Assembly (NCBI GenBank): GCA_039591615.1
Contig: JBDHDH010000004.1
Span: 1,825 to 65,824, forward strand
Reading direction: 5' to 3'
DNA: 64,000 bases
From: Gemmatimonadota bacterium
GTDB lineage: Bacteria > Gemmatimonadota > Gemmatimonadetes > Gemmatimonadales > GWC2-71-9
In this document: piece after piece, positions 1 to 64,000 of the stretch
How positions within the stretch are numbered: position 1 is the first letter of the stretch
Layout: every line of letters begins with the position of its first letter
Translations under genes and position numbers: made by a program
The notes under the pieces: generated by a model
Told to the model about the DNA's origin: nothing
Seen by the model: the letters and a program-made list of their open reading frames with translations, nothing else
Database searches by the model: none

Positions 1-925
1 GGATGTCCATCGTCCCGCCGGGACCCAAGAACTCCAACCCGTTCGAACCTTCGCCGTCGGCGACGGACCAGCGTTCGTTGATCGCGTTGACGAAGAAGAT
101 CCCGTTCTCCTGGCCCGTGCTGTTGATGGAGTGGTCGAGGTTGAACACGAACTCCGTGGGCACGGAAGCCGCGACGGTTGCAGCGGCTACGAAGTCTCCC
201 ACGTCGAGGAGCGCGCGCGCCGTTCCCAAGGTTGCGATCGCCTCCTGCCGAGACGAGCCAGCACCCTGCGCATCGGTCGAGGCGCTGGCGAACCGCTCGA
301 CGGCCACGTCGTAGATCTGCGAGGTGGTGAGCGGCTGACCGAAGTCGAGGGTCCCGTCGGGATTTCCCTTGCTGAACGGCACTCCGGAGCAGAAGCTCTC
401 GGCGATCAGGAGGTACATGTACCCTGCGAGATTGTTCATCTGCGCCTTCTGCCCCAAGCTCGTGGCGTCGCTGGGATCGTCCGCGTTGTCATTGATGAAT
501 TCGACGGCCCGCTCCGCCGATCGTCGTGCCCGCTGGAGATTGCGGAACAGCGTGGTGAGTTCGGCGTTGCGGATGTCGATGCTGCGTGAGTCGATCTCGA
601 TCCGCGTAGGGAAGGTTCCCGAAAGGAACCACTCATCACCCAGCAAACCGGAGTACATGACGACTCCCACGATTGGCGTGGCGTCGCCGGCGTACGCCAG
701 CGAGAAGTCGCCGATGGCGCCCTGCACGATCGTCGGGATCGCTTGCGGTCCCTCGAGGTCCTCCGGCAGGATGATATCCGGATCGACCGTTTCCAGCGGA
801 TTGTCGCACGCCGTGACCGCCAGCGCGAGGGTAGCCGCGAGGGCGAGCCAGCGGCGGGGGAGGAGCCGTCGGCCCCTCCCATCCGCGACCGGTGCTCTAT
901 TGGTGTACATGCTCATAGCTATCAT
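1..925 (-). CDS. RagB/SusD family nutrient-uptake lipoprotein (3'-truncated by window edge; not in ORF track)
   Basis: Manual translation from ATG 925: MIAMSMYTNRAPVADGRGRRLLPRRWLALAATLALAVTAC|DNPLETVDPDII...GLLGDEW...AESFCSGVP; lipobox; open to position 1; directly downstream of susC. Confidence 0.88.
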   Translation of the reverse strand, partial: MIAMSMYTNRAPVADGRGRRLLPRRWLALAATLALAVTACDNPLETVDPDIILPEDLEGPQAIPTIVQGAIGDFSLAYAGDATPIVGVVMYSGLLGDEWFLSGTFPTRIEIDSRSIDIRNAELTTLFRNLQRARRSAERAVEFINDNADDPSDATSLGQKAQMNNLAGYMYLLIAESFCSGVPFSKGNPDGTLDFGQPLTTSQIYDVAVERFASASTDAQGAGSSRQEAIATLGTARALLDVGDFVAAATVAASVPTEFVFNLDHSINSTGQENGIFFVNAINERWSVADGEGSNGLEFLGPGGTMDI

Positions 926-934
926 ATCCTCGAA

Positions 935-3900
935 TCAGAAGGTCACGTTCAGGCGCGCAGTCCAATACCGAACCGGCGGCTGCGTCAGGAAGTCGGCCGT
1001 CGTGAAGTTGTTCACTGGTGACGTGATCACTTCCGGATCGACCCCCGTGTAGTCGGTGATGGTGAACAGGTTGCGGCCTGTGAGTGTGATGCTCACCCGC
1101 TCACTGCCCAGCGCCTGTGTCCACGAATCTGGGAAGAAGAACGTCAAGGACGCTTCCCGCAGCTTCCAGAAGCTGGCGTTCTCGATGAAGCCGCCATCGG
1201 AGCTGCTGGGGTGCAGCGCATCCGCGACCGTCGCAGCCTGCTTCTCGAAATCGGAGCCCGGAACTACCGCCTCTTCGCAGAGGAAGAACTGCCCGCAGCG
1301 GAATTCTTCGGTATCGTTATACAGGCTGTGACCCCCTCGGTGATCCAGCAGCCCGCTGATCCGAATTCGATTCCACAGCGTGACGGCACTCTGGATCGAC
1401 ACCTCTCGTTTCGGAATAGGCGTACCCAAAAACTCGGGCTCGTCACTCACCTCGATCTCATCCAGGCTGATGATCCCGTCACCGTCCAGATCGCCGAGCA
1501 GCGTGACCCGGTTCTGGAAGTACGATCCGGCTGGGAAGCCAGCTTCGTGACGCTGGGTATCGCCGCCGAGGCCGAAGATGATCGGTTCGACGTCCTCACC
1601 GAGATCGTTGACCTTGTTGCTGATTGTCGCACCCTTGAGGGTGACGTCCCAGAGCACGTCCCGCGTCTGTAGGACCTGTGCCGACACCGTGCCCTCGAAT
1701 CCGCGGTTCCGCACCGAGGCGAGGTTCACGAACTGCTGTGATCCCGTCCCCAGCGACGGCGCGGTATTTCGATTGACCAGCGCGTCCTCGGTGTTCTTGT
1801 GGTAGTACGTCACATCGAGGCTCACCCGGTCGCTGAACAGACCGGCGTCGAAACCCAGCTCGATCTCCTCCGACCGCTCCGGCTTGAGATCGAGATTCCC
1901 CAGGGAACTATCGGTGATTCCCACGACGTCGAGGCCGCCCTGTGTCACCGCCGTCGCCAAGAAGAATCGGGCGGCCGAGTTCTGGGTAGGCTGCACGCCG
2001 GTCTGACCCCACGCCGCCCGCAGGCGGAGCGAGCTCAAGAACGTGCTGGTTGGGAAGAACGGCTCCTCGCCGATCACCCACGACAGGCTCGCCTTCGGAT
2101 ACGCCACCAGGTCGAAGGACTCACCGAAAGCATTGTTATCATCGACCCGTAAACCACCGGTGACGAAAACCCGGTCGTTCCAGGAGAACTGCTGTTCCCC
2201 GAACACACCGATCGTCGTGTTCTCGGCGGTGGCCTCGAACGCGGACGTGATCACCGCGGACGCCAACGAGCTGCTTCCCGCCGGAATCCGGTTCCCGAAG
2301 GCGAAGGTCCCTTCGGAGATGTTCTGGAAGAACTGGAAGCCGACGGACGACCGAGATGCGATTGCATCCGTGACACTGGCAGTCGCCGTGGTGCCGAGAT
2401 CAACCGTGTACTGGAACGTGTTGATGCGGTTCGAGTTCCTCGTCCCGTCGATGTTGGTGGCGAAGGGCACCTCACCCGTGGGGAAGAAGTCGTTGTCGAA
2501 CTGGTTGGTGAAATCCACCCCGAAGGCGCTGCGGGTCGCGAGCCATTCGAGAGGTTGCCAGTTCGACTGCAAGCTCCCCGTGAACCGTTCGACATTCTGC
2601 TTCGCCTGAATGGCGAAGACCTGATCCGGCGTGAAGAAGCCGAAGCCGGTCTCGGGAGTCGCGCCGCCGAAGAACCCGCTGGGGAGCATCCCCAAGACGT
2701 TGTTGTCGTTCTGTGGCAGACGGAGATCGCTGGACACGAACCCCACCGAAACGGACCAGTCGGCGTTGGGCAGCACCTGGGAACGGAGGTTCGCCCGGAG
2801 ACTCACCCGCTCGAGCTCGTTGGGCCGCACCAAGCTACCTGGCAGTTCGCCCCGCTCGCTGACGAGCCGCGCCTCGGTCGTATCGGGAAGGCGGAGCGTT
2901 CCCACCTCGCGCTCGAACTCGCCGGACAAGAAGTAGCTCAACTTGTCAGTTCCACCGGAAACGTTGAGGCCGACCTGCTGACGGTTCCCGATGTCGATGG
3001 GGCTCGCTTCGTCGTCCTCCAACACGTTGAACGACTGGATTTCCCCTTGCGAGCAGGCATCGAGCGTCTGGAGCACCAGGAAGCACCCGTTGTCCTGCGC
3101 GTAGTTGGTGGGATAGCTGTTGGGATCGTTGATGACCCCACCCTCGACGTAGAAGTTCCAGCGTGGCTCGCCTGCACGGCCGCGCTTCGTCGTGATGAGG
3201 AGAACCCCGTTGGCCGCTTCGGTCCCGTACAGCGTAGCAGCCGAAGGACCCTTGATCACCTCGATGGACTCGATCTCCTCGGGATTGATGTCGTTGATGC
3301 GCGACGGTTGCTGTCCGCCTACACTTATCGAGCTGAGCCCGAACGACGCGTTGGTGTTGTCGATCCGCACGCCGTCGAGGTAGATGAGCGGCTCGTTGGT
3401 CAGTGAAAGGCTGTTCGCACCCCGGACACGGATCCGCGTGCCGCCGCCGGTGGTCCCGCTGGCCGAACTAACGATCACACCGGGAGCCCGAGAGCTCAGC
3501 AGATCCGAGAAGTTGGTGATTGCGCCCGCCTCGACCTCCTTGAGGGCGTCGATCTTCGCGATGTTGTTGGCAACCTCACGACTGCGACGCTCACCCGTTG
3601 CCGTGACGAAGATCTGGTCCAGCAGAATCGCCGATGCTTCGAGCTGAAAATCTGCCGTCACCGGCTGGCCTGCCGTCACGGTAATGGTCTGGTCCTGCGG
3701 GGCATAGCCAATCCGCACGACGCGGAGCTGCACCTGACCGACAGGGACGCCGTCAAACCGGAAGGTGCCGTCCTGATTGGTGATGGCCTGACGACTGGTG
3801 CCCACGAGCACGATCCGTGCGCCGGTCACCGGCTGCCCCGAGACCTGTTCGACGACTCGGCCGGTCAACGACCCCGTGGCCTGTGCCTGAGCGACCGTCG

Positions 3901-3964
3901 GAACCACCCATGTCAGGGCGACTACTGCGATCGCTACGAATACTCTCACTACTCTCGTACTCAT
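935..3964 (-). CDS. SusC/RagA family TonB-linked outer membrane receptor
   Basis: Signal peptide, carboxypeptidase-regulatory-like N-domain, plug motif DINPEEIESIEVIKGPSAATLYGTEAANGVLLITTKRG, LKPERSEEIELG, C-terminal Phe. Confidence 0.95.
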   Translation of the reverse strand: MSTRVVRVFVAIAVVALTWVVPTVAQAQATGSLTGRVVEQVSGQPVTGARIVLVGTSRQAITNQDGTFRFDGVPVGQVQLRVVRIGYAPQDQTITVTAGQPVTADFQLEASAILLDQIFVTATGERRSREVANNIAKIDALKEVEAGAITNFSDLLSSRAPGVIVSSASGTTGGGTRIRVRGANSLSLTNEPLIYLDGVRIDNTNASFGLSSISVGGQQPSRINDINPEEIESIEVIKGPSAATLYGTEAANGVLLITTKRGRAGEPRWNFYVEGGVINDPNSYPTNYAQDNGCFLVLQTLDACSQGEIQSFNVLEDDEASPIDIGNRQQVGLNVSGGTDKLSYFLSGEFEREVGTLRLPDTTEARLVSERGELPGSLVRPNELERVSLRANLRSQVLPNADWSVSVGFVSSDLRLPQNDNNVLGMLPSGFFGGATPETGFGFFTPDQVFAIQAKQNVERFTGSLQSNWQPLEWLATRSAFGVDFTNQFDNDFFPTGEVPFATNIDGTRNSNRINTFQYTVDLGTTATASVTDAIASRSSVGFQFFQNISEGTFAFGNRIPAGSSSLASAVITSAFEATAENTTIGVFGEQQFSWNDRVFVTGGLRVDDNNAFGESFDLVAYPKASLSWVIGEEPFFPTSTFLSSLRLRAAWGQTGVQPTQNSAARFFLATAVTQGGLDVVGITDSSLGNLDLKPERSEEIELGFDAGLFSDRVSLDVTYYHKNTEDALVNRNTAPSLGTGSQQFVNLASVRNRGFEGTVSAQVLQTRDVLWDVTLKGATISNKVNDLGEDVEPIIFGLGGDTQRHEAGFPAGSYFQNRVTLLGDLDGDGIISLDEIEVSDEPEFLGTPIPKREVSIQSAVTLWNRIRISGLLDHRGGHSLYNDTEEFRCGQFFLCEEAVVPGSDFEKQAATVADALHPSSSDGGFIENASFWKLREASLTFFFPDSWTQALGSERVSITLTGRNLFTITDYTGVDPEVITSPVNNFTTADFLTQPPVRYWTARLNVTF

Positions 3965-4621
3965 TGTTTGTCACCTCACGAGAATTGGTTTGGTGCTTCT
4001 CAGTTGCGCACGACAGTTTCAAGAGCCCATACACGACACCTCCTCGAGAAGACGTACCACTCTATATGGACGCACACTGCGCCCGAACCGCGCGGACGCA
4101 CGCCGACGCGGCGAAACAGAATCGATTTTCCAGGGGAGCGAACGTGGGGAGAGAGCGTTCGAAGGGTCGATTGCGCCTTTCGGACGCACGCGCTGTTCCC
4201 GCTACGGAGAAGACTCAGTTGTCGTGAAACGACCTGCGAAGGCTGACAAAAAGATGTCGATAGCACCCCGATTCGGTATCGATACGCCCCTTCACCACCC
4301 ATGACGCCCGCGACGGGCAGGCGTCATGCCCCACATCTGTCAACCGGTTGTTGTCTCTTACGTGCTCCTAACCCCGTTCGATGGTCGGAGGTTCCACGAG
4401 TTCCGTTTCGCCTTGAAACCAAGTGGTCGGTCGCTCCGAAGTTAATTGTCCAGGTGGTTGGCGCGCCGGGCCAAGCCACGCGCGAGTGGTGAGCCTCGGG
4501 GTGATGCTTCGTGTGGATAACCACGGTAATACCGTCGAGTTCCGCCTGCACTAGATTCGGAGATCGACGCGGGCACGAGCAGGCCCATGCGTCGTGATCC
4601 TATCGAGGGAGGCTCCGATCC

Positions 4622-5461
4622 GTGCAACTCGCCCTGGCCCAACAGGCTGCCAGTCCAGACCGCGACCTGAACCTCCGTTTGGCACTCGATGCCATGGAGC
4701 GGGCGGCTGCTCTCGGCGCCGAGGTCATTGCCTTCCCCGAACTGGCCATCGACCGGTTCTTTCCACAGCATCCCGAGCACGCGTCGGCAGCCACCTTGGC
4801 TGAGGCGATCCCGGGACCGACGGCGGACTGCATCGCGGAGCGGGCACGCGCCCTGTCTTTGGTGACCGTCTTCAACATGTACGAGGTAGATGCCGACGGC
4901 CGACACTTCGACAGCTCTCCCGTCTTCGATGCCGACGGGAGCCTCCTCGGCATCACCAGGATGGTTCACATCACCGAATACGCCTGCTTCCATGAGCAGG
5001 CCTATTACGATCCCGGCGACCGCGGTGCGCCGGTATACTCGACACGGGCAGGACAGATCGGCGTTGCGATCTGCTACGACCGCCACTATCCGGAATACAT
5101 GCGCGCCCTTGGTGTGGGTGGGGCACAGTTGGTCGTCATTCCGCAGGCAGGTGCGCTGGACGAGTGGCCCGACGGGCTCTTCGAGGCCGAAGTTCGCACC
5201 GCCGCCTTCCAGAACGGCTATTTCGCAGCGCTGTGCAACCGAGTGGGAGAAGAGGAGCGACTCACCTTTGCGGGCGAGTCCTTCGTAGTGGACCCGCAGG
5301 GCCAGATTGTCGCGCGGGGCAAGCGGCTGGGAGACGACCTGGTGATCGTGGATCTCGACCTGGCGCAGTGCGCGACTTCACCCGCTCGCAGGCTATTTTG
5401 GCGAGACCGGAGACCCGACCTGTACGGCAGGTGGCTGGGCGGCGGAAGCAGTGAGCGGTGA
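4622..5461 (+). CDS. Carbon-nitrogen hydrolase (nitrilase superfamily, N-carbamoylputrescine amidase/beta-ureidopropionase-like)
   Basis: FPELA (Glu), AICYDRHYPE (Cys), NRVG, GESFVVDP, DRRPDLY; SD GAGGGAGG before GTG 4622. Confidence 0.9.
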   Translation: MQLALAQQAASPDRDLNLRLALDAMERAAALGAEVIAFPELAIDRFFPQHPEHASAATLAEAIPGPTADCIAERARALSLVTVFNMYEVDADGRHFDSSPVFDADGSLLGITRMVHITEYACFHEQAYYDPGDRGAPVYSTRAGQIGVAICYDRHYPEYMRALGVGGAQLVVIPQAGALDEWPDGLFEAEVRTAAFQNGYFAALCNRVGEEERLTFAGESFVVDPQGQIVARGKRLGDDLVIVDLDLAQCATSPARRLFWRDRRPDLYGRWLGGGSSER

Positions 5462-5519
5462 GCAGTGAGCAGTGAGCCAGCACACGGTGGGCACTGCTTA
5501 CTGCTCGCTGCTCACTGTA
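5447..5519. repeat. Inverted array of heptamer repeats (AGCAGTG x4, then CACTGCT-like x4) forming a long hairpin between convergent genes
   Basis: agcagtg agcggtg agcagtg agcagtg ... cactgct tactgct cgctgct cactgta read directly. Confidence 0.85.
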
Positions 5520-5521
5520 GT

Positions 5522-8500
5522 TCACACGGTCACCGGCTCGGGTGTCGGATACTCATCTGTCCGGACTGGCAGCTCTTCCAGCTCTGTCTCCTCGGCATGC
5601 TCCCCCTTGAAGTGCTTGGCGATCCAGTCGTCGAGATCGTCGAGGAGCGAGTACATCACCGGCACGAGCACGAGCGTGAGGAAGGTCGCGAAGGTGAGTC
5701 CGGCGATAACTGCGATGGCCATGGGCCCCCACCACGCCGCCTGCTCACCGCCCCAAAACGGATTGGGGTCCAGCCGTGTGTAGAGTCCAAGGAAATCGAA
5801 GTTCAAACCTATGGCGAGCGGAACGAGCCCCAGGACCGTAGTAATGGCGGTGAGGATCACCGGCCGGAACCTCGTCACTCCACCCTGCACCAGCGCCCGC
5901 ATTCGGGACAAGCCGTCGCGGTGGCGCAGCTGATCGACGTAGTCGATCAACACGATGGCATTGTTCACGACGACGCCCGCCAGGCTGATGGTGCCAACGC
6001 CCGTCATGATGATCCCAAACGGCATCCGGAACAGCATCAGGCCAATGAGGACGCCAACAGTCGAGAGCACAACCGAGCTCAGGATGATGAGGGGCTTCGT
6101 GACCGAGTCGAACTGGGTCACCAGAATGAAACCGATGAGAAAGACCGCGGTGAAGAACGCCCCCAGCAGGAACGCTTGCGATTCCTGCTGTTCCTCCTGC
6201 TCGCCAGTGTAGGCCATGGTGTAACCGCTGGGTAACGACTGCCCGAACTCGGCGAGGTCCTGCCGGACCTCGGCGAGGACCGCGTTTCCGTTATATCCCT
6301 GGCGCACATCGGAGGAGACGGTCACGACCTTTTCGAGGTCCTTGCGATTGATGTCAGCGAATCCTTCCCCAACGGACCACGTGGCCACTGACGACAGTGG
6401 GATCTGATCGCCGGACTCGTTGACAACCGTGAGGTCCCCGATAGCGCCCAGGTTATTCCGATACTCCTCCGCCAGGCGCACGGTGATGTCGTATTCGTCC
6501 TTCCCGTCTCGGTACTTGGAGGCCTCGGTGCCGTTGATGGCGCTCCGCACCGTGAAGCCGACGTCACGGGTGTTGAGTCCGTAGAGAGCCGCTTTCTCCC
6601 GATCGACGTCGACCACCAGCTCGGGCCGACCGTCCGCCATGTCGCTCTCCAGTCCGTCGAGCTTCGCAAACACTGGGGAGTTTTCCAGAATCGCCACCGC
6701 CTCATCACCCAATGCCTTCAGCATCGCCGGGTCCTCGCCGGAGATTTCGATCGTCACCGGGAGACCTGTGGGAGGGCCAGACTCTTGCGTCTCCACCGAC
6801 ACGTCCGCACCCACGATCTCCCGAGCAATCCGGTCTCGCATCCGGTCTAGGAGGGCTGTCGCCTGGACGGTTCGGTCCTGGAAGTCGACGAAGTTCACGG
6901 TTACCGTGGCGAGATGGGTTCCCCGACCGCCGCCGAAACCGCTCACCGACTGCCCGACGGTCGTCACCACTGACTGGAAGTTCTGCCGCTCGTCCTCTGA
7001 GAACTCGGCCAACACCTTCTCGACCCGATCGGCAATTTGATCGGTCTGTTCGACACGCGTCCCCGTGGGGGTTTCGATCTGAACGAATGCCATCGGGGGT
7101 GGGATATCCTCCGGAAAGAGCTCGATGCCGGCATTGAGCATTCCGAAGGTCATGACAGCGACCACGACAGACGCACCCGCTCCGGCCAGCATGCGGAACC
7201 GATGCGTGAGCGCCCACCGCAAGACGCGTTCGTACCGCCGCAAGACGGTCGGGAGCCCTTTGTGGATGAACCAATGGCCAAACGGTGCCATCGCATGCCG
7301 ATAGATCCAGAACAAACCGATTGCCGTGAGACCGAGGAGCACGGTCGCCAGCCAATCCACGATGAGCCCAACGAGCACCGCCAGCGCCATCGCACCCACG
7401 ATCAACTTCCGGGCTGCCGGAGGGAGCGCCGTCTTCGGCCCCGTCTCCGGATCCAGCCACAGCGAGCAGAGAGTGGGATTGATCACCAGCCCCACGAACA
7501 ACGACGACGAGAGGGTGATGATCAACGTGAGGGGTAAGTACTTCATGAACTCGCCGATGATGCCAGGCCACAAGGCCATGGGGGCGAAGGCGGCGAGTGT
7601 CGTGGCCGTCGAGGCGATGATGGGCATCGCCACTTCTCCAGTCCCCAACTTCGCGGCCGTAACCCGGTCGTACCCCTCCTCCCGAAACCGGTAGATGTTC
7701 TCCACCACGACGATCCCGTTATCGACGAGCATACCGAGTGCCAGGATCAGGCTGAAAAGCACCACGATGTTCATCGTGAAGCCCAGGAGCTGCATCACGC
7801 TGAACGAGATCAACATCGAGAGTGGAATCGCTATCCCGACGAACGATGCGGTTTGCAACCCCAGGAAGAACAGAAGCACCCCCACCACCAGGATGAGTCC
7901 CGAGATGATATTGTTCTCGAGACTGCTCACCATCTCGTGAATGTCTTCCGACTGGTCGGAGGTCATCTTGACGATGGTGCCGGGGGGGAACGAAGGCTCC
8001 AACTCCGCGATGACGCCCCTGACTCTATCTGCCGTCTCGATGATGTTCTCGCCGCTGCGCTTCGAGACGGACAGGGTCACTACCGGATTGCCGTCGAGTC
8101 GGGCGAAACTATCCCGCTCTTTGAACCCGAAGTCCACCGTGGCGACGTCTCGGATATAGATGGGCTGCCCACCTCGCGTGACGATGACGATGTCGGCGAG
8201 GGGATCGGTCGTCTCGAACTCTCCCGGCACGCGGACGAGATACTTCACGTTGCCGACGTCGATAGACCCACCCGGGATCGTGACGTTCTCGTTCCAGATC
8301 GCGTCGATGACATCGTCGAAGGCGAGACCGTAGAACTTGAGCTTCCCCAAGTCGACGTCGACCTGGACCTCGCGCTCCAAGCCCCCGGCGAGGTTGACCT
8401 CGAGAACGCTGGGAATTTGCTCGAGTCGATCCTGAATATCCTCCGCCACTTCGCGAAGCCGGACGAGATCATATTCCCCAGCGATGTTCACCTGCATGAT

Positions 8501-8950
8501 GGGGAACTCCGAGAAGTTGATCTCGAAGATCTGCGGCTCCTCGGCAGCGTCCGGCAGGTCCGGTTTCGCGATGTCGACCTTTTCGCGGACCTGCTGCAGG
8601 GCCTCGTTCATGTCGATCCCGGCCGTGAATTCGACATTGATGCTCGAGTACCCCTCGATCGAGGTCGACGTAACGCTCTTCACGTCCGCGATGGTGTTGA
8701 GCTCGTCCTCGATACGCCGCGTGATGAGCGTCTCGATGTCCCGGGGCGCCACACCGGGGTAGATCGTGGTGACGATGATGTTGGGGATGGTGATTTCCGG
8801 ATTGGCCTCCCGCGGAATCCGCGCGTATGCGACCAACCCCGATACGACCAAGATCACCACCAGCACGAGCGCGCTCGTGGGATGATCCACGGCAAGCGAA
8901 GTGAGCTTGAACTGCCTGAAGACGCCGCGCCCTTGTCGTTCGCGTGGCAT
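5522..8950 (-). CDS. Efflux RND transporter permease subunit (AcrB/AcrD/AcrF family)
   Basis: GMLVDNGIVVVENI, GVVVNNAIVLID, RFRPVILTAITTVLGLVPL motifs; 1142 aa. Confidence 0.95.
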   Translation of the reverse strand: MPRERQGRGVFRQFKLTSLAVDHPTSALVLVVILVVSGLVAYARIPREANPEITIPNIIVTTIYPGVAPRDIETLITRRIEDELNTIADVKSVTSTSIEGYSSINVEFTAGIDMNEALQQVREKVDIAKPDLPDAAEEPQIFEINFSEFPIMQVNIAGEYDLVRLREVAEDIQDRLEQIPSVLEVNLAGGLEREVQVDVDLGKLKFYGLAFDDVIDAIWNENVTIPGGSIDVGNVKYLVRVPGEFETTDPLADIVIVTRGGQPIYIRDVATVDFGFKERDSFARLDGNPVVTLSVSKRSGENIIETADRVRGVIAELEPSFPPGTIVKMTSDQSEDIHEMVSSLENNIISGLILVVGVLLFFLGLQTASFVGIAIPLSMLISFSVMQLLGFTMNIVVLFSLILALGMLVDNGIVVVENIYRFREEGYDRVTAAKLGTGEVAMPIIASTATTLAAFAPMALWPGIIGEFMKYLPLTLIITLSSSLFVGLVINPTLCSLWLDPETGPKTALPPAARKLIVGAMALAVLVGLIVDWLATVLLGLTAIGLFWIYRHAMAPFGHWFIHKGLPTVLRRYERVLRWALTHRFRMLAGAGASVVVAVMTFGMLNAGIELFPEDIPPPMAFVQIETPTGTRVEQTDQIADRVEKVLAEFSEDERQNFQSVVTTVGQSVSGFGGGRGTHLATVTVNFVDFQDRTVQATALLDRMRDRIAREIVGADVSVETQESGPPTGLPVTIEISGEDPAMLKALGDEAVAILENSPVFAKLDGLESDMADGRPELVVDVDREKAALYGLNTRDVGFTVRSAINGTEASKYRDGKDEYDITVRLAEEYRNNLGAIGDLTVVNESGDQIPLSSVATWSVGEGFADINRKDLEKVVTVSSDVRQGYNGNAVLAEVRQDLAEFGQSLPSGYTMAYTGEQEEQQESQAFLLGAFFTAVFLIGFILVTQFDSVTKPLIILSSVVLSTVGVLIGLMLFRMPFGIIMTGVGTISLAGVVVNNAIVLIDYVDQLRHRDGLSRMRALVQGGVTRFRPVILTAITTVLGLVPLAIGLNFDFLGLYTRLDPNPFWGGEQAAWWGPMAIAVIAGLTFATFLTLVLVPVMYSLLDDLDDWIAKHFKGEHAEETELEELPVRTDEYPTPEPVTV

Positions 8951-10087
8951 TTACCGCTCCTCCGGTACCACCGGCTCGTTCTGGTTCACGACACGGACCC
9001 GGCTTCCGTCATCCACCTGCATGTACCCCGCCGTGATGAGGAGATCACCGATTTCGATTCCCTCCTCGATCACGGTCCGGTTCGCCGAACTCGGACCGAG
9101 GTTCACACGATGGGCCACGGCGTACAGCTTGCCGTCGCGCTCCTGCGCCACGAACACTTTGTACCCATCCGCCGCCCGCTGCACGACCTCTTGCGGCACA
9201 ACCATCACGTCCCGGAGTCGTTCCTGTTGCACCTGGACATTGGCCACCATATGGGGCTTCACGACGCGACCCGGGTTGCTCATCACGATCTCAATAGGGA
9301 ATGTGCGGTTGCCAGGATCGACGCTGCTTCCCACGAATCCGATGCGCCCTTCGAATTCCCGACCCGGGAAGACGTCGAACCAGATCCGGGCGGGGTTTCC
9401 AACGCGAACTGAGCGAGCAAACCGCTCAGGAATGCCGGCGGCGATCTTGACACGGGACGTGGCGACGATCTGCGCGATACGCGCGCCAATGGCCGCTATT
9501 TCTCCTTCCTCCAGATACTTCTCGTCGAAGACGCCTGTGACCGGTGCGGAAATGACCGTGCGAGTCAGCCGCTCTTCGAGCTGTGCCAGCCGTGCCGCGG
9601 CTTGTTCGGCCTGATACTTCGCCTGCAGGTACGCGATCTCAGTCCCGATTTTCTCGTCGATCCAGAGCTGTCGCTGCCGTTCGTACTGCTCGCGTGCGAG
9701 CTCCGCCGACGCTCGTGCCTCATCGACCTGAGCTGCAAGAAGATCGTCGTCGAGCCGAGCGATGGGCTGACCCCGCTCGACCCGCTGACCCTTCTCCGCG
9801 AGGAATGCCTCGATCCGGCCGGATTCCTCTGCAGCGACCGTCACGTCGTGGAATGCCTCCACCTCACCGGTCACCCGGATGAAATCCGCGAACTCGCCCA
9901 ACGACACGGATGTCACTTCGACGTTGACGATCCGCACTCCGGCTTCTTCCGCCGGGGGCTGCTGCTCCGGATCGCCGTCGTCCCCTGCTGCTGGAGCACA
10001 TGCTGCCACTGCGGCCGCCAAGAGTATCGCGACCGACCGTGCGGCCCAATCGGCTCCATTGCTATGAGCTTGCCTCGTCATGCTCAT
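8951..10087 (-). CDS. Efflux RND periplasmic adaptor (membrane fusion protein), lipoprotein
   Basis: Lipobox AVAAC, lipoyl halves (V.RGQPIARLD, ISAPVTG), coiled coil; between TolC and RND genes. Confidence 0.93.
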   Translation of the reverse strand: MSMTRQAHSNGADWAARSVAILLAAAVAACAPAAGDDGDPEQQPPAEEAGVRIVNVEVTSVSLGEFADFIRVTGEVEAFHDVTVAAEESGRIEAFLAEKGQRVERGQPIARLDDDLLAAQVDEARASAELAREQYERQRQLWIDEKIGTEIAYLQAKYQAEQAAARLAQLEERLTRTVISAPVTGVFDEKYLEEGEIAAIGARIAQIVATSRVKIAAGIPERFARSVRVGNPARIWFDVFPGREFEGRIGFVGSSVDPGNRTFPIEIVMSNPGRVVKPHMVANVQVQQERLRDVMVVPQEVVQRAADGYKVFVAQERDGKLYAVAHRVNLGPSSANRTVIEEGIEIGDLLITAGYMQVDDGSRVRVVNQNEPVVPEER

Positions 10088-11580
10088 TGACTCCCGTTCT
10101 GCAGGGCGAGCCCGCCCGCTCTGTCGGGCACGGCACCGACCGCCGCTTCGAGTTGCGCACGGCTTGAGAGGTAATCGTACACCGCTCGCGCATAATTGAA
10201 CTCGGATTCCCGGAGCGCCACCTCCGCATCCGTAATCTGGAGCTGCGAACCCACCCCCGCATTGTACTCCGCCGATGCGATGTCGAAGCCACGCTGGGCC
10301 TGGTCTACGGCCCTGCGCTGCGCCGCCGCCCGGGCCAGCGCCTCCTGCACAGCCTCCAGCGCCGTGCGCAGCTCGCTCACCGTCTCTTGCGCCGCCCGCT
10401 CACGCCTTGCCTCGTTCTGCCGAACGCGAGCACTCGCTTGGCCCGCCCGTGCGACGCGCGAGAATCCCGTGAAGATCGGCACCTCCACACGCAGTCCGGC
10501 AACGGTTGTGGTGGTCCGTTGGTTCGAGCTACCGAAAAAGTCGAGCCCACCGTTCTCCTGCGCTGTGACATCGTAGCTCGAAAAAACGCTCAGCGTCGGG
10601 AAGAACTCGGCACGCTCGGCTGCGCGACGTGCCTCTTCCAAGGTGATTGTCACATCGATCTGTCTCAGATCAGTGCGCTGGCGAAGCGCCAGCGACGAGA
10701 GCTCGTCGACGCCCTGCTCCATCAACGCAGCCGAACCCACCACCCGGAGCAGAGCCGCGTTGTCGGGGGTGTTGCGATCGGGCGCCGAGAGATCGATCGT
10801 ACTGAGGCTCCCCTCGAGACCGATCCCTCCCTCCGGATCGACCCCCATTTCCACCAGCAGCCGCCGCTTGGCAGCCGCCACGGCGTTCTCGGCCCGCTGC
10901 AGGTTGGGCTCGAGATTCGCGAGCTGCACCTCCAACCGCAGCACGTCGTACTCGCTGGCCAGCCCCGCGCGATTGAGTGCCCGCGTCTCGTCCAGCGTCT
11001 CCCGCACTCGCTCGACGCTTCTCTCCGTGAGCCGAACCTGCTCTTCGGCCAGCAGCGCGTCGAGGTACGCCTGCCGCACCGCCGACACGACCTGTTGCGC
11101 CGTCCCCCGTACTCGCTCGGACTGGAGATCCTGGAACCTGCCCGCCGCGCTCACGCCGATGAATGCCTGGGCCTCGAAAACCGGCTGGTCCAGGCTCAAC
11201 GTTGCGCGCCAGGTGTTGTCGGACCCGAACCGCACCGGAATGAGGTCGTCCGGTGCGGCGTTCGGGTCGAAGATGATCGCCGGTAGGAACGCCTGCTGCA
11301 CTTGGAGATTCCGGGCATAGGAGGCGCTCGCCCGCACGTCGGGCATGACGCTCGCCCAAGCTTCGCGCACCTGCTGACCCGCCTCCTCGAACTGCATCTC
11401 GGCATCTCGTAGCACTCGGCTGTTGTCCAATGCAACCTGGATGCTCTGGGTCAACGAGATCGACTGGGGACGCAGCTCTTGCGCAGCGGCGGGGACGACC
11501 GCCAGTGCGACCAACAGGACTGCCCCGACCGCAGGCCCGCATCGTCGCCCTTGGCGCCGAATCGCCGTTAATCCCATCAT
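10084..11580 (-). CDS. TolC family outer membrane efflux protein
   Basis: OEP repeats (GLASEYDVLRLEVQL; GVGSQLQITDAE); start set at ATG 11580, overlapping the TetR stop (ATGA). Confidence 0.92.
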   Translation of the reverse strand: MMGLTAIRRQGRRCGPAVGAVLLVALAVVPAAAQELRPQSISLTQSIQVALDNSRVLRDAEMQFEEAGQQVREAWASVMPDVRASASYARNLQVQQAFLPAIIFDPNAAPDDLIPVRFGSDNTWRATLSLDQPVFEAQAFIGVSAAGRFQDLQSERVRGTAQQVVSAVRQAYLDALLAEEQVRLTERSVERVRETLDETRALNRAGLASEYDVLRLEVQLANLEPNLQRAENAVAAAKRRLLVEMGVDPEGGIGLEGSLSTIDLSAPDRNTPDNAALLRVVGSAALMEQGVDELSSLALRQRTDLRQIDVTITLEEARRAAERAEFFPTLSVFSSYDVTAQENGGLDFFGSSNQRTTTTVAGLRVEVPIFTGFSRVARAGQASARVRQNEARRERAAQETVSELRTALEAVQEALARAAAQRRAVDQAQRGFDIASAEYNAGVGSQLQITDAEVALRESEFNYARAVYDYLSSRAQLEAAVGAVPDRAGGLALQNGSQ

Positions 11581-12254
11581 ACACGCCCTCCTGAGTCGGT
11601 CCGGGCATCTTCGACCGACCGAGCCCGAATACCGTCGACGATGAACGGACCGAACGCGTCGTAGAGCTCCACCGGTGACATCGGTATGCACTGGCCCTCG
11701 CATAGAGGCTCCGTACAGGAGAGCACCAGCGTCACGAGGCCGTGCACCGAGCTCCACAGGTAGAGAGACATGAGATCCGGGTCGGCTCGCCGGATGGTTC
11801 CGGCCTCCATCGCGTCGACGACGCCCTGCCGGAGAAGGTGATACCCCCCGCCCTCCGGCAAGTCCTGCATCGACCGTTCGTGCTGCGGTTGGATGCTGAA
11901 GATGACCCGGAAATACGCCTGATTCTCCAGGGCGAAGCGGAGATACGCCTCAGCCAACGCCCGGATGCGACGGAGTGACCCTTTGGGGTGCGCTGCCATC
12001 CCGCGCTCGAGATAGTCACCAAACCGCTCAAACCCCATGCGCACCACTCGGTCTACGAGATCCTGCTTTCCCTTGAAGTAGTGATAGATGGCGGTCGCGC
12101 TCACGCCGACCCGCTCCGCCACCATGCGCATCGAGAGGCCCGCGATCCCGCCCTTGGCCAAGAGATCCCGGGCTGCCTCGAGGATCGCGGCTTCGAGTTG
12201 CGCCGAACGCCGTCGCTGCTCCGAATCGGCCGGCGAAGTTGTCGATGATGTCAT
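11577..12254 (-). CDS. TetR/AcrR family regulator (WHG-type C-terminal domain)
   Basis: HTH ILEAARDLL...LSMRMVAERVGVSATAIYHYFKGK; LWSSVHGL motif. Confidence 0.93.
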   Translation of the reverse strand: MTSSTTSPADSEQRRRSAQLEAAILEAARDLLAKGGIAGLSMRMVAERVGVSATAIYHYFKGKQDLVDRVVRMGFERFGDYLERGMAAHPKGSLRRIRALAEAYLRFALENQAYFRVIFSIQPQHERSMQDLPEGGGYHLLRQGVVDAMEAGTIRRADPDLMSLYLWSSVHGLVTLVLSCTEPLCEGQCIPMSPVELYDAFGPFIVDGIRARSVEDARTDSGGRV

Positions 12255-12339
12255 GTACCGATCACTTGTTCATAGTCTGTCTATATAATGACACGCAATG
12301 AAGCACATTGTGGATGATTTGTAGAAATTATTCCATCGG

Positions 12340-12380
12340 TTAACGCTGTTAATATAACGCCGTTAACCTAACACTGTTAA
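12340..12380 (-). promoter_or_regulatory. Three tandem palindromic boxes TAAC-N3-GTTA(A) at 14-bp period overlapping a putative sigma70 promoter; probable TetR operator
   Basis: taacgctgttaa (12341), taacgccgttaa (12355), taacactgttaa (12369); minus strand reads TTAACA-N18-TATATT. Confidence 0.75.
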
Positions 12381-12429
12381 CATACGGATGGAAGGGGGTG
12401 GAGGTTTCAGCAGCCCGACCGCGATGGTC

Positions 12430-13470
12430 TCAGTGCCAGCGGAAGATCTTGAGCGCCAGGCCGAAGCTCCCGAGCCCCCACGCCACCATGATCCCCAGAA
12501 GCGGCGTGGTGGCTGCGAGTCCCGTCCCGTCCAGCATGACGCCGCGAAGGGCGTCGTTGAGAGCGGTGAGCGGCAAGGCCACGAGGAACGGCTGCATGAC
12601 GTCGGGGAAGTTCGAATAGGCGAAGAACACGCCCGAACAAATCCACATCGGCACCATCACCACGTTCAGGAGGCCCGAAACACCTTCCACCGTCTTCGAC
12701 CGGCTGGCTACCAGCAGGCCGAGCCCGGCGAATGCGAGCGCGCCCAGCACCACGATCGCCGTGATGGCAAGGACCGATCCTCGGACAGGGACGCCGAAGA
12801 TGAGAACACCGAAGACGAGCAACAACCCAACCTCCGCCCCGAGGAAGACCAAACGGCTCAACATGAAGGCGACGAGGAACTGACTCCGGCTCATGGGAGA
12901 GGCGAGCAATCGCTTCAGGAGCCGCTCCTTCCTCGTCTTCACGATGCCGAATCCCACCCCCCACATGCCCGTCCCCATGATGCCCATACCCAGCAACCCT
13001 GGAAGTAGGAAGTCGATGTAGCGCGCTCCTGGTTCGGTCACCCGCACCTCCTGAATGGTGCGCACGTCCTGGCGACCGCTGGCGCGCTGGATGGCCCGAT
13101 CCGTGACCAGTCTGGCCACCAGACTCTCCTCGCGGGTCGAGTCGTATTGAAAGACCAGAGGGGTCCCGGGGTGAACGACGAGGGATACCCGACCGGTTCG
13201 CAACTGGCGATAGGCTTCCGCGGAATCCAGCAGCACGGGATCGAGGCCGGGGGCGGCCTCCAACGTCGCGACGATCTCCTCGGCCTCCGGACCCGCCCGG
13301 ACGGCGACGTGCGCCGTGGGCATGCCACGACTCTTGAACGCCAAGCCGAGGGCCAGCGCCAAGAGAATCGGGAAGGCGAAGATCCAGAACATCGCCTCGG
13401 GCTCCCGCGTGAATTCCCGGATCCGCCACAAGGTCAGTTGATAGAGGGGGCTGCGCCCTGGGTCACTCAT
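12430..13470 (-). CDS. ABC-2 type exporter permease
   Basis: REPEAMFWIFAFP, YIDFLLPGLLGM, LKRLLASP; multiple TM segments; coupled to ATPase. Confidence 0.9.
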   Translation of the reverse strand: MSDPGRSPLYQLTLWRIREFTREPEAMFWIFAFPILLALALGLAFKSRGMPTAHVAVRAGPEAEEIVATLEAAPGLDPVLLDSAEAYRQLRTGRVSLVVHPGTPLVFQYDSTREESLVARLVTDRAIQRASGRQDVRTIQEVRVTEPGARYIDFLLPGLLGMGIMGTGMWGVGFGIVKTRKERLLKRLLASPMSRSQFLVAFMLSRLVFLGAEVGLLLVFGVLIFGVPVRGSVLAITAIVVLGALAFAGLGLLVASRSKTVEGVSGLLNVVMVPMWICSGVFFAYSNFPDVMQPFLVALPLTALNDALRGVMLDGTGLAATTPLLGIMVAWGLGSFGLALKIFRWH

Positions 13471-14392
13471 CCCTCAGGTGCCTCCCCGTGAGGGCAAGGA
13501 ACACGTCCTCCAGTGTCGCGTGGTGCGTGACGAGCTCACTGAGCATGCCACCCCGAGCGTTCAGCAGCGCCATCAACGCGGGCACGGTCTCGTGGACGCG
13601 GTTGACCGTGAGACGCGTCTTCCCGTCGCCGTTGGCTATGCCCTCGACCCCCGGAAGCGCCTCGAGGGATTGGTCGTCGATCGTGACCCCATCGGCCACG
13701 GCGAACTCGACGACATGCTGTGCCCCCAGGGAATCGATGAGCTCGCTGGGGGTCCCCAAAGCGATGATCCGGCCATGATCGATCACCGCCACTCGATGGC
13801 ACAGGCGTTGGGCCTCTTCCATGTAGTGCGTGGTCAGCAAGACGGTCCCACCGTGGCGCCGGAAGTCCTCGATGATATCCCATAGCTGGCGACGGGACTG
13901 GGGATCCAGTCCGGTGGTAGGCTCGTCGAGGAACAGGATGTCAGGCGTGCACACCAGGGCGCAAGCAACCGCCAGCCGCTGCCGCTGACCGCCCGAGAGC
14001 TTGCTGACCCAGGCCCGTTGCTTCTCCCGGAGCTGGACCATCTCCAGCACCTCGTCCAGGGTCGTTCCGTGGCGATAGAAGCTGCGGAAGAGCGTGATCA
14101 CCTCTTCCACGGTGAGCTTGTCTGGAAGCCGCGTCTCCTGGAGTTGCGTGCCCATGCGCTGTCGAAGCTCTCGAGCGTGCGTGCGCCACGGGAGGCCGAG
14201 GACCTCCACCGAGCCGGCATCGGGCTCAATGAGTCCCTGGATGATCTCGATGGTCGTGGTCTTCCCGGCACCATTCGGTCCCAGCATCCCGAAGCACTCT
14301 CCGCGCTGTACCTCGAGATCCAGCCCGTCGACCGCGGTGACGTCGCCGTAGCGCTTGAGCAGTCCTCGACAGGAGATGGCGGCGGTGCTCAT
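13463..14392 (-). CDS. ABC transporter ATP-binding protein (drug-exporter type)
   Basis: Walker A GPNGAGKTT, LSGGQRQR, LFLDEPTTGLDP, TTHYMEEA. Confidence 0.95.
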   Translation of the reverse strand: MSTAAISCRGLLKRYGDVTAVDGLDLEVQRGECFGMLGPNGAGKTTTIEIIQGLIEPDAGSVEVLGLPWRTHARELRQRMGTQLQETRLPDKLTVEEVITLFRSFYRHGTTLDEVLEMVQLREKQRAWVSKLSGGQRQRLAVACALVCTPDILFLDEPTTGLDPQSRRQLWDIIEDFRRHGGTVLLTTHYMEEAQRLCHRVAVIDHGRIIALGTPSELIDSLGAQHVVEFAVADGVTIDDQSLEALPGVEGIANGDGKTRLTVNRVHETVPALMALLNARGGMLSELVTHHATLEDVFLALTGRHLRDE

Positions 14393-14409
14393 ACGATAGA
14401 ATCAAGGGA

Positions 14410-15846
14410 GTGACTGGCCCGGAAGCAACCTCCTCCCTCCGTTGGTGGCGTCGACGCTTCGCTGCGGTGAGTTTCCTGGGCATGTATGTCACCGTCTCGG
14501 CGCTCGGCGTCGCGCTCGCCTGGACCCTTCTGCTTCTCCAAGTGGAACCGGTGCCCACCTGGTTCTACGTCTTCGTGTGGTATCCGACGCTCACGCTTGC
14601 CGACGGCGTATCCAGCCGGATTCGAGGGGACCCTCCACTGCTGAGTCACCCGGGGCTCGTCGCGTCGCTGTTTCTCTGGTCCCCTGTGGTGTGGCTCCTC
14701 TTCGAAGCCATCAATTTCCGCATCGCAAACTGGTACTACGTATTCCTTCCGGCCCCCTTGGCGGAGCGCTGGACGGGCATCCTGTTGTCGTTCGCCACCG
14801 TCGTGCCCGCGGTGATCCTGGCAGAACGAATGCTGCACGCGTTGGGGTCCGGGCGACGCTGGCGCATCCGGCCGATTCGGACACGTTCCTGGGAGCTGCA
14901 CGCGGCACTGCTCATCGGGTTGGCATCGCTCGCCCTCGCCCTCGCACGCCCACAGCTGTTCTTTCCCCTCGTTTGGGGGGCAGTGTGGCTCCTCGCCGAT
15001 CCCTACGTCGCCCGCCATCGGGCTGAATGGTCGCTCCTTCGTGACCTGGAGAAAGGTGAGGTCGGCCGCATCGTGAGACTGATGCTGGGCGGGCTGGCCA
15101 TCGGCCTGCTCTGGGAGTCGTACAATGCGTGGGCGCGGGGGAAGTGGATCTACACGGTGCCGTGGCTCGAGGAACTCAAGCTCTTCGAGATGCCTCCGTT
15201 CGGGTTTCTTGGGTTCCCGTTCTTCGCGCTGGAAGCCTGGAGCCTCTATCACGCGCTGTGCGTTGTCGGGGTCGCGGTACCAGTAGGGCAGGCCGACTGG
15301 CGGGGCCCCGGATCAGCGGATGGATCGAGTCGGACGGCGGATCGTCAGATCGCCACCCCGCGACGTGCCCTTCGACCAATCCGGTCCCTCGCCGCCGGCA
15401 CGCTCGCGTTGGCATTCTCCATCGCAACATTGCTGGGCATGGAGCGATGGACCATCAGTTCGGTGGTACCGACGCTGGCCGAGGTCCCCGGAATTACCCT
15501 CGACCAGGTGCGGAAACTGCGCGCAGCCGGCTTCGGATCGGCTTTCGACCTCGGTCGATCACAGACGACATTTGGGCGTCGCTCGGGCATTCCGTCCGAC
15601 GTGGCCCGAGACCTTCAGGAGAGCGCTCGACTGATCACGCTCCGAGGCATCGGCGCGGAGCACGGACGGCGTCTCGCCACGTTCGGCATTCGTACCGTCT
15701 GTCAGCTGCGCGATCGCGATCCCACAGCGCTATGGACGATGTTTCACGATCGAACGGCTGTCGCGCGGTCGACGGGACCGCCGATTCGACCCACTCCCGC
15801 CGAGGTGCGGGTTTGGGTGCGAGCCGCGCAGCGGCACTGCCCTTAG
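14410..15846 (+). CDS. Multi-TM membrane protein with C-terminal helix-hairpin-helix (DUF4332-like) domain
   Basis: Duplicated FE..N...NWYY / WE..N...KWIY membrane motifs, LFEMPPFGFLGFP; C-terminal LAEVPGI, LRGIGAEHG..L...GI.TV. Confidence 0.7.
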   Translation: MTGPEATSSLRWWRRRFAAVSFLGMYVTVSALGVALAWTLLLLQVEPVPTWFYVFVWYPTLTLADGVSSRIRGDPPLLSHPGLVASLFLWSPVVWLLFEAINFRIANWYYVFLPAPLAERWTGILLSFATVVPAVILAERMLHALGSGRRWRIRPIRTRSWELHAALLIGLASLALALARPQLFFPLVWGAVWLLADPYVARHRAEWSLLRDLEKGEVGRIVRLMLGGLAIGLLWESYNAWARGKWIYTVPWLEELKLFEMPPFGFLGFPFFALEAWSLYHALCVVGVAVPVGQADWRGPGSADGSSRTADRQIATPRRALRPIRSLAAGTLALAFSIATLLGMERWTISSVVPTLAEVPGITLDQVRKLRAAGFGSAFDLGRSQTTFGRRSGIPSDVARDLQESARLITLRGIGAEHGRRLATFGIRTVCQLRDRDPTALWTMFHDRTAVARSTGPPIRPTPAEVRVWVRAAQRHCP

Positions 15847-15856
15847 CTTTGGTCTG

Positions 15857-16711
15857 ATGATCTCGACCCTTCTGAAAGTGCTCGCGGCGCTGCTGGTAGC
15901 CTACGCGGTGGTCGTGCTCCTGGCCTGGCAGTTTCAGGAGCGATTGGCCTTTCCAGGTCCCAACGCTCCGGTTCCCGATCCGGTGGCCCGTGGAATACCG
16001 GACGGCCGCGTCGTCACCACCGTTACGGCCGACGGAGTGCGCCTTCATGGCTGGTATCTCCCACCCGCGCCGGCGCCACCAGCGGGAGTCACCGCACCAG
16101 GCGTGATCTGGTTCTACGGCAACATGGAAACGGTGAGCGACCTCGCCCCGGTCCTGCGCACATTCCGACCACCGAGCACTGGTGTCCTCGTCTTCGACTA
16201 CCGGGGCTACGGCCAAAGCGGAGGAAGACCCACCGAACTCGGTTTGTACTCCGATGCCGAGGCGGCATGGACGTTCCTTACTCAGCGTCCGGAGATCGAC
16301 AGCACCCGTATCGCCGTCTACGGCCGCTCCCTCGGCAGCGCCGTGGCGCTGTATCTGGCGACCAGCCGTAGCGTCGCAGCGGTCGTGCTGGACTCGCCAT
16401 TCTCCAATGCCCGGGAAATGGCGGATCAGCACTACGCCATCGTCCCGACCACACTTCTCCATCTGCGCCTCGACAACGTGGAGCGGGCAAGCCAGGTCGA
16501 GGCACCGCTCTTGGTGGTTCACGGGTCCGAAGACCGAATAGCGCCGTTGCAGATGGGACGGGCGGTTGCTGACACGGCTCCCGACGGATCGCTCTTTGTC
16601 CTGGATGGAGCGGGACACAACGACACCTACACGTTCGGGAGCGAGAGCTATCGGAACGAGTTCCACGCCTTTCTGGCCAAACATCTCGCGGATCGCGGCG
16701 GTCGCAACTAG
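15857..16711 (+). CDS. Alpha/beta hydrolase (ABHD13/YfhR-like) with N-terminal anchor
   Basis: DYRGYGQS, nucleophile GRSLG, HGSED, GAGHND. Confidence 0.9.
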   Translation: MISTLLKVLAALLVAYAVVVLLAWQFQERLAFPGPNAPVPDPVARGIPDGRVVTTVTADGVRLHGWYLPPAPAPPAGVTAPGVIWFYGNMETVSDLAPVLRTFRPPSTGVLVFDYRGYGQSGGRPTELGLYSDAEAAWTFLTQRPEIDSTRIAVYGRSLGSAVALYLATSRSVAAVVLDSPFSNAREMADQHYAIVPTTLLHLRLDNVERASQVEAPLLVVHGSEDRIAPLQMGRAVADTAPDGSLFVLDGAGHNDTYTFGSESYRNEFHAFLAKHLADRGGRN

Positions 16712-16871
16712 GTTGTTCCCTGCTCTGCGTCCCATCAGCGGTTGCGGACATGCGTCGCGCTCACCGATCCGCGCTCGCGCGAGAACGCCGACATCGTCGG
16801 CGCCAAACATGTTGTGTTACCCGCCACCTTGGCAAAAGCGGAAACGGAAAACGACTGACTGTGAGGTAACG

Positions 16872-18551
16872 ATGACTCGTGCACTCGTCCTGCTCCCCAC
16901 GCTGCTCGCGAGCACGCTCCTCGCGCAGGAACGCGCAGCCGATCTGATCGTCACCAATGCGCGGATCTACACCGCCGACGAGACACGTCCCGTGGCGGAA
17001 GCTCTTGCCGTGCGCGACGGTCGGGTCGTTTTCGTCGGGGGTAATCGCGGGGCGCTTACCTACCGGGGGCAGCGCAGCAACCAGGTGGACCTCGCCGGCC
17101 AGATCGTGATCCCCGGCATGATCGACGCGCATGTTCACCTCGTGGGACTCGGCACCGCGTTGCGCACCGTCGATCTCGTCGGCACGCGATCGTATGAGGA
17201 GGTCATTCGGCGCGTGGTCGAACGGGCAGGCACGGTCCCGCCCGGCGAATGGGTTCGCGGCCGCGGGTGGGATCAGAACGACTGGCCCGACACGCGATTC
17301 CCGACGCACGAGGAACTCTCCGGCGCGGTCCCAGATCATCCGGTATACCTGACGCGTGTCGATGGGCACGCTGCCCTCGTCAATGCCGAAGCGATGAAAC
17401 TCGCCGGAGTGGACGCCAGCACCTCGGATCCCGACGGTGGGCGTCTCCTCCGCGATGCGGAAGGGCGTCCCACCGGCGTGCTCATCGATCGCGCGCAGGG
17501 TGCCGTCGCCCGCGTAATCCCCCTGCCGTCGCGGAGCGAGGTTCGCGAGGCCATTCTCGCGGCGGTTCAGGAAGTCAATCGCTGGGGTCTTACTGGGGTG
17601 CACGACGCCGGTGTAGGGACTGAGATGCTCGACCAGTACGAGGAACTGGCGCGCGAAGGCCGGTATAACCTCCGCAATTACGTCATGACCTCATCTGATG
17701 ACGCGACGCTGGAGCGCTATTTCGAGCGCGGCCCACAAGCCGGACTGTACGATGGACGTCTGTGGATTCAAGCGATCAAGATCAGCTCAGATGGCGCGCT
17801 GGGAAGCAGAGGAGCCGCGCTCCTCGAGCCCTATGCCGACGACCCGGGCAACGTGGGCCTCATCACTACGCCCTACGAACGTGTACGGGAGGTGGCGATC
17901 CGGGCATTACGCAACGGATTTCAGCTCAACGTCCACGCCATCGGCGATCGCGCGAATCGTATGGTCCTCGATGCCTTTGAATCCGCCTTGGAGGAGGTCC
18001 CAACGCCCGATCACCGCTTTCGGATCGAGCATGCCCAGGTCATTCACTACCAAGACATCCCGCGCTTCGCTGAACTGGACGTGATTCCGTCGATGCAGGG
18101 GAGCCACCAGACCAGTGACATGTACTGGGCCATGGACCGCCTTGGCTGGACCCGCGTGCAAGGCGCCTACGCGTGGCGATCTCTCTTGAACACCGGTGTG
18201 GTGATCCCCAACGGATCCGATTTCCCCGTGGAGTCGCCCAATCCGCTGATCTCGTTCAAGGCGTTCGTGACCCGACAGGATGAGCACAACTGGCCCGCCG
18301 GTGGCTGGTTTCCGGCCGAGCGCACCACCCGCGACGAAGCACTCAAGAGCATGACGCTGTGGCCCGCATATGCTGCGTTCATGGAGGATGTGGCGGGGTC
18401 ACTATCGCCGGGAAAGTTTGCAGACTTCGTGGTGCTGGATCAGGATATCATGAGGATCGCACCCGAGCGGATCCTCGACACGAAGGTGGTGATGACCGTT
18501 CTGGGTGGAGAAGTCGTTTATCGAAGAGACGCAGGAGACACCACGGAGTGA
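16872..18551 (+). CDS. Secreted amidohydrolase (Amidohydro_3/YtcJ-like)
   Basis: PGMIDAHVH, DGALGSRGA, HAIGDRAN, RIEHAQ, GSDFPVE; start at ATG 16872 after GAGG with signal peptide. Confidence 0.92.
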   Translation: MTRALVLLPTLLASTLLAQERAADLIVTNARIYTADETRPVAEALAVRDGRVVFVGGNRGALTYRGQRSNQVDLAGQIVIPGMIDAHVHLVGLGTALRTVDLVGTRSYEEVIRRVVERAGTVPPGEWVRGRGWDQNDWPDTRFPTHEELSGAVPDHPVYLTRVDGHAALVNAEAMKLAGVDASTSDPDGGRLLRDAEGRPTGVLIDRAQGAVARVIPLPSRSEVREAILAAVQEVNRWGLTGVHDAGVGTEMLDQYEELAREGRYNLRNYVMTSSDDATLERYFERGPQAGLYDGRLWIQAIKISSDGALGSRGAALLEPYADDPGNVGLITTPYERVREVAIRALRNGFQLNVHAIGDRANRMVLDAFESALEEVPTPDHRFRIEHAQVIHYQDIPRFAELDVIPSMQGSHQTSDMYWAMDRLGWTRVQGAYAWRSLLNTGVVIPNGSDFPVESPNPLISFKAFVTRQDEHNWPAGGWFPAERTTRDEALKSMTLWPAYAAFMEDVAGSLSPGKFADFVVLDQDIMRIAPERILDTKVVMTVLGGEVVYRRDAGDTTE

Positions 18552-18582
18552 TTGAACCGCTGGAAGGGCAGACGAGCGCTTC

Positions 18583-21174
18583 ATGACCGATCCCATCCTC
18601 GATCGTCTGCAATCGGCCCTTGCCGAACGCTACGACTTGCAACGGGAGATTGGCCGCGGCGGGATGGCGACGGTATACCTCGCCGAGGAGCGACATCCTC
18701 GGCGGCACGTCGCCATCAAGGTGTTCGATCCCGATTTCGCGCCGCACTTGATGCGCGAACGGTTCCTCCGGGAGATCGACGTCGTCTCCAAGCTCGCGCA
18801 CCCGCACATCGTGCCGGTCTTCGCCGCCGGGGAGGCGGGCGGGCTGCTCTACTACGTGATGCCGTACATCGATGGGGAGTCGCTCCGGCACCGAGTGGAC
18901 CGGGAGGGCGCCTTGCCGCCCAACGACGCAACGCGGATCGGCCGCGAGGTGGCGAGCGCTCTTCACTACGCCCACGACCAGGGCATCATCCATCGCGACA
19001 TCAAGCCCGAGAACATCTTGCTGGCCGATGGTCATGCCATGGTGGCCGACTTCGGCATCGCACGGGCTGTGGGGGCGGCAGGTCGCGCGCACCTAACGCA
19101 GACGGGCTTTGCCATGGGAACCCCGGCCTACATGAGTCCGGAACAGTGGGCGGGGAGTGGCGAAATCGACGGGCGTACTGACGTTTTCGGCCTTGGGTGC
19201 GTGGTCTTCGAGATGCTGGAGGGACGGTTACCGCCCGACGGCCTCGCCCGGCGCCGCGAGAGTGTGCGCCAGCTGCTGCGACGCTCCCAGAGCGGCCGAC
19301 ACACCCCGACCGGTCTCCGAGCCGCCCTCGAGCGGGCGTTGGCCTTGCGTCCCGATGATCGCTATCCGACGGCCGCCGCCTTCGGCGAGGCGCTGGGCAG
19401 CAGCGGGGGGTACGCCATCCGGTTACCCGCTCCCATCGGCGGGAGGAAGCTCGCGGCCGCCGTGACTCTCGCACTCGTGGTTGGCATCGCCCTCGCGGTC
19501 GGTATCGTGCTCCCAAGCCGAGGAGCGGCGGGAACACCGTCGCGAGTCGTAGTCTCGATGTTCGAGAATCAAACAGGTGACCCAACCCTCACGCCGCTCG
19601 GCATGATGGCCGCAGACTGGATTACCCAGGGCCTTGCACAAACGGGCCTGGTGGAGGTGGTGGGAACCCGCACCGCGATGGCGGCCGCGGCTGGCGCCGA
19701 CCCTTCCCGCCCGCCGCCACGAGCGGCGGAAGTGAGCCTCGGCCTCGCCCAAGAAACCGGCGCCGGGATCGTGGTGTGGGGCGCCTACTACCTCGGTGAC
19801 GCTCGGGTGGTTCACTTCCAGGCGCAGATCACGGATGCCGTGGACGGCAGGTTGCTGCGAGCTCTCGACCCCGTGGCGAGCTCGATTGATTCTCCACTCG
19901 TGGCGGTGGAGACGCTGAGACAGCGGGTCATGGGAGCGCTGGCCACTCTGTTCGACGAGCGGCTCAGCTCCTGGGCGACAGCTGCAGCCCAGCCGCCGTC
20001 CTACGATGCGTACCAGGAATACATCGAGGGAATGACGCTCTTCATGCAGCTCCGGCAACTGGAGGGCATCCAACATCTGTACCGAGCTGCTGAGCACGAT
20101 TCGACCTTCGTGACACCGCTCCTTTTCGCCGCCTTTGCCCACGCGACGCTTGGTCAGTTCGCGGCCACTGACTCCATCGCCCAGATCGTGAACCGCTCCC
20201 GGGAACGGCTTTCCCCATTCGATCGCCACTTGCTCGACTGGACCCTGGCAATGACGGACGGCGACTTCGACCGGGCATTATCGGCCGTGCGCAAGGCGGT
20301 GGCCATCTCACCGGGAGGGGAGCCACTCACTCTCGTGGGTCTCACGGCGCTCAATGCGAACAGGCCCCGAGAAACCCTCGACGCCTTCCAGCAGATGGAT
20401 CCAGAGCGCGGGCTCATGCAGGGGTTCTTCCTCTATTGGCACTACATCGGCGCTGCTCATCACCTCATGGGCAACCACCGGCGTGAGCTCGCCGCGCTCC
20501 GGCGCGGGTTACAGCAGTACCCATCCAACCCGCAGTTGGGCCACATGGAGCTGTCGGCCCTCGCCGCCCTGGGCCGAGTGGACGAGCTCCGGGACTCGCT
20601 CAGGACCCGTGAGCCGCGTCCGAGCAGCTGGGCCCATGGGGCGGGGGTTCCCGCGTGGGGGGACCTCCTCCGACTGCTCGCGCTGGAGCTCGGTGCACAC
20701 GGCCACCCCGTCGACGGGGCAGCGTTGACGGGTCAAGCAGTGGACTGGTACCGACAGCAACCCGAGGATTCTCTTCGCAGCGAAGCCTTTCGGTACGGCC
20801 TTGCCCGGACGCTCTATCATGCTGGAGCGCTCGACGAGGCACGGCAGTTGTTCGAAGGGCTTGCCACCGAACAGCCGGACAGTGTCGGCTATCGCGGGTA
20901 CCTGGGAGCGATTGCCGCCAAGGGAGGAGAGCGGGCGCGGGCGAGGCAGATCTCGGAGTCGCTCAGCGCATTCGAGCGACCGTACCTGTTCGGACAGATC
21001 CCATACTGGCAGGCTCGCATTGCCGCCCGGGTCGGCGACCGCGACGAGGCAGTGCGCCTCCTACGGCGTGCGTTCGCGGAAGGCGGCTTTCACGACCACG
21101 TTCACGCCGACGCGGATCTCCAGAGCTTGAGCGACTACCGCGCCTACCGTGAGTTGCTGGAGCCCAGGAACTGA
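18583..21174 (+). CDS. Hanks-type Ser/Thr protein kinase with TM segment, TolB-like domain and TPR-like repeats
   Basis: GRGGMATVY, VAIK, HRDIKPEN, DFG, GTPAYMSPEQ; central hydrophobic span; helical repeat tail. Confidence 0.93.
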   Translation: MTDPILDRLQSALAERYDLQREIGRGGMATVYLAEERHPRRHVAIKVFDPDFAPHLMRERFLREIDVVSKLAHPHIVPVFAAGEAGGLLYYVMPYIDGESLRHRVDREGALPPNDATRIGREVASALHYAHDQGIIHRDIKPENILLADGHAMVADFGIARAVGAAGRAHLTQTGFAMGTPAYMSPEQWAGSGEIDGRTDVFGLGCVVFEMLEGRLPPDGLARRRESVRQLLRRSQSGRHTPTGLRAALERALALRPDDRYPTAAAFGEALGSSGGYAIRLPAPIGGRKLAAAVTLALVVGIALAVGIVLPSRGAAGTPSRVVVSMFENQTGDPTLTPLGMMAADWITQGLAQTGLVEVVGTRTAMAAAAGADPSRPPPRAAEVSLGLAQETGAGIVVWGAYYLGDARVVHFQAQITDAVDGRLLRALDPVASSIDSPLVAVETLRQRVMGALATLFDERLSSWATAAAQPPSYDAYQEYIEGMTLFMQLRQLEGIQHLYRAAEHDSTFVTPLLFAAFAHATLGQFAATDSIAQIVNRSRERLSPFDRHLLDWTLAMTDGDFDRALSAVRKAVAISPGGEPLTLVGLTALNANRPRETLDAFQQMDPERGLMQGFFLYWHYIGAAHHLMGNHRRELAALRRGLQQYPSNPQLGHMELSALAALGRVDELRDSLRTREPRPSSWAHGAGVPAWGDLLRLLALELGAHGHPVDGAALTGQAVDWYRQQPEDSLRSEAFRYGLARTLYHAGALDEARQLFEGLATEQPDSVGYRGYLGAIAAKGGERARARQISESLSAFERPYLFGQIPYWQARIAARVGDRDEAVRLLRRAFAEGGFHDHVHADADLQSLSDYRAYRELLEPRN

Positions 21175-21321
21175 CGACCGGGATCGGGCCTCCAACGACG
21201 GCACACGGAACGGGCCACGGCAGGGAATTGCGGCCTACGGCGAGGGGATGCCGATCTCCTGATCCCGAGAGGTATTCCCCCTATCGGGAATCGACGATCT
21301 CCACGGCGTAGCGTGACCGTT

Positions 21322-22425
21322 TCAGTCGTACTCGCGGCACCTGTCTCGGAACTCTCGCTTCGTCTTGCCCTCGTCGTTGATCACTTCGTAGAACTTGTCG
21401 AAATACTCGAGCGTCTTCTCGAGCACCTTGGGTTCGAGGCCCTGCTGCTCGCGGTAGAGGGCATAGATCTCTTCGCGCTTCTGGTTGAAGAGGTCGAGAA
21501 CGGCCGGCAGTAGGCTCTCAGACTGGCAGAACCCGCGGTAGAGACGCTCCCGGACGTTCCGGATGCCGAGCTGCTCGAGGTTCCCCCGGTACAAGCGATT
21601 GGCGTACCGCGTGTTGAGGAGCCCAGCCATGTCGAAGTCGTACGGAACCGAAAAGACCGGACCCGCCATCGTGCCGATCGGTTTCGTATTGTGGCAACAC
21701 TCGTGCTTCTCCGGCTCCGGCATGAAAGCCGAGAAGTCGGTATTGCCGATGAAGTACTGGAACACCTCGACCAGGGCGAGGTTGAATCCATCCGCCATAT
21801 TGGGCGGTATCCGGGGAACGGCGAGGTACTCCCACCCGTTCCGGGCCGCCATCATCTCCTCGTCCTCGATGAGGAAGGCATAACTCGTCGCCGGATCGCG
21901 GCTTCCTTCCGTATCGACGTAAGTAATCCCAGCCAGGCGAACCCGGAAGCTCATCTCCGTGAGCAGGTTGTACGTCCGGTACGTCAGGTACTCGAGCAGC
22001 ACGTACTGTCGGAACTCGTCTTTGTCATCCTGACAATGCGTGACCAGCTTGAGCTTGTCTTGCCCCTCGAACATCGTCCCGGCCACGGAGTCCTGCTGAA
22101 AGTTGAGTCGGAGCGGCGGGAACTTGCACACCCGCTTCTGGAGTCGGGTCTTGCCCCTGGTACGGACCTTGACGCTCAGCGACACCTTCTCACCGCCGGG
22201 AGAATCCACGATCACGGCTCCCGGGAATTCCTCGCTCTCCTGCTCCCGCTCTTTCATGATGCTCTTGAGCGGTGCCTCAACGGTGAAGGTCAGCGCATCG
22301 TGGGACGCAAAGAGCGGAACATCGGTCATCATTTCGGGCGTGGAATCGGACGCTGCTTGCTGCGCCATGGCTGCGGACGTCGAGAACACGATGGCGGTCG
22401 CGAGAAAGCCCACGAGTCGGGTCAC
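21322..22425 (-). CDS. Secreted hypothetical protein with CotH-like atypical kinase motifs
   Basis: GTG 22425 after SD GAGGAGGAG; signal peptide; KVRTRG, KLKLVTHC, EYLTY, IGNTD..HN..PYDFD. Confidence 0.65.
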   Translation of the reverse strand: MTRLVGFLATAIVFSTSAAMAQQAASDSTPEMMTDVPLFASHDALTFTVEAPLKSIMKEREQESEEFPGAVIVDSPGGEKVSLSVKVRTRGKTRLQKRVCKFPPLRLNFQQDSVAGTMFEGQDKLKLVTHCQDDKDEFRQYVLLEYLTYRTYNLLTEMSFRVRLAGITYVDTEGSRDPATSYAFLIEDEEMMAARNGWEYLAVPRIPPNMADGFNLALVEVFQYFIGNTDFSAFMPEPEKHECCHNTKPIGTMAGPVFSVPYDFDMAGLLNTRYANRLYRGNLEQLGIRNVRERLYRGFCQSESLLPAVLDLFNQKREEIYALYREQQGLEPKVLEKTLEYFDKFYEVINDEGKTKREFRDRCREYD

Positions 22426-22735
22426 AGCTCCTCCTCGGCAAAGGTCGACGTACCCTGTAACATGAAAACGAACCAGTCGCAGGAACCCGGCAAGGCCAGC
22501 CACGATCCGCCCCGGGACTCGCAGTGGCGGCCGTAGAAACTGGCGCGGCAACGCTTGAGTCCGGCCTTTGCTACTCAACATGAAGGGATCCTGAAGAATA
22601 CCATAAGATAGCTTGAACAATACCGCCTCGGCGTTCGGTCCGGTAGCATCTCGTTCCGAGACCGGTCCCGGGTCCCCAGCACCAGTGGAGAGATGCTATT
22701 ACTGACGCGTCAATCCCCAGTCAATCAGGCGAGGC

Positions 22736-23950
22736 TTACCCCCCCACCTCCACCGCCGCCTCCGAGATTCTTCCTGCGGGTGGCACCCTGAACGCGAGGA
22801 CGGTCACAATCCCCACCACAGCAGCGGCGATATAGAAGGGTACCGCCCGGCCCAGGCCCTGGAACGCCGCCGTGGCCCAGATGGGCGCGATGACCCGCGA
22901 CACGCCGCCGAAGGCCTGCTGCACCCCTAAGGTCTGGCCTCGCTCGTGTTCGGCCACGCGTTGCGTCACCAGCGCGGTGACTGACGGGAAGAGACACGCG
23001 GTGCCGATGGGGATGAGGGCGATGACGACCCCCAGCGAGATGACGGAGCGGGGAAAGGGAATCGCAAAGAGGCCCATGGTGAGGAGCATCGCTCCGATCC
23101 GCATCACCTTCGTCTCACCCAGCCAATCGACCAGCTTGCCGAGAATCACGGCGCGCATGACCACTCCGAGGGCTCCGACGTACACGAAGAAGATCCCGAT
23201 GGTTTTTTCCGTGATGCCGAAGTCGCTCTCCAGATACAACGCCAGTACGGCGGTCATCGACATGAACCCGAGCATGCCGACCGCGTAGATCCAGACCAGT
23301 CGGGCAACCTCTCCCTGGGGTACTCGCACGAAATCGACGATCATATTCCCAAGGGACCGCAACGGTTCCTGCGGCGCGCTGTCGGCGACGGCCCCGCTCC
23401 CCATCTTGCGAGGATGCGATTCGGGTAGCCAGCGGGACGCAAATCCGATGTTCAGTACACACAGTCCCGCAGCGACGAGCCCCGGAGCGGCTGGGCCGAA
23501 ATTGAACGCGAGTGACCCGATGGCGGGGCCGATCATGACCCCGGCCGCGGTGGAGGCGGAGAGCCATCCCAAGGCTCTCGCCCGATCTTTCGGCTGGGTC
23601 ACGTCGGCGACATAGGCCTGGAGCACGCCCGTGGTCCCCCCTCCGATCCCCTGAATCAGACGCGACAGGAACAGCATCCAGATAGTGACCGCGAACCCGA
23701 ACACCACGAACGCGATGGCCGACATACTCAGGCCGAAGAGAATGGCGGACCGGCGCCCTAACCGGTCAGAGAGCCGTCCCCACAGTGGAGCCGCGCCGAG
23801 CTGAGCGATGGAGAAGATGGCGATCATCCACCCGATGACCCACTCCTGGGCCTCGAGACGGAGTGCGTAGAAGGGGAGTAGCGGGAAGATCATGGCGAAG
23901 CCGATCATGTCGACGAAGGCTGCCGCCATGAGTACCGAGAGCCGCCTCAT
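22736..23950 (-). CDS. MFS transporter (TetA/DHA1-like)
   Basis: Starts MRRLSVLMAAAFVDMIGF (ATGA overlap with permease); motif A GRLSDRLGRR; about 12 TM. Confidence 0.92.
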   Translation of the reverse strand: MRRLSVLMAAAFVDMIGFAMIFPLLPFYALRLEAQEWVIGWMIAIFSIAQLGAAPLWGRLSDRLGRRSAILFGLSMSAIAFVVFGFAVTIWMLFLSRLIQGIGGGTTGVLQAYVADVTQPKDRARALGWLSASTAAGVMIGPAIGSLAFNFGPAAPGLVAAGLCVLNIGFASRWLPESHPRKMGSGAVADSAPQEPLRSLGNMIVDFVRVPQGEVARLVWIYAVGMLGFMSMTAVLALYLESDFGITEKTIGIFFVYVGALGVVMRAVILGKLVDWLGETKVMRIGAMLLTMGLFAIPFPRSVISLGVVIALIPIGTACLFPSVTALVTQRVAEHERGQTLGVQQAFGGVSRVIAPIWATAAFQGLGRAVPFYIAAAVVGIVTVLAFRVPPAGRISEAAVEVGG

Positions 23951-25560
23951 CGCTTCGTCCCCACCGTCATCGCGGCCGCGGAAAAGACCATGAGGAGCAC
24001 GCCGTACGCCGCTGCCAATCCCACATCGAACTGCCGAAGCGCACCCAGGATCTCGATGGAGATGGGGCGAGTGTCGAAGGTGTAGAGCACGATCGACGTC
24101 ACGAAATCTCCCAGCGCCGTCGCGAAGGCCAGTGCGCCGCCCGCGAGGATCGCCGGACGCAGGAGGGGAAGCGTGATCGCGCGCAGCGTCCGCCATCGAC
24201 CGGCACCGAGGGACGCTGCCGCTTCCTCGAGTGACGGGTCGAGTTGACGGAAACCGGCGAGGACCGATCCCGACGCGATGGGGATATTCCGAATCAGATA
24301 CGCGAGGGGCAGGATGACCACCGTCCCCACCAGGACCCAGCGCCCGACCCATGGGGCACGGATACTGAACGTCGCCGCCAGGGCGATCGCCAGAACAGTG
24401 CCCGGCACAGCCCAGGGAACGTTGACCAGCGTTTCGATCATGCCGCGCAGCGATGCCCGCCGCTGGACAACGAGGCGGCCCGCCCACACAGAGATGGCAA
24501 GCGCCGCCACCGTCGCGGCCGCAGCCATCCACAGCGAGTTCATGAGGGGCCGCAGGCGCTCGGGTTCCGAGACCAGATCCACGTAGTTGCCGAGCCCATA
24601 CGCCGGCGGGAAGAGTTGTGTCGTCCAGGTGCCGACAGGGACGAAGGACACCAACACCAGCGTCATGTGGGGAAGCAAGAGGAAGAGCCCCAGCACCCAC
24701 CCAACCCCCGTCGCGCCCCACCGGACGAGTGGCCGAGTCAACGCGCGGGCCGGAGGAGCCGTTCCCTTCCCCACCGCGGCCACCAGGTCGGTCCCCCGCG
24801 TGCGGCGAAGCAGTGCCAATCCCACGAGGGCAACCAAGGCGAGACCGGCGGTTTCCGCCGTAGCCATCGCCATGTCACCGTTCAGCTTGCTGGCCACGAT
24901 CTGCGTCGTCATGACCCGAAATCCGCCGCCGAAGATGTAGGGGGCGCTAAACGATCCCAGCGACGTCATGAACGTGAGGAGCGCGGCGGCCGCCACCTGC
25001 GGGCGGAGGAGTGGGAGCGTAACGCGAGCGACGGTGGACCACGGTCCCGCGCCCAGCGACTGCGCCGCCTCGTACATGGAACCATCGATGCGCGCGAGGC
25101 CCGCTCGCATAAACAGGTAGAAGTACACGTACATCGAGTACGCGTGCACGAGCAAGATGGCCCCGGGGCCCCGCAACCGCCACGGCGCTTCGTCCAAACC
25201 CAAGACAAGCGCCACGGCACGCCCCACAAAACCGCTCTCGCCGTAAAGGAAGAGAAAGGCGATCACGCCAACCAGTGGCGGCAGCACGGCCGGCAGCGCA
25301 ACGAGGGCGCCGAGCACGCGCCGGCCCGGAAAATCGACCCGCTCGAAGACAAAGGCGAGCGGGATGCCAATGATCGCGGCGAGGGCGACACTGGCAGCCG
25401 AGATCCAGATGCTGGCCCACATCGCGGACCACTCTCGACGCTCGCTGACGAACTCCGCAACGTATTGCAGCGTCCACCCTGCTTCGCCGCGCACGCTCTG
25501 CAGGAATACCAGCGCAAGGGGATACACCACGATCCACAGCAGCAGGACCGTGAGCCACAC
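23947..25560 (-). CDS. ABC importer permease, FbpB/AfuB (iron/sugar-phosphate) type
   Basis: Two EAA loops (YEAAQSLGA, LEEAAASLGA); duplicated TM domain. Confidence 0.9.
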   Translation of the reverse strand: MWLTVLLLWIVVYPLALVFLQSVRGEAGWTLQYVAEFVSERREWSAMWASIWISAASVALAAIIGIPLAFVFERVDFPGRRVLGALVALPAVLPPLVGVIAFLFLYGESGFVGRAVALVLGLDEAPWRLRGPGAILLVHAYSMYVYFYLFMRAGLARIDGSMYEAAQSLGAGPWSTVARVTLPLLRPQVAAAALLTFMTSLGSFSAPYIFGGGFRVMTTQIVASKLNGDMAMATAETAGLALVALVGLALLRRTRGTDLVAAVGKGTAPPARALTRPLVRWGATGVGWVLGLFLLLPHMTLVLVSFVPVGTWTTQLFPPAYGLGNYVDLVSEPERLRPLMNSLWMAAAATVAALAISVWAGRLVVQRRASLRGMIETLVNVPWAVPGTVLAIALAATFSIRAPWVGRWVLVGTVVILPLAYLIRNIPIASGSVLAGFRQLDPSLEEAAASLGAGRWRTLRAITLPLLRPAILAGGALAFATALGDFVTSIVLYTFDTRPISIEILGALRQFDVGLAAAYGVLLMVFSAAAMTVGTKR

Positions 25561-25577
25561 GCCGCGAGGTCTTCGTG

Positions 25578-26609
25578 TCAGGGTTCCTCCGCAAACGCGA
25601 GGGCCCGATCGGCGACAACCCGAACCGCGTCACCGTGCTGCGCCGCGTGAACGGGCGCCTCCACCTCGAGCACAGCGTCACCCACGCGAACCTGGAAGTA
25701 CGCTCGCGCACCCGTGTACCGACGCACTGCGATTGTCCCGCTGATCCCCTCCTCGGCGAAGCGAATCGATTCGGGCCGCACCACCACCGTCACTCGAGTG
25801 CCTGGCTTCACGGGTGCTGGTGTCTCCACAGTCCATTCGCCACCGACATCGAGTTTCGCTCGGTTCGGCGTGACCAACGTTGCCGACAGCGTGCTGGCTC
25901 GCCCGACGAAAGTGGCGACGAAGCGCGTCCGCGGTCGTTCGTAAAGCTCGGGTGGCGTCCCGGCTTGCTCCAGGCGACCATCCCGCAACACGGCCACCCT
26001 GTCACCGAGAGCGAACGCTTCTTCCTGTTCGTGCGTCACCAGCACGGTCGTTACACCGGTCTTCTCGAGGGCTGCCCGCAGCTCGCGGCGCGTCCGCTCC
26101 CGCAGACCGGGGTCGAGATTGGAGAGCGGCTCATCCAGCAGGAGGACTCGCGGTTCGGGGGCCAACGCACGAGCCACCGCAACCCGCTGCTGCTGACCGC
26201 CGGAGAGCTCGGTCACCTTCCGTTGCTCGAAACCCGCAAGATCGACCAGCGCCAGCATCTCGGCGATCCGCCCGTTGCGGTCCGTCGGTGTCCCGCGTTT
26301 CGCGAGACCAAAGGCCACGTTCTCGGCCACGGTGAGGTGTGGGAAGAGGGCGTAGTGTTGAAAGACCATGCCGAAGCGCCGTTGCGCTGGGGGGAGACGG
26401 GTGACCTCGCGTCCGTCGACGAGGATAGCTCCCTGATCCGGACGTTCGAATCCGGCCAGCAAACGCAACGTCGTGGTCTTGCCACTGCCACTGGGACCCA
26501 GCAACGCGAGCACACTCCCCCGACGAACAGATACCGAGAGCTTCTCTACCGCGGTGTGCTCCGCGAAGCACTTCGTGAGATCTCTGAGCTCGAGGAAGGC
26601 CTCCGGCAT
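25578..26609 (-). CDS. ABC importer ATP-binding protein (FbpC/PotA-like, TOBE domain)
   Basis: GPSGSGKTT, VFQHYALFPH, LSGGQQQR, LLDEPLSNLD. Confidence 0.93.
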   Translation of the reverse strand: MPEAFLELRDLTKCFAEHTAVEKLSVSVRRGSVLALLGPSGSGKTTTLRLLAGFERPDQGAILVDGREVTRLPPAQRRFGMVFQHYALFPHLTVAENVAFGLAKRGTPTDRNGRIAEMLALVDLAGFEQRKVTELSGGQQQRVAVARALAPEPRVLLLDEPLSNLDPGLRERTRRELRAALEKTGVTTVLVTHEQEEAFALGDRVAVLRDGRLEQAGTPPELYERPRTRFVATFVGRASTLSATLVTPNRAKLDVGGEWTVETPAPVKPGTRVTVVVRPESIRFAEEGISGTIAVRRYTGARAYFQVRVGDAVLEVEAPVHAAQHGDAVRVVADRALAFAEEP

Positions 26610-27692
26610 TCAGCGCGCCACCGCCGCTGCCCCGCGACCGCGGACGTGGCGGTCCCAATAGTCCATCCACTCGGAGTCCCGACGGCTCAGGAGTTCCCAG
26701 TCGATTTGGGCGGGGACGAGCTGCTCCCGCACACGCCGCGCCCAGCTTGGGAGCGAGTCGCCCGGCAGGTCGATGCGGGCAGGCAACCGATACGTCTCTC
26801 GGGCAGCCAGGAGCTGTAATTCCCGTGACCCCACCCAATCGATGAACCGACGGGCCGCTTCGGGATGCTTCGCTCCTCGCACGAGCGCGATGGCATCCTC
26901 GATGACGGGTGTCCCGCTGGGTGGCAAGTTGTAGCCGAAGGGACTGCCCTTGTCCGCCTCCACCAAGATGTCCGGGAGATCCCACAGGGTGACAACGCCC
27001 TCTTGCCGCAGGAGCTTCTGGTGGAGCAGCGCCGGATTGAAGACATACTCTCTCGTCTGGGCGTCGAGCCGTCTGAGCCACCGGAATCCCGCCGCCGTGT
27101 CGCCAGTGGCTCGGATCCCGCGCTCGACGATCATGCCGAAGATCGTTCGCATCGTGCCTGAGGCCAGCGGCTCGCGAATAATCACTTGCCCGCGCCACCG
27201 GGGGGCGAGTACGTCATCCCAATCCCTCGGAGCTTCGTCCTCGGACAACGCCGTGGAGTTGTAGGCGATCACCGCCGGGGTTTCGTACGCGGCGAAATAC
27301 AGGCCGCTTGGCCCTTGCGCGCGGGCCGGAATCGCATCGGCCCAGGAAGGACGGTACGCGACCAACAGCGATTCCGCCGCGGCCCGACGAAACAGTGTCG
27401 AGGGCCCACCGAACCATACGTCGGCCTGCGGATTGGCCCGCTCCGAGCGGATGCGGTCGAGCGCGTCCTGGGATCCCATGTCCAGCCATCGGACGTCGAC
27501 GTCGACATTTGCCTCCTCGAAACGCGTCTCCGTCAGCTCCAGCAGGTCACGACCGTGAGGGGAGTACACCACCACGGGCGTTCTCCCGTCGCCGCAACTC
27601 GTGAGGGCCGCGGCCTCGATTACCAGGGCGAGCACCGACGGACGGAGAGACGAGAGAACAGCGGACCGCCAGACGGTCAACCTATTGCGCAT
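26610..27692 (-). CDS. ABC extracellular solute-binding lipoprotein (AfuA/FbpA-like)
   Basis: Lipobox LTSC, RSERANPQADVWFGG, P.DWDD, PLASGT; start ATG 27692 (or GTG 27701). Confidence 0.88.
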   Translation of the reverse strand: MRNRLTVWRSAVLSSLRPSVLALVIEAAALTSCGDGRTPVVVYSPHGRDLLELTETRFEEANVDVDVRWLDMGSQDALDRIRSERANPQADVWFGGPSTLFRRAAAESLLVAYRPSWADAIPARAQGPSGLYFAAYETPAVIAYNSTALSEDEAPRDWDDVLAPRWRGQVIIREPLASGTMRTIFGMIVERGIRATGDTAAGFRWLRRLDAQTREYVFNPALLHQKLLRQEGVVTLWDLPDILVEADKGSPFGYNLPPSGTPVIEDAIALVRGAKHPEAARRFIDWVGSRELQLLAARETYRLPARIDLPGDSLPSWARRVREQLVPAQIDWELLSRRDSEWMDYWDRHVRGRGAAAVAR

Positions 27693-30210
27693 GCGTGGCA
27701 CTCAATCCAAGCAGGTTGAGGAACACGCGATACGCCCCCGGCACACCGGCCGGCAGCGCACGGAAGAAGCTCAGGCCCGTGTAGATGTACGTTCCTTGGC
27801 CGTACCGAGCGACGAGCAGCGCTCCACGGACGGGCTCCCCGCCCGGGTCCGCCATCGCGAGGAGCGGCTCAAACGCAGCATCCCACGAGCGGGGGAAATA
27901 CAGTCCGCGTTCCTGCGGCCACCCCTGCCAATCCTCATCGTTGATCAGATTGGGACTCACGAACGCTGGATGGGTCCGATCGAGGATGCGCACCGGCGTC
28001 GTCTCGTCGGTAATGCGGTCGTGGGGGCGGGCGATTTCCAATGAATACGGCGCAAACCCGCCACGGACGAACTGGTATTGCTGATACTGCACGAGCACTA
28101 GCCCACCCCGCTCCACATACTCGAGCAGTCGATCATTGTGGCGCGCCAACGCGGAGTCTGCTTCGTACGCTCGGCTCCCGATGACGATCGCGTCGTACAG
28201 CGCCAGATCGTCACCGGCGAGATCCTGGGCGTCGAGAAGATCGAGTGGGACCCCAATGCCCCGTAACGCCTCCGGAACCCGGTCCGACGCCCCTCGCACG
28301 TACCCAACACGCCGAACGGTCGGCAACGTGATGGGTGCAATATGAATCGCTGCGCGCGCGGGGCGGAGCCACGACACCGGACGAATATGCGGGTACGTGA
28401 TGTCGTGGATGCCATGGTCGAACAGGCGCCCATCGCTGGTCCGCGCCACCACGCGTGCGGACACGGATTGCCGCTCCACACCGAGCGGACGTTCGACCGT
28501 GAACGCGTACGAGCGACGCTCGCCAAGTCGCTCGAGCCGGAACGGCTGGTCCTCGGGGACGGGCCATCCGTCGACGACGAACCGAAGAGACCCCGTGAGC
28601 GTATCGGGGACATTGGCCGTCAGCGTGACGCTGAGTGTCTTCGACCGCGGGCCGGCGCTGGACCACACGAGCGTCCGGGGGGCCACCCGCACATCGACTG
28701 CAGGCACGATGCGCAAGGGTCTGCGGATCTCGCCGACGGCCTGTTCCCGGAAACGATGGGTGATCTCTCGACTCAGGTGCACCGTCACACCGTCGATCTG
28801 CACGCGGGCCACCGCGGCCATGAGCGGCGGTCCGAACGGCAACCCGCGCTCCTCCGGACGGGCGGCGCTCCAGTCGTACAGCTCGCCACGCAAAGGAGCG
28901 GCGAGAAAGTAGGGCTGCGTCAGGGATGCAGTGGCGCTGACCCGATGAGTGGTGCGCAAGGTCTCCAACGTCCCTGGTTCGAGGCGCGCTCCCAAGAACG
29001 CCACCCGAGCGGAGGAGGCGGCTTCGCTCGCCGGGGCGATCTCGGCCCCCCGAGCCGGCAGCACCGTGATATCCTCGATGACCACCTCGAGCGGACCGCC
29101 GTTGTACAGGTCGACTCGCACGTCGAACGTCTGGCCGGGAACGAGGTCGGCGTGGGACGCCGTCGCGTCGAGCACGAGCCCCGCGGCGACGGTGAGCGCC
29201 TCCTCGAGCAATCGCCGTCGGTCGTCAGGTAGACCGTCGCGCCGCGCCCGTCGCAACGCCGCCAGCAGTGGTTGAACCGCATCGGCGAGTCGCTTTGGTG
29301 ACAACTCTGCTCGCAACGAGTCGCCAAACAGGGCGGCCCACGAGGTATCCCGCGGGATTCCGTCAAAGAGCCGTTGGTCAGCGCCGTGCTCGACCCGGCT
29401 CTCGAGCCGCGCGAAGCGCGTTCGCGCCGGACCTGTCGGTTGGAGCACACCGAAGTCCTGCGACCGGTGCTGGCTCCGGCTGGCCATGGCGATCTGATGG
29501 TGGGTCCTTCCACTCCGCGGGTCGAGGCCACCCGTTGGCAGCACGAGAGTCGTGGCAGCGGAGTCGAACCGGGTAGAGCGATACAGCTTGAGGGGCGTCC
29601 ACGGGGCGAGTCGTTCTTCACTGCCCAGCTCAGAGAAAGCCATTGAATCACCGGCGATGGCAAACGCGCGGCGGGCGAGCAGCGCCGATAGGCGATGTTG
29701 ACCGTGCCCGTCTCGCGCCGTGCCGGAGAAGGCCGCCACCATCACGTGCGGCCGGAAGCGGCGCACCACCCGCACGACGTCCTTCAAAACCGAATCGGGG
29801 AGCCAGTTTCGTTCCGTTTCGTCGAGCGACCGCGTATATCCGAAATCGAAGGCACGCGTAAAGAATTGATCGGCGCCGTCGATGGCCCGGGCTGCTTGCA
29901 GCTCTCGCGAGCGGAGCAGACCGAGGGCGATGCCGAGCTCAGAACCCAGGAGGTTTTGCCCCCCCTCGCCCCGGGAGAGGGAGAGATACGCTGACTCGGC
30001 ACCGAACCCCCGCTCCATGAGGGCGAGGAGGGCGGTGTCCTCGTCGTCCGGATGCGCGCCGACCACCAGCACCCGACGAGGCTCCGCGAGTCGCTGGAGC
30101 AGGGCGTCGAGGGTAACGATGCCACCCGTGGAGGGAGGTGCCAGCTGCGCGGTGATCGGTGAGCTCACGGCACCGAAGAGCCCGAAAAGAACCGTGACGC
30201 TACGCGGCAT
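27682..30210 (-). CDS. PIG-L/LmbE family deacetylase, secreted, with Ig-like and C-terminal glutamine amidotransferase-like domains
   Basis: AHPDDE, RGEGGQN, DFGY, HGQH, SRSQHRSQ; signal peptide from ATG 30210. Confidence 0.9.
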   Translation of the reverse strand: MPRSVTVLFGLFGAVSSPITAQLAPPSTGGIVTLDALLQRLAEPRRVLVVGAHPDDEDTALLALMERGFGAESAYLSLSRGEGGQNLLGSELGIALGLLRSRELQAARAIDGADQFFTRAFDFGYTRSLDETERNWLPDSVLKDVVRVVRRFRPHVMVAAFSGTARDGHGQHRLSALLARRAFAIAGDSMAFSELGSEERLAPWTPLKLYRSTRFDSAATTLVLPTGGLDPRSGRTHHQIAMASRSQHRSQDFGVLQPTGPARTRFARLESRVEHGADQRLFDGIPRDTSWAALFGDSLRAELSPKRLADAVQPLLAALRRARRDGLPDDRRRLLEEALTVAAGLVLDATASHADLVPGQTFDVRVDLYNGGPLEVVIEDITVLPARGAEIAPASEAASSARVAFLGARLEPGTLETLRTTHRVSATASLTQPYFLAAPLRGELYDWSAARPEERGLPFGPPLMAAVARVQIDGVTVHLSREITHRFREQAVGEIRRPLRIVPAVDVRVAPRTLVWSSAGPRSKTLSVTLTANVPDTLTGSLRFVVDGWPVPEDQPFRLERLGERRSYAFTVERPLGVERQSVSARVVARTSDGRLFDHGIHDITYPHIRPVSWLRPARAAIHIAPITLPTVRRVGYVRGASDRVPEALRGIGVPLDLLDAQDLAGDDLALYDAIVIGSRAYEADSALARHNDRLLEYVERGGLVLVQYQQYQFVRGGFAPYSLEIARPHDRITDETTPVRILDRTHPAFVSPNLINDEDWQGWPQERGLYFPRSWDAAFEPLLAMADPGGEPVRGALLVARYGQGTYIYTGLSFFRALPAGVPGAYRVFLNLLGLSATHAQ

Positions 30211-30853
30211 CACGGGCGACGACGATGCTCCGCAGGCGCTCTGCGCTCGGGTCGTCTTTTTCGGCGAACGGTCGCGGATGACCCCCGGCGTCCGGGACCA
30301 CGTGAGGACATACGAATTCGAGCCTCCGAGCCTGGATGCGGTCGTGCACCGCGTGCGTGCACACCGGCGCCGCCACCAGAATCTTGGCCGGATCCAGGGC
30401 ACGGACGGCCCTGGAGGCGGCCAGGACCTTCCACGGAGCGGTAACCGGGCCATCCACGAGGACGACCTCGGCACCTTCCACCATGCGGATGGGGCGGTGG
30501 CCGCGATAGAGGAGACGTTCTGTCTTCACGGCTCGCCGTGCTTTCTCAATGGCCTCCGTGAGGGCCCCCATGAGGCCGAAGCGGGGCTGAAACGCCGGAT
30601 CCAGCTCGGCGTCGGCGTCTTCCGCCACCGCACCGATGATGCCGAGTCCCGTCAACCGCACAAAAGAGGACACGATGACGTCGAACTCCGACCCCAGCAC
30701 CTTCGCTGCATGAAAGGCGATCTCCACGCCACGCGGCGTCACGCCAACCATGACGGCTGGCCGGGTCACGCGGCGGTACAGCCAGCGGCCCAGCTCGGCC
30801 CCAGCATGCGAGCGCGACTGAAAGAGCGGTGCGGGTGGCGGTGAGGAGGTCAT
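30200..30853 (-). CDS. Phosphoribosyltransferase-fold protein with degenerate PRPP loop
   Basis: FQSRSHAG.ELG N-terminus, V.AAPV strand; VVLVDGPVTAP where PRTs have VDDG.ATG. Confidence 0.65.
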   Translation of the reverse strand: MTSSPPPAPLFQSRSHAGAELGRWLYRRVTRPAVMVGVTPRGVEIAFHAAKVLGSEFDVIVSSFVRLTGLGIIGAVAEDADAELDPAFQPRFGLMGALTEAIEKARRAVKTERLLYRGHRPIRMVEGAEVVLVDGPVTAPWKVLAASRAVRALDPAKILVAAPVCTHAVHDRIQARRLEFVCPHVVPDAGGHPRPFAEKDDPSAERLRSIVVARDAA

Positions 30854-31165
30854 CGTGTCAAGCGAATTATAGCATGCACGCCAGCTGTCAGGTGCTGGGG
30901 GCAGTGGCAGGGGTGGCGACGGGGGATCGCCGGGATGCACGGCCCTCCACCCAGTCCTCACTGCTGGCAGCCGGGATACCCGTGCCCAACACGGCCGGCA
31001 CGCCACCCGACACCAGAAATCCGTAGCGCCGTGGCATGCGCTCTGCCATATTGATGAAGTGTGCGCTGGGACACGGCACGACCCGTCGTGGGTCAGCCAA
31101 TTGGGTCGCGTGACTCAAGGCTCTATGAAACTCTAAGGCACGAAGCGCGAAGGTCGGAAGATAGA

Positions 31166-33037
31166 ATGACATCGGCTGCACCGGCGAAGACGACGGGCGA
31201 GCGCCATGTCAGTGAACAGGAAGCTCGCCAGGTTGCTGAGGCTGCGCGCCAGACCGAGTGGACGGCGCCCAGCTTCATCCGCGAATTGTTTGATGGCAAG
31301 ATCCACCTCGACCTCGTCCATCCCTTCCCCCGCATCGACGAACGCGATCTCCAACGTGCCAGACCCTGGCTCGACGAGCTGGAGAAGTTCCTGCGAGAGA
31401 ACGTGGATGCAGAGAAGATCGACAACGAACACAAAGTCCCGCGTCACGTCATCGACGGACTGGCAAGACTGGGCTGTTTTGGCATCAAGATCCCGAGGGA
31501 ATATGGAGGCCTCGGATTCAACCAGTCGATCTACAATCGCGCGGTCTCCCTCGCGTCCAGCGCCGAGGGGTCGATCGGCGTGCTCCTCTCGGCGCACCAA
31601 TCCATCGGCGTCCCCCAGCCCCTCAAACTCTTCGGTACGCCCGAGCAGAAGAAGAAGTACTTTCCGCGCCTCGCCAATGGCGAGATCAGCGCCTTCGCGC
31701 TCACGGAACAGAGTGTGGGGAGTGACCCGGCGCGGATGAGCACTACTGCGGTGCCGGACGAGGACGGCAAGACCTACATCCTCAACGGCGAGAAGCTGTG
31801 GTGCACGAACGGCACCATCGCCGACATCATGGTGGTGATGGCCCGAACGGGAGAGCGCGGTATCACGGCCTTCATCGTCGAGGCGAACTGGCCGGGCGTG
31901 GAAGTCGTGCACCGCTGTCACTTCATGGGTCTCCACGGCATCGAGAACGGGGTCGTCCGCTTCACCAACGTGCGCGTGCCCAAGGAGAACATCCTCTGGG
32001 CAGAGGGGAAGGGACTCAAGCTCGCCCTCATCACGCTCAATACGGGCCGATTGACGCTCCCGGCTACCTCGGCAGCGGCCGCGAAGGCGTGCCTCGGTAT
32101 CGCCCGGCGGTTCTGCCAGGGGCGGGTCCAGTGGGGGCACCCTATCGGCAAACATGACGCGATCGCCCAAAAGCTGGGGCGCCTCGCGGCCACGACGTTC
32201 GCCATGGAAGCTGTTGCGGACCTTTCAGCTCTCATGGCCGATCAGGGCAAGTTCGATATCCGTCTCGAGGCCGCCACGGCCAAGATGTGGAACACCGAGC
32301 AGGGCTGGAAGCTCATCGACGACACGCTCCAGATCCGCAGTGGCCGTGGCTACGAGCGGTCCGAGAGCCTGCGGGCTCGCGGCGAGCGACCGGAGCCTAT
32401 CGAACGAATGATGCGCGATTTCCGCATCAACATGATCTTCGAAGGCTCCAGCGAGATCATGCGGCTCTTTATTGCACGCGAGGTGGTGGATACACATCTC
32501 AAAGTTGCGGGCGCCATCGCGGACCCGAAGACCTCGTTTGCGCAGAAGGTTCCCGCGTTCATCCGAGCCGGCCTCTACTACCTCTTCTGGTATCCAACTC
32601 GGTGGCTCGGCTGGGGCTGGTGGCCTCGCTACAATGAGTTCGGCAAGCTGGCCAGACACCTGCGCTATGTCAGCAGACGGTCGCGCCGCCTCGCCCGATC
32701 GCTATTCCACGCGATCGTCCGATTCGGCCCCAAGCTCGAGAGGCGTCAGTCGATCTTGTTCCGTCTGGTGGAGGTCGGTGCCGAGCTCTTTGCCATGACC
32801 GCCGCCTGTTCTCGCGCACAGATGCTCCAGACGAGCAAGGATCCCGAGGAGCGGGCGCGCGCGGCCGCGGCGATACATCTGGCCGACGCGTTCTGCCAGC
32901 TGGCCCGCCGTCGTATCGAGGAGCGCTTCGACCGCCTCTTCAACAACGACGACGTCGCGATGTACAAGACTGCCCAAAGGGTCATGGCGGACGAGGCCCG
33001 TTGGCTGGAAAAGGGCGATATCATCGAGCCGGCCTGA
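31166..33037 (+). CDS. Acyl-CoA dehydrogenase (ACAD9/VLCAD-like long form)
   Basis: IPREYGGLG, SAHQSIG, AFALTE..VGSD, NGEKLWCTNG, RDFRINMIFEGSSEI. Confidence 0.93.
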   Translation: MTSAAPAKTTGERHVSEQEARQVAEAARQTEWTAPSFIRELFDGKIHLDLVHPFPRIDERDLQRARPWLDELEKFLRENVDAEKIDNEHKVPRHVIDGLARLGCFGIKIPREYGGLGFNQSIYNRAVSLASSAEGSIGVLLSAHQSIGVPQPLKLFGTPEQKKKYFPRLANGEISAFALTEQSVGSDPARMSTTAVPDEDGKTYILNGEKLWCTNGTIADIMVVMARTGERGITAFIVEANWPGVEVVHRCHFMGLHGIENGVVRFTNVRVPKENILWAEGKGLKLALITLNTGRLTLPATSAAAAKACLGIARRFCQGRVQWGHPIGKHDAIAQKLGRLAATTFAMEAVADLSALMADQGKFDIRLEAATAKMWNTEQGWKLIDDTLQIRSGRGYERSESLRARGERPEPIERMMRDFRINMIFEGSSEIMRLFIAREVVDTHLKVAGAIADPKTSFAQKVPAFIRAGLYYLFWYPTRWLGWGWWPRYNEFGKLARHLRYVSRRSRRLARSLFHAIVRFGPKLERRQSILFRLVEVGAELFAMTAACSRAQMLQTSKDPEERARAAAAIHLADAFCQLARRRIEERFDRLFNNDDVAMYKTAQRVMADEARWLEKGDIIEPA

Positions 33038-33046
33038 AGGGCCGGC
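33028..33046. terminator. GC hairpin between convergent genes
   Basis: gccggcc-tgaag-ggccggc. Confidence 0.45.
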
Positions 33047-33052
33047 GCAAGC

Positions 33053-34327
33053 CTAAACCGCTTCAAGCGCCTGCTTCACGTCCGCGATGATGTCCTCATA
33101 GTGCTCTACCCCGACCGAAAGGCGAACCATCGACTGGCTGATTCCCATGCGCTGCTGTTCGTCGACGGGAACGTCTGCGTGGGTCATGGTAGCAGGATGT
33201 TCGGCAAGCGACTCGGTTCCGCCCAAACTCACCGCGAGCTTGATCAACTTGAGGGCGTTCAGAAAGTGAAATGCCGCTGGCTGTCCGCCGTCCACGCCAA
33301 ATGAGATCAGAGAGCCCGGCGCGGCGCATTGGCGGCGGTACATGTCGAACATCGGATGATCCTCGGTAAGTAGCCCGAGGTAGTTGACGTCACGCACCTT
33401 GGGGTGATCATTCAGGAAGTCGGCGACGTACCGCGCATTCTTCATCTGCGCGGTCATCCGCATCTTGAGTGTCTCGAGGCTCCGCAGCAGCAACCACCCA
33501 GTCCACGGCCCGGCCATCGTCCCCATGAACGTGCGCAGAGTACGCACGTGTTCGAGCACCTCCCGTGGGCCAAGAGCGGCCCCTGCAATCACGTCGCTGT
33601 GCCCACCGATGAACTTGGTAGCCGAGTAGAGCACGAGGTCCGCGCCGTGCTTGAGAGGATGCTGCCAGAGCGGGCCAAGGAAGGTGTTGTCCACCATGAC
33701 GATAGGTGGTCTCTCGCCGGCATGCAGCGTATGAATCAGATCCGCCGCCCCTTGAATATCCACTAGTGCGTTGGTGGGGTTGGCCGGCGTCTCCAAGAGT
33801 GCCGCAGTCACATGCCGACCGAAAACGCGCTCACGGAGAATGGGCCCGAACTCCGACACCGGTGCGCCGGCTGGAAACCCCACGGGGGTGACATCGAACC
33901 TGGGGAGGAAGTGCTTGATGAAATAGTCTGATCCACCATAGAGCGGCTCGCTGTGTATCACGACGTCACCGGGTCTGACGAAAGCCAGCAGGCTCGTCGC
34001 GATGGCTGCCATGCCGCTCTCGAAGACTGCTGCAGCCTCGGCGCCATCCCACAAGGTGAGGCGGTCCTCGAGGACCTCGAGGTCCGGATTGTTGAGGCGG
34101 CTATAGATGAGTCCCAGGTGCTCTCGCGGACCCTTTTCCCGAAGCCCGTACGCAATCTCGAAGAACGCTTTCCCTGCCTCGGCGCTCTCGAAGACGAACG
34201 TCGACGTTTGAAAGATCGGACACTTGATAGCACCTTCGGAGAGCATCGGGTCATACCCGTAGCTCATCATCAGGCTTTCAGGCCGTAATTCCTGGCCGGC
34301 GATCCGGGATTCTTTGTAGTCGGGCAC
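33053..34327 (-). CDS. Cys/Met metabolism PLP enzyme (cystathionine gamma-synthase family, methionine gamma-lyase-like)
   Basis: PIFQTSTF, YSRLNNP, SGMAAI, ETPANP, DNTF, SATKFIGGHSD (PLP Lys), AVSLGGTESL. Confidence 0.92.
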   Translation of the reverse strand: MPDYKESRIAGQELRPESLMMSYGYDPMLSEGAIKCPIFQTSTFVFESAEAGKAFFEIAYGLREKGPREHLGLIYSRLNNPDLEVLEDRLTLWDGAEAAAVFESGMAAIATSLLAFVRPGDVVIHSEPLYGGSDYFIKHFLPRFDVTPVGFPAGAPVSEFGPILRERVFGRHVTAALLETPANPTNALVDIQGAADLIHTLHAGERPPIVMVDNTFLGPLWQHPLKHGADLVLYSATKFIGGHSDVIAGAALGPREVLEHVRTLRTFMGTMAGPWTGWLLLRSLETLKMRMTAQMKNARYVADFLNDHPKVRDVNYLGLLTEDHPMFDMYRRQCAAPGSLISFGVDGGQPAAFHFLNALKLIKLAVSLGGTESLAEHPATMTHADVPVDEQQRMGISQSMVRLSVGVEHYEDIIADVKQALEAV

Positions 34328-34344
34328 GAGTGGCTCCTGGTGAT

Positions 34345-34530
34345 CTCGGCACGAGCCGAGCGCCGAAGCGGTGAGCAGCTGCGGCCTGAGCTGAAAAGGC
34401 CGGGTGAGCGTTCCGCATCCTGAGCGAGGTGCTAGGCCTTTCGGGCCCTACCACTCGCCACGCCTCGAATGGTCCTCACGCTCGACAGCAGGTACCCGCC
34501 TGGGCGGGCGCAATCTCAACCGCTGCCTTT
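34345..34530 (-). promoter_or_regulatory. Structured ~200-nt 5' leader of the Met-lyase gene (candidate cis-regulatory RNA)
   Basis: Four successive stems on the minus strand incl. a GAAA-capped hairpin; TTGACG-N17-CACGCT promoter-like element upstream. Confidence 0.4.
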
Positions 34531-34750
34531 CCCTAAGAGGAGCGTGCCGAGGGCAAGAGGTACCGTCAAGAGCCTATCCAGACTCTGAAGCGCCTTTCAC
34601 GACCGTTTTGGAAATGGCCCCGGGCGATGTCACGAGAATGGACGAGGACGTGGTATCTTTGGGGCTCGGGAACGAGGCAGGATCGCGTGGCGCGGAGGAG
34701 TGGGCCGTGATCGCGCACCGAAACGCGAACCGTGACGGAGGTTTTGTTTG

Positions 34751-35173
34751 ATGGCGAAAGCGACGCTGGCATGCCAATTCTGTGGCATTCTGAACAAGGT
34801 CGATCTCACACGACACAGCCACCAGCCGAAATGCGCCGAATGCGGAAAGCCGTTCCTGCTGGATCGACCGGTCAAGGTGGACGAGGAACACTTCGATACG
34901 ACGGTGCTCAGGGCGGAGGTGCCGGTCCTCGTCGACTTCTACGCCGATTGGTGCGGGCCCTGCCGGATCATGGCGCCGGTGCTTGATGAGATTGCGCGGG
35001 ACAACGCCGGTCGGTTGCTGGTAGCCAAAGTGGACACCGACCGCTCTCCCAAGATCAGCCAGCGCTACAACATTCGCTCGATTCCCTTCTTCGGGCGGTT
35101 CGAGAAGGGTGAGTTGGTCAGCACGGCCACTGGAGCCGTGGGCCGGAATGGGTTGAAGGATTTGGCAGCGTAG
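34751..35173 (+). CDS. trxC: Thioredoxin 2 with N-terminal zinc finger
   Basis: CQFC and CAEC Zn motif; WCGPC active site; SD GGAGG. Confidence 0.88.
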   Translation: MAKATLACQFCGILNKVDLTRHSHQPKCAECGKPFLLDRPVKVDEEHFDTTVLRAEVPVLVDFYADWCGPCRIMAPVLDEIARDNAGRLLVAKVDTDRSPKISQRYNIRSIPFFGRFEKGELVSTATGAVGRNGLKDLAA

Positions 35174-35247
35174 AAGGACGGCCGCCCGCATGGTGGATAG
35201 GGAGGTTCTCCCTCATCTAGACCACTCGAGTGACACCGTCGGCGCCC

Positions 35248-36540
35248 TTACACCGGAACGCCTGTCCGGATCACCTCCTCCATCACCTCGGCGAATCGAT
35301 CGACCTCCTCCAAAGTGGTATAGACATTCGGCGTCACCCGGATGCCGGTACAGGCAGGATGATTGATGGGCGTGACGATGATGCGCCGGGTCTTCCAGAG
35401 ATGCTCCACGATCTTGCCTGGCTCAATCCCTCCCACCGCGACGTTCGCCAGGCCACAGGACATGGCAGGGTCGAAGCTCGTATGGAGCTTCACTCCTGGC
35501 TGTCCGTCAAGGCGTTTCATCCAACGGTCCCGAAGAAACCGAAGTCGAGCTGCTTTCCGTTCCGAGCCGATGCCGTCGTGGAACGTGAGGGCCTCGGCGA
35601 TGGCGTTGTGGTTTGCGGCTGGATGTGTTCCGATCTCCTCGAACTTGCGGATGTCTCCCGTCATGGCGTCGGGCGCGGCCATCATCGGCCAAAGACCCTC
35701 GATCTTCTCTTTTCGCACATAGAGAAACCCCGTTCCGTGCGGCGCAAGCAGCCACTTGTGGAGGGACGTTCCGTAGTAGTCACAGTCCAGATCCGCATGC
35801 TTGAACGGGAAATGGCCAAAGGCGTGCGCACCGTCCACAATCGCTTCGATTCCACGTGACCGCGCCAGCTGGCAGATCTCCTTCACGGGGAAGATCTGGC
35901 CCGTGAGATTGGTGATGTGACAAAAAAGGATGACTCGAGTGCGCGGGGTGATGGCGCGCTCGAACCGATCAACCAGATCCAGCATGCTCGACGGAGGCGT
36001 GGGAAACGGAATCTTCGTGAGGACAATCCCATCCCGCCGAACGCGTTGATCCCACGTCGTCAACATCCGCGGGTAGTCCTGCTCGGTGGTGAGTACCTCG
36101 TCCCCGCGACGAAGATCGAGCCCAAGCTGGCAGATCTCGAGCGCCTCGCTGGCGTTCCGGGTGATGGCCATCTCCTCCGCATCGCATCCGAAGGCACGCG
36201 CCAGTCGCTGCCGCACGCTCTCAATCTGCGGTTCCAGCACCTGCCACATCGTGTACACCGGTGCCTGGTTCGAGAACTCGAGGTACCGTCGCATGGCATC
36301 CTGGACGACCTTGGGACTCGGGCACACTCCACCGTTGTTGAGATTCACGATGCTCCGGTCGACGGTGAAGGCCTCTTGAATCTCCCGCCAAAAATCCTCG
36401 TCGGTGGCGATCTCCTCCGGTGACCGCGAGGAGAGGAGCGCGCTCGCGGAGAATATCCGCTCGAGGCCGTCATCCCTGAGCGATGGGAGCGCTACGGCCG
36501 ATCCGAAAACCGAACGAACGAAATGGCGACGTGTGATCAC
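35248..36540 (-). CDS. Aminotransferase class V PLP enzyme (isopenicillin N epimerase/cysteine desulfurase-like), Tat-type signal
   Basis: N-terminal TRRHFV; LNNGG, TRNASE, DGAH, SLHKW (PLP Lys); start GTG 36540. Confidence 0.88.
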   Translation of the reverse strand: MITRRHFVRSVFGSAVALPSLRDDGLERIFSASALLSSRSPEEIATDEDFWREIQEAFTVDRSIVNLNNGGVCPSPKVVQDAMRRYLEFSNQAPVYTMWQVLEPQIESVRQRLARAFGCDAEEMAITRNASEALEICQLGLDLRRGDEVLTTEQDYPRMLTTWDQRVRRDGIVLTKIPFPTPPSSMLDLVDRFERAITPRTRVILFCHITNLTGQIFPVKEICQLARSRGIEAIVDGAHAFGHFPFKHADLDCDYYGTSLHKWLLAPHGTGFLYVRKEKIEGLWPMMAAPDAMTGDIRKFEEIGTHPAANHNAIAEALTFHDGIGSERKAARLRFLRDRWMKRLDGQPGVKLHTSFDPAMSCGLANVAVGGIEPGKIVEHLWKTRRIIVTPINHPACTGIRVTPNVYTTLEEVDRFAEVMEEVIRTGVPV

Positions 36541-36575
36541 AGGACGCTCCTGCGAGAGGTGCCTGGCCCAGAACC

Positions 36576-36631
36576 CAATGCTCAATGTTCAATGCTGAAT
36601 CTCCAATGTCCAATGTCAAATGCCCAACGCC
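36576..36631. repeat. Degenerate heptamer tandem repeat (CAATGYY x8)
   Basis: caatgct caatgtt caatgct gaatctc caatgtc caatgtc aaatgcc caacgcc. Confidence 0.85.
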
Positions 36632-36656
36632 GGATGCCGGATAGAGCGTTGAGTTT

Positions 36657-37355
36657 TCAGCCGTCTCGCCGGTCCCGCCACACGAGCGCCACGGAGCCGA
36701 CCACGGCAATCATCGCGAAGGCGAGCCACTGGATGGCGTAAGAGAGATGGGGACCGTCTGACAACTCGGGCACGGGGATGAGCCGTAATCCTGCGGGAGC
36801 CGATTCAGATTCGCCCGTGCGACGCAGGACGAGATCGAAGACGGGGTAGGGATACGCCACGCGCAAGGCACTCGGCATTGCCCGCCGCACGTAGCGGGGC
36901 CAGGCCGAGTCGGATGCCAACGTGAACCCGTTCGGCGGACCGCCATGCAGTAACACCCCAACCACCCGCGCAGCCCTCCGTTCGCCATAGCTCCGGAGGT
37001 CCACGGAACGGCCGTCTGGTGATGGTACCCACCCCCGCTCGACCAGGAAGGAGGATCCGTCGGCGAGCCTGAGCGGTGTGACGACATGGACGCCGGGCAC
37101 ACCGCGCATGCTTCGTCCCACCACGACGACCTGACGGGCGAAATCGAACCGGCCTTCGACGACGGCGCGGCGGAACGAGAGCGAGGAGTCGAGATGACGG
37201 TGAACGCCGACTTCGAGGGGACGGAGTGCGAGACGTGCCGCACGCTCGGCGTTGAGGGCTCGCCGCTCCTCGAGGCGCCGGAGTTGCCATAACCCGAGAC
37301 GGACGCAGACGACGGCGGTGATGAGCGCCACGACCAGGAGGCCGTACCGTCTCAC
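36657..37355 (-). CDS. SURF1 family protein
   Basis: LGLWQLRRL, LVERGWVP, HLSYAIQW; two terminal TM helices. Confidence 0.9.
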   Translation of the reverse strand: MRRYGLLVVALITAVVCVRLGLWQLRRLEERRALNAERAARLALRPLEVGVHRHLDSSLSFRRAVVEGRFDFARQVVVVGRSMRGVPGVHVVTPLRLADGSSFLVERGWVPSPDGRSVDLRSYGERRAARVVGVLLHGGPPNGFTLASDSAWPRYVRRAMPSALRVAYPYPVFDLVLRRTGESESAPAGLRLIPVPELSDGPHLSYAIQWLAFAMIAVVGSVALVWRDRRDG

Positions 37356-38032
37356 GCGGTGGTGCCCCGGCCGACGATCACCTCGGGAGACAGGTCCAGA
37401 AAGAGGCCGGTCTCGACCACACCGGGGCGCCCTCGCAGTGCGCGATCCACTTCATGTGGGTCCCGGATTCCCTCTGGGAAGCGACAATCGAGGATGAAGT
37501 GGTCTCCGTCCGTGCGAAACGGCTCCTTCCCCTCTACAGTCCGGATTATGGGCTCGCCGCCAAGCTCCCGAACCGTGTCGCAATGGAGGCCCCACCCGAA
37601 CGGTACCACCTCCACCGGGACGGCGTAACGCACCCCGAGTCGCTCGACGAGCTTCGACTCGTCCACAACGATCACGTACTGCTCGCTTGCGCTGGCGACG
37701 ATCTTCTCCCACAACAGGGCCCCACCGTGCCCCTTGATGAGGTTTCCCCCTCCGTCCACCTCATCGGCCCCGTCAATGGTGAGATCGATCTTGGGGTAAC
37801 CATCAAGCGTTCCCAGCGGGATGTCGAGCAGCCGCGCAAATTCTTCCGTCCGACGCGACGTGGACACTCCCATGATGTCGCGGAGTTCGCCGGCCCTGAT
37901 CCTTCGCCCGATGGCGGACACGGCGAGCTCGGCCGTCGAGCCCGTCCCGAGGCCCACGACCATGCCCGACCGAACCAGACGAGCCGCCCTCTCGGCGGCG
38001 TCACGTTTCTGGGCACCCCGCGAGTCACTCAC
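37352..38032 (-). CDS. rpiA: Ribose-5-phosphate isomerase A
   Basis: GLGTGST, DGADEVD, IKGHGGALLWEK, PVEV, GVVETGLF. Confidence 0.96.
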   Translation of the reverse strand: MSDSRGAQKRDAAERAARLVRSGMVVGLGTGSTAELAVSAIGRRIRAGELRDIMGVSTSRRTEEFARLLDIPLGTLDGYPKIDLTIDGADEVDGGGNLIKGHGGALLWEKIVASASEQYVIVVDESKLVERLGVRYAVPVEVVPFGWGLHCDTVRELGGEPIIRTVEGKEPFRTDGDHFILDCRFPEGIRDPHEVDRALRGRPGVVETGLFLDLSPEVIVGRGTTA

Positions 38033-38083
38033 GGACGAACGAGCTCCGAGGGGAACCTGCGTTGGAGGGCGTCGCGGAGCAGG

Positions 38084-40114
38084 TCACCGCGCGAGGAGGT
38101 TGCGAGCCCGTGCGGCCACGTTTTCGGGCGTGAAGCCATACGCCTCGAAGATCTTCTGATACGGCGCGGAAGCTCCGAAACGATCAACCCCGATGACTTC
38201 CCCGCGATCTCCGACGATCCGATGCCACGAGAGGGTGTGGCCTGTTTCGACGGCGAGGCGCCACGGTACCGAGGGGGGTAAGACTTCGTCCCGGTAGCTC
38301 TCCGGCTGGGCCGCGAAGATCTCGAGACTGGGCATGCTCACGACGCGCGCCCGCACGCCGTCTCTCGCCAAGAGCGCTCGGGCCACCTCCACGAGACCGA
38401 CCTCCGAGCCGCTGGCGATGAGGATGACGTCCGGCTTGCCATTGGGGACATCGGCGAGCACGTATCCCCCCCGCTCGAGCCCCGAGGCGCCAGCGAGGGT
38501 CTCGCGGTCCACCGGCAGGACCTTTTGCCGAGTCAGAGAGAGCACCACCGGCCCCCCGTGATGCTCGATCGCCACCCGCCACGCTTCCGCTGTTTCCGCC
38601 GCGTCCGCCGGCCGAATGACGGTGAGGTTGGGAACGGCTCGAAGAGCGGCCAGCATCTCGATCGGCTGATGCGTGGGACCATCTTCGCCGAGTCCGATGG
38701 AATCGTGGGTGAAGACGTAAATGACCTTGATCCCCATGAGCGCCGCAAGCCGAATGGGCGGACGCATGTAATCGCTGAACACCAGGAAGGTGGCGCCATA
38801 TGGTATGAAGCCCCCGTGCAGTCGCATGCCGTTGAGGATCGACCCCATCCCGTGCTCCCGAATCCCGAAGTACATGTTGCGCCCGCCCAAGTTTCCCGGG
38901 CCGAGCGGCTCTTCACCCTTGATGAGCGTCTTGTTGGACTCGTGCAGATCGGCCGAGCCCCCCACGAGCTCGGGGAGCTTCGAGGCGACGGCATTCAGCA
39001 CCTTCTCTGACGCCGACCGCGTCGCCATCTGCGCATCATCACGCCCGAACGCAGGTATCGCCTGGCGCCATGCCGTGGGCAACTCACCCCGCAGTCGGCG
39101 ATCCAACTCCCGGGCGAGCTCAGGATGGGCCTTGGCGTACTCCTCGCGAACTCGGTCCGATTCCGCCTGGAGCCCCGATCCCCGCTCCCCACAGCGCCGC
39201 CACTCCAGCAGCGCGTCGTCGGGAACAGTGAAGGGCTCTCTGTGCGGCCACCCCAGGTTTTCCTTGGTGAGCTCGATCTCGTCCTCGCCGAGGGGTGCGC
39301 CGTGCGCGGACGCGGTATCCTGCTTGTTGGGGCTTCCGAAGGCGATGTGGGTCCGGACAACGATCAGCGAAGGCCGGTCCGCGTCCGCTTTGGCGATTCC
39401 GATCGCTTTGTCAATGGCAGCCAAGTCGTTCCCGTCCTCCACCCGCTGCACGTGCCAACCGTACGCGGTGAATCGTTGAGCCGTGTCATCGGTGAAGGTG
39501 AGGGCCGTGTCACCGTCGATGGTGATGTGGTTGTCGTCGTAGAAGCCAATCAGCTTCCCGAGGCGCAGGTGCCCTGCCAGCGATGCCACCTCATGCGACA
39601 CGCCTTCCATAACATCACCGTCGCTGGCGACGAAGTACGTGCGGTGGGTGATCACTTCATGGTCTGGCCGGTTGAAGCGAGCAGCGAGGTGCGCCTGAGC
39701 GATGGCCATCCCGACGGCGTTTCCGAGGCCCTGACCGAGGGGACCCGTCGTCGTCTCCACACCCGGCGTCAAACCATGCTCGGGATGCCCAGGAGTCCTG
39801 CTCGCCCACTGCCGAAAGTCTTTGATCTCCTCCAGCCGGAGGTCATACCCCGTGAGGTAGAGGAGGCTGTAGAGCAGCATGGATGCGTGTCCGCAGGAGA
39901 GCACAAAGCGGTCGCGATCGATCCAGGTCGGGTCTGCGGGGTTGTGACGGAGGTGTTTGGTCCAGAGCACGTAACACAGCGGTGCCAGCGCCATCGGCGT
40001 CCCCGGGTGGCCGGAATTCGCCCGCTGCACCGCGTCCATGGCGAGCGTCCGAACGGTATTGATGCAGAGTTGGTCGAGCTCCGTCGAGCTCGTCACGACT
40101 GCGTCATGCGTCAC
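38084..40114 (-). CDS. tkt: Transketolase
   Basis: [46 protein letters not shown]. Confidence 0.97.
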
Positions 40115-40338
40115 GACGTCCTCCTCGTCGCCTCGGTAGGTGCAGAAAAACGGACGAGCCGATTCGGCCGGTGGCCCTCCTGTCGACTTCGCCGTGGAGG
40201 CGGCGTCAAGCGGTCACCAGCGACCACCCGGAGGCTGCCTATCGGCTCAACTCGCCACTGATTGTACACGGAGGAGCGGAGGGATGCTACGGAGGATCGC
40301 GCCTGCCGTTGCGCAGCGCGGTCATTATCTTTGATCCC

Positions 40339-43116
40339 ATGACCACCCCATTCAACGCTCGCGCCCATCTCGAGCTCCCCGAAGGCACAACCACGATCTT
40401 CCGGCTGGACGCCCTGAGCGAAGCGGGGCTCGTGGATATCGACACGCTCCCATTCTCGATCCGGGTCCTCCTCGAGAACGTGCTGCGCCACGCGGGGGCC
40501 GGGCTGGTAACGGAGGATCACGTCGCCGCCGTCGCCCATTGGGCGCCCGAGCCGGACCGGAGCGTGGACGTCCCCTTCATGCCGGGCCGCGTGGTCTTGC
40601 AGGACTTCACGGGAGTCCCCGCCGTGGTCGACCTCGCAGCCATGCGCGATGCCATCGTGGGCCTTGGGGGCGATGCTCAACAGATCAATCCCCTCGTGCC
40701 CACGGACCTCGTCATCGACCACTCCGTCCAGGTGGACTTCTTCGGCACGCCGATGGCATTTCGGCTGAACGTCGAGAAGGAGATGGCGCGGAACAGCGAG
40801 CGATACGCACTGCTGCGCTGGGCCCAGCAAGCGTTCCACGGCTTCCGAGTGGTACCTCCGGGGACCGGCATCGTGCACCAGGTGAACCTGGAATATCTCG
40901 CAAGCGTGGTGCGCGTGGCCGAGCACCTCGGCGAGCGCGTCGCCTTCCCCGACACGCTGGTCGGCACTGATTCCCATACGACGATGATCAACGGGTTGGG
41001 AGTCATGGGCTGGGGCGTTGGCGGGATCGAGGCCGAGGCCGTGATGTTGGGCCAGCCATACTTCATGCAGTTGCCGGACGTCGTCGGCGTGAAGCTCACG
41101 GGACGGCTCCCGGAGGGAGCCACGGCGACGGATCTGGTCCTCGTCGTCACCCAGATGCTCCGAAAGTTCGGTGTGGTCGGACGGTTCGTGGAGTTCTTCG
41201 GCCCCGGCATGAGCAGCCTCGGTCTCGCAGACCGGGCGACCATCGCCAACATGTCGCCGGAGTACGGCGCCACGATGGGCTTCTTTCCAGTGGACCTCGA
41301 AACACTGCGATACCTCGAGCGCACGGGTCGGCCGACCGAGGTGATCGAGCGAGTCGAGCGCTACTGCAAGGAGCAGCAGCTCTTTCACAGCGAGACCGGC
41401 CCCGACCCTGACTACTCGACACTCCTGGAGCTCGACCTCGGCACGATCAAGCCCTCGCTGGCCGGGCCTCGCCGCCCCCAGGATCGAGTGCCGCTCACCG
41501 AGATCACGGCATCCTTCCGGCAGGTGCTGCCCAACCTCATCCCCAGCGGCGCCAGGCGAGGAGCACCCGAACGAGACAGCGCCAGATGGGCTGGGGAAGG
41601 CGGGCAGTCGCCTGCGACGGCCGTTGCCGTGACCGGTGATATCGCCGCGGTCTGCGACGTGGAATACGAGGGTAGCCGTTTCGACCTGCGGGACGGGTCG
41701 GTGGTCATTGCCGCCATCACCAGCTGTACCAACACGTCGAACCCGTCGGTGATGATCGGTGCTGGCCTGGTGGCCCGAAACGCGCGGGCGCGAGGCCTGG
41801 ATCGCAAGCCCTGGGTCAAGACGAGCATGGCCCCCGGGTCCAAGGTGGTCACCGATTACCTGAACGAGTCTGGCGTCATGGACGACCTCGAAGCCCTGGG
41901 GTTCCACGTCGTCGGATACGGATGCACCACCTGCATCGGAAACAGTGGGCCGCTCGCAGAGCCCATCGCCCGTGCCATCAGCGACCACGAGCTCGTGGCG
42001 GTAGCCGTCCTCTCCGGGAACCGAAACTTCGAGGCTCGCATCCATCCGCTGGTGCGCGCGAACTATCTGGCATCCCCGATGCTCGTCGTGGCGTACGCCA
42101 TCGCCGGCAGGATCGACCTGGACCTCACGAAGGAGCCCCTGGGAACGGATCCAGACGGCGAGCCCGTTCATCTGAGAGACATCTGGCCGAGCGCGGAAGA
42201 GATCAATGCCGAAGTCGCGCGCACACTGAAGCCGGCCATGTTCCGCAAGGAATACGCGGCGGTGTTCGAGGGTGACGCAGACTGGCAGCGGCTCGAAGTC
42301 CCCGAGGCGGCTGGTGGTCGCTATGGTTGGCGCGATGACTCCACGTACGTGCGCGAGCCCCCTTTCTTCACGGGCATGGAGTCTGAACCCGCAGCGGCCG
42401 AGAACATTGAGGGGGCCCGGGTGCTGGTGTGGCTTGGTGACTCAGTCACGACAGACCACATCTCCCCGGCCGGGGCGATCCCGAAAGACAGCCCCGCCGG
42501 CCGGTGGCTCATCGAGTGGGCCGTCAAGCCGGTCGATTTCAACACGTTCGGTTCCCGCCGCGGCAATCACGAAGTGATGATGCGGGGGACGTTCGGAAAC
42601 ATCCGGATCAAGAACAAGCTGGTCGAGGGCAAGGAGGGAAACTGGACGGCCCACCTCCCGGCCGGCGAGGAAATGAGCATCTACGACGCGGCTATGCGCT
42701 ATCTCGAGGAGGGCATGCCACTCGTGGTCGTGGCCGGGAAGGAGTACGGCTCCGGCAGTTCGCGAGACTGGGCTGCGAAGGGCACCGCCCTCCTGGGCGT
42801 ACGCGCGGTGATCGCGGAAAGCTACGAGCGGATTCACCGCAGCAATCTCATCGGTATGGGCGTGCTGCCGCTCCAGTTTCAGCGGGGGCAGAACGCCGAC
42901 GGCCTCGGGTTGAACGGCCGCGAGACCTACGACATCACCGGGATCGACGATGCGAAGCTGGCCCCTGCCTCGACGGCGCATGTCACGGCACATGGGGAGA
43001 GCGGCGACACGGTGGAGTTCGATGCGGTCGTGCGTCTCGACACGGCCATCGACGTCGAGTACTACAAGCACGGTGGGATCCTGCGTTACGTGTTGCGACA
43101 GCTTGCGAAACGGTAG
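40339..43116 (+). CDS. acnA: Aconitate hydratase A
   Basis: LPFSIRVLLEN, QDFTGVP, DHSVQVD, GTDSHT, AITSCTNTSNP, GCTTCIGNSG, TTDHISPAG, GSSRDWAAKG; start ATG 40339. Confidence 0.97.
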   Translation: MTTPFNARAHLELPEGTTTIFRLDALSEAGLVDIDTLPFSIRVLLENVLRHAGAGLVTEDHVAAVAHWAPEPDRSVDVPFMPGRVVLQDFTGVPAVVDLAAMRDAIVGLGGDAQQINPLVPTDLVIDHSVQVDFFGTPMAFRLNVEKEMARNSERYALLRWAQQAFHGFRVVPPGTGIVHQVNLEYLASVVRVAEHLGERVAFPDTLVGTDSHTTMINGLGVMGWGVGGIEAEAVMLGQPYFMQLPDVVGVKLTGRLPEGATATDLVLVVTQMLRKFGVVGRFVEFFGPGMSSLGLADRATIANMSPEYGATMGFFPVDLETLRYLERTGRPTEVIERVERYCKEQQLFHSETGPDPDYSTLLELDLGTIKPSLAGPRRPQDRVPLTEITASFRQVLPNLIPSGARRGAPERDSARWAGEGGQSPATAVAVTGDIAAVCDVEYEGSRFDLRDGSVVIAAITSCTNTSNPSVMIGAGLVARNARARGLDRKPWVKTSMAPGSKVVTDYLNESGVMDDLEALGFHVVGYGCTTCIGNSGPLAEPIARAISDHELVAVAVLSGNRNFEARIHPLVRANYLASPMLVVAYAIAGRIDLDLTKEPLGTDPDGEPVHLRDIWPSAEEINAEVARTLKPAMFRKEYAAVFEGDADWQRLEVPEAAGGRYGWRDDSTYVREPPFFTGMESEPAAAENIEGARVLVWLGDSVTTDHISPAGAIPKDSPAGRWLIEWAVKPVDFNTFGSRRGNHEVMMRGTFGNIRIKNKLVEGKEGNWTAHLPAGEEMSIYDAAMRYLEEGMPLVVVAGKEYGSGSSRDWAAKGTALLGVRAVIAESYERIHRSNLIGMGVLPLQFQRGQNADGLGLNGRETYDITGIDDAKLAPASTAHVTAHGESGDTVEFDAVVRLDTAIDVEYYKHGGILRYVLRQLAKR

Positions 43117-43172
43117 ACAGCAGAGGGACGGGCGGTCGAGGGCGTGTTAGTGACCTCGCGTCCCCCCGAACG

Positions 43173-44327
43173 TCACCGCGTCACCTCCAAGAACCGCTCG
43201 ACCCGATCCCAGTCTGCTACAGTGTCCTCGTACCCAAGCTCCACCAGCAGATTCGTGTAGGTGGGCTCGAACAGGAGATAACTCACGAAGTCCGAGCTCC
43301 CGGGCCGCCTTGCACCGATGCTGTTCACGACCCAGCGCAGCATCTTAGGGAGGTTCTCGCCGTGCCCTCGAGAGAGCACGCCGAGGTCCCGGGACGGGCG
43401 TAGCATCAGGAGCTCGATAGGACGGAGCTTGCCCGGGCCGAGCGTTCCCGGCGCACACCGCTCGAGCACGTGGTTGATGCGTTCCAGGCGTTCCGCATCG
43501 GCGTCCAAGGAATCCAGGAACACGGCGTTGAACAGCAGGCCCATGACCTCGGCGCTGGCGGGGTATTCCCCCACTGGATGAACCGGGACGCTCGCGAACG
43601 CTCTCCCCGACCGCATCGTGATCGCAATGATCCGCGTTGCGCCCAAATGGATCGCCGGAGCCAGCGGCGCGATCTGCCGCACACTGCCATCACCGTAGAA
43701 GCCATCCCGCAATCGCACCGCGGAGAAGATGATCGGGATTGCGGCGGACGCCATCACGTGGTCGATGGTGAGCTCGGCTCGGACGCCGATGCGCTGCACC
43801 CGCTCCCATACGGGGATGTCAGATACGCCTTGCATGAACGTGACCGTCTGCCCCGTGGTGTACGAGGTCGCGCTCAGCGCTACGGCCCGCAGCCGCTCCT
43901 CGAGGATGTTCGTCTCGATTCCCGAGAGATCCATACACCCCTCGAGAAACCGCGTCAGCGGCGAGAGATTCATCAAACCCTTCACCGTCCCGGGCTCGGT
44001 GCGGCGACCGAATCGCGTACGTAGGAGCCCGCGCAGGGACGTGCGGAGCAGGCCCACGGGGTGGACGGAATAGACCTGGTCGGGGGTGAGCCTCGACCAC
44101 TCGGTCCGAAGGCCGGCCACCGCCGTCGCGAAGTTGCCTCGGTGCGCCGCCAGGTAGGCGATATTGATGGCGCCGGCCGACACGCCCGTCAGGATCGGGA
44201 TCCGGAGGTCCGGAACGCGCTCTGCGATTGCTGACAATACTCCGACCTGGTACGCGGCACGGGCACCGCCTCCCGCAAGCACGAGCGCGACGTCGTCGGA
44301 GGGTGACTGGAGACCCGGGAGCGTCAT
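43173..44327 (-). CDS. Patatin-like phospholipase
   Basis: GGGARAAYQVG, GVSAG nucleophile, DGS motif. Confidence 0.9.
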   Translation of the reverse strand: MTLPGLQSPSDDVALVLAGGGARAAYQVGVLSAIAERVPDLRIPILTGVSAGAINIAYLAAHRGNFATAVAGLRTEWSRLTPDQVYSVHPVGLLRTSLRGLLRTRFGRRTEPGTVKGLMNLSPLTRFLEGCMDLSGIETNILEERLRAVALSATSYTTGQTVTFMQGVSDIPVWERVQRIGVRAELTIDHVMASAAIPIIFSAVRLRDGFYGDGSVRQIAPLAPAIHLGATRIIAITMRSGRAFASVPVHPVGEYPASAEVMGLLFNAVFLDSLDADAERLERINHVLERCAPGTLGPGKLRPIELLMLRPSRDLGVLSRGHGENLPKMLRWVVNSIGARRPGSSDFVSYLLFEPTYTNLLVELGYEDTVADWDRVERFLEVTR

Positions 44328-44405
44328 GGCCGCGGAAAGGTGACGAGAGCGCGCGGGCAGCGCCAGGGGCTGCATTTCGCGCGCGCGCGCTTATCTTCCG
44401 ACCCC

Positions 44406-44813
44406 GTGGCGTTCACCGTTCCCGACGACGAGCTGGAATTTCGTGCCAGTCGTGCGAGCGGCCCGGGCGGACAGCACGTCAACAAGACGTCAACCCGGGT
44501 CGAGGTGTTGTGGAACGTCCGAACGAGCGCCGCACTGACCGATGTGCAGCGCACGCGGGTGCTGGACAAGCTGAGCAATCGGGTAGACTCCACCGGTGTG
44601 CTGCGCGTGGCCGCCAGCGAGCGACGCAGTCAGCTGCGCAATCGCGAAGCGGCGGCGATGCGACTCAATGCGCTGGTGCAGGAGGCGCTCCGGAAACCCC
44701 GCCCCCGAAAACGGACCAAGCCGCCGCGGGCAGCCATCGAGAAGCGGCTCGAGGAGAAACGGCGGCGCTCGGACACCAAGCAACGGCGAGGGCGCGTCAA
44801 ACCTGAGGATTGA
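44406..44813 (+). CDS. arfB: Alternative ribosome rescue peptidyl-tRNA hydrolase
   Basis: RASGPGGQHVNK, RSQLRNR, basic C-terminal tail; start GTG 44406 favoured over 44340. Confidence 0.92.
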   Translation: MAFTVPDDELEFRASRASGPGGQHVNKTSTRVEVLWNVRTSAALTDVQRTRVLDKLSNRVDSTGVLRVAASERRSQLRNREAAAMRLNALVQEALRKPRPRKRTKPPRAAIEKRLEEKRRRSDTKQRRGRVKPED

Positions 44814-44876
44814 GATCGGAGCGAACGGACGTCCGGCGACTGGTCCGACGTCGAGGAGAGCCATGGAGAGATTCTC

Positions 44877-45344
44877 ATGCAGCTAGGGCACGTTCCCCTG
44901 GCCTTATCCATCGCGACCTACGACTGGAGCCCGAGAACGGCGATCTTCTGCCTCGCGATGCACTTTCTGCCCAACGTCGACTCCCTCGTGGAGCGTGCCG
45001 GGTGGGCCGACAGCGGCTTTCATTGCAGCGCGACGCATACCGTGTGGTTCGCCGTCGTCATGAGCGCCATCGTGGCAATCGTGTCGCCGCACTACTCGAT
45101 CTTTGCATTCGCCGCCATCATGACCCACTTCGCTGCCGACATCGGAAGTACCGTAGGTCTCCCTCTCCTCTGGCCGTTCTACCGCAAGAGGCTGACCCTC
45201 GCCCTGTTCAAGGACTCGGGCTACTGGGGAAAAGAGATGTACATCGGATACTATAGACAACCCATGGCGTGGGTACTGGAGGGTGGGGTCATCGCCTTCT
45301 TTGTGTACCGCCTCTTCCATATCGGGGCGTTGGGATCGGGATAG
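44877..45344 (+). CDS. Membrane metal-dependent hydrolase (YdjM/LexA-regulated family)
   Basis: N-terminal GH, LPNVD, HCSATH, THFAAD, G.PLLWPF. Confidence 0.75.
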   Translation: MQLGHVPLALSIATYDWSPRTAIFCLAMHFLPNVDSLVERAGWADSGFHCSATHTVWFAVVMSAIVAIVSPHYSIFAFAAIMTHFAADIGSTVGLPLLWPFYRKRLTLALFKDSGYWGKEMYIGYYRQPMAWVLEGGVIAFFVYRLFHIGALGSG

Positions 45345-45357
45345 GCTGGCGCGTTCG

Positions 45358-46944
45358 ATGCACTCTTCCCACTGGGATACCGTCATCGTCGGGAGTGGAT
45401 TCGGGGGCAGCACGGTTGCCCTCGAACTCGCCAAGGCTGGGCGCAACGTGTTGGTGCTCGAGCGCGGTCGATGGGTCGACCGCGACGACTCGGCGTGGGA
45501 CCCCATCGCCATTCAAGTAGAGCGCAAGTACCGCGGCGTCACATCCTACGAAGTGGACGAGCGATGGGGCCGGAAGATCACGTATCCGGACGATGCCGTC
45601 GGGGGGAAGTCGATCTTCTACGGTGCCGCCTCCTTTCGTTACCGCGAGGCCGACTTCACGACCAGCGCCCGCTTCGCAGGCGGGCCGTCGGACACCATCC
45701 CAAATATGGACTGGCCCATCCAGTACGCGGACCTCGAGCCGTTCTATCACGAAGCGGAGCACACCATCGGTGTGGCCGGTGTGGCCGGCACCGATCCCAC
45801 CGAGCCACCACGAGTCGGCGATTATCCAGCCCCGCCTCCCCCCTACGGAAGGTCGGCGCGTCGGATCGCCGATGCGGCGAGTGCCCTCGGACTCCGACCC
45901 TTTCCCATCCCACTCGCCATCAACTTCGACGGAAGGGGCGGGCGGCCGAGCTGCGCGATGTGCATGACGTGTGACTTGTTCCCGTGCAAGATCTGCGCGA
46001 AGAACGACCTCGCGGTGACAGTCCTCGCCGACGCACACCGGCGCGGTGCTCGGATCCGCTCTCGCACCATCGTGAAGCGACTCGTCATGGAAGCGGACCG
46101 GGTACGCGCCGTGGAATGCATCGACCTCGAACGAAACGAGGAGATCACCATCACGTGCGATCTCTGCGTGGTGAGTTGCGGCGCCATCGGCTCGGCGGCC
46201 CTCCTTTTGGCGTCGGGGCTCGGCGAGCGAAGGCCCAACGGCCCATTGATCGGTCGCCACCTCATGCGGCACTGCAGTGGCGTCGTCATCGGGCTCTTTC
46301 CATTCAAGACCAACCCCGAGCAACTGTTTCACAAACAGGTGGCGATTGCCGATTTCTATTTTGGAGACCGCAGTCGGCGTCCCGAGGGGCCGTGGGGCAT
46401 GATCCAGGCATTGCAAACGCCGCCACCCGAGTTCATCGAGCAGACTTCGCCCTTCCCGTTTCCGGTGGGGAAGATCGGTGCGAAAACGATTGCACACCAC
46501 GCCTACTTGTTGTGCATCGCGGAGGATCTTCCCCGCCCCGACAACCGGGTCGAGGTGGATGCTGGGATCCGCGACGGCATCGGCATGCCACGCGTGCGAG
46601 TCCACCACCGGTACACAACCCGAGATCGCAAAGCCCGCCGGGCGCTCTTCGGCAAAGGCGGGCGAATCCTGCGACAGGCTGGCGCGCTCATTCGCGTTCG
46701 CATGCCCATCCACACCTATTCCCACGCCATTGGGACGTGTCGCTTCGGCGAGCATCCGGAACGGGCAGTGTTGGATCCGTGGTGTGGGTTCTTTGGCGTT
46801 TCGAATCTCTTCGTCGTTGACGGAAGCTTCCTCCCGTCCTCGGGAAGCGTGAACCCAAGCCTCACCATCGCCGCCAACGGTCTCCGCGTGGGGCGGTATC
46901 TGGCCGACCACTGGGACGAGGTGCTGGACCGCAACCCGCCGTGA
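45358..46944 (+). CDS. GMC family FAD oxidoreductase with Cys cluster
   Basis: GSGFGG, VLERG, VGGKS.FY, CAMCMTCDLFPC, HAIGTCRFG, NPSLTIAAN. Confidence 0.9.
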   Translation: MHSSHWDTVIVGSGFGGSTVALELAKAGRNVLVLERGRWVDRDDSAWDPIAIQVERKYRGVTSYEVDERWGRKITYPDDAVGGKSIFYGAASFRYREADFTTSARFAGGPSDTIPNMDWPIQYADLEPFYHEAEHTIGVAGVAGTDPTEPPRVGDYPAPPPPYGRSARRIADAASALGLRPFPIPLAINFDGRGGRPSCAMCMTCDLFPCKICAKNDLAVTVLADAHRRGARIRSRTIVKRLVMEADRVRAVECIDLERNEEITITCDLCVVSCGAIGSAALLLASGLGERRPNGPLIGRHLMRHCSGVVIGLFPFKTNPEQLFHKQVAIADFYFGDRSRRPEGPWGMIQALQTPPPEFIEQTSPFPFPVGKIGAKTIAHHAYLLCIAEDLPRPDNRVEVDAGIRDGIGMPRVRVHHRYTTRDRKARRALFGKGGRILRQAGALIRVRMPIHTYSHAIGTCRFGEHPERAVLDPWCGFFGVSNLFVVDGSFLPSSGSVNPSLTIAANGLRVGRYLADHWDEVLDRNPP

Positions 46945-47954
46945 CCAAGATCAACCTCTGCATCCTCGGTTGCGGCGCCATTGCCAGGCTTCACAGCCGG
47001 GTAGCCCGTACCCTACGTTCGCGAGTCAATCTCCTCTACGCCAGCCGATCGCTCGAGACCGCGGAGACCTACAATCGCAAGTTCGGTGGGATCGGGGCCT
47101 TCGGCGACTACGAGTCCGCATGTGCGGACCCGCGGGTGGACGCCGTACTCATTTGCACGCCCCACGCGCTCCACGTCTCCCACGCGCATCTCGCGGCGCG
47201 CAATGGCAAGGCGATGCTGATCGAAAAGCCGGTCACCCGTACGCTCCAGGAGTTATCCGAAATCGAGCGCGTCGTCGGAGAGACAGGCGTTATCGCGATG
47301 GTCGCCGAGAACTACCATTTCAAGCCGCTCATCAACGTGCTACGGCAGCACATCACACGGGGCGACATGGGTGACGTGTTGTTCGTCGAGGTAAATCGCG
47401 CCGGAACGAGCACCATTCGGGGTTGGCGCGCAGATGCCGAGATGATGGGAGGGGGAGCGCTGCTGGAAGGCGGTGTGCACTGGATGAATCTGTTGGTGAA
47501 TATCGGAGGAAAAGTCGATACCGTCGTGGCTGCGCATCCCACAAAGGATAGGGAGCTCATCGCACCCTTCGAAGACAGCTTGGAGCTGCTCGTCAAGTTC
47601 GCGGACGGCGCCGTCGGCAAGCTGCTTCACGCCTGGAATCTGCGAAATCGCATCGGCGGCCTGAGCATCTCCAAGATCTACGGCAGCGACGGCAACATAC
47701 ACTTCGAAAGCAACGGTATCGCTGTGCTCGTTCTCGGGCGTCGCAAGCGCCTTCGACTCCCCGGATTCCTTGATATCATGGGCTATCGGGCCATGTTGAA
47801 GCACTTCGTCGATTGTGTGCAGGGTGGCCGGACGCCGAGCATGTCCCTGGCAGTCGCACGGCGCGACCTCCGGGTGATCGCCGCGGCGTACCGGTCGCTT
47901 GAGAGTGGGCACTTCGAATCCGCGCAGGAGGATCGCGATGTTCGAAATCACTAG
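46941..47954 (+). CDS. Gfo/Idh/MocA family NAD(P) oxidoreductase
   Basis: GCGAIA, CTPHALH, EKP, GGGALLEGGVH; GTGA overlap with GMC gene. Confidence 0.9.
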   Translation: MTKINLCILGCGAIARLHSRVARTLRSRVNLLYASRSLETAETYNRKFGGIGAFGDYESACADPRVDAVLICTPHALHVSHAHLAARNGKAMLIEKPVTRTLQELSEIERVVGETGVIAMVAENYHFKPLINVLRQHITRGDMGDVLFVEVNRAGTSTIRGWRADAEMMGGGALLEGGVHWMNLLVNIGGKVDTVVAAHPTKDRELIAPFEDSLELLVKFADGAVGKLLHAWNLRNRIGGLSISKIYGSDGNIHFESNGIAVLVLGRRKRLRLPGFLDIMGYRAMLKHFVDCVQGGRTPSMSLAVARRDLRVIAAAYRSLESGHFESAQEDRDVRNH

Positions 47955-48405
47955 CCCGGCATTCTCGGACGGAGGACCCATCCCCCGGGCACACACGTGC
48001 GACGGCGCAGACCTCTCCCCTCCCCTCACCTGGCGGGATGCCCCAAAAGGAACGAGTGCGTTCGCGCTCGTGGTGGACGACCCCGACGCCCCAGCGGGAA
48101 CCTGGGTCCACTGGGTGGTGTACGGCCTCGACGCGTCGACCACCAACCTGCCCGCTGGCATACCGACGACGCCCGAACTCGAGCAACCCATCGGGGCCAC
48201 GCAAGGCACCAACGATTTCCGGCGGAGCGGGTACGGCGGACCATGCCCGCCACGAGGGCGACCGCATCGATACGTGTTCACGCTGTACGCTCTCGATACG
48301 CGAATCGCGCTCCCACCGGGAGCCACCAAGAACGTGCTCCTGCGTGCCATCAAAGAACACGTTCTGGAAGAGGCAAAGATGATCGGGACGTACGGGAGGG
48401 GATAG
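47938..48405 (+). CDS. YbhB/YbcL family Raf kinase inhibitor-like (PEBP) protein
   Basis: SPPLTW, DPDAP, HWVVY, GYGGPCPP, HRYVFTLYALD. Confidence 0.93.
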   Translation: MFEITSPAFSDGGPIPRAHTCDGADLSPPLTWRDAPKGTSAFALVVDDPDAPAGTWVHWVVYGLDASTTNLPAGIPTTPELEQPIGATQGTNDFRRSGYGGPCPPRGRPHRYVFTLYALDTRIALPPGATKNVLLRAIKEHVLEEAKMIGTYGRG

Positions 48406-48487
48406 GCCGGTCCCACATGATCGCTTGACGGTGGAACGGCATAGCGGGACCCCCATCCACCCCACGGGCCACCCCCCGTACCGACAC

Positions 48488-48952
48488 TCACCGATACTCG
48501 ACATCCGTCGAGATGTCTACGCAGCCGCCGATACTCCGCGCCACGGGACAGGCCCCGGCGTGGACCGCCAGCACGCGTTCCACCGTTTGGCGCGCCTCGC
48601 CGGGAACCTCCAGCTCATACCGGACATGGATGCGCCGGATCACCAGAACGCCTTCCTCTTTCTCGATCTCACCGGTAACGTGGCCAACGAGGTGTTCCGG
48701 CTCGACCGCGACCCCGCGCGCTGCCAGCGCGCCAGCAAAGGTGCCGGTGAGTCAGCCGCCGGCCGCCGCCACCACATAGTCCAGGGTCGTCGCATGCGGG
48801 TCCTCCTCGCTCATATCGACGCCGTAGTGCTCGGCGACGGCTCCGTGAACGCCGAACGACACTGGCTTCGGCTCCGCCGGGATCATTGCACGGCGCAGCG
48901 GTCCGCCAATACGCTGAATCGTGGCCCGGGACGTGTAAACGACATCTGACAT
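48488..48952 (-). CDS. OsmC/Ohr-like peroxiredoxin-fold protein, probable selenoprotein (Sec at codon 67, TGA 48752-48754)
   Basis: SD GAGGGAGG + ATG 48952; ...TTLDYVVAAAGG-TGA-LTGTFAGAL... continues in frame 87 codons to HAGACPVARSI...EYR*; SECIS-like hairpin after the TGA. Confidence 0.82.
48701..48751 (-). promoter_or_regulatory. Bacterial SECIS-like stem-loop immediately 3' of the in-frame UGA
   Basis: ctcaccggcacctttgctg-GCGCGCT-ggc-AGCGCGC-ggggtcgcggtcgag; apical loop starts with G 27 nt after UGA. Confidence 0.7.
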
Positions 48953-48980
48953 CGGTCTGCCTCCCTCGCGAGTCGCCAGC

Positions 48981-50015
48981 ATGAACAGTCTGTACCTGAT
49001 TCTCCTCGTCTCCGCCACCGCGCAGGTGCAAAACCTTACCTGGGCAACCGCACCTCCGCTACCCGAGCCACGCGCCAACAATGCCGTGGCCGCCGTCACC
49101 ACGTCTCGGGGCCCAGCGGTGTTTTCCTTCCTGGGTCTCGACACCACCAAGGCATGGAACGGGGTTCGGAGCGAGGCCTACCGTTGGGACGTCGGAGGAG
49201 CCTCGTGGCGCACTGTGGCGCCGGTGCCCGGCCCGGGGCGCCTGGCGGCGACGGCGCAGGCCGTGCGCGGGAAGATCTACCTCTTCGGAGGCTACACCGT
49301 CGGGCGTGATGGCGCCGAGAAGTCTCTGCCGAACGTCGACATCTACGATCCCGAGAGTGATGCCTGGCATCGAGGAGCTCCTATCCCGGTTCCGACCGAC
49401 GACGCGGTTTCCGGGGTTTGGCGGGACTCACTCATCGTTCTGGTGTCGGGATGGCACGATCGGGACAACGTGGCCGACGTCCAGGTCTACGACCCCTCGA
49501 CGGATCGGTGGCGTCGGGCCGACCCCATCCCAGGCCCCCCCGTGTTCGGTCACGCCGGTGCCGTCGCCGGAGACGTGATCGTGTACATCGACGGCGTCCG
49601 AACCAGCGCCAGGCGTCCGCGCTTCGGTATCGAGGGCTCGTCATGGCTCGGCGCCATCGACCCGGACGACCCTCCAAACATCCGTTGGGGACGCCTGCCA
49701 CCGCATCCCGGGCCCCCGCTCTATCGCGCTGCCGCCGGCGCAGCCGGCCGATGGATCCTCTTCGCAGGAGGAACGGACAACCCGTACAACTTCAATGGCG
49801 TAGGATATGACGGCCAGCCGTCCGAACCCCGATCCGAAGTCTTTGCGTTCGATACGCTCCTACGTAGCTGGGCCAGACTACCGGACCTGCCGGTCGCCAC
49901 GATGGACCACCGCGGGATCGTGCTGGCCGAAGGGACGCTCGTGATCGTAGGCGGCATGATCGGCAACCAACGGGTGACCGATCGCGTGGCGACCGCACGT
50001 TGGCAGGAACCCTAG
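48981..50015 (+). CDS. Secreted Kelch-repeat beta-propeller protein
   Basis: Signal peptide; repeated GG...YDP...W units (IYLFGG, YDPESDAW, YDPSTDRW, LFAGG, IVGG). Confidence 0.88.
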   Translation: MNSLYLILLVSATAQVQNLTWATAPPLPEPRANNAVAAVTTSRGPAVFSFLGLDTTKAWNGVRSEAYRWDVGGASWRTVAPVPGPGRLAATAQAVRGKIYLFGGYTVGRDGAEKSLPNVDIYDPESDAWHRGAPIPVPTDDAVSGVWRDSLIVLVSGWHDRDNVADVQVYDPSTDRWRRADPIPGPPVFGHAGAVAGDVIVYIDGVRTSARRPRFGIEGSSWLGAIDPDDPPNIRWGRLPPHPGPPLYRAAAGAAGRWILFAGGTDNPYNFNGVGYDGQPSEPRSEVFAFDTLLRSWARLPDLPVATMDHRGIVLAEGTLVIVGGMIGNQRVTDRVATARWQEP

Positions 50016-50042
50016 CGACGCCGCGCGGGCGTCCCTAGGGTT
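50008..50042. terminator. Hairpin between convergent Kelch gene and pntB
   Basis: aaccctag-c-gacgcc-gcgcg-ggcgtc-c-ctagggtt. Confidence 0.6.
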
Positions 50043-50047
50043 GTTCG

Positions 50048-51433
50048 TTAGAGCGCCTTCACTTCCTCTATGAGGTTCTTGACCGAGCTCTTGGCGTCAC
50101 CGAACAACATCGACGTCTTGGGATCGAAGAAGAGCGGGTTGTCGATTCCCGCGAATCCCGGCCGCATGCTCCGCTTCAGCACGATGACATTGTCGGACTT
50201 GTCGACGTCCAAGATCGGCATACCGGAGAGCTCACTCCCCGGAGTGCGGGCTGAAGGGTTCACGACGTCGTTCGCCCCGATGACCACGGATACGTCGGTC
50301 CGGGAGAACTCGGGATTGATCTCGTCCATATCGTACAGCTTGTCATACGGGACGTCTGCCTCTGCGAGCAGCACATTCATGTGCCCGGGCATGCGGCCGG
50401 CGACGGGATGGATGGCATACTTCACCTCGACCCCACGGCCCTCTAGTATGTCAGCCAGTTCCCGGACTTCGTGTTGCGCCTGCGCTACCGCTAGACCGTA
50501 CCCTGGGCAGAAGACGACGAGGCGGGCATAGGCCAGCATCATGGCGCCGTCCTCCGCGGTGATCGAGCGAACGCCTCTTCCCTCGATCCCAACAGGGCCC
50601 AGCGCCGCCGTTGCGTGCGCGCCGAACGCTCCGAACAGTACGTTGGCCAACGACCGATTCATCGCCTTGCACATGATGTTCGTGAGGATGAGTCCCGATG
50701 CACCGACCAGGGCGCCGCTGATGATCAATCCCTCGTTGCTAATCACGAAACCGGTCGTCGCTGCCGCGATACCCGAATAGGAGTTGAGCAGCGAGATCAC
50801 AACCGGCATGTCCGCACCGCCGATGGGAATCACCGAGAGAATCCCCAAAACCAGGGCCGCGGCCACGAGAATGCCGAGGGCGAGCGTACTGGATGGCTGC
50901 AGGACGACCCAGATCCCCACGGCGAGGATTCCCGCGAACAGGAAGCCGTTGAAGGTCTTCTGCAGTGGGTACGTGACGGCGCGGCCCGTTACGAGCTCCT
51001 GGAGCTTGCCGAACGCGATCACGCTTCCCGAAAATGTGACCGAGCCAATCAATACGCTCAACGGGATGGTGACAGCGACGTTGAGGGGTATGATCGCACC
51101 TGCCTGCAACGAGCGCAGGAGCTCCGCACTAGCCACCAGCGCCGAGGCGCCACCACCGAAGCCATTGAGCAGGGCCACCATCTGCGGCATGGCTGTCATC
51201 TCCACCATGCGGGCGAAGGTTGCACCGATGGCCGAGCCAACGACGATGCCGATGATGATCATTGGCCAAGTGAGAATGCCACCGAACGCGAGCGTCGTGA
51301 CGATGGCGATGAGCATCCCGAACGACGCCAGCCAGTTCCCGGATCGTGCAGTAGCCGGGGAGCTCAGGCGCTTGAGTCCTAAGATGAACAGGACCGCCGC
51401 AAGCAGATAGGCGAGCTTTGCAAGTCCTGCCAT
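50048..51433 (-). CDS. pntB: NAD(P) transhydrogenase subunit beta
   Basis: MTAMPQMVA, IGGADMPVVISLLNSYSG, PGYGLAVAQAQ, HPVAGRMPGHMNVLLAEA, IGANDVVNP. Confidence 0.97.
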   Translation of the reverse strand: MAGLAKLAYLLAAVLFILGLKRLSSPATARSGNWLASFGMLIAIVTTLAFGGILTWPMIIIGIVVGSAIGATFARMVEMTAMPQMVALLNGFGGGASALVASAELLRSLQAGAIIPLNVAVTIPLSVLIGSVTFSGSVIAFGKLQELVTGRAVTYPLQKTFNGFLFAGILAVGIWVVLQPSSTLALGILVAAALVLGILSVIPIGGADMPVVISLLNSYSGIAAATTGFVISNEGLIISGALVGASGLILTNIMCKAMNRSLANVLFGAFGAHATAALGPVGIEGRGVRSITAEDGAMMLAYARLVVFCPGYGLAVAQAQHEVRELADILEGRGVEVKYAIHPVAGRMPGHMNVLLAEADVPYDKLYDMDEINPEFSRTDVSVVIGANDVVNPSARTPGSELSGMPILDVDKSDNVIVLKRSMRPGFAGIDNPLFFDPKTSMLFGDAKSSVKNLIEEVKAL

Positions 51434-51729
51434 TACCGTTGCTCCTTCTTATCACGCCTGAACATCCGCAACATGCGATCGGTGACCAAGAACCCGCCCA
51501 CGACGTTGATCATGGCAAACACGACAGCGACGAGACCCAGAATGGATGCCGCGCGACTCTGCCCCCGCCCCGCCATTACGAGCGCACCGATGATGGTGAT
51601 TCCCGATATGGCATTGGAACCCGACATCAATGGCGTGTGGAGCGTCGGTGGAACCTTCGTAATGACTTCGAACCCGACAAACATCGCCAGGACGAAGATG
51701 ACGAGCAGACCAACCAGTTCCTCAATCAT
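51433..51729 (-). CDS. pntAB: NAD(P) transhydrogenase subunit alpha, membrane part (alpha2)
   Basis: VPPTLHTPLMSGSNAISG, GGFLVTDRMLRMF. Confidence 0.95.
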   Translation of the reverse strand: MIEELVGLLVIFVLAMFVGFEVITKVPPTLHTPLMSGSNAISGITIIGALVMAGRGQSRAASILGLVAVVFAMINVVGGFLVTDRMLRMFRRDKKEQR

Positions 51730-52880
51730 CCGCTGCTTCCTCCTGGGAGCGCCCGCTGGGTGGCTTCGTGGACGACCTGTCCTCCGTGGGTGATACAGGT
51801 GCCGCCAATGATCTCATCTTCGAAGTCGAGACTGAGCGCACCCTCTTTGATGAGGGTCTTTACGAATGCCGACATGTTCCGCGCGTACATCTGGCTGGCG
51901 TGGGTGGGCATGCTGGCCGGGACATTCAGCGGCGCCAGAACCGTCACACCATGGCGGAAAACGTCCTTCCCCGCCTCGGTGACCGCACAGTTCCCGCCCG
52001 CTTCGCTCGCAAGATCCACGATCACCGCGCCGGGCTTCATGTCACGCATCATCTCTTCCGTGATGAGCAGGGGGGCGGGTTTGCCGGGGATCAGGGCGGT
52101 AGTGATCACCACGTCGACGTTTCGAACGTGCTGATGGATGAGCTGCAGCTCCTGCTCGTGTTGCTCTTCGGAGAGCTGTTTCGCATATCCTCCAGCCGTC
52201 TCCGCGTCGGTGGCGACCGCCTCCGGTGCGATGAACTTCGCACCGAGACTCTCTACCTGTTCTTGCACCGCAGGACGCACGTCGAAGGCCTCGACGATGG
52301 CGCCGAGCCGGCGGGCGGTCGCGATGGCCTGGAGTCCGGCGACCCCCGCACCCAAGATCAGCACGCGAGCCGGTGGGATCGTCCCCGCCGCTGTGGTCAG
52401 CATGGGGAAGAATCGGCCCATGGCGGTCGCCGCCAGCAGCACCGATTTGTAGCCCGCCACCGTGCTCATGGACGAGAGGGCATCCATCGACTGTGCCCGG
52501 GTGATCCGGGGCAAGGCGTCGAGGCTGAACGCGGTGACCTTGCGTCGTGCGAGCTCGGAGACGAGCTCGTGATTGACCAGCGGTTGCAGCAGGGCGACGA
52601 GGACGACGCCTTCCCGCAAGAGCGCGAGCTCGTCACGCCCGCCCTCGTTCCGCGGGCACTGGACCTTGGCAACGACGTCCGCTTCTCGCCACAACGCTGC
52701 CGCATCCACCAGAGTGGCGCCGGCAGCCGCATACTCCTCGTCCGAGAACGCCGCCGCGAGCCCGGCGCCTCGCTCGACCCGGATTTCGACTCGGTCGCCG
52801 GCAAGACGCTTGGCCACGTCCGGAACGAGCGCCACGCGGCGTTCGCCCGGCATGCTCTCCTTCGCAACAGCAATGATCAC
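51726..52880 (-). CDS. pntAA: NAD(P) transhydrogenase subunit alpha, soluble part (alpha1)
   Basis: ERRVALVP, PRITRAQSMDALSSM, GAGVAGLQAIATARRLGA, TTALIPG, GGNC. Confidence 0.96.
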   Translation of the reverse strand: MIIAVAKESMPGERRVALVPDVAKRLAGDRVEIRVERGAGLAAAFSDEEYAAAGATLVDAAALWREADVVAKVQCPRNEGGRDELALLREGVVLVALLQPLVNHELVSELARRKVTAFSLDALPRITRAQSMDALSSMSTVAGYKSVLLAATAMGRFFPMLTTAAGTIPPARVLILGAGVAGLQAIATARRLGAIVEAFDVRPAVQEQVESLGAKFIAPEAVATDAETAGGYAKQLSEEQHEQELQLIHQHVRNVDVVITTALIPGKPAPLLITEEMMRDMKPGAVIVDLASEAGGNCAVTEAGKDVFRHGVTVLAPLNVPASMPTHASQMYARNMSAFVKTLIKEGALSLDFEDEIIGGTCITHGGQVVHEATQRALPGGSSG

Positions 52881-52925
52881 GAACAGCTCCTGAGGGAAGT
52901 GAATGACTCGTAACGGAAGACCCCG

Positions 52926-54026
52926 CTACCCCGCGTCGTATTCCAGCAATCGGCGAAGCTCTGAAGGAACGTGAGGACCGAACACCTCGTCCCGTGGAAC
53001 GGTGAAGACGCGCACCGGCGGCCCGGGAGCGCCACGGGGACCCTCGGAACCAGCGCCGCCGTCGGGACCGCGGGCCCCGTCCGCGCCGGCGGTGCAGCGC
53101 CGCGCATCTCCCTGAACCGCGCCGCCGGCACCACCCGCGCCACCCTTCCCAGGTTTCCCTCCAGGGCCGCCTTCACCGCCTGGTGTCCGCACTTCAATCA
53201 TACCGGCCAACAGCGGCTGCTCCTCGGGGACCACCAGCGTAACCTCTCCCCCGGGGCCTCCGGACCCGCCGGCCCCGCCATTGCCCCCCGCACCACCCGC
53301 GCCGCCGGGCCCGCCCGGGCAACCGGGCTCGCCTGCCGCTCCGAGCTTGCCGTCTGTCCCGTTGGATCCCGGTCCCCCCCGACCACCGCGGGACTCGAGC
53401 ACGACCCAATCTGCTGGGGGGATCAGATCGGCGTCCGCCATCACGTACACCGGCGGTGCGGCATTCACCGAGATCTCGGCAACCAAGAGCCGGTCATAGA
53501 AAGGTGATCGGACGATATCGAGACGAGCCACCACGTCGGGCCCCGGCCCCCCGCCTCGCCCCCCATCCCCTCCCGGTGTGCCCTCGAAGGCGAAGACATG
53601 GGCCATGCACGAGTACTCCGGCTCCACGACCTCAAACGTATTGACGGACGGCTTGTCCCGCAGAAACGCACTGAGCCTGAACCCGTCGTTGGCGCTCAGC
53701 AGCGGATCGGGATAGGTGCCCCAGTGCCCGTTCTCCCTCGGAGCGGCTTCACCGCTCGTAAAGCGGAGGAACACCACATGGAGTGGTGGCGGACTGTTCT
53801 TGTCGTATTTCGTGGAGAAGGGAAGCACACTTCCATCATCGAGAACGGCCTCGTAGCTGGCCTCAATGCGTCCTCCGGGACACACCCGCTCCGGCCACGT
53901 GCGCATGCGGATATCAGTGATCCGGCCGAGCAAGAGGGGATCCGGCGCAAGATCCGGGGGCGGCTTTTGCGCACACCCTGCAAGCAAGAGGACGCCGAGC
54001 ACGCCGCTCACATGCCACCCACGCAT
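52926..54026 (-). CDS. Hypothetical lipoprotein with glycine-rich (GGX/GXX) repeats
   Basis: Lipobox LLAGC; GGRGGPGSNGTDG...GGPGGAGGAGGNGGAGGSGGPGG blocks; start ATG 54026 or 54077. Confidence 0.7.
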   Translation of the reverse strand: MRGWHVSGVLGVLLLAGCAQKPPPDLAPDPLLLGRITDIRMRTWPERVCPGGRIEASYEAVLDDGSVLPFSTKYDKNSPPPLHVVFLRFTSGEAAPRENGHWGTYPDPLLSANDGFRLSAFLRDKPSVNTFEVVEPEYSCMAHVFAFEGTPGGDGGRGGGPGPDVVARLDIVRSPFYDRLLVAEISVNAAPPVYVMADADLIPPADWVVLESRGGRGGPGSNGTDGKLGAAGEPGCPGGPGGAGGAGGNGGAGGSGGPGGEVTLVVPEEQPLLAGMIEVRTPGGEGGPGGKPGKGGAGGAGGAVQGDARRCTAGADGARGPDGGAGSEGPRGAPGPPVRVFTVPRDEVFGPHVPSELRRLLEYDAG

Positions 54027-54144
54027 GCTCCGCACTCGCAGCACTGGAAGGACGTTTGGCACCTGCCACCCCCTCATCGCTTGGCGAGTCTCTCCCACTC
54101 CCACGGCCCCGACACCCATCATACCGCTCCACGCCCTTTCGCTC

Positions 54145-55179
54145 TCATCCCCCCCTCGTATGCATCTCTCGATGCGGATCACGCCGCAGGGCTTCGACCT
54201 GGTAGAGTGGGGAGCGAACCGGTGACCGCAACCGCTCTTCTGCGCCACGATCCGTGCGTTGCCTCCACCGGTCGCTGATGAGGCGGGCCAGCTCGGCGTC
54301 GGTGGCGCCGGCCCGCAGCGGTTGGCGGAGATCGAGCCCCGTGTCGGCGTACAGACACAGCAGCCATTTTCCGTCGGCCGTCAACCGACTTCGGTCGCAG
54401 TTGCGACAAAAAGGCTCCGTCGTCGACGCAATGACACCAAAGGTCGTCCCGTCGGGGAGTGCGAATCGATCTGCCGGAGCGCGCTGCTGGGTCGCGTTGG
54501 CTGGCAGCACCGGCTCAGCGTGGCCAAAGCGGCGCTCCACCACGCTCACGATCTCGCGTTTGGGAACCACGGCATCCATGGACCACCGGGTTGCACCCCC
54601 GACATCCATGTACTCGATGAACCGCACCTCCGCCTCATTTGCCCGGGCGAAGTCGATCATGTCGACGATCTCGTCGTCGTTGAAACCCCTGACGACCACG
54701 GTGTTGATCTTGGTCTCACGGAAGCCGACGGCGTGGGCGCGACGCAGTCCCTCCAACACGTCATCGTGCCGCCTGCTTCGGGTGAGCGCCTCGAAGCGCT
54801 CCGGCCGCAGACTGTCCAAGCTCAGCGTGATGCGGTGGAGGCCCGCGTGCCGCAGCGAGCGGACCATCCCGCCGAGCAATATGCCGTTAGTGGTCAACGA
54901 CAGGTCGCGCACCTGCGGGTCGCCTGCGAGCAACTGGACCAGCTCCGGGAGATCCTGACGCAGCAGCGGCTCGCCGCCCGTAATCCGGACTTTCGAGACG
55001 CCAAGCGAAGCAAACACGCCCCCGAGGCGCTGGATCTCCTCGTACGTCAGAATGGACTGCCGGGGGAGCCAGATGTACTCGTCCTCCGGCATACAATAAG
55101 TGCACCGGAGGTTGCAACGATCGGTAACCGAGACGCGGAGGCTTGCCAGCGGGCGATGTAGGGTGTCGCGAATATCCAC
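54145..55179 (-). CDS. moaA: GTP 3',8-cyclase (molybdenum cofactor biosynthesis)
   Basis: LRVSVTDRCNLRCTYCMP, ITGGEPL, RFIEYM, FCRNCDR.RLTADG...CLY, C-terminal GG; start GTG 55179. Confidence 0.96.
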   Translation of the reverse strand: MDIRDTLHRPLASLRVSVTDRCNLRCTYCMPEDEYIWLPRQSILTYEEIQRLGGVFASLGVSKVRITGGEPLLRQDLPELVQLLAGDPQVRDLSLTTNGILLGGMVRSLRHAGLHRITLSLDSLRPERFEALTRSRRHDDVLEGLRRAHAVGFRETKINTVVVRGFNDDEIVDMIDFARANEAEVRFIEYMDVGGATRWSMDAVVPKREIVSVVERRFGHAEPVLPANATQQRAPADRFALPDGTTFGVIASTTEPFCRNCDRSRLTADGKWLLCLYADTGLDLRQPLRAGATDAELARLISDRWRQRTDRGAEERLRSPVRSPLYQVEALRRDPHREMHTRGG

Positions 55180-55400
55180 GTGGCTACGGCGTTGAGGGCG
55201 ATGGGTCAGATCGACCGGGCCGCCGCTCGGGTCGCCGTGGCCTGGCGAGCACGAGGTGGCCGACCGGTCTAATTCGTCGGTCGTAACCATAACCAGCGAG
55301 GGCTCTTAGGGGCAAGCGGCAGGCCCTCGGGCGCCTTGCGACGCGGCGAGTCACCGGTATCTTACCCCTTCCCTCCGGAAACTCCGCCGAGGCGTCGCGC

Positions 55401-55862
55401 ATGACCAAAGTGACTCTCACGCTCAACGGGGTCGAACGCAGCGACGATATCGAACCCCGCCTTCTCCTCGTGCAATACGTCCGTGAGGTCGCCGGCCTCA
55501 CGGGGACCCACATCGGATGTGAGACGAGTATCTGCGGCGCTTGCACCGTCCTCGTCGACCGCCGCGCGGTCAAGTCATGCACCCAATTCGCCGTCCAAGC
55601 CGAGGGCAAGGCCGTCACTACCATCGAGGGCCTCGGGACCGACGGGCAACTCCATCCACTCCAGGAGGCATTCTGGTCAGAGCATGCCCTCCAGTGCGGC
55701 TTTTGCACGCCGGGCATGATTCTCACGGCCCACCAGCTACTAGGGGCCAGCAACATGCCCGACGAGGGAGAGATTCGTCACGCCCTCGAGGGCAACCTCT
55801 GTCGGTGTACCGGCTACCACAACATCGTTCGTGCCATCCAAGCGGCCGCGCGACCGAACTGA
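55401..55862 (+). CDS. Molybdenum hydroxylase small (2Fe-2S) subunit, CoxS-like
   Basis: [30 protein letters not shown]. Confidence 0.95.
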
Positions 55863-58209
55863 CGGGGGGGCTGCCGTCGCCGGGTCCGCCCCCAAATTCG
55901 TCGGCGCCCGCGTCCGGCGGAAAGAGGATCCGCGACTTCTCAGCGGCCGCGCCACCTATGCCGACGACGTGCGTCTGCCGCATATGGCGTATGCCAAGCT
56001 CACGCGGAGCACGCAGGCACACGCGCGGATCGCTGCCATCGATGCGACGGTGGCCGCGAGCATGCCCGGCGTCATTGCCGTCGTGACCGGCGACGATCTC
56101 GCCGATGGTCTGTCCGCTCTTCCTGCGAGCCACCGGAATGGAGAGCTCGGGTCTCCGCCCCATTTCGTCCTGGCTCGAGAGGAGGTGCGACACGTCGGGG
56201 AGGCGGTGGCCGTCGTGGTAGCGGAGTCCGAGGCCCAGGCGACGGATGCCGTCGAAACGATCCTCATCGACTACGAGGCCCTCCCCGCGGTGACCGACGT
56301 GGAGGCGGCAACGAGAGATGACACACCCCTCGTGCACCGTGCGCTCGGAACGAACGTTTCGTTCACCCGGACGCTCGTCGCCGGCGATCCGACTGAGGCG
56401 TTCGCGAGCGCGCCAGTGGTGCGCCGCCAGCGCTTGGTGAATCAGCGGCTCGTTCCGGTCGCCCTCGAGGCCCGGTGCGTCATCGCCGACTACGACCCAG
56501 GGCCAGACAAACTCACCGTGATCACGAGCACGCAGATCCCTCATACCATCCGCGCGCTGCTCGCGAAGGTCGTGGCGATTCCCGAGCACCGGGTTCGGGT
56601 GATCGCGCCGGAAGTGGGCGGGGGGTTCGGCGCGAAGGCCAACTTCTACCCGGAAGAGCCACTGTTGGCATACCTATCGCGCCGGCTGCTTCGACGGATC
56701 AAGTGGACGGAAACGCGTACGGAGGCGTTCCAGGCCACTACCCATGGCCGCGATCAGCTGTGTGACCTCGAAGTGGCTGCCGATGCTGGCGGTAGACTCC
56801 TCGCGCTCCGCGCCACGATTCACCAAGATCTCGGCGCCTACCATCAGCTCTTCTCACCGCACGTCTCCGGCGGGACCACGGCCATGATCACCGGGTGCTA
56901 CGCGGTCGACCACGTGGAGGTCACCCTCAAAGGCGTCTTCACGAACAAGACCCCAACCGACGCCTATCGGGGTGCCGGACGTCCCGAGGCGACGCTGATC
57001 ATCGAGCGGGCGATGGAGCTCATCGCCGATGGAGTGGGGAAAGACGCCGCCGAGGTGCGACGGCTGAACTTCATTCCCGCCGACGCGTTCCCCTTCGAGA
57101 CTGCGATTGGGATTCGGTACGACTCCGGGAACTACCAAGGCGCGTTGGACAAGTTGCTGGCGAACGCCGACTACACTGCACTCCGCGCAGAACAGGAGCG
57201 AGCTCGTCGAGAAGGGCGCCTCATGGGCATCGGCCTCTGCAACTACGTGGAGATGTGCGGATTCGGCCCCTCGACGATGATGTCGTCCGGCGGATGGGAA
57301 ACGTGCGAGATCGAGGTGCGCGGTAGCGGGACCGTGGTGGTGAAGACCGGGCTCAAGCCGACCGGCCAAGGAGAGGAAACGGCATTCGCGCAGATCGTCG
57401 CGGATCGGCTCGGCGTGAGTCTGGACGACGTGGAGGTCATACACGGGGATACGGACCTCGTTGGCGAGGGCATCGGGACGTTCGGATCGCGCGGAATGGC
57501 AGTCGGTGGCTCCGCGCTGATGCGCTGCGTCGACACGATTCGCACGAAGGCGCGTCGTATAGCCGCTCACCTCCTCGAAGTGCACACCGATGATGTCGTC
57601 TTCGAAGATGGCAAACTCCACCCGACGGGAGCGCCGGCCGTGGCGAGGAGCTTCGGGGAGATCGCCCGCACGGCCCACGTGGCGACCGACCTGCCGCCCG
57701 ACCTCGAGCCTGGGCTCACGGCCGTGCACTACTACGAGCCGACGGGCCTCACGTTTCCCTTCGGCGCACACCTGGCCGTCGTCGAGATCGATCGGGAAAC
57801 GGGCTGGGTCACGCTCAAACGTCATGTGGCCGTCGACGATTGTGGGACGATCATCAACCCGACCATCGTCGAGGGACAGGTGCATGGTGGGATCGCACAG
57901 GGAGTGGGGCAGGCATTGTTCGAGACCACCATCTACGATGAGTTCGGACAATTGCTCACCGGCTCCCTGATGGACTACGCCGTTCCCAAGGCAAGCCTGC
58001 TTCCGAGCTTCGAACTCGACCGCACGGTGACTTCCACGCCGGTCAACCCGCTCGGGGCGAAGGGCATCGGCGAGGCCGGGACGATTGGAAGTACACCGGC
58101 CGTGGTGAACGCCGTCCTGGATGCCCTGCGACCGTATGCGATGGACCCCCTGACGCTGCCCCTCACCCCGGAGCGCGTGTGGCGAGCGCTTCAGCAGGCG
58201 GCACCGTGA
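55831..58209 (+). CDS. Xanthine dehydrogenase-family Mo large subunit, CoxL form II-like
   Basis: [41 protein letters not shown]. Confidence 0.92.
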
Positions 58210-59063
58210 TCCCTCCGCCGTTTGAGTACCATCGAGCCACCTCACTGGACGACGCGGCCAGGTTGCTGGCCAAACACCCCGGCGAAGCGAAAGTACTGGC
58301 GGGCGGACACAGTCTGATTCCCATGATGAAGCTACGGCTGGCAACTCCGCGGATCCTCGTGGATGTCGGTGGCTTATCCGACCTCAGCTATGTCAAGCGC
58401 AACAGGAAACAGCTGGCGGTTGGGGCGCTCACCACCCATGCAATCGTCGCGGGCGCCGAAGACGTGAAGAGCACCCATGGCGCCTTGGCCGAAGCGGCAA
58501 ATGCCATCGGCGACGTCCAGGTCCGCAACTGTGGCACCATCGGCGGCAGTCTCGCCCACGCGGACCCAGCCGCCGATTACGGGCCGGCCGTACTCGCCTT
58601 CGACGCTGCCATCGTGGTCAAAGGCGCCAGCGGCGCTCGTGCGATCCCCGCCTTCAAGTTCTTCACCGGCCCGCTCTCGACTGCGCTGAGCGACGACGAG
58701 ATCGTCACCGAGATACGACTCCCCATCCTGCCTGGCGCCGGAAGTGCGTACGAGAAACTCCCGCAGCCGGCATCGGGGTTCGCCGTCGTCGGCGTGTGTG
58801 CGGTCGTGGTATTGGACAAGCATGGCGTGTGCACGCAGGCGCGGTTCGCCGCCACCGGCGTTGCCGATCGGGCCGTGCGGCTGTCCACGTTGGAGACGGC
58901 GCTCAAAGGCGCACAGTGGAGTGCCGGAGCGATCGCCGCCGCCTGCGGGAAGGCCGACGCCGACGTGCCCCACGTTCTGGAAGACGCGTTCGCGACGGAA
59001 GACTATCGGCGGCACCTGCTCCGCGTGATCGCCCGCCGCGCGGCGGAACGAGCCGTGCCGTAG
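58206..59063 (+). CDS. Molybdenum hydroxylase FAD subunit, CoxM-like
   Basis: AGGHSLIPMMKLRLA, IGDVQVRNCGTIGGSLAHADPAAD; GTGA overlap. Confidence 0.93.
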   Translation: MIPPPFEYHRATSLDDAARLLAKHPGEAKVLAGGHSLIPMMKLRLATPRILVDVGGLSDLSYVKRNRKQLAVGALTTHAIVAGAEDVKSTHGALAEAANAIGDVQVRNCGTIGGSLAHADPAADYGPAVLAFDAAIVVKGASGARAIPAFKFFTGPLSTALSDDEIVTEIRLPILPGAGSAYEKLPQPASGFAVVGVCAVVVLDKHGVCTQARFAATGVADRAVRLSTLETALKGAQWSAGAIAAACGKADADVPHVLEDAFATEDYRRHLLRVIARRAAERAVP

Positions 59064-59142
59064 CCCGAGTCCCAGCCAACGCGCACACGCCCGGCGGGCG
59101 ATTCCCGTCCGGGGTGACGTCGCTCGGCGTGGGGCGACTCGG

Positions 59143-59997
59143 TTACCGCGACAGCGCTTCCTCCACTGCGCGCCGAACCAGCACCTGAACCAGGTGCCGG
59201 CGGTAGTCCGCGCTCCCGTTGATGTCGGAAGACGGATCACCCTCTCCCGCAGCCCGTTCCGCCGCCTCGCCGATGGCCGTTGCGTCGCCCCCGCTGAGCG
59301 CCTGCTCGACGGCCGACGCCCGCAGCGGTGTCGGGCCCATGTTCGTGAGGCCGATGGCGGCCCGGTTGATGGAGCCATTCTCCTTCTCGACGACCGCAGC
59401 GACGCCAACGATGGCCCAATCCTGCGCGCGCTGGCGGAACTTCTGGTAGGACCAACCATGCTTGTTCGCGTCCAGCCGAGGCACGCGGATTTCCGTGAGG
59501 AGCTCCCCCGGTCGGAGCGCCGTTTCAAGCAACCCTGTAAAGAACTCGGTCGCGGCGATGGTGCGCTCCTTCTTTCCTCCACGGACCACGAAATCGGCCT
59601 CGAGCGCTAGCAGCGCGCTGGGCACGTCCGACGCCGGATCGCCGTGGGCCACGGCTCCGCCGATCGTCCCGCGATGGCGCACCTGCGGATCACCGACCAG
59701 ACCGGCCACATACGCCAAGAGGGGGCACGCCCGCTTCAGCACGCTCGAATACTCCAGGTCGTGATGCCGGGTGAGCGCACCGATCACGATCCCATCGCCC
59801 GACTTCTTGATGTAGGACAGCTCCGCGAGGCGTCCGATATCGACGAGAAGCGTGGGTCTGGTGAGGCGAAGCCGCATCAAGGGGAGTAGAGACTGCCCGC
59901 CCGCGATCAGCTTCGCCGCCTCACCGCCCTGCTCGAGCAGCCTGCTCGCGTCGTCGACGGAGGAGGCAACTTGGTAATCGAATGAGACGGGGATCAT
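59143..59997 (-). CDS. Molybdenum hydroxylase FAD subunit, CoxM-like
   Basis: AGGQSLLPLMRLRL, VGDPQVRHRGTIGG..AHGDPASD; start ATG 59997. Confidence 0.93.
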   Translation of the reverse strand: MIPVSFDYQVASSVDDASRLLEQGGEAAKLIAGGQSLLPLMRLRLTRPTLLVDIGRLAELSYIKKSGDGIVIGALTRHHDLEYSSVLKRACPLLAYVAGLVGDPQVRHRGTIGGAVAHGDPASDVPSALLALEADFVVRGGKKERTIAATEFFTGLLETALRPGELLTEIRVPRLDANKHGWSYQKFRQRAQDWAIVGVAAVVEKENGSINRAAIGLTNMGPTPLRASAVEQALSGGDATAIGEAAERAAGEGDPSSDINGSADYRRHLVQVLVRRAVEEALSR

Positions 59998-59999
59998 CG

Positions 60000-62366
60000 T
60001 CAGTTGCCTCCCTTCGCCCGCCGAATGGCGTTCCAGACATTCTCCGGCGACGCCGGCATGTCCATCGTCTTCACGCCGAGGTGCCACAGCGCGTCGACGA
60101 CGGCGTTGATGACGGCAGGCGTCGCCGCGATCGTTCCCGCCTCACCGATCCCCTTCACCCCCATGGGATTGGTCGGGCTGGGTGTGACCGTTCGGTCGAG
60201 CTCGAACCACGGCATTTCCACCGCGGAGGGAACCAGGTAGTCCATCATCGACGACGTGAGCAGGTTGCCGTCGTCATCGTAGACGGCCTGCTCGTACAGC
60301 GCCTGCGCGATCCCCTGGGCTATGCCGCCGTGGACCTGGCCTTCGACGATGGTTGGGTTGATCACGGTGCCGCAATCGTCGACCGCGACGTACCGCACGA
60401 TATCCACCTTTCCGGTCTCGGTGTCTACCTCCACGACGCAGATATGGCTGCCGAATGGGAAGGTGAAGTTGGGAGGATCGTACACGTACGTCGCCTCCAA
60501 GCTCGGCTCCTCGCCTTCGGGAAGGCTGTGAGCCGTCCAGGCCGCGTACGCGAGCTCCTGGATGGTCTTGGCTTTGGCGGGGACGCCTTTCACCGAGAAG
60601 CTCCCCGCCTCGAACACGAGGTCGTCCGGTGAGACCTCCAGGAGATGGGCGGCGAGTCGCTTGGCCTTCTCGATGACGCGTCCGCACGCAAAGTGGACGG
60701 CGACCCCGCCAACGGCCAAGCTCCGGCTGCCGTAGGTGTCCATGCCGAGGGGTGCCACCGCCGTGTCGCCGTGCAAGACGGTCACGTCCTCGAAGTCGAC
60801 CCCCAGAGCGTCGGCGGCGATCTGGGACCACGACGTTTCATGGCCCTGGCCGTGCGGCGACGTTCCAGTCACCACTTCGACCTTGCCCGTCGGAAGCATG
60901 CGCACGCTGGCCGCATCCCAGCCCCCGGCCGCGTACCGGAGCGATCCCAGGACCTGCGACGGCGCCAGACCACACATCTCGACGTAACACGACAGACCGA
61001 TGCCCAGCAAACGGGTATCGCCGCCATCGCGCCGCGCCTCTTGTTCCTTCCGGACGTCGTCGTAGCCGATCATTTCGAGGGCACGATCCAACACCTTCTC
61101 GTAGTCCACCGAGTCGAACTGCAGTCCGGCCGGGCTGGGCACGAGCTCCCCCTTGGGAAGGAAATTCCGACGGCGGATGGTCACCACGTCGCTGCCTACC
61201 TCCCGGGCAAGGCGCTCGATGGCCCGTTCGATGGCGTAGTTGGATTCCGGGCGCCCGGCACCTCGGTAGGCATCGGTCGGTGTCGTGTTCGTGAAGACAC
61301 CAGTGCACTCGAGGCTGTAGGCCTCCGCCCCGTAGCAGCCGTGATAGAGCAACGCGCCCAGCAGCGGCACACCGGGCGTGACCAGTTGAAGATACGCACC
61401 CATGTTGGCTAGCAATCTGACCCGGACGCCCCTGAGTTTCCCGTCGCTCGAGGCTGCGAGCTCGATCTCCTGGATCACATCCCGACCGTGGATGGTGGAG
61501 TGGTAGGCCTCCGACCGCTCCTCAACCCACTTTACCGGTCGCCCCAGCCGCCGCGCCAGCGCGAGACAGAGTGCCTCTTCGGCGTAGACGTTGAGCTTCG
61601 ATCCGAACCCGCCGCCCACGTCGGGAGCGATCACGCGGAGCTTCGTCTCCGGGATCCCCATCGTGAGCGCGAGGGTGATCTTCGCGATGTGAGGAATCTG
61701 CGTCGTCGACCACATGGTGAATTCACCCGCCGCCGCCACGGACTGGACGACCACGCAGCGTGGCTCGATCGCGTTGGGCACGAGGCGCTGCTGCCGGTAG
61801 CGTTCCTTGACCACGACGTCGGCCCCGGCGAACGCCGCGTCGACGTCACCCTGGCTGATCGCCCAGATGTAACACTTGTTGGTGCCGAAAGCATCGTGGA
61901 TGAGCGGCGCCTTCTCGACGGACGCCGCCTGGACGTCGACCACCGCCGGGAGCTGATCGTAGTCCACCTCAACCAACTCAGCAGCGTCCGCGGCGGCGGC
62001 ACGGCTGGTCGCGACCACCACCGCCACTGCATCGCCGAGGTACCGGGCCTTGTCACGCGTGAGGGGCCAATGCTCGGGTATGTTGATGTCTTCGGTAACC
62101 GGCCAGGCCATGGGGAGCGGCGCCGCCCACTCGTCCGCCAGGTCGGCGCCGCTGTAGGCGGCCACGACCCCGGGTGCCCCGAGCACAGGCTTCAGGTTGA
62201 CCCGGCGGATCGTGGCGTGGCCGAACGGACTTCGTACGAGCACTGCCCAGACCGTCCCCGGAGGGGTGATGGCCTCGACGAACGTTCCCTGGCCCGTGAT
62301 GAGCTTGGGGTCCTCCTTCCGGCGGACACCACCGCCCACATATCGCTCTGCACCTTGTGTCGCCAT
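60000..62366 (-). CDS. Xanthine dehydrogenase-family Mo large subunit, CoxL form II-like
   Basis: [42 protein letters not shown]. Confidence 0.93.
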   Translation of the reverse strand: MATQGAERYVGGGVRRKEDPKLITGQGTFVEAITPPGTVWAVLVRSPFGHATIRRVNLKPVLGAPGVVAAYSGADLADEWAAPLPMAWPVTEDINIPEHWPLTRDKARYLGDAVAVVVATSRAAAADAAELVEVDYDQLPAVVDVQAASVEKAPLIHDAFGTNKCYIWAISQGDVDAAFAGADVVVKERYRQQRLVPNAIEPRCVVVQSVAAAGEFTMWSTTQIPHIAKITLALTMGIPETKLRVIAPDVGGGFGSKLNVYAEEALCLALARRLGRPVKWVEERSEAYHSTIHGRDVIQEIELAASSDGKLRGVRVRLLANMGAYLQLVTPGVPLLGALLYHGCYGAEAYSLECTGVFTNTTPTDAYRGAGRPESNYAIERAIERLAREVGSDVVTIRRRNFLPKGELVPSPAGLQFDSVDYEKVLDRALEMIGYDDVRKEQEARRDGGDTRLLGIGLSCYVEMCGLAPSQVLGSLRYAAGGWDAASVRMLPTGKVEVVTGTSPHGQGHETSWSQIAADALGVDFEDVTVLHGDTAVAPLGMDTYGSRSLAVGGVAVHFACGRVIEKAKRLAAHLLEVSPDDLVFEAGSFSVKGVPAKAKTIQELAYAAWTAHSLPEGEEPSLEATYVYDPPNFTFPFGSHICVVEVDTETGKVDIVRYVAVDDCGTVINPTIVEGQVHGGIAQGIAQALYEQAVYDDDGNLLTSSMMDYLVPSAVEMPWFELDRTVTPSPTNPMGVKGIGEAGTIAATPAVINAVVDALWHLGVKTMDMPASPENVWNAIRRAKGGN

Positions 62367-62378
62367 GACGATTACCCC

Positions 62379-62861
62379 CTAGGACGCGGACGCCGGAGCG
62401 TCGCGAAGGTCGTCAGCCGCCGCCAGAACGGCTTCGACGATGTTCTGATATCCGGTGCACCGGCACAGATTCCCCTCCAGGGCATGACGCACCTCGTCAC
62501 CTGTGGGGGCCGGATTTTCCCGGAGGTAGCTCACCACCGCCATGATCATCCCCGGGGTGCAATAGCCGCATTGTAGCCCGTGGTGCTCGGTGAATGCGCG
62601 CTGCACCGGATGCAGCTCACCGGGCGTTGCGAGTCCTTCGATCGTCGTGACCTCGCGTTCATGGCACTGCGCAGCCAGCAGATTGCACGATTTCACAGAC
62701 TCCCCATCGACCAGCACTGTGCAGGCTCCGCAGGACGACGTGTCACAGCCGACGTTCGTCCCGGTCAATCCCAACTGTTCGCGGAGGAAGTAAACCAGAA
62801 GCGTACGCGGCTCGACGTCAGCTTCGTGCTGGACGCCGTTGACGGTCAGCGTGATGTTCAC
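62379..62861 (-). CDS. Molybdenum hydroxylase small (2Fe-2S) subunit, CoxS-like
   Basis: [30 protein letters not shown]. Confidence 0.95.
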
Positions 62862-63005
62862 CGGTGATGCCCCCTTTGGTTAGTTACAAGACGGAATCCG
62901 TCGTCTCATCCGTGGCCGCTAGTGCCCCCGATGCACGATGTCGGCGAAGCGGGCCTCGGATGGCGGCACGGCAGAGAGGAGGGTTCTTGTCGCTGGGGTT
63001 ACTCG

Positions 63006-64000
63006 CTACTCGGCCACCCCTTTCTTCTTGAGGATCTGCCATACCTTCTCCGGCGTGACGGGAATGTCGATGTGTCGCACGCCGAGGTGGGCGAGGGCGT
63101 CCACCACGGCGTTGACGATGGCAGGGGGCGCGCCGACGGTGGCCGATTCGCCGACCCCCTTCGCCCCCAACGGGTGATGCGGCGATGGCGTGATGGTCTT
63201 CGCCGTCTCCCACTTGGGAGTCTCCACGGCCGTCGGCACCAGATAATCCATGAAGCTCCCACCCTGAATGTTCCCGACCTCGTCGTATTGGATCTCTTCG
63301 AACAGTGCCGGGGCCAAGCCCATGGTGAGTCCACCGTGGATCTGCCCGTCCACGATCATGGGATTGATGATGTTGCCGCAATCGTCCACCGCGACGAAGC
63401 GCCGAATCTCCACCGCGCCGGTGCCGCGATCGATATCGACGACGCAGATGTAGCTGCCGAACGGAAAGGTGAGGTTTGGAGGATCGTAATAGGACACGGC
63501 CTCGAGGCCCGCCTCCATCCCCGGCGGATGGTTCGTATACGCTGCGAAAGCGATTTCCTGGATTGTCTTCGCCTTCTGTGGTGCACCCTTGACGTAGAAC
63601 TTTCCCGGTTCCCACTCGAGGTCACCCTCGCTCACTTCCAGGAGGTAGGCCGCGATCTTCCGAGCCTTGTCACGGATCCTTCGGGCCGCCACCGCTCCCG
63701 CCGCAGCCGCCACCGGCGTTGAGCGGCTTGCATACGTTCCGAGGCCGTAGGGCGCCGTATCGGTGTCGCCTTCCTCGACCTCCACGTGTGCTGCCGGGAT
63801 TCCCAGCTCTTCGGCGACGACTTGCGCGTAGGTCGTCTCGTGGCCTTGCCCCTGCGATTTGGTCCCGAACCGCGCCATGGCCTTCCCCGTCGGGTGGATC
63901 CGGATCTCGCTGGAGTCGAACATCTTGAGCCCGAGAATGTCGAAGTGCTTCGATGGCCCCGCGCCGACGATCTCCGTGAACGTGGAAATCCCGATTCCCA
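63006..64000 (-). CDS. coxL: Aerobic carbon monoxide dehydrogenase large subunit, form I-like (5'-truncated by window edge)
   Basis: Frame open to window end: GIGISTFTEIVGAGPSKHFDILGLKMFDSSEIRIHPTG; SQGQGHETTYAQ, GTYASRSTP, TPSPHHPLGAKGVGESATVG; active-site loop lies outside the window. Confidence 0.8.
   Translation of the reverse strand, partial: GIGISTFTEIVGAGPSKHFDILGLKMFDSSEIRIHPTGKAMARFGTKSQGQGHETTYAQVVAEELGIPAAHVEVEEGDTDTAPYGLGTYASRSTPVAAAAGAVAARRIRDKARKIAAYLLEVSEGDLEWEPGKFYVKGAPQKAKTIQEIAFAAYTNHPPGMEAGLEAVSYYDPPNLTFPFGSYICVVDIDRGTGAVEIRRFVAVDDCGNIINPMIVDGQIHGGLTMGLAPALFEEIQYDEVGNIQGGSFMDYLVPTAVETPKWETAKTITPSPHHPLGAKGVGESATVGAPPAIVNAVVDALAHLGVRHIDIPVTPEKVWQILKKKGVAE

Follow-up and report, generated by a model that had tools for sequence, protein, structure and literature searches.

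We found that the minus strand of the window (the whole stretch of 64,000 nucleotides under analysis) most probably carries, at positions 48952..48488, one intact gene for a 154-residue selenoprotein of the OsmC/Ohr fold, in which selenocysteine (Sec) 67 stands in the place of the peroxidatic Cys. We put the probability of this reading at roughly 0.9, and from comparison of sequences it seems a shade more certain still that a true selenoprotein is encoded here. A Sec-containing OsmC-like protein had been proposed before, and the Sec machinery of the genome, the conservation of the TGA, the downstream hairpin and independent assemblies all agree with that proposal.

Gene structure and predicted fold

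When 48952..48491 was translated on the minus strand with TGA read as U, a protein of 154 amino acids was obtained in which U is residue 67, and this reproduced exactly the readthrough product quoted in the original prediction. The coordinates given there (48488..48952) also stood, but the minus strand had been left unmentioned; a plus-strand reading of the same coordinates was rejected, as its translation is meaningless and yields no protein. The listed minus-strand open reading frame 48752..49150 terminates at the internal TGA, which is where the open reading frame track had been said to end, and a standard gene call would truncate the gene at codon 67. The strong Shine-Dalgarno sequence that had been claimed was found as GGGAGG (48965..48960) ahead of the ATG. 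The features of the gene are as follows:

48488..48952, minus strand: complete coding sequence of the predicted OsmC-fold selenoprotein, 154 amino acids plus stop (translation, Pfam, homologs, AlphaFold2 model)
48960..48965, minus strand: Shine-Dalgarno sequence GGGAGG, 7 nt 5′ of the ATG (direct sequence reading)
48752..48754, minus strand: in-frame UGA, codon 67, at the first conserved Cys position (homolog loci, PDB alignment, independent assemblies)
48716..48732, minus strand: SECIS-type hairpin in codons 74-79, G-A-L-A-A-R (third-base entropy, paired cells, compensatory pairs)
48548..48550, minus strand: codon TGT of Cys135 in the ACPVAR motif, the presumed resolving Cys (invariance, alignment with 1ukk)
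48488..48490, minus strand: terminal TGA

The gene stands alone, with a divergent Kelch-repeat gene on one side and a convergent GFO/IDH/MocA oxidoreductase gene on the other. Across 80 genome loci of homologs we found no conserved neighbour or operon partner; the best recurring cluster was present in 9 of the 80 and was lineage-specific. A promoter and terminator scan of 47900-49100 detected nothing, and the search of RNA runs for the stretch of the gene listed no run that contains it.

The Pfam model OsmC (PF02566) matched residues 54-149 with an E value of 4.9e-13 (49.8 bits against a gathering threshold of 27.5), a match that spans both sides of the internal TGA. Database homologs of 150-165 residues cover 96-100% of the protein. 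An AlphaFold2 (AF2) model built with 43 aligned homologs reached a mean pLDDT of 95.4. Its best PDB matches in Foldseek have the OsmC/Ohr fold, with a probability of 1.00 to many chains and TM scores of 0.78 for 2onf, 0.71 for E. coli OsmC (1nye) and 0.66-0.73 for several Ohr proteins. Models of characterised subfamilies scored far lower than their cut-offs, namely 29.4 bits for OsmC TIGR03562 (cut-off 85.8) and 18 for SACOL1771 (cut-off 166).

In profile searches against PDB sequences, column 67 corresponded to the conserved Cys of 2onf, 1ukk and 1ml8; its partner is a Cys in Ta0195 (2onf) and falls in 'AAHAGC' of T. thermophilus OsmC and in 'AAGGC' of E. coli YhfA. In T. thermophilus OsmC (1ukk), the counterpart of Cys135 is the Cys of 'GCPVSRAL'. 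Since U67 and C135 thus align with both Cys of 2onf and 1ukk, the protein has the two redox residues of the fold, the first of them as Sec: the UGA lies at the first redox Cys, as had been claimed, and the CPV Cys is the second. Cys135 never varies in alignments A1 and A2, and 119 of 121 aligned sequences have it. Residues P25, H36, A40, H42, Y43, T56, D58, G70, L103 and C135 are invariant in the clade, and R20 is kept in 99% of 160 genes. As a guess, R20 could be equivalent to the catalytic Arg of OsmC. No counterparts of the catalytic Arg and Glu of Ohr/OsmC were mapped, and the N-terminal part of the protein was unaligned to characterised enzymes.

Codon 67, the downstream hairpin and the selenocysteine machinery

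We screened 60 relatives and obtained 10 strong matches in 7 genomes. Nine of these matches, one of them in an unpublished genome (L027, genome G016), have a single TGA that by inspection lies in the same column. The tenth (L028, genome G032) has Ser at this column and has lost the G-A-L-x-A-R codons of the hairpin, and selA was not found over the cut-off in this genome, which is 91% complete. All seven TGA-bearing genomes, the host (G000) included, have selA. Furthermore, we retrieved 80 loci from named species genomes with a neutral peptide pattern and 80 from metagenomes in a separate search. The codon of column 67 was TGA in 80/80 genome and 80/80 metagenome loci, the 160 genes were all distinct, and TGG was found in none. 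In the phylum of the host, 74 of 74 matches, from 48 of 201 genomes, had exactly one TGA.

Judged by record titles, the genome loci span about ten phyla. The top 14 of the 80 are Gemmatimonadota-lineage MAGs, in line with the earlier guess about the origin of this DNA; further groups are Latescibacterota, NC10/Methylomirabilota/Rokubacteria, Acidobacteriota, Chloroflexota, Desulfobacterales and 'delta proteobacteria', Poribacteria, Actinomycetota, Binatia and Bacteroidota. The loci are 51-71% identical to the query and are therefore not copies of one contaminant. Two independent contigs, X2 from a second sample (depth 14.3) and X4 from another study, covered 48752-48754 without any difference. 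The checks proposed originally, on homologs at the UGA column and on a possible sequencing error, thus came out in favour of the prediction, with TGA throughout the retrieved loci, Cys in a minority of database entries and the TGA retained in both independent assemblies. As a DNA control for a Cys form, the Tenacibaculum protein P0050 was searched against 301 genomes of the phylum of a Bacteroidota MAG (that of L119), and the sole match was the MAG's own TGA-form gene.

The UGA is followed by UGACUCACCGGCACCUUUGCUG-GCGCGCU-GGC-AGCGCGC, which forms a 7-bp stem without mismatches, closed by a loop of 3 nt. With the U of UGA as nucleotide 1, the 5′ arm GCGCGCU occupies nucleotides 23-29, the loop GGC 30-32 (48725..48723 on the minus strand) and the 3′ arm AGCGCGC 33-39; the first loop G is 27 nt past the A of UGA, exactly as had been described. 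The element is therefore a stem-loop that closely follows the UGA and whose small apical loop contains G, as is characteristic of a bacterial SECIS. Its folding energy (MFE −32.2 kcal/mol, z = 0.12) was matched by 106 of 200 shuffles and is no better than chance in the surrounding GC-rich DNA. An Rfam scan of 48300-49200 with E values up to 10 found no SECIS family, only a chance snoZ6 match in the neighbouring gene. The SECIS-like reading was upheld on other grounds: we consider the hairpin to be above chance because of the TGA present in 160/160 loci, the frozen synonymous sites and the compensatory pairs.

The third-base entropy was calculated for 90 fourfold-degenerate sites in the 160 genes. 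At codons 74, 75, 76 and 78 it was 0.62, 0.23, 0.27 and 0.27 bits, compared to a mean of 1.65 and a minimum of 1.04 bits at the 85 sites outside the hairpin. Among all 90 sites, codons 75, 78, 76 and 74 have the lowest entropies, and that these four should all belong to the five sites of the hairpin has a chance of about 2e-6. At codon 79 the third base is only C or T, giving a G-C or a G-U pair, and AT-rich members of the clade still carry GGCGCGCUGGARGCGCG. In five loci (L103, L111, L157, L164 and L192, from Actinomycetota and others) a different GC hairpin was found in the same place.

Because the stem is invariant, no double change was seen in the main clade among 150 sequences (149 of 154 unique segments and the window), which leaves it without covariation, and RNAalifold preferred a shorter register of 4 bp with a 7-nt loop for this clade. 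A paralogous Sec clade in relatives, however, has the hairpin GCGCACU-GGA-GGUGCGC, with A-U at pair 27-35 where the main clade has G-C. Three of its members carry Ala in place of Val at residue 78, and in these both sides are back to G-C; one member shows U-A at pair 26-36 (a C-G/U-A change). Among 69 sequences (the window, 40 main-clade members picked for diversity with deviants included, and 28 paralogous members), 94.6% of the cells were paired; at pair 27-35, 38 sequences had G-C, 25 had A-U and 6 had no pair, and one-sided changes did not occur. The covariation score was reached in 0 of 500 shuffles and slid registers were 17-71% paired, but the shuffle test overstates the support, since it draws on related sequences and on a small number of evolutionary events. 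The paralogous clade thus appears to fix the 7-bp register, and the covariation is supportive. Taken together, the comparisons between homologs show the hairpin to be under selection at the RNA level.

In the host genome, which is 94.8% complete, selA (509 bits), selB (361 bits) and selD (365 bits) were all found above curated cut-offs, as was a tRNA-Sec with anticodon UCA (Rfam 78 bits; ARAGORN), so the machinery that had been predicted is present. The selD gene has a single in-frame TGA, within 'SHGAGUACK', which suggests that SelD is a selenoprotein too. The hairpin 30-46 nt past its UGA, GGCGCAG-GUG-CUGCGCC, resembles in style that of the OsmC-like gene. Release factor 2 (RF2) was found as well, and TGA is the stop of three of seven neighbouring genes with Pfam support and of the OsmC-like gene itself; the host therefore uses the standard code with TGA as an ordinary stop. 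Among the 61 genomes of the lineage selA was above the cut-off in 54 and not found in 7, and selenium use is thus common in this lineage.

Two other explanations of the in-frame UGA have to be weighed against selenocysteine. The codon might be read as an ordinary amino acid such as Trp, Cys or Gly, through near-cognate decoding or a reassigned code, and the residue at column 67 in 120 homologs of public catalogues speaks for this, being Trp in 101 of them, Cys in 14, Leu in 2, Gly in 2 and Ala in 1. Against it stand the retrieved loci, where TGG never occurs, and the RF2 and TGA stops of the host, the one at the gene's own end included. A dedicated hairpin has moreover been selected just downstream, the TGA form co-occurs with the Sec machinery whereas no selA was found in the genome that has the Ser form, and the column is that of the catalytic Cys of the fold. 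We regard such decoding as very improbable. The Trp entries, which as listed belong by eye to contigs no longer than about 3 kb, are most likely TGA codons read under a wrong translation table, since none of the 160 loci has TGG. Some of the 14 Cys forms may likewise be U stored as C; between these 14 and the retrieved loci no identical pairs were found.

The gene could also be a Cys-type OsmC gene that was hit by a nonsense mutation or misread in sequencing or assembly, and in one genome a single in-frame stop is just what a pseudogene or artefact would look like. This reading has next to no probability left, given the same TGA in all loci of about ten phyla and in all matches of the host phylum, the conservation of the protein 3′ of the TGA and the identical TGA in independent assemblies. 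A pseudogene, a strain-specific nonsense mutation and an assembly error were thus excluded by the conservation of the TGA and the independent contigs, and the selenoprotein reading is the one we follow below.

Proposed decoding and function

We propose that SelB, together with Sec-tRNA(UCA), would decode UGA codon 67 as selenocysteine, and that SelB would be recruited by the GC-rich hairpin 23-39 nt downstream, within the codons of G74-R79. Sec67 would then replace the peroxidatic Cys, and its selenolate would react with a hydroperoxide and so become a selenenic acid. This could be resolved by Cys135 of the CPV motif into a selenenylsulfide, which a thiol donor (a lipoyl protein or one of thioredoxin type) would reduce as in OsmC/Ohr.

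By analogy, a hydroperoxide reductase activity is the function that we favour, if by a narrow measure of confidence. The Cys pair of an OsmC, from a family that is named a peroxiredoxin, aligns with the two redox positions, the fold matches the Ohr and OsmC peroxidases, and Sec at the peroxidatic position is a common pattern among selenoenzymes. A genuine selenoprotein with another redox role, or one in handling chalcogens or metals through the invariant His36, His42, Tyr43 and Asp58, is a possibility that we take seriously without preferring it. For such a role speak that no model of a characterised subfamily was matched and that the nearest solved structure, 2onf, is uncharacterised and 16% identical. 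The clade has in addition an invariant FGVHG-x-IAEHY motif, and for large parts of the OsmC superfamily (YhfA-like) no activity is known. To our knowledge, this motif and the His/His/Tyr/Asp set of the clade lie outside the catalytic set of Ohr/OsmC. Since the invariant H36, H42, Y43 and D58 are not classical residues, the substrate may differ. The peroxidase assignment was held at this level, and the other role given its share, because the Arg and Glu are unmapped, the invariant residues are atypical and there is no conserved neighbour.

Relation to known OsmC-like families

Lists of prokaryotic selenoprotein families have included an 'OsmC-like protein' from the Sargasso Sea survey of 2005 onwards (Zhang, Fomenko & Gladyshev, PMC1088965). 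According to the available part of that paper, the family (COG1765) has 3 Sec and 10 Cys homologs and the motif UxxT; the corresponding part of the GOS survey gives 5 Sec and 161 Cys homologs with the same motif (PMC2398784). The available parts of two reviews, of 2022 and 2026, carry 'OsmC-like protein, PF02566' as one row (PMC9312934, PMC13188914). The curated model is NCBIfam NF041052, 'OsmC-related (seleno)protein' (OsmC_like_Se). In 301 genomes of the phylum of a Desulfobacterales genome (that of L079) it identified three true members with one TGA each, at 139-170 bits. Their motifs are AFULLT, AFULLT and GFUMFS, with a second Cys in GC[YHF]V. NF041052 appears to be the published UxxT family because the motif is common to both, ULLT being present in two of the three members and UMFS in the third.

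Membership of our gene in this family is improbable. The gene shares with it the superfamily PF02566, the structural position of Sec and the same decoding, and the single row in the reviews, as far as their available parts go, would cover it. With NF041052 (cut-off 95 bits), however, the 154-residue protein scored 21.8 bits, and the scores of the paralog P0124 and the homologs P0006 and P0050 were likewise far below the cut-off. In 201 genomes of the host phylum no protein was above the cut-off, and BLASTP of the protein against one true member gave E = 10. The motif is moreover U-L-T-G-T, with G invariant at +3, instead of UxxT. Compared by motif and by the NF041052 model, the ULTGT clade thus appears separate from the curated and published family. 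The original prediction spoke of a recognised class; OsmC-like selenoproteins are indeed in print, but the published UxxT family is a different clade. In the available passages of the literature on OsmC selenoproteins, OsmC selenocysteine and Gemmatimonad selenoproteins we did not find the ULTGT clade described; it may have been included under 'OsmC-like'.

The gene is therefore of a known general kind (OsmC-like) in a clade outside the curated model, a result that is well supported and that will not surprise a specialist. A bolder reading, which we advance tentatively and rate a little short of even, is that of an unrecognised family. It would consist of two paralogous OsmC-superfamily clades in which Sec was gained or retained without any link to the UxxT family, with Sec near-obligate across about ten phyla, an ultraconserved SECIS in the G-A-L-E/A-A/V-R codons and mostly Trp in catalogues. 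For such a family the Trp at the active site in catalogues would follow because NF041052 scores its members far below the cut-off. If this is true, the synonymous site of Ala75 (GCG/GCA) changes in step with whether residue 78 is Ala or Val.

In the retrieved loci the ULTGT clade always has Sec. The available part of the Sargasso Sea paper states that its screen demanded at least two Cys homologs per candidate (PMC1088965); as a consequence, screens for Sec/Cys pairs could under-detect clades that nearly always have Sec. The main annotation error visible is Trp at the site, in keeping with a TGA translated as Trp, and not a split gene; a dedicated model would fix hundreds of records in many phyla. 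For work on how OsmC-fold selenoproteins act as enzymes, the clade also provides many natural sequences, and the hairpin is a clean case of an RNA structure and a protein sequence constraining the same codons. For the marine-sediment, Gemmatimonadota-like genome itself, the gene adds a predicted Sec-dependent enzyme of antioxidant type.

Compared to known systems, the protein resembles the OsmC/Ohr thiol peroxidases (1nye/1qwi, 1ukk and the Ohr proteins 1n2f/1zb9/6ebg) in fold (TM 0.66-0.73), in both redox positions and in a length of about 140-155 residues. It differs from them in that identity is 13-18%, Sec stands for the peroxidatic Cys, the subfamily models score far under their cut-offs and the clade has its own invariant His, His, Tyr and Asp. 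Ta0195 of Thermoplasma acidophilum, a putative OsmC-like protein, is the best structural match (2onf, rmsd 2.5) and the sole significant PDB sequence match (E 0.0013), with both Cys positions aligned, whereas it is an archaeal Cys form without known function. The paralogous Sec clade in relatives (motif GGU-[ML]LGTLNGALEVRG, for example P0124 from L036) is 43% identical, with one TGA in every member, the same Sec column and the same place of the hairpin; it is set apart by the A-U pair described above and by CPTA in place of CPVA. With the window protein as query, only the window gene was matched in the host genome. With the UxxT family, finally, the gene shares PF02566, Sec for the first redox Cys, a second Cys near the C-terminus, an uncharacterised function and a bacterial SECIS with a small G-containing apical loop just past the UGA. 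The two are distinguished by their motifs, ULTGT...ACPVAR here and U[LM][LF][TS]...GC[YHF]V there, and by the sequence and spacing of the hairpin. In addition, TGA was found here in every retrieved locus, whereas the published tables, in the parts available, contain far more Cys than Sec forms.

Residues at the selenocysteine column

In most public database homologs of the OsmC/Ohr-fold selenoprotein (101 of the 120 proteins P0003-P0122), tryptophan occupies the position of the selenocysteine (Sec), and every one of these Trp forms is encoded on a short metagenome contig. This residue looks like a TGA codon that was read by gene callers under the wrong genetic code. Leucine was found at the same column in P0027 and in P0048, a protein of a 5.86-Mb genome. 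P0048 shares 94.7% identity with the metagenome locus L184, which has TGA where P0048 has Leu; its leucine may represent a recent Sec-to-Leu loss, or else an annotation quirk. Among the relatives' genomes, the sole strong homolog without TGA was L028 from genome G032, which carries serine at this position. L028 also lacks the hairpin codons, with TAGLEKR in their place, and selA was not found in G032 (91% complete).

Variation of the hairpin

In five homologous loci, L103 and L111 (both with Actinomycetota titles), L157, L164 and L192, the usual GCGCGCU/AGCGCGC stem is replaced by other GC-rich hairpins, such as GGGCC-CUCGC-GGCCC, at an unchanged position. These differing sequences suggest SECIS variants that are specific to lineages. 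The metagenome homolog L182 harbours an in-frame TAG (…DPKR*EV) approximately 23 codons past the TGA, soon after the hairpin, and may be a broken copy or contain a local error.

Genomic setting and selenocysteine use

The selenoprotein gene is neighboured by the following genes:

Window 50048-52880, minus strand: pntB and pntA pair (NAD(P) transhydrogenase)
Window 48981-50015, plus strand: Kelch-repeat protein gene, divergent from the selenoprotein gene

Neither the pntB/pntA pair nor the Kelch-repeat gene is kept beside homologs elsewhere. In the approximately 530 bp located 3′ of the selenoprotein gene (window 47955-48487), we found no Pfam-supported ORF and detected no site resembling a promoter or terminator.

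In the order-level sample of 61 genomes (the window's genome and 60 relatives), selA scored above the curated cut-off in 54; Sec use is therefore widespread in this lineage. The window's own genome encodes selenophosphate synthetase:

Contig C39:39743-40675, minus strand: selD (locus L010)

This selD likewise contains an in-frame TGA, located in SHGAGUACK, and a GC hairpin with a GUG loop lies 30-46 nt 3′ of it.

A paralogous selenoprotein clade

Outside the window, we observed a paralogous clade of OsmC-fold selenoproteins (relatives' loci L029, L030, L036-L038 and L212-L240), with one TGA per copy in all copies seen. In the window's own genome, the query used found no member of this clade, the sole match being the window gene. 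Both clades are present together in many genomes of the phylum. Compared to the window protein, the paralogous clade shows 43% identity and harbours the motif GGU-[ML]LGTLNGALEVRG, while its second motif reads CPTA, where the clade of the window protein has CPVA.
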